This document shows positions 1-24,283 of a DNA stretch of 24,283 bases, one piece after another. The notes under the pieces were generated by a model. That model saw nothing but the letters and a program-made list of their open reading frames with translations, ran no database searches and was not told the origin of the DNA. A program made the translations under genes and the position numbers. Numbering within the stretch: the first letter of the stretch is position 1; every line of letters begins with the position of its first letter. The stretch covers positions 1-24,283 of the IMG/VR virus record IMGVR_UViG_3300025372_000044; one strand, 5' to 3'. The stretch is from a virus. Lineage: Duplodnaviria > Caudoviricetes.

Positions 1-61
1 TTACGTCTTTGTTTTTTTCGTAATATCTTTTTTTAGTTTCCGCAGTTGTGGTATTTTTCAT
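1..61 (-). CDS. 5' end of a gene running off the window (MKNTTTAETKKRYYEKKQRR...), product unknown
   Basis: ATG at 59-61 preceded by AAGGGAG; frame open to the window edge; basic and AT-rich. Not in the ORF track. Confidence 0.6.
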   Translation of the reverse strand, partial: MKNTTTAETKKRYYEKNKDV

Positions 62-63
62 TT

Positions 64-125
64 ATTGACTCCCTTCTTGAGTCGATCACGCCCTCGGCAG
101 TTAGCGCTGCGCGGGGGTCTTTTTG
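64..125. promoter_or_regulatory. Two tandem hairpins in the leader; one sequesters the SD of the 1..61 gene, the other resembles a plus-strand terminator
   Basis: ATTGACTC (64-71)/GAGTCGAT (79-86) pair around the SD; CCCTCG-GCAG (91-100)/CTGC-G-CGGGGG (107-117) is followed by TCTTTTTG. Confidence 0.5.
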
Positions 126-153
126 TCTAGAGATACGACAAACCGATAACGTT

Positions 154-214
154 AGTGTATCACGCACGATTCACCATAAATGGGGTATTTTGTCAAGCCG
201 ATCGGCGCGTGTCG
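154..214 (-). promoter_or_regulatory. Putative leftward promoter region
   Basis: Extended -10 TGATACACT (154-162), TTGACA (191-196) and CGACACG (208-214). TTGACA is 31 nt from the -10, so the two are not a canonical pair. Confidence 0.4.
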
Positions 215-918
215 AGGATCTGTTTGAAGTTGTAGAGCTGTCCTTTTTTGGCGATCTGGTGCTTTTTGGCGATTTTGTAGATTGCCTTTTCGCCAACTCC
301 GAGATATCCGGCAATCGCTTCGGCATCAAGCCAGACATCGTTGGATGAATCAGTCAAGGCAACCGCGATCAATCTGCCAGTTGTCCATTCGGTCTGGCAT
401 TTGCGACAGTTGATGATTTCGCCCAGATCGTCTTCTTGAACTTTCAAGATTTGGCCACAACGTTGATCTTCGCCGATATCGGCAGGACATGAAATTCGCT
501 TTGCTTTATCGGCTTGGATTCTTGAAGCCGTTTTGCCTAGTTGATGAATTTCGCGGATTTCGCGGAAATAGTCTTCTGCCCAAGGTTGTTCACATGACCA
601 TTCAGCATGGGTTTGAGCGAATCTGATCGCCGACTGGATTTCCTCGGAGATTGGCAACTTTGGCATCATCGCTGGCGGCGTCAGATCGCGGTCAGACCGG
701 ATCAGCTTCTCCCATTCGTGCAAAGTCCCCAGAATGTCGTCGCCAGCGATAAAGCTCAAAGCCGAGACGTTAACTCCGATCGTGCGTTCCCCGCTGGACG
801 AACCAGCACCGCCGTTTCCAGGTAGCAACTCAGCATGAGCAGAATTCCAGAACTGCCAGATGTCGTCAAGTTGACGGATCAAGAGCTGCGCGAGTTTCAT
901 GTCAGAACGGTATCCCAT
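193..918 (-). CDS. Zn-finger + C-terminal HTH protein, possible late transcription regulator (start may be ATG at 900)
   Basis: Cys cluster CPAD..RCG..CRKC then HTH-like WLDAEAIAGYLGVGEKAIYKIAKK; last gene of the early operon. Confidence 0.6.
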   Translation of the reverse strand: MGYRSDMKLAQLLIRQLDDIWQFWNSAHAELLPGNGGAGSSSGERTIGVNVSALSFIAGDDILGTLHEWEKLIRSDRDLTPPAMMPKLPISEEIQSAIRFAQTHAEWSCEQPWAEDYFREIREIHQLGKTASRIQADKAKRISCPADIGEDQRCGQILKVQEDDLGEIINCRKCQTEWTTGRLIAVALTDSSNDVWLDAEAIAGYLGVGEKAIYKIAKKHQIAKKGQLYNFKQILDTRRSA

Positions 919-1279
919 CAGATTTCGTTGGTTGGGATTTCGGCCAGTAATCCGGCCAAGTCGTATGTGGCGAGTTTGTGCATTGGTGAGATTTTAGGAC
1001 GACAGTTTCGGGCTTGGTCGCCAGCATCCGAATTTTCGTCCGGTAGATGGCGATGAACGATTCGTCGGCTCGGTGGATTTCGTAGGTCGGGATTCTGGCA
1101 AGGTAGCAATCGACCTGATCTTCAAAGTTGAGTCGAGTCGTGTCAAGGCTGGTGGGGAAGCCAGATTGACAGATCAACCGCCAGATCGTCGAGTGACACT
1201 TCTTGCAAAGGTCTGGGTTGCTGCCTGTGGATAACTTATAGCGAGGAACTTCCCAGAACGAAGGTTGTGATTTTTTCAA
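902..1279 (-). CDS. Hypothetical protein with CxxC
   Basis: 125-aa ORF containing CKKC, tightly packed against the downstream gene; TTG start uncertain. Confidence 0.6.
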   Translation of the reverse strand: MKKSQPSFWEVPRYKLSTGSNPDLCKKCHSTIWRLICQSGFPTSLDTTRLNFEDQVDCYLARIPTYEIHRADESFIAIYRTKIRMLATKPETVVLKSHQCTNSPHTTWPDYWPKSQPTKSDGIPF

Positions 1280-1436
1280 TTTTAAGCCGTCTCCGCTATG
1301 GCGGCTCTATATAGCCGCCGCCTCATAGCGGTAAAATGGGCTACTTCTATGCGGTAACTACTTCCTTGGAACTTCCTGAGAAAGTTATCCACAGATTTAT
1401 CAAAGTTATCCACAGGTTTGACCAAGTTATCCACAG
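1224..1436. other. Candidate replication origin: four perfect DnaA boxes around an inverted-repeat core
   Basis: TTATCCACA at 1385-1393, 1406-1414 and 1427-1435 (21-bp period) plus an inverted copy at 1226-1234; nested IRs CCGCTATG/CATAGCGG and GGCGGCT/AGCCGCC at 1293-1331; directly downstream of the primase-helicase. Confidence 0.7.
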
Positions 1437-1439
1437 GCT

Positions 1440-3599
1440 CTAAGCGGTCTCAATGTCGACAATTTGGGGGATGAGATGGTCAATCGACCACCACAATTCC
1501 GACCTTCCTTGGGTCGAAGTCTTGACTCGACGACGAGCCAGAGCCGATTTTCTCGCCGCTGCCAACGCCTTGTCGTCTTTACCCTTCTTGAGCAACCCGC
1601 AGAGATCGGTCGTATTCAGTCCAGGATTGTTTAGGACAGCCGCAACCCACATCTCCTCTAGATTGTCCTTCCGCGCCGTCCTAGCGTCGCTCCCGCCCAA
1701 TGTGAGGCCTCTGGTGGCCTCGTCGAACTTGACCTGCTGTTCCTCGAGCAGAACATCGCGGCCGTCTGCGGAGAAGAACCGACCGTCGTCGGTCTTCTTC
1801 AGCAGCCAGCGAACGTCGGCCCAGTCATCGATGCGGGTGGCGCCACGAGCGCGGTCGATGCCGAATTCTTGGGCGCGGCCAGTATGGACGGGGAGTATCA
1901 GATTGCTGACGCCAGCACGCTCCTTGACGATGTCCAACATATCGAGGAAAGCGCCGACATCAGAGTTTGAGTTCTCATCGCCGCTACCGGTAAAGGCTCG
2001 CGCAAACGGGTCAACGATCCACGTCTGGCAGTTCAGCTTCGCCAGCGTCTCGATGACCTGCTCGCGGACATATTCAGAACGAAGTGGAACGCTCTTTCCG
2101 CGCAGGTGGACAAGTGTGACCATTTCGGAATTTTCGATTGAGACATCTTTCATCCAACGCCGGTATTGGTTCTCGCTGACTTCATAGTTGAAGATCACGA
2201 CGCGACCAGGGTGATTGGCTGACTTGAAGTAGTTGAGGAATTTGCCGCCATCGACCAAGGACTTGGCGAGGTTATTGATCATCGTGGTCTTTCCAGCCTT
2301 GTATTGGGCTGTAAGGGTCACGTTTGCGCCAGTTGGTATCAAACCCTCGATCGTCCAGTCGACTTCCTCAATGGGCAGTTCTAGCTCTTCACCGAGGGTC
2401 TCAACGAAGATGATCGGGTCGTAGCGACGGGTTGCATCTTCATTGTCGAGGATTTCCTTGGCACGCCTGCGAGCGCGGCTTCGGGCGATTTCCTCGTTGA
2501 GTGCAATCTCCTCGGGTGATAGCCATTTGGCGGCTTCGACTGGCTCTGGATTTGGCTCCAGATTTGACTCCAGATTTGGCGCTGGCGTTGGAGCCGTTGG
2601 CGCTGGCGCAATGCTGGGAACGCCGTAGCCGTTGGCTCGTAGGTTCTTGGCAGCAGCTTTGAAATCGCCGTTGAAGTTGAGGTGAGTGAAGGCTGAGAAT
2701 TTCGAGTAAGGCTTCTCTGCCTCGAATTCCGTACTGGTGGAGAAGACGAATAAGTTGTCGCCATCGTTTCGGCCAGTTGTGGCGCTGATGCCGATGTTCT
2801 TACCAGGTCGGCGCCAATAGGTCGTCGTGCCTCGGGTGAAGACTTTGCTCCAGCCACGCGGAATCAGAATCTCATCCCAACTGGTGCGGTTGCTGTAATC
2901 ATCGCCAGGGCTGACGCCGCCGCCAGCATCCGCGTGGTCTGCGATCACCGACAGCACCGTCTCCGGTGTCGGCATCCGATCCAACGCTCTCAATACGTTG
3001 TGGACCGCTTCACGCTCATCCCAGCTGATTGTCGGAATGGTTGCTGGTGATCCTGTGACTGCGATCCACGCCTTGCCCGAGGGATGCACCATCCCATGAG
3101 ACGGAGCGACGATTGAGAATCCGCCTTCGCCTCTGGTTTCGATCAGGACGCCGCCGTCTTCGCCAGGTTGCCTTGCGATCTTGGTGTTGCCTGGAACTGG
3201 TGCGTCGCTGATCCGGTAGTAGAAGTGAACGCCGCCTGAAGGTGTGAATTCGGCATAGCCGTTGGTGACTTTGTGGAGTATTTCAAGCAGTCCGGAATTA
3301 GTTGCCAGTTCGTTTGCTTCATCGAGCAGACCCATCGCAACTGCGCGGCCCTCGAATTCCAACATCTCGAGGTTGCCTGATGCTTGACCGGTGATGACGC
3401 CGAAACCTGTTTGGTCAGGATTGGCAAACCAATGGTGAATCTGCATGGCGTTGGCGCGTTCGCTCTGATACTTCTTCCATGCGCCAAATGGTGCTTTGCT
3501 GCCATCCATGCGCGTTGGCACGATCGAGCAACCATGAGCTGCAAACGACATGGCAGCGCCGAAAATTGGGTTGCCAGATGGCTGTGGTTCTGTGTTCAC
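1440..3599 (-). CDS. Bifunctional DNA primase/polymerase fused to an AAA (RepA-like) helicase
   Basis: Prim-pol motifs (KAPFGAWKKYQ, TPSGGVHFYYR, IETRGEGGFSIVAPS), Pro-rich linker, Walker A AQYKAGKTT, Walker B WIVDP; GTG start after AAGGGGAC. Confidence 0.9.
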   Translation of the reverse strand: MNTEPQPSGNPIFGAAMSFAAHGCSIVPTRMDGSKAPFGAWKKYQSERANAMQIHHWFANPDQTGFGVITGQASGNLEMLEFEGRAVAMGLLDEANELATNSGLLEILHKVTNGYAEFTPSGGVHFYYRISDAPVPGNTKIARQPGEDGGVLIETRGEGGFSIVAPSHGMVHPSGKAWIAVTGSPATIPTISWDEREAVHNVLRALDRMPTPETVLSVIADHADAGGGVSPGDDYSNRTSWDEILIPRGWSKVFTRGTTTYWRRPGKNIGISATTGRNDGDNLFVFSTSTEFEAEKPYSKFSAFTHLNFNGDFKAAAKNLRANGYGVPSIAPAPTAPTPAPNLESNLEPNPEPVEAAKWLSPEEIALNEEIARSRARRRAKEILDNEDATRRYDPIIFVETLGEELELPIEEVDWTIEGLIPTGANVTLTAQYKAGKTTMINNLAKSLVDGGKFLNYFKSANHPGRVVIFNYEVSENQYRRWMKDVSIENSEMVTLVHLRGKSVPLRSEYVREQVIETLAKLNCQTWIVDPFARAFTGSGDENSNSDVGAFLDMLDIVKERAGVSNLILPVHTGRAQEFGIDRARGATRIDDWADVRWLLKKTDDGRFFSADGRDVLLEEQQVKFDEATRGLTLGGSDARTARKDNLEEMWVAAVLNNPGLNTTDLCGLLKKGKDDKALAAARKSALARRRVKTSTQGRSELWWSIDHLIPQIVDIETA

Positions 3600-3616
3600 G
3601 TTGTCCCCTTTGTGAA

Positions 3617-3799
3617 TTACTTGCGTTTATCGGTTGAGTAAAAGCCTGATCCTTTGAATTCGACACCTGGAACCGTATATTGACGGGTCATGGCTAAACC
3701 GCAGGAACTACAGCAAGGAACCGGAATCGACTCCTTGATTGATGCTGAAATCTCGGTGACTGTCTTGCAGGATAAGCAATGGAATTCATAGATCGCCAT
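3617..3799 (-). CDS. FmdB-family zinc-ribbon protein
   Basis: MAIYEFHCLSC...CSSCG..MTRQY..PGVEFKGSGFYSTD; the ATG at 3799 overlaps the upstream stop (ORF track starts at 3817). Confidence 0.85.
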   Translation of the reverse strand: MAIYEFHCLSCKTVTEISASIKESIPVPCCSSCGLAMTRQYTVPGVEFKGSGFYSTDKRK

Positions 3800-4002
3800 T
3801 AGTCGCAGTCCCAGCAATTAGATTCACAATGTCCGTCGTTCTTGCAATGCCAGCAGCTTCCATCGCGCAGGTTGCTGGCGATGTGTTTGGCGTGAAGTCG
3901 GCGATTCTCGGCCTTGATCCGCTTGGCTTCGGCGAATAGCAAAGAGAACGCGGCGAAAATACTTAGGCCATAAACAAGGCTGAGGATTTCATTCTTGGTC
4001 AC
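3799..4002 (-). CDS. Small membrane protein with Cys-rich C-terminus
   Basis: N-terminal hydrophobic helix; CWHC..HCESNCWDC; overlaps both neighbours. Confidence 0.65.
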   Translation of the reverse strand: MTKNEILSLVYGLSIFAAFSLLFAEAKRIKAENRRLHAKHIASNLRDGSCWHCKNDGHCESNCWDCD

Positions 4003-4655
4003 AATTTCACCGGAGTACCGGAAGCGTTCAAGTAGTAGCCATAGCCGCCAAGTGGCATCGTGAAAGGCTTGGTGGGGACATTGAGGTATGAGAACGGAGC
4101 TTTGCCGTTGACATCGTAGAACGATGGCGTGGTGAAGTCAGGTGCGACAGCGACGCCGTTGTCAAGGTTAATGATGAATTGACCAACTGTGTGATCGCAG
4201 ATTTCCATGAGCCAGTTGCGACCCAGTTGATCTTTGGCTGTCTTGTTGATCTGCGGATCGATCAGCATTTCAGCAAGTTCATGGCAGATGACGGAGAACA
4301 ATCCTGGCGTCATTATTGGCTTGGTGATCTGCTTTCCGCGAACGATCAAAGGCTTGATGTAAGTACCGAGAGGATTGCGCTTGCCGTAGCAGTTGGCGCG
4401 AATGTAAGCGATGGGAACGCCGTTGACTAATTCGTGATATCCGTAAGCAAGTGATGTCATCGAAGTGTTAGGAAACTCATCCACGATGCAGACATTCCAC
4501 GACTTCGGATCGCGAGCAGCAGCGTAGGTCGGAAGATTCGGCGGCAGATTCCACGCCGTCGTCACTTGCTGGCTGAAGTATTGAAGGCCTTTGGTAATTG
4601 CTAAGGCTTGAGGTGTAGTCACCGACTTGGATTCATTTACGACGACGATCGCCAT
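3999..4655 (-). CDS. Putative zinc-binding HExxE (zincin-like) protein, 218 aa
   Basis: GYH...HELAEMLIDP...EICD motif set; strong SD GAAAGGAG before ATG 4655, so the track's 4733 start is unlikely. Confidence 0.6.
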   Translation of the reverse strand: MAIVVVNESKSVTTPQALAITKGLQYFSQQVTTAWNLPPNLPTYAAARDPKSWNVCIVDEFPNTSMTSLAYGYHELVNGVPIAYIRANCYGKRNPLGTYIKPLIVRGKQITKPIMTPGLFSVICHELAEMLIDPQINKTAKDQLGRNWLMEICDHTVGQFIINLDNGVAVAPDFTTPSFYDVNGKAPFSYLNVPTKPFTMPLGGYGYYLNASGTPVKL

Positions 4656-4676
4656 TGTCACTCCTTTCCAGAGTTT

Positions 4677-4744
4677 GTGCGCCGGACAGGAATCGAACCT
4701 GTCGAGATGGAAAGGTGGACGGAAACATCTCAACCATTCGGCGC
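4677..4744 (-). ncRNA. tRNA-like structured RNA (acceptor-like stem + T-arm, no D-stem, anti-SD central arm)
   Basis: GCGCCG/CGGCGC closing stem, GACAGG-TTCGATT-CCTGTC T-arm, AATGGTT linker, GAGATG/CATCTC stem with 16-nt loop; intergenic. Confidence 0.65.
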
Positions 4745-4774
4745 TATATGGGTCCCCCTAAGACCCAAACCTAT

Positions 4775-5209
4775 TTAGAACGGGGTTGCACCCATCTGCT
4801 TCTTCAGAGCTGCCAGCACCGCTGGATCAACGCCTGAAAGATCGTCTGCTGCTGATGCCTTAGACGCTAGTGGCGCTGGAGTACCCCAAGGATCACCCTT
4901 GTCGACTGTGACATCGAAGTGCTTGAGTGTCTTGCCACCGGCACGCTTCTCGATCTGCGTGAGTTGAATGGTGAGGAAGTCGCCAGTTTCCGGACGCTTC
5001 TCTGCCAATGCAGCCTTGAGACGAACTTGTCCAGCCGTAACTGTAACCTCGCCAGTTGGCGTCTCAAGTGTGATTTGTGGTGAAACTGAGCCATCATCCC
5101 AGCGATGTGCGCCGATGTTGATGACCTTGCCAGAGACTTCGTCTCCAACGTTTTCGAACTTGGCGTAATTGCCGCCGACTTTCATGCCAGGATCATCCCA
5201 GATTGACAT
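4775..5209 (-). CDS. Putative ssDNA-binding (OB-fold-like) protein, 144 aa
   Basis: Beta-rich core (AKFENVGDEVSGKV...), flexible tail ending PF, adjacent to an exonuclease; ATG 5209 follows GAAGG and abuts the upstream stop. Confidence 0.55.
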   Translation of the reverse strand: MSIWDDPGMKVGGNYAKFENVGDEVSGKVINIGAHRWDDGSVSPQITLETPTGEVTVTAGQVRLKAALAEKRPETGDFLTIQLTQIEKRAGGKTLKHFDVTVDKGDPWGTPAPLASKASAADDLSGVDPAVLAALKKQMGATPF

Positions 5210-5211
5210 GA

Positions 5212-5970
5212 TTACCTTCTTTCCATATTGGGTTGGGTTGGGTTTGGTAAATCCCCGCCAGGACATCCGACGGAGAATTCTGTGCTGCCCGGTAGATAGA
5301 ACGGACAATAGTGGCAGAAGCTACTGACCGCGTTCATCAGCGAAAGGGCGTCGACGCCCGCGTTGTCGATGATGTAGTTGGCTGCTTTCAAGCGCTCGAT
5401 GCCGCGTTGAGCGATGCCAAGGTTGAAAGGTTCGCTCCAGATATACATATTCTTCAGCGATCCACCACGCGGCAAGAACACGATCGCGACATCGCGGATG
5501 TCTCTGCCACCTCGGATCAAGCCGTAGGCGTAAAGGTGCGCTTGAGTCCGGTATTGGTCGCCGACGCCTTCCTTCTTGTATTTCTTGAGTGAGGAATCTC
5601 CGACAACTTTCCAGTCGATGACCAACTTGCGCTTGAGATCGACAAGGTCGACTGAACCGCTAAGAGTGTCGGTGACGAAGACTGGATGTTCGATCAGATA
5701 GCGCGATTCGATATTGTCGTGGCGTTCTGCGTCCTCGAGCTTCTCGTATTGTTCTGCGAGCCAAGCGTGGACTGCTGTGCCGATTGTGGCGAGCCAGGTA
5801 TCAGATTGATTGACTGGTTCCACACCGAGCAAACGATAGCCAAGTTTGCGATCACACTCGCCACCAACCTCGGAAGGTCCGATAGAGCGTTGCTTTGATC
5901 GTGGAGCGTTGGCAGAAGCATTGGAGATGTTTGAGCGAATCTCCTGCTCTAATTCGAAAATGTCGATCAC
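5212..5970 (-). CDS. Cas4-like/RecB-family PD-(D/E)XK exonuclease
   Basis: PSEVGGECDRK, GTAVH, GSVDLVD..VIDWK, QAHLY, CHYCPF..C (1+3 Cys Fe-S pattern). Confidence 0.85.
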   Translation of the reverse strand: MIDIFELEQEIRSNISNASANAPRSKQRSIGPSEVGGECDRKLGYRLLGVEPVNQSDTWLATIGTAVHAWLAEQYEKLEDAERHDNIESRYLIEHPVFVTDTLSGSVDLVDLKRKLVIDWKVVGDSSLKKYKKEGVGDQYRTQAHLYAYGLIRGGRDIRDVAIVFLPRGGSLKNMYIWSEPFNLGIAQRGIERLKAANYIIDNAGVDALSLMNAVSSFCHYCPFYLPGSTEFSVGCPGGDLPNPTQPNMERR

Positions 5971-6281
5971 AAGTCATCCTGACTGATAGGTCTAAAAACT
6001 CTACTTCGAGTTATCTCAAAGCATTCGTTGAAGACTGCGTCTGAGAGAAGCTGCTGAGCCTTCTTCTGGTTAAATCGCTTGGAATCAACATAATCCCACT
6101 TCAGTACCGGAACGCCGTTGACTGTGGCCATGACATTATCACCAAGCCCCGACTCCAGGTGTGATCTTGCAATGTCGGCGCGTTCAGTTAAATCCTTGAT
6201 CTGCGCCTTGAGATTGTTGTATTCGGTTAGCCATCCAGCCAAGTGTGGTGGAAGTTCTAACGCATCATTGAGTTCTGACAT
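5967..6281 (-). CDS. Hypothetical protein (coiled coil + beta hairpin)
   Basis: 104-aa ORF with GGGGAC SD; overlaps the exonuclease start. Confidence 0.75.
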   Translation of the reverse strand: MSELNDALELPPHLAGWLTEYNNLKAQIKDLTERADIARSHLESGLGDNVMATVNGVPVLKWDYVDSKRFNQKKAQQLLSDAVFNECFEITRSRVFRPISQDDL

Positions 6282-6290
6282 TTTGTCCCC

Positions 6291-6704
6291 CTAAAAGTAA
6301 TTAAATCGATGCTCGTGTTGAAGTGCAGCGCACGCGCCACCGCTGCCGTAGCGCTCCGAAATATAAGCCAGCATTGCGATCAGTTGCGCCTTCGGATCGT
6401 TGCTGTGTCTCAGTCCAAGGTTGCGATATGTCGACGCGAGAAGTTGACCAACTCCCCTGGCTGATGATGTTGGCGACTTGGCCAACGGATTGTCGTGCGA
6501 CTCGATGGTGATAACTCCAACGAGACACTTGTATTGCTTCGGCGTCAGTAGCTCCTTCGCCGCTTGCTCCGCGCTGGCGTTGGTCATTGCGACCTGCTGC
6601 GTAATCACCAGCGGGGAATGAATATGGTTGACGACAAAGATGACATTGAGCGCCAGAGCCATTGTAAGAATGAAGCGGCCGACAAAGCCATACCACGTTG
6701 TCAT
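6291..6704 (-). CDS. Membrane-anchored lytic transglycosylase (SLT/lysozyme-like)
   Basis: N-terminal TM helix; ES catalytic motif (ITIESHDNPLAKSPTSSARGVGQLL) and AYISERYG..ACAA. Confidence 0.75.
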   Translation of the reverse strand: MTTWYGFVGRFILTMALALNVIFVVNHIHSPLVITQQVAMTNASAEQAAKELLTPKQYKCLVGVITIESHDNPLAKSPTSSARGVGQLLASTYRNLGLRHSNDPKAQLIAMLAYISERYGSGGACAALQHEHRFNYF

Positions 6705-7117
6705 TTTCCATCTCCTATCCCCATTCTTTTCTTATATCTGGTCAATGCTTGGACTGCTGCTGCCTGGGTAGTGGTTAGGCGGCTGGCGATCCATTCGTAT
6801 GAGTAACCTTGTTTTCGGTAGTTGTAGACCTTCTCACCCATGTTGTTAACTGGTTTCCCGTTAGGACGACGTGGAACGAACTTAAGTCGCTCTCGACGTG
6901 TAAGACCGCCCCAGATGCCGTCAGATATTTCTTCGTCGAGCGCGTACTGGAGACATTCAACTCGGTGATGACATCCACTACAGATTTTCTTGGCTTGAGG
7001 GGTGAAGGTAGATACTTCCTCGCGAGTTTCCGGAAACCATAGATCGCCGAATCCGACTTGCGCACAAAGCGCTCTTGGAAAGTGTGGAACTTTAAGATTG
7101 AAGATTTCATTGATCAT
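6701..7117 (-). CDS. whiB: WhiB-family Fe-S transcription factor with extra C-terminal HTH
   Basis: ALC...LWFP...AKKICSGC..RVECLQYAL...GIWGGLTRRER, followed by QGYSYEWIASRL. Confidence 0.92.
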   Translation of the reverse strand: MINEIFNLKVPHFPRALCAQVGFGDLWFPETREEVSTFTPQAKKICSGCHHRVECLQYALDEEISDGIWGGLTRRERLKFVPRRPNGKPVNNMGEKVYNYRKQGYSYEWIASRLTTTQAAAVQALTRYKKRMGIGDGK

Positions 7118-7466
7118 TCCTGTCGCCGTATCCTGCTTCTCTGAGTAAATGGACCATGTCCTCGACGCTGAGAACCGCCCAGAACTTGTGCGCTGAGGTT
7201 AGTCCAACGCCATTAGGTTTGACAACAAGGATTCCAAAGTCAGCCTTGGCGTTCTTGGCTTCGACTTGAGCTTCCTTGAGCCACTCGGGGAATTTATATG
7301 AACGATGATTCTTGACTTCCCAAGCAAGGCAAGGAGTACCGGTGACATCGCCTTGATCAAACTCGCCAGTCAATGCTCGGCGTTCTGCGCCTGGAAACCC
7401 ATGATCGCGCAGATATTTGACGAGGGCAGTTTCGGCAGCAGTACCCTTTGCCTTGGCTTTGGACAT
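7107..7466 (-). CDS. Holliday junction resolvase (Hjc-like PD-(D/E)XK)
   Basis: KGTAAE..LVKYL..GFP.AERR...GD...EVKN. Confidence 0.8.
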   Translation of the reverse strand: MSKAKAKGTAAETALVKYLRDHGFPGAERRALTGEFDQGDVTGTPCLAWEVKNHRSYKFPEWLKEAQVEAKNAKADFGILVVKPNGVGLTSAHKFWAVLSVEDMVHLLREAGYGDRNDQ

Positions 7467-7705
7467 TAGTTCTTTACCGCGTGGAACTTGCGACGAGCAA
7501 CTGGATTGAAAGTTGCGTGATTGGTCAAGTTGTAGAGCATTTCGCGGGACTGTTCAAGCTCCTTGCGAGTGCGACGCAATTCTGTGATCTTGTCTGAGTG
7601 GCCGTCTTTGCGTGACCATTCATAGATAGCGCCCAAGGTGAAGCTGAGAAAAGCTACTAAAAAAATTGTGAGGATAAATTTCCAGTCAATCATTGAGATA
7701 ATCAT
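7466..7705 (-). CDS. Small membrane protein
   Basis: TM segment FILTIFLVAFLSFTLGAIY then coiled coil; abuts neighbours. Confidence 0.7.
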   Translation of the reverse strand: MIISMIDWKFILTIFLVAFLSFTLGAIYEWSRKDGHSDKITELRRTRKELEQSREMLYNLTNHATFNPVARRKFHAVKN

Positions 7706-7888
7706 TTACTTTCCTGCTTTCTCTAGAACATTGATGGTCACCGAAGTTTCCTCGGCTGGCCAGAATGTGTGTTGGATTCCCTGATCTGTCACGATTTGGA
7801 TGATGTCGATATTTCCTGGCGATGTGAACAATTCTGTGACTGTGCCAGTAAATGAGACGACTACTTGGTCGCCGACTTGCGGAATCAT
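7706..7888 (-). CDS. Small beta-barrel-like hypothetical protein
   Basis: 60 aa, PQVGDQVVV; ATGA overlap with the upstream gene. Confidence 0.7.
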   Translation of the reverse strand: MIPQVGDQVVVSFTGTVTELFTSPGNIDIIQIVTDQGIQHTFWPAEETSVTINVLEKAGK

Positions 7889-8046
7889 TTTTCGCCTCTG
7901 ATAGCGCGATTGAGTTTCGCTTGCTTTTTATCCCACGCCATAGCGTCGCGGATTTGTTGATCCATCTCGGATTTAGGTTCAAGCAAGATCATTGGAATGG
8001 CTAGGAATAAAGCCACGCCCATTGCTGACAGTATGTAGTTAAGCAT
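7885..8046 (-). CDS. Small membrane protein, first gene of the early operon
   Basis: ATG 8046 after AAAGGGGAC; N-terminal TM helix (track start 8073 less likely). Confidence 0.7.
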   Translation of the reverse strand: MLNYILSAMGVALFLAIPMILLEPKSEMDQQIRDAMAWDKKQAKLNRAIRGEK

Positions 8047-8091
8047 TTGTTGTCCCCTTTGTATTCGATGCACCCTTTCGGGAGTGAGATA

Positions 8092-8139
8092 ACTGTCGCA
8101 GAAAATGAGGGCAAGTGCAAAACTCGTCTCGGCGTGTCG
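8092..8139 (-). promoter_or_regulatory. Putative early-operon promoter with upstream GACAC motif
   Basis: TTGCAC (8115-8120)-N17-GACAGT (8092-8097) with TG extension; CGACACG at 8133-8139. Confidence 0.45.
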
Positions 8140-8149
8140 GAATACCCTT

Positions 8150-8198
8150 AAAACGCCAAAGAAGCCCCCAAGCGCCGGCGAGGTGGCGTTTGGGGGCT
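8150..8198 (-). terminator. Intrinsic terminator ending the late operon
   Basis: 14-bp arms 8163-8176/8185-8198 (13/14 matched), followed on the minus strand by TCTTTGGCGTTTT. Confidence 0.75.
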
Positions 8199-8217
8199 AG
8201 GGCATCATTCAGGAAGG

Positions 8218-8766
8218 CTAATCGCTCTCTGTGGCCAATTCTCCGCTGATTGCGAGGTATGCAGCACCATCGACGAAGCTGTCGAGGTGGGTTGGGGTTT
8301 CGATAAGTCGGGCAACCTTGACCTGAGCCATGCAGAGGGCTACCTGGGCAGGTGTCACCGGATGTTCAAGCACGATCGACCAAAGAGCTGCGATGCGCTC
8401 GTGATTGGTCTTGGGTGTGCCGTAGTTCTTGTCTCGGTCGCCATGTGTGAGTCGGTTGGCTTCGTCGAGGATTTCCTTGCGTTTCATCTTTGCCCCCTGG
8501 TCGTCTTTATTGCCTTTGGCTAAATTGCAGTCCGAGCATAGTGCTTGGAGATTGCTTTCATCGTTGGAGCCGCCTTTAGATAGCGGGACGATGTGGTCGA
8601 TATGTGGTTCGACATGAAATAGGCTGGCGTCACAATGCTGACACCTGAAACCCGAAGAAGCCAGCACCCGAAGTCTTGTCGTTTGTGGAAACGAAATTCG
8701 AGTCGACTGTGCTGGCTCCTTGCCGGATTTTTTGAGTAAAGCTTTGATATCCGAACGAAGTGTCAT
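8218..8766 (-). CDS. HNH endonuclease fused in frame to a DUF6378-like helical domain
   Basis: CQHC..HIDHIVPLSKGGSNDESNLQALCSDCN..K, then MKRKEILDEA..GDRDKNYG..NHERIAALWS..KVARL..HLDSFVDGAAY. Confidence 0.8.
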   Translation of the reverse strand: MTLRSDIKALLKKSGKEPAQSTRISFPQTTRLRVLASSGFRCQHCDASLFHVEPHIDHIVPLSKGGSNDESNLQALCSDCNLAKGNKDDQGAKMKRKEILDEANRLTHGDRDKNYGTPKTNHERIAALWSIVLEHPVTPAQVALCMAQVKVARLIETPTHLDSFVDGAAYLAISGELATESD

Positions 8767-8769
8767 CGG

Positions 8770-9027
8770 TTACTTCTTGCAGCGACACCCATTCGCTTCG
8801 CCACGCTTGCGGTGTTTGATGATCGATGCTGGCTTCACATCGTAATTGTGTGACATCAAAAGCCGAGAGATGGCTGAAGCAGAGATGTTTGCGTTGTCGA
8901 TAAGGTCGGCGAGCGCCTTGGCGTCTTCCTTGGGTAGATCGGCGATGATGCGATCGATCTTGCAAGGAAAGCCAGACTGTACCGGCGGGTTAGCGAGGAA
9001 GTCCTCGATTGCGGAACGAAGTGACAT
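8770..9027 (-). CDS. Small HTH-like protein with terminal CxC
   Basis: 85 aa; ISASAISRLL..IIKHRKR..CRC. Confidence 0.75.
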   Translation of the reverse strand: MSLRSAIEDFLANPPVQSGFPCKIDRIIADLPKEDAKALADLIDNANISASAISRLLMSHNYDVKPASIIKHRKRGEANGCRCKK

Positions 9028-9032
9028 TGAAC

Positions 9033-9293
9033 CTATGCAGCTGGCGTGGCTGGCGGTGTAGGCGCGACTGGAGTTGCAGCCTTAACGGTTGCCTTTCCAA
9101 CATTGTAAATCGCAATGAACTTCTGCGCCTTAGCAATAGCAGCGCCGATAACTGGTCCGAAGACTGAAGCGGCAGCGGCCTTGGCTACTCCAATCGGATG
9201 ATGGTCGCCTGAGTACCAGATACCAGCGGCAGTTGATACGAAAGCGATTGCGTAGTGTTCGGCGACTTTGGTGATCTTTGGTGAAATTTTCAT
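9033..9293 (-). CDS. Putative holin
   Basis: Two hydrophobic segments; directly downstream of the endolysin; SD AAGGG. Confidence 0.55.
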   Translation of the reverse strand: MKISPKITKVAEHYAIAFVSTAAGIWYSGDHHPIGVAKAAAASVFGPVIGAAIAKAQKFIAIYNVGKATVKAATPVAPTPPATPAA

Positions 9294-9332
9294 AGATACC
9301 CTTTCAAGGTAGGTGAGGAAAGACTAGCAGAC

Positions 9333-9821
9333 TCAGTTGTTCCACTTAGGACGCGCCACAGCGACGACGAATTGGTATTGGCGTTGCTTCTCATAGCAAC
9401 CATCACCATTGGATTGATTGACTCCAGGCGCTCCGGTGTTGCCTTCATAAGTTGTCAGGGTCTTTGTCGCAGGATTGTTGGAGACAACCAAGCCGACGTG
9501 TTCTGGCAACTTCTGTCCGTCCCAGTTAAAAAATACGATGTCGCCGGCTTGAGCCGAACTGACGGGGACGAGCTGGTGCGTAGTCGTGAAATGTTGGACT
9601 GCGATTGGGCAGTAGGCGAATCCTTTGGGTGATTGGATTCCGGCGATCAATGGCAGCGCATTGGCTTGAGCAAAGCAGTAGGAAACGAACATCGCGCACC
9701 AGGACTGGTGATCCTCACCGTACCATGCGCCAAAAATTGATTCGTTGTTTGGGCCTTCTTTGTAACTTTGTTCAACATATTTCTTGGCTACTGCTAGGAC
9801 TGCATTGGCTTGATTACTCAT
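9333..9821 (-). CDS. Endolysin, CHAP-domain amidase/peptidase
   Basis: WCAMFVSYCF, GDIVFFNW, HVGLV, EGNT (Cys-His-Glu). Confidence 0.88.
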   Translation of the reverse strand: MSNQANAVLAVAKKYVEQSYKEGPNNESIFGAWYGEDHQSWCAMFVSYCFAQANALPLIAGIQSPKGFAYCPIAVQHFTTTHQLVPVSSAQAGDIVFFNWDGQKLPEHVGLVVSNNPATKTLTTYEGNTGAPGVNQSNGDGCYEKQRQYQFVVAVARPKWNN

Positions 9822-10297
9822 TGCCAGATCAACCTCTCTGCTAGATCGCCAGGATTGACTAGGTCTGTGTTAGGGCAGACTGGATGGCCAGCCTTTTCGT
9901 AGCACTCTGCAACCAATTCAGAGCAGATATAGCCTTGGTGTCTGGCTAGGTAATGGATAAAAGATTGTGGGAATACCTTGATGCCTAACGCACGAAGCGC
10001 CAGCATTGCAATGATGCCGAAATTGTATGGCCGTCCGACAAGGTTGGTGGCGTGGAAAACAATGGTTTCGCGTTGATCGCCGCGCAGCTTCTCATGCTGA
10101 TTCCATGCAATTCTTGGATATTTCCACAGAGGGCTAATAGCAACGCCAGTAGGATTGGCTTCAACCACCTTGCCGTCGCCAATGTAGATAAAAGCGTGGT
10201 TCCAGCGGGATACCGTTCCAAGCCGAATGAGTTTGGCAAAGAATCCATTGCTGCTGACGACTCCGTAATCCCCTGGGCGTGGCTTATAGGTCATCAT
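9818..10297 (-). CDS. Permuted papain-like NlpC/P60 (YiiX/YebB-like) enzyme
   Basis: PRPGD, WNHAFIYIGDGKVVEA (His first), GRPYNF, YICSELVAECY (Cys last). Confidence 0.85.
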   Translation of the reverse strand: MMTYKPRPGDYGVVSSNGFFAKLIRLGTVSRWNHAFIYIGDGKVVEANPTGVAISPLWKYPRIAWNQHEKLRGDQRETIVFHATNLVGRPYNFGIIAMLALRALGIKVFPQSFIHYLARHQGYICSELVAECYEKAGHPVCPNTDLVNPGDLAERLIWQ

Positions 10298-10670
10298 GGC
10301 TCCCTTCGGATTCCTGCAAGTCCTCGATCATGTCGGTGAGGATTTCGATGTTGTCGGCTTCCTGACGGGTCAACTTGCGAAGTTCGCGCAGGATAAGAGC
10401 ATCACGCTTGGTCTGACCGAGTAGGCCAATGCCGATGATCAGTTCGATGGTGACAGCCAGCCACGACGCCACGAGCTGCCATTTGGTGAAGCTGTGGGTG
10501 TCATGGAACCAGGACGGGAACTGCCACCATAGGGCAGAACCGACAGTCCAGATGGAGATGAAGTACCAGTTGCGGATGATGCCTTGAATCTTCCAAGAGA
10601 TTTGCTCCGAGAAGTTGAGAACATCGCCTGTGTCTGGGTGTACGAATTTGCGCTTGAGTGGGTTACGCAT
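10284..10670 (-). CDS. Two-TM membrane protein, DUF1003-like
   Basis: NWYFISIWTV..LWW, second TM ending GQTKRD, then coiled coil. Confidence 0.6.
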   Translation of the reverse strand: MRNPLKRKFVHPDTGDVLNFSEQISWKIQGIIRNWYFISIWTVGSALWWQFPSWFHDTHSFTKWQLVASWLAVTIELIIGIGLLGQTKRDALILRELRKLTRQEADNIEILTDMIEDLQESEGSHDDL

Positions 10671-10830
10671 TGTCCCCGCCTTTCGACTTGCGGCGAAGAC
10701 TTATCTCGTGACGGATGATAAAGCGAACCGCCCGATGAAATACCCACCAGATTGCTCCCCCGATTGCTCCGATTGAGAACGTCCAGCAATAGACGATGTT
10801 CGCAATATCAGATTGATCGTTGAGTGTAAT
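10663..10830 (-). CDS. Unannotated 55-aa single-TM protein with apparent ATT start
   Basis: ITLNDQSDIANIVYCWTFSIGAIGGAIWWVFHRAVRFIIRHEISLRRKSKGGDNA; AAGGA 6 nt upstream of ATT; stop overlaps the next gene. Confidence 0.6.
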   Translation of the reverse strand: MTLNDQSDIANIVYCWTFSIGAIGGAIWWVFHRAVRFIIRHEISLRRKSKGGDNA

Positions 10831-10867
10831 TTTTTTTCCTTACTGTTGAGGTTTGTCCCCCGACATA

Positions 10868-10876
10868 AGTTTATCA
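10868..10876 (-). promoter_or_regulatory. Putative extended -10 element upstream of the lysis cluster
   Basis: TGATAAACT (TGnTAnnnT) in the intergenic gap; differs by one base from TGATACACT at 154-162. Confidence 0.35.
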
Positions 10877-10881
10877 GTTGA

Positions 10882-12057
10882 TCAAGATGACAATTTTGCT
10901 TCGATTGCTGCCAAGCGCGTGTTTAAGTCTTTGAGTAAAGGAATTAAAGCAACCGCGACACGATCATAGTTCACCGAATCTGGCTCGCCTTTTTCATTCT
11001 TGTTCATCAATAAATCTGCAAGGACTGGGATTGTTGCAATTTCTTCAGCGATTAAACCGAGAATTCGTGGCAGACCTTCCGTTGATCCGTTCTGCGTTTC
11101 TGCTGCTGCTTTGTCAATGAATGACTTTGGAGCAAGTTGCAAGATTGAACTGACTGGAATTTCTTGAGGTTGAACATCTAACTTGTAGCGCAAAGATGAC
11201 GATGACCGAGCGAGCAAACCAGTTGAAGAGTTGATGTAAGCATTTGCTGAGGATGTTGTCGTGGCATAACCGGAGTTATAAAAGTAAGACTGAGCCGTCA
11301 TGTTGCCAGTCGATATGGTCGTTCCCAGCGAAGTGATGTTATTTCCGCTGATGTTTCCGGTGCTTGAATTGAGAAGCAGGATCGTGCTTGTTATTGGTCC
11401 AGCGTAAATTTGACTTGTATTGAAAGTGAATCCAGCGATGCTTCCACCTGTAGCGTTAATGTTCGAAGCGTTAACTGCTCCGCCTGTATCAACTGTAAAT
11501 GTGCCTGAGCCGTTATTGATGGCTCGAGATGTCAAGGTTCCGGTCGTGATATTGCCAGCATCGATCGAGGTGACTGCCAAGTAGCCAAGCCCGAAAGGAA
11601 CCCAAGATGAGCCGTTCCATTGGTTAGGACGGTTGGTGTTGGAGCCATCAAACCAAAGATCGCCGACCGATGTCGCCGTTGGAGTTGACGATCCATAGAA
11701 AACTTTGTTTTTTCCATTGGCTGAAGTAAGAGCTGCGTTCGCAGTTGTGTTGGCGGTGTTCGCTGTCGAAAGTGCGCTGTTCGCAGTTGTGTTCGCAGTT
11801 CCAGCCAAAGTTGCTGCCGAAGCGATTGAGCCATCTTGAACGGAAACCCAGTTGCTTCCATCCCAACGATAAGCCAGATTTCCGTTGGAAGTGTCGTACC
11901 AGATATCTCCGATATTGACTGCGGAAGGTCCAGGATATGCAACGGTGTAGGTTGCCGATGGAGTGACGACAGCAGTCGAGGAATTGTCGTAATCGCCAGA
12001 GACGAACCAAGTCGAATAAGGGATTGGCGTGTTGGTGATTTGTGGCGCTAATGGCAT
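10882..12057 (-). CDS. Tail spike/fibre with C-terminal intramolecular chaperone (peptidase S74-like)
   Basis: Two GD(I/L)W.D..N....W.GS.WV repeats, Ala/Thr/Asn coil, then SSLRYK...GLIAEE...VNYD..coiled coil. Confidence 0.8.
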   Translation of the reverse strand: MPLAPQITNTPIPYSTWFVSGDYDNSSTAVVTPSATYTVAYPGPSAVNIGDIWYDTSNGNLAYRWDGSNWVSVQDGSIASAATLAGTANTTANSALSTANTANTTANAALTSANGKNKVFYGSSTPTATSVGDLWFDGSNTNRPNQWNGSSWVPFGLGYLAVTSIDAGNITTGTLTSRAINNGSGTFTVDTGGAVNASNINATGGSIAGFTFNTSQIYAGPITSTILLLNSSTGNISGNNITSLGTTISTGNMTAQSYFYNSGYATTTSSANAYINSSTGLLARSSSSLRYKLDVQPQEIPVSSILQLAPKSFIDKAAAETQNGSTEGLPRILGLIAEEIATIPVLADLLMNKNEKGEPDSVNYDRVAVALIPLLKDLNTRLAAIEAKLSS

Positions 12058-12067
12058 GAGGTTCCCC

Positions 12068-13204
12068 TTAGATCGTGATTGAGTAAGGATTCATTGGCGA
12101 GGTCATCAAGTTAGTACGCCAGCCATTTTCGAAGTCGATATCGTGTTGATAACCTTCGAGGACTGTGTATAACTCCAAAGTGCGACCATCGACTGTGGTT
12201 CGTTCGACTGTGATCTGATCGCCGATTTCAAGCGATAGGAAGTCAGGGTATAGCGCACCGAGGGCATGAGCTGAGAACTGAACCGACTGCACCAAAGGCT
12301 GAGGATTGTGGTCCTTGAAGGCTAGGTATTTGGCAAGGTTGTCGGCGTCGCTGTCATTCAAGATCGGGGCATTGACTGTGATCGACTTCAAACCAAAAGC
12401 GGTGGTCGATGGTAGGTGACGATAGCGGCGTTGCGTTCCGGAGTCACGTTGGATCAACGCTTCATTGACGACTTGATAGGTTCCTGGCGTCGTCTCAAGG
12501 TGGTCATATTCGACTGTGTTGGTGGCGCGAGAATCTGAAAGCATCAAGCGAGTGACGCGGTTGAACTTATCCGACAATGGAAGGAAAGTAGCAACACCAT
12601 CGCGGCTAATATAGAAGCGACCTGCTTCACACGCAACGCATTGCTCGATGAGAGTCTGCAAAGTTCCCGACTGAGTTGTCGCTTCCATCTGAACGCTGCC
12701 AGAGAGATTGCGTGAGCCAGTCCAGTTGGCGTAAGTCAGCATCCGACCAACGCGGGTCGATGTTGTCTCGCCAGAGTAAGCGGCTGGAGATTGAGCCAAC
12801 GCATACATCTTGGAAAGCAGAGCAATGCCGTCGGTGAAGATCATCGTCGCAGTAGGGTCGAAACCTTGATCGACTGTGGTGGTCTCGAGATAGCCAACGA
12901 ATAGCGTGTAGGAAGTTCCAGACCACGTGGCTAGGATTTGCATCTGTAGACCTGCCTGAAGCTGATTGACGCCTGAAACTACATAAGGAGAGCCAGAACC
13001 GGTGTATTCAGGATCATAGAAGCCAAAATGGTTGTCTAGGACAATGGTTGTCGATCCTGGATCATTTTTCTGATCAGCGCGAGCGCGACCACGATGAATC
13101 TGCATTTGACGCAGGTCGGTGGTGCTAACACTTACCCATGAGCTGTTGATAAAGAATTGAACGGTGAGGGTTGGGCCATTTGTGCCGTTGAGGAACGCTG
13201 CCAT
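12068..13204 (-). CDS. Minor tail protein (tail tip hub)
   Basis: 378 aa immediately after the tape measure; IHRGR..PG...LDN..G.YDP and EAGRFYISRDG.ATF motifs. Confidence 0.75.
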   Translation of the reverse strand: MAAFLNGTNGPTLTVQFFINSSWVSVSTTDLRQMQIHRGRARADQKNDPGSTTIVLDNHFGFYDPEYTGSGSPYVVSGVNQLQAGLQMQILATWSGTSYTLFVGYLETTTVDQGFDPTATMIFTDGIALLSKMYALAQSPAAYSGETTSTRVGRMLTYANWTGSRNLSGSVQMEATTQSGTLQTLIEQCVACEAGRFYISRDGVATFLPLSDKFNRVTRLMLSDSRATNTVEYDHLETTPGTYQVVNEALIQRDSGTQRRYRHLPSTTAFGLKSITVNAPILNDSDADNLAKYLAFKDHNPQPLVQSVQFSAHALGALYPDFLSLEIGDQITVERTTVDGRTLELYTVLEGYQHDIDFENGWRTNLMTSPMNPYSITI

Positions 13205-13205
13205 C

Positions 13206-14759
13206 TTATAGACCCAACGGTGCTAGTGATGCGCCTTTGCGACGCATGAGCTGAGCCAACTCGTTACGCATCTTGACAGCCAAGTCCTTCTCGGTGATGA
13301 CTGAGCCAGAGACATTGATTGTGACATTCATGCCTTGACCAATGCCACCCTTGCTGAGTGGGACGACAGCTTCAGGTCCGGCTTCACCGACCATCGCCAA
13401 GGTTGGCGAGTTGACGATTCCACCTTCGGCGAGCATAGGAATCTTCGGAATGTTGATGCCGAATTCCTTGCCGCCAAGTAACGGAACCCAGTCAGGAATT
13501 TTGAAGTGAATCTTGTCAACTAGATCAATGACAGCGTTGATGATTGTGATGATGCCGTCAATGTAGCCTTTGATTCCACCGACAATGAATTGGAAGACAT
13601 CCTTGATTCCTGTGCCTACGTCTTTGGCAACATTGACAAGGAATTTCATCACGTCAATAATCGCAACAATGACATCTTTGATGATTCCAGCGGCTATTGC
13701 TACAGCCTTGAAAGCCACAACCAGAACGACTCCGATGACTGGGGCAAGATAAGTCGCAACGAATTTCCAGATATCCTCGAGGACTGGAAGTAAGACTTTG
13801 AAGACATCCTGAAGGTCCTTGACAACATCTCCGACATCTTTGCCAATGTCTTTGAATAAACTCATGTGGTTGCCAGTTTCGGCGAAATGAGTGCCAAGGT
13901 CAATAATGTATTTGGCAAAGTCTTGAATGTAGCCAATGACAGGTCCGAGGACTTTGCCAATCTCTTCAAAGGCTGGGCGAAGAATGGTTGTGATGATCGG
14001 AATGATCTCGGAAAAGGCCTTGGTGATTGCTGTGATTGCAGGGTAAAGGTATTGTCCAAGTTGAACTTGTAGGCCTTGAACTGCTGCGTGGAATTCGCGT
14101 TGAGCCATGACGTTAGCTTGAACGCCTTTAAGGGCATCTCCGTTGAGAACCAATCCCATCTTCTGCGCTTCTGCACCGAATTTGGCGATACCTGCTGCGC
14201 CTTGGTTAAGGAGTGGATAGAGAGCCATTCCTGACTTGCCAAAGATTTGCAATACAGCGTTGGTCTTTTCGACTCCAGGCGGCATTGCTGCGATCTTATT
14301 TGCAACCTCAGAGAAGAGTGCTGACGCGGCCTTGAAGTGGCCGTTGGAATCCTTGACGCTAATGCCTAGGGCTTCGAACTTCTTTTCGCCGGCAGTTGTA
14401 GCGGCAGCCTTAGCCATCTTGCCAAGTGCTGACGCCAAAGTATCTGCGCCAACGCCAGATTCCTCAGCTGCGAAACGAAGTTTGGACATCGCCTCGGCTG
14501 AGTCTCCGGTGTAGCGCTGGAGATTGATGACTTCTTTGCCGACTGACTGGTAAGCACCAATCGATTCTTTGGCAAAGTTGAGAGCATCCTGACCAGCATT
14601 TTGCAAGATATTGCCAGCGAATACGCCAGCAGCGATGGTCTTGATCTTGGAGAACGCGCCACCTGTGTTCTCAGCTTCCTTGCCGATATTCTGTAAGGCC
14701 TTGGAAGCGGAGACATCTTTGCCATAGAGCGAGTACGTTAACGAGGTGTCGTTCGCCAT
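13206..14759 (-). CDS. Tape measure protein (short, 517 aa)
   Basis: Ala/Gly-rich amphipathic repeats; C-terminal IPKIPMLAEGGIV..PTLAMVGEAGPEAVVPL; follows the chaperone pair. Confidence 0.92.
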   Translation of the reverse strand: MANDTSLTYSLYGKDVSASKALQNIGKEAENTGGAFSKIKTIAAGVFAGNILQNAGQDALNFAKESIGAYQSVGKEVINLQRYTGDSAEAMSKLRFAAEESGVGADTLASALGKMAKAAATTAGEKKFEALGISVKDSNGHFKAASALFSEVANKIAAMPPGVEKTNAVLQIFGKSGMALYPLLNQGAAGIAKFGAEAQKMGLVLNGDALKGVQANVMAQREFHAAVQGLQVQLGQYLYPAITAITKAFSEIIPIITTILRPAFEEIGKVLGPVIGYIQDFAKYIIDLGTHFAETGNHMSLFKDIGKDVGDVVKDLQDVFKVLLPVLEDIWKFVATYLAPVIGVVLVVAFKAVAIAAGIIKDVIVAIIDVMKFLVNVAKDVGTGIKDVFQFIVGGIKGYIDGIITIINAVIDLVDKIHFKIPDWVPLLGGKEFGINIPKIPMLAEGGIVNSPTLAMVGEAGPEAVVPLSKGGIGQGMNVTINVSGSVITEKDLAVKMRNELAQLMRRKGASLAPLGL

Positions 14760-14767
14760 GTTATCTC

Positions 14768-14953
14768 CTAGTCGTCTGCTGGTGCGTTCATCTTGAGTGC
14801 AGCTTCAATCAGCCCGTTCAAGATCGGCAATTCTATGTCCCAGACATTTAGCGGCGTGATGCCTGGATAAGTGTGACAGATCAACGCCATGTGGCGAGTG
14901 ATATGGCCGCGAGTGCCGCCTCTAATTAGTTCGCGGCGGTTTCCAATTTTTTT
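14768..14953 (-). CDS. -1 frameshift extension of the tail assembly chaperone (gpGT-like)
   Basis: Slippery CCCAAAAAAA at 14947-14956; the -1 frame reads KIGNRRELIRGG...GITPLNVWDIELP...APADD to TAG at 14768-14770. Confidence 0.8.
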   Translation of the reverse strand, partial: KKIGNRRELIRGGTRGHITRHMALICHTYPGITPLNVWDIELPILNGLIEAALKMNAPADD

Positions 14954-15246
14954 GGGTCTTCTCCCAAGAACTTGAAGTCTCCAATGGTGTAGGAGTCAAG
15001 AACATTGTCGAATGAGACGACCTTACCTGAACGAACTAGGCATATCCACGCAACTGCATAGATCGCCTTCGAACGGGTGTATTTAGGATTTGGGTGAAGT
15101 GCATCCTCAGACGCGAGCAGTCCTAGCAAGGAAAGCCCATCAAGTCCGAGAGCATCTTCGATGTTGGTGATTTCACGTCCAGAGACGTTTGGTTCTGATC
15201 CTTCACCTGGAATGGCGAAGACTTCATCTTTGATCTGTAGTGGCAT
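14926..15246 (-). CDS. Tail assembly chaperone (gpG-like)
   Basis: 106 aa, upstream of the tape measure, ends at the slippery site (EDPKK). Confidence 0.8.
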   Translation of the reverse strand: MPLQIKDEVFAIPGEGSEPNVSGREITNIEDALGLDGLSLLGLLASEDALHPNPKYTRSKAIYAVAWICLVRSGKVVSFDNVLDSYTIGDFKFLGEDPKKLETAAN

Positions 15247-15258
15247 GGTTTCCCCCTG

Positions 15259-15777
15259 TTATTGGACTGAAGCGATGGCGTCTAACACCGCCGATGATAC
15301 CTGTTTTTCGAATTCGTCTTTGTGTTTGAGTACGGTGACACCAAGGAAAGGGTGTGGTGATTGCGTTACCCATTTGTTGCGGTTGCCATAGACGGGATGG
15401 CGCCAGGGGCGCTTGCGTCGACCTTCCATATAGTACGGAACGGTTCGAGGACGCCCGCTGGCTCCCATGAAGCGAGTTGTCGAGACTCTGATGTGGACTG
15501 CTCCACCGCGTTTGGTGGCCTTGATTTCGGAGACAGTAGCAGCGGCGAGAGATTGGCGCAGACCTAGGGTTTCCCCGCGCTTTTTTCTCTTCATCTCAGT
15601 TTCGCCGGACTTGGTCTGGATTTGCAACTCTGCTCTCCGGACATCCTCGACAACTGGTTTCGCTGCTTCTGTCAACCGCTTACGTAATTGCTTTTTGACT
15701 TCAGGATCGATTTTTCCCATGCGGCGATAAAACTCACCGAATTCTTTGTAGTCAATCGTGAAGTCGTCGTCTGCCAT
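15259..15777 (-). CDS. HK97 gp10-like tail completion/neck protein
   Basis: Basic protein; LRKRL.EAAKPVV..VR, C-terminal HPFL. Confidence 0.65.
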   Translation of the reverse strand: MADDDFTIDYKEFGEFYRRMGKIDPEVKKQLRKRLTEAAKPVVEDVRRAELQIQTKSGETEMKRKKRGETLGLRQSLAAATVSEIKATKRGGAVHIRVSTTRFMGASGRPRTVPYYMEGRRKRPWRHPVYGNRNKWVTQSPHPFLGVTVLKHKDEFEKQVSSAVLDAIASVQ

Positions 15778-15778
15778 A

Positions 15779-16756
15779 TTAGAGAGTTGAGTCGCTTGTC
15801 TGATATGTGATGGTCAATGGGGCATCTGAGCCGTCGTCGTATGCTGTGAATGTGACAGCAAGGTCGATGACGCCAGGACCAGGAACCTTTGGTGTGTCAG
15901 CATCGAGCTTGACTGCTGAGACTGTGATGGTCAAGGTTTGCTTGTAGCTTCCAGCGATGGTTGCACCTGTGAAGGTCAAGGAAAGCGCAGTTTGAGCATC
16001 GGTGAGGTACTTGTTCAAGAGTGTTGAGTCAAGGAATTCAGCCGTCAACTTGCCTGTGATTTTGCGGAAGCCGTTGATGACCTGCTCAGCCTTAGCACCA
16101 GAAGCGCCGAGGTTGTAGCGATCGCCCTTGATCACGTTATCGACTGTCAATGTGAAGTCCTTGACGTTGGCTACTGATGTGCCATCGACTGTGATCGCGC
16201 CTTGAGCGAAGTGGAAGATTGAACCGTTGAGTGGGTAGGAAGCAGTCGCAAGTGACTGGGTTGTGCTAAATCCTGCGCCATCGATGGTGAACTTTCCTGT
16301 CGCCAAGCCACCAGCTGATACTGCCAACTCCCAAGTCGAAACCTTTGCACCTGTGATGGTCTTTGGTACGACTGTGCCGGTGTATTGAGGAACGCCGACC
16401 TGGACTGTTGCAGATTTGCCGTAGATGTCGCCAAGTGTGAAAGCGTATGAGTAGACGCCAGTTGTGACGGTGGTTGGTGATGGTGTTGAACCTGTAGCCA
16501 AAGACAGAAGTTGTCCAAGGCCGTTGGTTGGAAGGTCGAGTGTGATGTCACCAGTTGCATCGAAGGTTGTCACTACGCGACGCTGTGAGCGAGGAAGTAG
16601 TCCACCTGCGCGGAGTCCCATTCCTTCCACAGTTTTCTTGTTGTAGTTAATGCCTTCAGATGTGAACTCATAAAATCGAGTGACGGTGACAGCGGTGTTG
16701 AATGTTGTCTCAGTTGCGATTCCCAGTTGGGAACCAATACCGGCGCCGATTGCCAT
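15779..16756 (-). CDS. Major tail tube protein
   Basis: 325 aa, Thr/Gly beta-rich; SQLGIATETTF, FTLTVDN, RKITGKLTAEF. Confidence 0.85.
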   Translation of the reverse strand: MAIGAGIGSQLGIATETTFNTAVTVTRFYEFTSEGINYNKKTVEGMGLRAGGLLPRSQRRVVTTFDATGDITLDLPTNGLGQLLSLATGSTPSPTTVTTGVYSYAFTLGDIYGKSATVQVGVPQYTGTVVPKTITGAKVSTWELAVSAGGLATGKFTIDGAGFSTTQSLATASYPLNGSIFHFAQGAITVDGTSVANVKDFTLTVDNVIKGDRYNLGASGAKAEQVINGFRKITGKLTAEFLDSTLLNKYLTDAQTALSLTFTGATIAGSYKQTLTITVSAVKLDADTPKVPGPGVIDLAVTFTAYDDGSDAPLTITYQTSDSTL

Positions 16757-16764
16757 TTTTTCTC

Positions 16765-16989
16765 CTAGTTACTTGGGGCAGCCGGAGCGTCCGGTGCTGC
16801 TGGGGTTTGAGGTGTTGGTGTTACTGTTGCCGCTGCTTGATCTGCTGCTGCCCAGTTAGATGTCTGCTCCAAGAGTGAAGCTGCAACTGCGGCATCAGCA
16901 ACATCAAAAGTTGAATTGGCTGGAACTGCTAATCCCAGCGATGGGATGTAAAGATCGCCGAGTGGCGAAACGTTCTTGATCTTGGCCAT
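16765..16989 (-). CDS. Small virion-associated hypothetical protein
   Basis: 74 aa with AGGAG SD and Ala/Pro tail; lies between terminator and tube genes. Confidence 0.75.
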   Translation of the reverse strand: MAKIKNVSPLGDLYIPSLGLAVPANSTFDVADAAVAASLLEQTSNWAAADQAAATVTPTPQTPAAPDAPAAPSN

Positions 16990-16997
16990 GTTTTCTC

Positions 16998-17462
16998 CTA
17001 GGTTCTCGCTCTGTAAGCTACTGTGAAATCAATTTGAACTGCTGCACCTGCGTTGGCTTGGATATAGCGGATTCGGTGAGAATCTAGGCCTGAATACAGA
17101 ACTGCTCCACCGAAACTTGGGTCTGAACGAATGATGGTGTCAACCGCCGAAAGCATTGATTGAGCTTGCTGACGAACGGGAGCCAAGTGAGTATCACCAG
17201 ACTGAGCCACGAGCGTACAGTTGACCGTTCCGTCTTCGAACATTTTGTAATTACCGACTAGCTCCCAATTATTGCGGGAGTCGGAAACTTGGACATCGCC
17301 GTCTTCGTTGCCATCGTGTCCGACTGCGATCCAGTTGTTTGGGTAGGAATCGATATTGATGTCAGGTCCATCGTAGATTTGGATTCCTGACAATGACGAA
17401 GCCGACTTGAAGGCTGTGATCATCGCTTGGATGAGATTTTCGACCGCTGTCGTCGTTGCCAT
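16998..17462 (-). CDS. Tail terminator-like protein
   Basis: 154 aa; IYDGP, IRSDPSFGGAV; position between connector and tube. Confidence 0.7.
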   Translation of the reverse strand: MATTTAVENLIQAMITAFKSASSLSGIQIYDGPDINIDSYPNNWIAVGHDGNEDGDVQVSDSRNNWELVGNYKMFEDGTVNCTLVAQSGDTHLAPVRQQAQSMLSAVDTIIRSDPSFGGAVLYSGLDSHRIRYIQANAGAAVQIDFTVAYRART

Positions 17463-18311
17463 TTAGAGGATACCTGGCAGACTGATTGGGTCAAGCAACT
17501 CCATCACGCGACGAGGCATGGAGAAGGTCGAGGCTGGGTAGAAATCATCGCCGTTCTGATTGCGTGAAATCACGTTCATTGATCCGCGCTGGGTTTGCCA
17601 AAGGTGACGCACTAGCTCGAGGACGCCTTGCTTGGCTTGAGGGCGAGGATTGGTAAATCCAGCAACATAGGAAACGGTGATGTTCTTTGATCCTGGCGCC
17701 CAGATTCCGTAGAAGTTTGGCTCGTTAAGTGAGCCAGCAGTCACGCGGCTAAGTCGTTGTCCGGTGTAATCCAGAGCGTAATCGGCAGCGGTGAGAGTGA
17801 TTCCATTTTCGACAACGCTGAGGATTTGTAGAGCGCGAGGATTTTGGAGACGAAGGTCGGTTTGGTTTCCGTCGTAGACCTCATTGGTGAAAGTCTTGCG
17901 ACCAAGAACTGTGCCTGTGTAAGCCTCTGCCATATCAGTTGCGGCATCAATGAAGCGATACAACTCAGAGTCGTTGGTTGTGCTGGTCGATGGAATGTTG
18001 AGGTGATCCTTGACTTCATCGAATGAGACGATCGAGATGTCGTTAGGGTCGCGAACTGTAAAGTCATCAGAATAGGAGCTGGCGTTTGTGCCTGTGGCTA
18101 CCCAGAAGATTGTGTGGCGTCCTGATTGGGAAGGTGTGTAGTCGGCATCATAAAGGCCAGTCCCAGAGTGGTTGACGCTTGGTGTTGCAGTTGTGCCATC
18201 TGGCAAGGTAACGGTGAGGACGACCGCTGTTGCATCGGCTGGAGTGCCGGTGGCATCGGTGATGGTTACGCCGAGAGGAACTTGGCTTCCGAGGAAGTAT
18301 GTCGTCGCCAT
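17463..18311 (-). CDS. Head-tail connector (HK97 gp6/SPP1 gp15-like) with an extra N-terminal beta domain
   Basis: VSFDEVKDHLNI..NDSEL..FIDAAT..AE.YTG and VSYVAGF..P..AKQGVLELVRHLW, preceded by ~88 beta-rich residues. Confidence 0.85.
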   Translation of the reverse strand: MATTYFLGSQVPLGVTITDATGTPADATAVVLTVTLPDGTTATPSVNHSGTGLYDADYTPSQSGRHTIFWVATGTNASSYSDDFTVRDPNDISIVSFDEVKDHLNIPSTSTTNDSELYRFIDAATDMAEAYTGTVLGRKTFTNEVYDGNQTDLRLQNPRALQILSVVENGITLTAADYALDYTGQRLSRVTAGSLNEPNFYGIWAPGSKNITVSYVAGFTNPRPQAKQGVLELVRHLWQTQRGSMNVISRNQNGDDFYPASTFSMPRRVMELLDPISLPGIL

Positions 18312-18517
18312 TATCGACCTTTCATTGAAGGACCTGCAACTGGATGTTCTGCCATATTGCCACGATCGGAGATGTAGTCATAAGTCCAGGAAGATTGGTT
18401 GTATTTAATTCCTGGCTGGTTGTAGAAATAGTGAGCAACAATCGAAGCAATCGACTGGCGATAGATCATCTGCGGAAGCGTGACAATCCGGCGAAACATT
18501 GAACTAGCCGTTGTCAT
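18311..18517 (-). CDS. Hypothetical protein
   Basis: 68 aa, AAGGAG SD, fills the gap exactly; YNQ repeat. Confidence 0.7.
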   Translation of the reverse strand: MTTASSMFRRIVTLPQMIYRQSIASIVAHYFYNQPGIKYNQSSWTYDYISDRGNMAEHPVAGPSMKGR

Positions 18518-18518
18518 T

Positions 18519-19577
18519 TCAGCTCCTTAATTGATACCAGCCACCATCCCACAATGTTAGCAGTCGCTCGAAGTAGGCCTCGTACTGTGGCCCAATGACA
18601 TCGAGAGAATATCTTGACTTTGCGTGATCGCTAATTGCTTTTCTGTCTAGTGTTTTGACTTTTTCTGCGGCGTCGCAGAATTCTTGTAAAGTCCGGCAGC
18701 GATAACCAGTAACGCCGTTTGGATTGGTTTCGGTGAAAGCGCCCCAATCGGTTGTGATCGTCGGCGTTCCGCACGCTTGGGATTCGATAGCCACGTTTCC
18801 GAAAGGCTCGATGTAGAGAGTAGGAGCGAATGTTGCTACCGCCTTTCCCATCAATTCTGCCCGTTCTTCGGGTCCGACTGAGCCGATGAATTCGCCGTAG
18901 CCTTTGCCTTCACCTGGACCAGCAAGGATCAGCCGCTTGCCTAGTCGCTCGCAGACTTCTTGAGCGATTGCGTAACCTTTGCGGTCGATGATGCGGCCGA
19001 TGTAGAGGTAATAGTCGCCAGAGCCGTCGCCTAGCGGGAACCAGTCAGGCTCGAAGTAGCCAGGAATGACAACATCGTAGAACTTGCCATCGATCGCCGT
19101 CGGATTGTTGTAGGCGGCATAGATTGAGTGCATCCACGCGTAAGACTCGAACACGCGGTATTGACTGAAGACTCCCCCATAACCGACGCCGAATTCGACC
19201 GTCATGTGGGACGGGAAAACGTCAGCAACCGGCTTGTGTGAATAACCGCCGATAGCGCAGATAAAATCTTTAGGTTGTAGGCGCTTGCCTAATTCGGTGA
19301 TGATGTTCGCGTTGAAAATCTGCCAATGTGGGGAGTCTTGGTCCCAAGTGGTCGTGGTGTAGTGCTGATCGCCAACCGCTTCTTGTCTTTCGGCTTCGGT
19401 GATGCAGGTGACTAGCTCGGTGACTGGCGCTGTGGTTTCCTCGCCAGCATAGAGGATGACTTCGTGACCTAGGTTGGTCATCATGATGCAGAACCGGCGA
19501 ACCTTCTCGGTGAAAGCGCAGCCAGCGAACTCTGGCGTGACCTGCGTGTGTGGAAGTGCTAAGACGTGAAAGCGCAT
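18519..19577 (-). CDS. Glycosyltransferase, GT-B fold (GT4-like)
   Basis: YIGRIIDRKG and EPFGNVAIESQACGTP (E-x7-E). Confidence 0.9.
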   Translation of the reverse strand: MRFHVLALPHTQVTPEFAGCAFTEKVRRFCIMMTNLGHEVILYAGEETTAPVTELVTCITEAERQEAVGDQHYTTTTWDQDSPHWQIFNANIITELGKRLQPKDFICAIGGYSHKPVADVFPSHMTVEFGVGYGGVFSQYRVFESYAWMHSIYAAYNNPTAIDGKFYDVVIPGYFEPDWFPLGDGSGDYYLYIGRIIDRKGYAIAQEVCERLGKRLILAGPGEGKGYGEFIGSVGPEERAELMGKAVATFAPTLYIEPFGNVAIESQACGTPTITTDWGAFTETNPNGVTGYRCRTLQEFCDAAEKVKTLDRKAISDHAKSRYSLDVIGPQYEAYFERLLTLWDGGWYQLRS

Positions 19578-19585
19578 GAATCCCC

Positions 19586-20389
19586 CTAGATCATGTCGAC
19601 GAGCGAGCGTGTCCTACCTTGCGAGAGTTGAGTATAGACCTGCGTGGTTGCCACCGATGAATGGCGCATCAAGTCTCGGACTGCCAATAGATCGCCGTCG
19701 GACTTTTCAAGCATCGTCGTGGCAAAGTAGTGGCGCAAAGAGTGGAAGTGCTTGGCGTTAGGTCCGAGAACGCGGCGCATTTCGTCGGCTGCCTTCTTGG
19801 AGAACTTGTTAGGGTCGATCTTCCAGAGTGGTCCGAGCGTGTTGTAGCTCTGGATTGTCTCGGCGACCTTGGCTGAAACTGGGATGACCAGGTCGGTCTT
19901 GCCTTTGCCGATAACCCGCAAGGAATACCCGCCGTTATCTGTGATCAGATCAGCGCCTTCGATCTTGGCGACTTCGTGCGCTCGCAGACCTGCCATTCCA
20001 CCCAGGATGAACCAGTCGCGATAAGGCTTTGGCGATTCTGCCAGCAGCTTCTCGAATTCGGCCTTGGTGACGGGCTTGGGTACGCCGCGACCTGCTTTCA
20101 CCCTTGGCAAGTCCTCGGCTGGGTTGTTGCCGTTGACGAGGTTCATCTTGTTGAGGTGTTTATAGATCGAGCGCAACCTGGAGACATAGTTGGCTTTGGT
20201 CGATTGCTTGGTGGCTGATAGGACAACCTTCTCCAAGTCCTGAACTGTGGCCAGCGCCGGATGGACGCCTATGCGCCGGATGATCTGCCAATCGGTGCGG
20301 ATGACATAGGGGCTGAAGCCCGAGGTGTCGTAGCGGTTTTTCAGCTGACGGTATATCTCGTCAAGAGGTATCAGTTCCATGCTTGACAA
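19586..20389 (-). CDS. Tyrosine recombinase (XerC/D-like size; true start may be ATG 20380)
   Basis: Complete catalytic set: GLR (R), GKGK (K), HSLRH (H-x-x-R), MRHSS (H), TTQVY (Y); no N-terminal arm-binding extension. Confidence 0.93.
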   Translation of the reverse strand: MSSMELIPLDEIYRQLKNRYDTSGFSPYVIRTDWQIIRRIGVHPALATVQDLEKVVLSATKQSTKANYVSRLRSIYKHLNKMNLVNGNNPAEDLPRVKAGRGVPKPVTKAEFEKLLAESPKPYRDWFILGGMAGLRAHEVAKIEGADLITDNGGYSLRVIGKGKTDLVIPVSAKVAETIQSYNTLGPLWKIDPNKFSKKAADEMRRVLGPNAKHFHSLRHYFATTMLEKSDGDLLAVRDLMRHSSVATTQVYTQLSQGRTRSLVDMI

Positions 20390-20417
20390 GTTAGCACCTT
20401 TCGATCAGCTACGCCAA
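20381..20417 (-). promoter_or_regulatory. Putative leaderless promoter of the recombinase
   Basis: TTGGCG (20412-20417)-N18-TAACTT (20388-20393, TG-extended)-N7-ATG (20380). Confidence 0.5.
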
Positions 20418-20582
20418 ACTCTCTGTGGAGTTAGCCTGTGGGGCTGAGTTGGCTGCAAGTGTGCTAGATGCTTGAATTGCATCGTAGGTAGATTTGAGCA
20501 TGGATGTAAACGAGCCGTCATCATGCGTGATAATTACTGATTCTACGCCTGTTGGGTCTGTAATAGTCGTGATGTTGTCCAT
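20409..20582 (-). CDS. 57-aa fibre-tip partner protein, copy 2 (below ORF track cut-off)
   Basis: MDNITTITDPTGVESVIITHDDGSFTSMLKSTYDAIQASSTLAANSAPQANSTESLA; TAATG overlap with the upstream gene; paralogous to 21623..21784. Confidence 0.85.
   Translation of the reverse strand: MDNITTITDPTGVESVIITHDDGSFTSMLKSTYDAIQASSTLAANSAPQANSTESLA
20410..20436. other. Candidate recombination site A (imperfect 9-6-9 dyad)
   Basis: GCCAAACTC-TCTGTG-GAGTTAGCC, arms 7/9 complementary, just upstream of the recombinase. Confidence 0.4.
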
Positions 20583-21622
20583 TATAACTCCGCACTAAAG
20601 CCAAGATAGGAAGAAGAACCAGCCATAAATATGTTATACATCGTATTAGTTGAAAGACCAGATGTACAAGTGACAAACAATGACGGCGATATTGAGGAAC
20701 TTTGGTTGATACTTATTGAGGAAATACCATATCCAGAACCAGAAGAGTTGAGATATACCTGCAAACCGTAATAATCAAGGGCTTGCACAGTCGTTCTCAT
20801 TTGAACTGGTAAGCGAGTAGTCCAATAAAGCTGACTTGAACTATATGCCTGACCATAACCTAAGAACATGCTGGCGTTTTCAGTACCGCTTTGGCGATAG
20901 TAATACCGTTGGCAGAGGGCTAACTCTCCTTGGAATGTGCCACCTGCTCGTGATGCAAGTGTTGCTACTGAACCAATTTCAAGTTGGCAAGCAGATACAT
21001 CAAGATAATCAGCAGCGCCAGCAGTACCAGATGCAGGGCTATAAAGAAAAACTACGCACACACCAACTGCATTGCTTGGGACTGTTCCTGTAACCGTTAC
21101 CTTAGTGTAGGTCGTGTTGAGGTTTGAATTAGCGCTTGAAAGTGTTGTTGATGCGAAGTTAGTTCCCCAACCGCCATTGGCAAAATAAACGCCATCGGTG
21201 GATGTGTTTGCCTGTAACCCAACTGTCACGGATGAAGATGAGAAGTTAGAGCCAGCCCGAACATAGAATGAAAAGGTTACTGTCTGTCCGCGCAAAGGTT
21301 CAGCGTGAAGCGACTCAATGTTTTGACCAAACTGGATGATAGATGTGTCTGTATTACCAGCAGTCCGTTGTGCGCGTAAGCCATAGGAAAGGTTATTAGC
21401 GCCTGTGGTTTGTGACATTGTCATACCAGCCGCGCCACCAAAGCGAGTACCCCACCAATGGTCTGCTACATAAGCAGTTGCCGACTGAGATACTGTTCCG
21501 CTAGTTCCACGCTGCCAAATTTCGTGCAATCCGTTGACCAAAAAGTTCTTACCAGCCACGAACGGCGCTACTGCCCCACCCGTATTCTGCTCAACTGTTG
21601 AAGTTAATTGTGCGCGACTCAT
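20582..21622 (-). CDS. Stand-alone fibre-tip/receptor-binding protein (carbohydrate-binding-like), paralogue of the long fibre's C-terminus
   Basis: IWQRGTS, TFSFY.RAG.NFS, GTAGA.DY, QGEL..C.RYY, YGQAY and YLGFSAEL are shared with 21787..22780. Confidence 0.85.
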   Translation of the reverse strand: MSRAQLTSTVEQNTGGAVAPFVAGKNFLVNGLHEIWQRGTSGTVSQSATAYVADHWWGTRFGGAAGMTMSQTTGANNLSYGLRAQRTAGNTDTSIIQFGQNIESLHAEPLRGQTVTFSFYVRAGSNFSSSSVTVGLQANTSTDGVYFANGGWGTNFASTTLSSANSNLNTTYTKVTVTGTVPSNAVGVCVVFLYSPASGTAGAADYLDVSACQLEIGSVATLASRAGGTFQGELALCQRYYYRQSGTENASMFLGYGQAYSSSQLYWTTRLPVQMRTTVQALDYYGLQVYLNSSGSGYGISSISINQSSSISPSLFVTCTSGLSTNTMYNIFMAGSSSYLGFSAEL

Positions 21623-21810
21623 TTATGCACCTGCCTGTGGTGTTGAAGAGTTGGATGGGAGTGTGCTGGCTTCATAGTCAGCCTTTGGCATAGAGGTAAA
21701 TTCCCCATTGCCTCGATCAATGATGGCGAAAGTTTTTGTTGTGCCATCCATTTGAGTTACATCTAAAAAAGTTACATTTTCCATAATTACAACTCCGCAC
21801 TAAAGCCAAG
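20586..21810. repeat. Exact 20-bp direct repeat at the 3' ends of both fibre-tip genes
   Basis: AACTCCGCACTAAAGCCAAG at 20586-20605 and 21791-21810. Confidence 0.95.
21623..21784 (-). CDS. 53-aa fibre-tip partner protein, copy 1 (below ORF track cut-off)
   Basis: MENVTFLDVTQMDGTTKTFAIIDRGNGEFTSMPKADYEASTLPSNSSTPQAGA; GGAG SD; fills the gap exactly. Confidence 0.85.
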   Translation of the reverse strand: MENVTFLDVTQMDGTTKTFAIIDRGNGEFTSMPKADYEASTLPSNSSTPQAGA

Positions 21811-24283
21811 GTAACCAGCCGTATTGTTGTCGTTCATCAACTCTATTGGGTTGAGAGTGTTTGTTGCTCCGCTACCAATAGTCACAGTAAGGTCGGCAAG
21901 TTTTGTGGTTGATTCAATGTTTATGCTTACTGCGCTAATCGTTCCCAATGCTCCAATACCGTTTTGCTGGATGCGAAGGTTGGCGTAATCTATTGAGGTT
22001 GGGATAACGCGCTTGGTTGTCTTAAATTCAACATTGCAAACCACTTGGCTTGACGAGTTGTTGTAGTAAGCCTGTCCATATTTGCCGTATGCAACGCCCG
22101 GGGTTGATCTTTCATAATAACGCTCGCAGGCATTTAACTCCCCCTGAAGTGTGCTGCCGTTACGGCGTACTGGAAGGGCTACTGAGCCAAGATCAATCTG
22201 AACGCCAGTCACTTCAAAATAATCGTTAGCGCCAGCAGTACCAGTTGGAGCATACGAGAACACAGGAGCGAGTTGCTGAGAGGTTGTTGGAACTGTTCCT
22301 GTATATGTGAATCTCTGCCAAGTGGTTGTAAGGGTTGCGTTGTTATTGACAACAGAACCAGTAAAACCGCTATAAGGGCTTTGGTCTACTCCAGTTGAAT
22401 AACTGATAGCCGCGTTGAGGATATTGCTAGTTGCTGAGAAGTTAGCGCCAGCGCGAGCATAGAACGAGAAGGTAATCGTTTTTCCTGTGAATGGAATAGA
22501 GTTTACTGTTTCAAGGGCATTGGTCAGATAGAGAGTGCCAGTTGTGGATGAACCGCTATTGCGCTGAATACGCCCACAATACTGAACATTTGGAAGGTTA
22601 GTTGTATCGCCTGTGGATTGGCGTGAAACGGTAATCGCTCCGCTAAATTGGTAATTCTGCCAACGGTCAGCGTTGTAGCCTAAACCAGCCGTTGAAGAGT
22701 TAGCGCTACCTGAGGTGCCTCTTTGCCATATATCAAAACACGAATTTATGACTGGGTTGGCTAGGGTTGTTCCAGCCGACCACGATACGCCTGTGCTAGC
22801 AGAAGAGTTTGCCACGAGTGTTGAGCCGTCAGCTCCGACATTGAGTGCGGTTTCACTTCCGGATCCGGTTCCAACCAGGATGTCGCCCTTGGCTGTGAAT
22901 TGGGAGATAGGAATTGCGTTGGCTACTGCGAAGCTGTTAGGTGAAGCGACAACTGCGCTATCGCCAGCAACCAAGGCAGTCAATCCGGTGATCGATGTGC
23001 CAGTCGTTGCGGTGTAATCAGTTCCGCGCACCAAGCGAACGCCGTTGATGTAGACCTCTTCGGCTCCGACTGTATAGGTCAATGATGTTGAGAATCCGTC
23101 GGTTCCTGACAATGAGGTTTCGCCGCCGGTTGCTGTATAACGCCAAGTCTGTACGGAAACCGATCCGCTAGGTCCTGTCGCTCCAGTTGCACCTGTGGCT
23201 CCGACTGGGCCAGTTGCTCCAGTTGGACCTGTGGCTCCGGTTGCGCCGACTGCTCCGTTGCTTCCAGCTGCGCCAGTTCCACCAGTTCCACCGGTTCCAC
23301 CTGTCGCTCCGACTGGACCCGTTGGACCAGTTGGACCCGTTGCGCCAGTTGCGCCGACAGTTCCGTTTGAACCTGCTGCTCCGGATGCACCTGTGCCACC
23401 GGTTCCACCAGTTCCACCAGTTCCACCAGTTCCACCAGTTCCACCTGTGCCGCCGGTTGCTCCGGTTGGGCCTGTGGCTCCTGTGGGACCAGTTGCTCCG
23501 GTTGCTCCAGCTGCGCCGTTTGATCCGGCTGGACCTGTGGCTCCAGTTGCACCCGCTGGACCTGTGGCTCCGGTTGCGCCAGTTGCTCCGTTGGCTCCGT
23601 TAGAACCTGAAGCACCAGTCGCGCCAGTTGCGCCGATTAATCCTGCGACTGCGAAATTCCAGATTGATTGAGCGCCAGAGCCGCTTGTTGTATCAACATT
23701 CAAAACCAAAGTGGTTGAGTTGATCGAAGTGATAACACCTTCCATCCAGTTCGTTGGCGATACTGGGTAAATGGCGCGGATTCGTTGTCCGACGATGAAG
23801 GCACCTTGGTAGGAACCTGCCAAAGTAAATGTCTGTGATCCTGTGCCAATGGTGACACTTGTCAATGAAGCGACGCCAGAGTACCCGGTTCCAGTTGGAC
23901 CAGTTGCTCCCGTCGCACCCGTCGCACCTGTGGCTCCAGTTGCGCCAGCGGCTCCAGCTGCGCCAGAAGCACCAGCGGCACCAGAAGCACCTGCGGGACC
24001 TGTTGCACCAGTTGGACCAGTCGCTCCGGTTGCGCCATTGGCTCCGTTAGCGCCTGAAGCACCTGCGGGACCTGTGGCTCCGGTGACACCTGCTGGACCT
24101 GTCGCACCAGTCGCGCCCGTTGGTCCTGTCTGACCGATTGGACCTGTTGCACCCGTCTGACCGATCGGACCAGTTGCGCCAGTAGCACCGACTGAACCTG
24201 TAGCACCGACAGCACCGACAGCACCGTCAAGGTTGACTGTCCAAGATGTGAATGTGCCAGTTCCTAGCGTCTTGGTGACATTG
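21787..24283 (-). CDS. Collagen-like fibre protein with carbohydrate-binding-like tip, 5'-truncated by the window
   Basis: The frame stays open from 24282 through the track's TTG at 23865; two G-X-Y blocks alternate with globular domains; tip domain after [11 protein letters not shown]. Confidence 0.9.
22786..22813. other. Candidate recombination site B at the shaft/tip junction
   Basis: TACGCC-N13-GAGTTTGCC versus TACGCC-N12-GAGTTAGCC at site A, same orientation. Confidence 0.3.
23164..24225 (-). repeat. Gly-X-Y (GAT/GPT/GGT) coding repeats
   Basis: Blocks at about 23164-23643 and 23884-24225; exact 9-bp tandem GTTCCACCA (~4.9 copies) at 23402-23445. Confidence 0.95.

Follow-up and report, generated by a model that had tools for sequence, protein, structure and literature searches.

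Six sites of 22 nt, all in the same orientation, lie beside a tyrosine recombinase gene in the window, the 24,283-nucleotide stretch of freshwater phage DNA analysed here. They follow one plan, an arm, a 6-nt spacer and a second arm, and the spacer is different at each of them. Four of the six are located in the fibre-tip and partner genes, at predicted domain borders. Among relatives the sites keep a fixed order, the segments between them form a slot-wise mosaic and the breakpoints are sharp. From these sequence comparisons, the recombinase probably crosses over sites with matching spacers in the genomes of co-infecting phages, swapping predicted host-recognition domains; the reaction would be catalysed by this enzyme during co-infection and may alter host range.

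Organisation of the locus

Upstream of the recombinase gene, and co-oriented with it, are a collagen fibre gene with a fused tip (tip 1), a small partner gene, a second tip and a second partner gene (Table 1). Both tips end in GFSAEL. The ORF layout and the Pfam match bear out the original prediction of an intact recombinase co-oriented with two tandem tip-plus-partner units, the first fused to the collagen shaft and the second free-standing. No repressor or excisionase is recognisable, as had also been proposed, in the 34 main ORFs scanned with Pfam and PHROGs, out of 165 ORFs of at least 45 amino acids in the window. No tRNA was found in the window, and promoter and terminator scans gave chance-level results only. 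In other lineages, genes other than the glycosyltransferase follow the recombinase.

Table 1. Genes and 22-nt sites of the tail fibre locus (window coordinates; sites written as arm.spacer.arm).
Feature	Position	Strand	Description
Collagen-repeat fibre with fused tip 1	21787..24283	-	PF01391 (3e-29), PHROG tail-fibre families; 5' end cut by the window
Partner 1, 53 aa	21623..21784	-	same family as partner 2 (alignment A3)
Free-standing tip 2, 346 aa	20582..21622	-	phrog_4492 tail fibre
Partner 2, 57 aa	20409..20582	-	predicted binder of the tip 2 C-terminal domain
Arm-less tyrosine recombinase, 264 aa	19586..20380	-	PF00589 (1.2e-14), phrog_1; RKHRHY invariant
Glycosyltransferase	18519..19577	-	PF00534, phrog_3408; directly downstream of the recombinase, context only
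S1	22802..22823	-	CAACACTC.GTGGCA.AACTCTTC; encodes TLVANS; between constant fibre part and tip 1
S2	22133..22154	-	GCACACTT.CAGGGG.GAGTTAAA; encodes TLQGEL in tip 1
S3	21645..21666	-	GCACACTC.CCATCC.AACTCTTC; partner 1 tail, spacer at residue 43
S4	20919..20940	-	GCACATTC.CAAGGA.GAGTTAGC; encodes TFQGEL in tip 2, spacer at residue 231
S5	20443..20464	-	GCACACTT.GCAGCC.AACTCAGC; partner 2 tail, spacer at residue 43
S7 (terminal)	20414..20435	-	GCTAACTC.CACAGA.GAGTTTGG

The six sites

The arms read ACACTY and GAGTT or AACTC, the right arms of S1, S3 and S5 being poor inverted copies. All sites are direct, and the window contains no inverted site with the same spacer. A general repeat search of the window by itself picks up the likeness between the two tips but not the sites, and a loose site pattern is not significant there (five matches, reached in 8 of 100 shuffles); the case therefore rests on relatives. 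Across 80 related loci the order S1 to S7 is fixed and the spacers are slot-specific. In 81 sequences the motif, itself drawn from these loci, has 274 matches in the 154 kb upstream of the recombinase versus three over 505 kb of other sequence on that strand. Codons within the site are fixed as well, with ACA in 71/71, GAG in 70/71 and TTA in 70/71 cases against backgrounds of 0.40, 0.26 and 0.12, and such fixation of synonymous codons is absent at WQRG.

The conserved SAEL end of the tips was considered as an eighth site and rejected, with breaks in 0 of 930 pairs of this clade and 1 of 946 in a second one. Its codons are biased, but there are no such breakpoints in the window's clade.

Reassortment of segments among relatives

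With alleles defined at 95%, slot B has 26 alleles in 34 loci, C 25 in 37, D 30 in 41, E 35 in 50 and F 18 in 31, and they occur in mixed combinations. The edges of shared blocks fall at a site in 71 of 88 cases on the left and 45 of 61 on the right, where about 9.5% is expected; the sites being the most conserved DNA of the region, this enrichment is partly circular, and the pairs are non-independent. Of the 16 right edges away from sites, 11 fall within the conserved leader, at distances of 52-146 nt beyond S3. Allele pairs sharing one flank only make up 129 of 3,520 at the sites versus 3 of 2,478 at eight internal control positions, sharing to the left of S1 and to the right of S7 being expected at any variable island. 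The same pattern is repeated in an independent clade. Counts at the in-tip sites are small (five one-flank pairs at each, and three both-flank pairs at S4). At polymorphic sites, the two members of a one-flank pair have the same spacer, in 16/16 cases at S1 (141/335 for other pairs) and in 41/42 at S7 (472/947 for other pairs).

S7 is the point at which the window diverges from four relatives (L001, L004, L005 and L063), with a crossover interval down to 15 nt. At S5, the last mismatch of one pair abuts the spacer, and pairs at S2, S4 and S5 have mismatches 1 to 3 nt from their spacers. Segment C is common to the window and L063 (99.5% over 550 nt), yet identity between these two is 79% for the recombinases and 68% for a backbone stretch. 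The window's own lineage reassorts too, with the combinations D3+E3, D3+E6 and D4+E3. Both breakpoints that had been forecast are found: 20410-20436 corresponds to S7 and 22786-22813 overlaps S1, with a sharp fall in identity at each. The two tip-plus-partner blocks are not the exchanged units they had been taken for; the four internal sites S2 to S5 had been overlooked, and the units are smaller, domain-sized segments between the six sites.

Sharing is mostly slot-faithful, with 38 same-slot pairs versus four cross-slot pairs, the latter stemming from two events. Two segments were found to have changed slot. A GNAT-like cargo gene is present in two different slots, and one C segment is met again in the E slot (96%). 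The number of cargo genes between S5 and S7 varies, up to several per locus, some loci have one tip only, and in L221 a pair of identical sites encloses a 108-nt duplication. The enzyme had been proposed to insert, excise or swap cassettes; the spacers present once each, the fixed order and the 38 to 4 ratio favour swapping.

Single segments with boundaries at sites were also found in independent runs, and in runs X6 and X18 the window's segment C is joined at S2 to another segment B. These joints have short sides and come from assembled contigs only. We did not accept them as deletions or circles, as other alleles between conserved sites account for them.

The recombinase

The recombinase ORF (19586-20389, 267 aa) begins with TTG; the likely start, agreeing with homologues, is the ATG at 20380. 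The protein has the R-K-H-R-H/W-Y set and the Phage_integrase domain of arm-less tyrosine recombinases, and its 264 residues leave no room for an arm-binding domain. R-K-H-R-H-Y, which we take to be the catalytic residues, are conserved without exception across the 10 homologues aligned. The nearest solved structure is 5VFZ gp33 (E 1e-16), and the closest named relatives among the matches listed are mycobacteriophage and Gordonia phage integrases (27-33% identity). INPHARED and plasmid searches gave distant enzymes only, of at most 33% among the listed phages and 35% among the listed plasmids, and a single weak match to the tip. No close relative was found in a GTDB scan limited to two patterns (best full-length match 28-30%). 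When the IntI-specific insertion was sought, IntI4 (2A3V) was matched by residues 211-252 only, a partial alignment. In a quick tree, in which outgroup branches are very long, a long branch separates the recombinase from the outgroups.

Tips and sites in related loci

A tip lies beside the recombinase homologue in 46/46 close loci with 1.5 kb of upstream sequence, as detected with an HMM built from the tips of those loci, and in 40/42 loci of an independent clade at about 70% identity. The expectation that homologues neighbour FSAEL tips is thus upheld in these two clades and borne out by only a minority of loci in two more distant ones (9/55 and 2/11). All 94 tip matches are on the recombinase strand, and no inverted shared block was observed among 66 loci of the window's clade.

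The suggestion that the enzyme is not an invertase applies to this clade but not to its sister clade (L122-L182), which uses the S1 homologue as a true shufflon. There, the site is on both strands in 32/37 loci, its arms are altered on both sides (GCACAATC / GATTGTGC), and L144 and L148, the one inversion pair, have 732 nt in common at 100% in opposite orientation. Inversion at the S1 homologue in that clade makes it probable that the site is real. The inverting subclade is nested in the quick recombinase tree (nine rows, support 94), which is only a hint.

A group of small phages has no tyrosine recombinase in five records (two at least 90% complete) or in 20 loci, yet retains S1-, S4- and S7-like sequences, with 5 of 136 pairs sharing one flank only at S4. 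An adjacent enzyme is thus not needed for swapping at S4; supply in trans and homologous recombination would each be compatible with this. Comparison of the 20 recombinase-less with the recombinase-bearing loci gave no shared alleles and one 139-nt hit outside the tip.

Predicted structure of the tips and partners

The AF2 model of tip 2 (mean pLDDT 84.9) consists of a conserved leader, a CBM-like domain (about residues 41-216), a helix (230-238) and a C-terminal beta domain (241-343), and S4 sits at the border of the two predicted domains. The predicted fold resembles CBM4/16/22-like and phage tail-fibre folds; fold and family matches suggest that the tips are the host-recognition (receptor-binding) parts. 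The complex model of the C-terminal domain with partner 2 scores 0.82, versus 0.50 for the best control, on a scale whose mark was reached by 116/157 solved and 2/215 mismatched pairs, a calibration only roughly valid here. The predicted interface involves partner residues 7-36, partner pLDDT is at least 72 and at least 90% of contacts are common to the runs. Partner 2 is thus predicted to bind the tip domain with which it travels.

Proposed mechanism and alternatives

Tyrosine recombinases require matching spacers. A genome in which every site has its own spacer would seldom undergo internal deletion or inversion, and the only partner available to a site would be its counterpart in a different genome. 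A first crossover at matching sites would join two co-infecting genomes, and a further one at a different matching site would exchange the intervening stretch, by analogy with pdif plasmids. Against this reading, one near-complete relative has S1 twice, with an identical spacer, the extra copy lying in a different fibre gene. Slot B would carry sugar-binding-like domain 1, slot C the C-terminal domain 1 and its partner, slot D the leader and sugar-binding-like domain 2, slot E the C-terminal domain 2 and its partner, and slot F optional small cargo genes.

The linker idea of modular phage evolution regards conserved boundary sequences as recombination points. That the sites are such boundaries for homologous or microhomology recombination, with the recombinase a bystander or active at the terminal site only, is unlikely. 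The window does encode a PD-(D/E)XK exonuclease and a RusA-like resolvase (Pfam, PHROGs), some edges are in the conserved leader, the recombinase-less phages keep the sites and break at S4, and matching spacers are equally expected if homology is required. However, the 15-nt interval at S7 and the mismatches so near the spacers at S2, S4 and S5 argue against it, as do equally conserved protein motifs that yield few or no breakpoints. One arm-spacer-arm plan is kept at all sites, between genes too, and the arms vary symmetrically with the enzyme clade, in one of which the S1 homologue inverts.

In integrons, a recombinase gene lies beside a site and small cargo genes, attC sites form hairpins and cassettes build up in tandem. 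An integron-like platform, from which segments leave as circles and re-insert with relaxed spacer matching, appears improbable here. The recombinase gene likewise adjoins a site and small cargo genes, and the varying cargo number, the segments seen in two slots, the one-tip loci and the L221 duplication would suit it. Against it, the 22-nt sites are unique and cannot accommodate an attC-like hairpin, repeated identical site units do not build up at one attI, order is fixed, sharing is slot-faithful, and the contig joints include no clear circle junction (contigs drop rare forms).

A lysogeny integrase with S7 as attP, beside a variable fibre island by chance, is very improbable, as the original prediction held. 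Arm-less enzymes of Brujita type do integrate phages (10.1101/542381), and those listed relatives and 5VFZ gp33 belong to this nearest sequence family, of about 30% identity and the same size class. In 32HC, however, the repressor is directly upstream, where here a tip is found in 46/46 loci; HTH_3 matches none of five near-complete relatives, whose assemblies break in the array and not at host DNA, as the proposed exchange would explain. The absence of tRNA from the window, the result of the two-pattern GTDB scan and the long branch to the outgroups also speak against it. An inversion shufflon with all cassettes caught in one orientation, as the sister clade might suggest, is refuted for the window's clade on contig evidence and hardly conceivable for the window, given the strand of the tips, the lack of inverted blocks and the lack of an inverted same-spacer site.

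It is possible, if rather doubtful, that the keyed-site set is common to freshwater actinobacterial phages, so that co-infection leads to programmed shuffling of fibre domains across lineages, the recombinase-less 16-kb phages using the enzyme in trans and the inversion shufflon being derived in one subclade.

Comparison with known systems

In laboratory cassette exchange with heterospecific lox or FRT sites, differing spacers block deletion and permit exchange, and the window's array would be a natural counterpart. The pdif/xrs modules of Acinetobacter Rep_3 plasmids carry several sites for tyrosine recombinases, and the 6-nt central region varies from site to site; excision within a replicon is absent, matching sites on two replicons give a co-integrate, and resolution at a second site pair is proposed to exchange cassettes (10.1101/2024.04.09.588662; PMC5790767). 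The likeness lies in several sites with different central regions and exchange between matching ones, for which the evidence here is comparative. The pdif sites depend on host XerC/XerD and FtsK, are often inverted and border whole genes, whereas here the enzyme is phage-encoded beside the array, all sites are direct and embedded in coding sequence where predicted domains meet, and the cargo consists of fibre domains. The ACACTY and GAGTT/AACTC arms are not of the XerC/XerD type and lack the ATAA / TTAT motif quoted for pdif (10.1101/2024.04.09.588662).

The Rin shufflon of Bifidobacterium prophages relies on a single 11-bp rix, repeated in both orientations, and inverts silent tips inside a single genome (PMC6109161). 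Like Rin, the window comes from an actinobacterial phage and has an arm-less tyrosine recombinase next to the constant N-terminal part of an RBP and to variable tips, with a crossover site inside the RBP gene; the recombinase, constant fibre part, variable tips and in-gene site are shared with Rin, Min and Gin in general. The window differs in its six different spacers, in alleles that come from other genomes, and in having neither identical inverted sites nor silent inverted tips. The sister clade does fit the Rin plan. Our literature searches, mostly outside subscription journals, gave no description of such a phage system among the entries listed.

Mosaicism of phage fibres is usually attributed to chance recombination, whether homologous or illegitimate, and the programmed fibre switches known to us only flip tips already held in one genome. 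Here, the stored tip repertoire is that of the population. If the enzyme acts as proposed, the phage itself sets the points of recombination with other phages, at borders that keep domains whole and let the predicted partner move with its domain. The linker idea would then become testable with one enzyme and 22-nt sites, and a compact recombinase for which nature supplies at least seven spacer classes would be on offer.

Genomic context

The 24.3-kb virus record is part of a siphovirus-like genome, with its main genes all on the minus strand. Its gene content (34 main ORFs scanned) comprises fibre, recombinase, glycosyltransferase, head-tail adaptor, tail tube, tape measure, lysis, WhiB and primase-polymerase genes. 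The WhiB gene suggests an actinobacterial host, and all 24 listed runs with the window stretch are freshwater or lake metagenomes. The ORF map bears out the positions originally predicted for the recombinase, two tips ending in GFSAEL and two small partners. A separate single ORF fuses an HNH endonuclease to DUF6378. In the window the fibre-recombinase module precedes the head-tail adaptor; in related phages (loci L008, L011 and L063) it follows tail genes or stands ahead of other genes, indicating that the whole module moves.

The recombinase is Xer-sized, and its nearest named relatives are arm-less integrases of actinobacteriophages (27–33% identity); the full catalytic set is present in 10/10 aligned homologues. 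From the IMG/VR scan, the best 80 of 86 loci were used, with recombinase identities of 78–100%. The expectation that homologues would consistently neighbour FSAEL tips does not extend to the whole family: two distant clades have such tips in 9/55 and 2/11 cases and otherwise contain different fibre-like genes. In clade L183–L194 (about 63% identity), a perfectly symmetric terminal site, ACACTC.CATTGG.GAGTGT, follows unrelated fibre-like genes.

An ordered array of sites

The edges of shared blocks pointed to one motif, (A/C)ACTY-N6-(GAGTT or AACTC). On the same strand, the 154 kb upstream of the recombinase contain 274 matches, against three in 505 kb elsewhere, an enrichment counted in the very loci from which the motif was derived. 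The 22-nt sites (two arms around a 6-nt spacer) fall into seven spacer classes, S1 to S7, of constant order across loci; six sites (S1 to S5 and S7) are present in the window. The order has exceptions: some cargo regions contain an additional S5-like site, and L069 has two S6-like sites. In the near-complete related record G001, a second fibre-like gene (locus L301, G001:1-2500) lies at the opposite end of the record and has an S1 of identical spacer.

Positions of the array and of other features in the window
Feature	Position	Strand	Description
Recombinase	19586..20380	-	264 aa
S7	20414..20435	-	S7 or S6 precedes recombinase in most loci
S6			optional, between cargo genes
S5	20443..20464	-	in tail of partner
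S4	20919..20940	-	within TLQGEL of tip 2 (TFQGEL in the window)
S3	21645..21666	-	in tail of partner
S2	22133..22154	-	within TLQGEL of tip 1
S1	22802..22823	-	within TLVANS
Segment C	21638-22154
SAEL ends	20585-20596, 21790-21801
Fibre-recombinase module	18519-23000
HNH-DUF6378 ORF	8218-8766		182 aa
Palindromic motif match	5997-6012		within 104-aa gene

Wobble positions of the in-tip sites are fixed in 70–71 of 71 distinct tips, whereas those of WQRG are not. At the SAEL ends, the codons AGT GCG GAG, with a GAGTT half-site, are strongly biased in all clades; despite this bias, no breakpoints map there in the pairwise test of the window's clade (0/930), and the second clade has a lone such pair (1/946). 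The single palindromic motif match remote from the array may be due to chance. In locus L221, 108 nt are duplicated in tandem between two identical sites of the S4 type; the duplication spans about 770 to 660 nt upstream of the recombinase.

Breakpoints concentrate at sites

Among 149 distinct block edges, 71/88 left and 45/61 right edges fall at a site, where about 9.5% would be expected; 11 of the 16 right edges away from sites lie in the conserved leader past S3. In an anchored test, 129/3,520 pairs were one-flank pairs, alike on one side only of a site (16, 5, 34, 5, 15, 13 and 41 at S1 to S7), against 3/2,478 at eight internal controls and 4/990 at a control point within the recombinase, the pairs being non-independent, the sites the most conserved DNA of the region and the in-tip counts small. 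Pairs alike on both flanks numbered 4 at sites and 8 at internal controls. A second clade (about 70% identity) has the same pattern, with 22, 3 and 68 one-flank pairs at S1, S4 and S7 versus 0–2 at controls. In one-flank pairs, the spacer is nearly always identical at polymorphic sites, and the arms often differ.

Inter-site segments have many alleles, combined in mixed ways across loci. The window shares segments C and E (C-terminal domains 1 and 2, each with its partner) and F (optional cargo) with loci L063 and L066, but not D (leader and sugar-binding-like domain 2) or the recombinase; divergent sequence gives way to 100% identity at S2 and S4, and 100% identity to unrelated sequence directly past S7. 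Over 550 nt, segment C is 99.5% identical between the window and L063, versus 79% for the recombinases and 68% for a backbone stretch. The predicted identity drops were found: five relatives are 98% identical from about 20431 downward and divergent upstream, and the two reaching far enough match anew from about 22790. The 12 distinct contigs of the window's own lineage combine segment alleles as D3+E3, D3+E6 and D4+E3; host DNA upstream was seen in none of them.

Contigs of other metagenome runs contain single site-bounded segments: X19 has the whole of C and almost no cover of B (sugar-binding-like domain 1), D or E; X5 lacks D but has E, C and a variant of B; X6 and X18 have C joined to a different B at S2. 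At S5, S6 and S7, lineages exchange small cargo genes as well as non-coding stretches that they share. The cargo genes between S5 and S7 (L008, L022, L026, L029, L031, L033, L069) encode 40–150 aa, one being GNAT-like by eye.

The tip 2 model (pLDDT 84.9) consists of a beta-sandwich, a short helix (residues 230–238) and a C-terminal beta domain; S4 begins at residue 231. As a whole the model resembles phage tail fibres, and its first domain is similar to CBM4/16/22 modules. In the predicted complex, the partner binds the C-terminal domain via its residues 7–36, scoring 0.82 versus 0.50 for the best control; the mark was reached by 116/157 solved and 2/215 mismatched pairs. At least 90% of the contacts agree between runs, and partner pLDDT is at least 72; run on custom alignments, the prediction counts as support, not proof. 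The interface lies upstream of S5 (residue 43), so that in both C and E a domain would travel together with its predicted partner.

Probable mechanism of exchange

Crossover at matching spacers between two phage genomes probably swaps fibre segments. With every spacer unique, deletion and inversion inside one genome would be blocked; each site could cross over only with its counterpart in a different genome, and two crossovers would exchange a segment. Presumably the recombinase catalyses the reaction during co-infection, with effects on host range. Acinetobacter plasmids have been shown to follow this logic with host XerCD (10.1101/2024.04.09.588662; PMC5790767). Exchange in the array would work like that at their pdif sites, but a defining test separates it from pdif systems; another separates it from Rin-type shufflons (Rin being a Bifidobacterium prophage tail-fibre enzyme), to which it is nevertheless related. 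The open literature searched contained no account of this fibre-site exchange system.

In 20 loci of tip relatives that were identified independently of the recombinase, no such enzyme lies nearby, and it occurs in 0/5 of their records, including a complete 16.3-kb genome. These recombinase-less small phages retain S1-, S4- and S7-like sequences, with one-flank pairs at S4 (5/136). Such retained sites and S4 breaks are compatible with enzyme supplied in trans, as the Rin authors proposed for a second locus (PMC6109161), but also with homologous recombination at conserved borders, which we consider unlikely. Among these small phages of the same tip family are L302 (record G006, 16,255 nt, complete) and L083–L102.

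Integron-like insertion, less probable still, would suit the variable cargo and rare slot changes, but sharing mostly stays within slot (38 same-slot pairs versus 4 cross-slot pairs, the latter from two events). Of the original prediction that the enzyme inserts, excises or swaps cassettes, swapping is favoured. A lysogeny integrase, already rejected in that prediction, is unlikely: five relatives (91–100% complete) each have one tyrosine recombinase and 0/5 an HTH_3 match, 4/5 of these records have an end that falls inside the array or at its edge, S1 being at the far end or a little inward of it, and a GTDB scan with two patterns gave no close relative.

Inversion in a sister clade

That the enzyme is not an invertase was supported for the window's clade, with 94/94 tip matches on the recombinase strand and 0 inverted blocks among 66 loci. 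The sister clade (L122–L182; 52–56% identical) is a Rin-like tail-fibre shufflon. Its sites read GCACAATC-N6-GATTGTGC, altered on both arms, with 156 motif matches in 194 kb upstream versus 22 in 384 kb. GTAGCG-spacer sites occur in both orientations in the 4 kb upstream of the recombinase (e.g., L137, L144, L148); the S1 homologue, ACACTY.GTAGCG, is present on both strands in 32/37 loci, with the forward copy inside the fibre gene and reversed copies at silent cassettes. L144 and L148 have 732 nt in common at 100% identity, in opposite orientation. In a quick tree with a weak root, the inverting layout is confined to one subclade. A second set of sites in L122–L182, near-perfect palindromes with other spacers, lies at cassette 3' ends.
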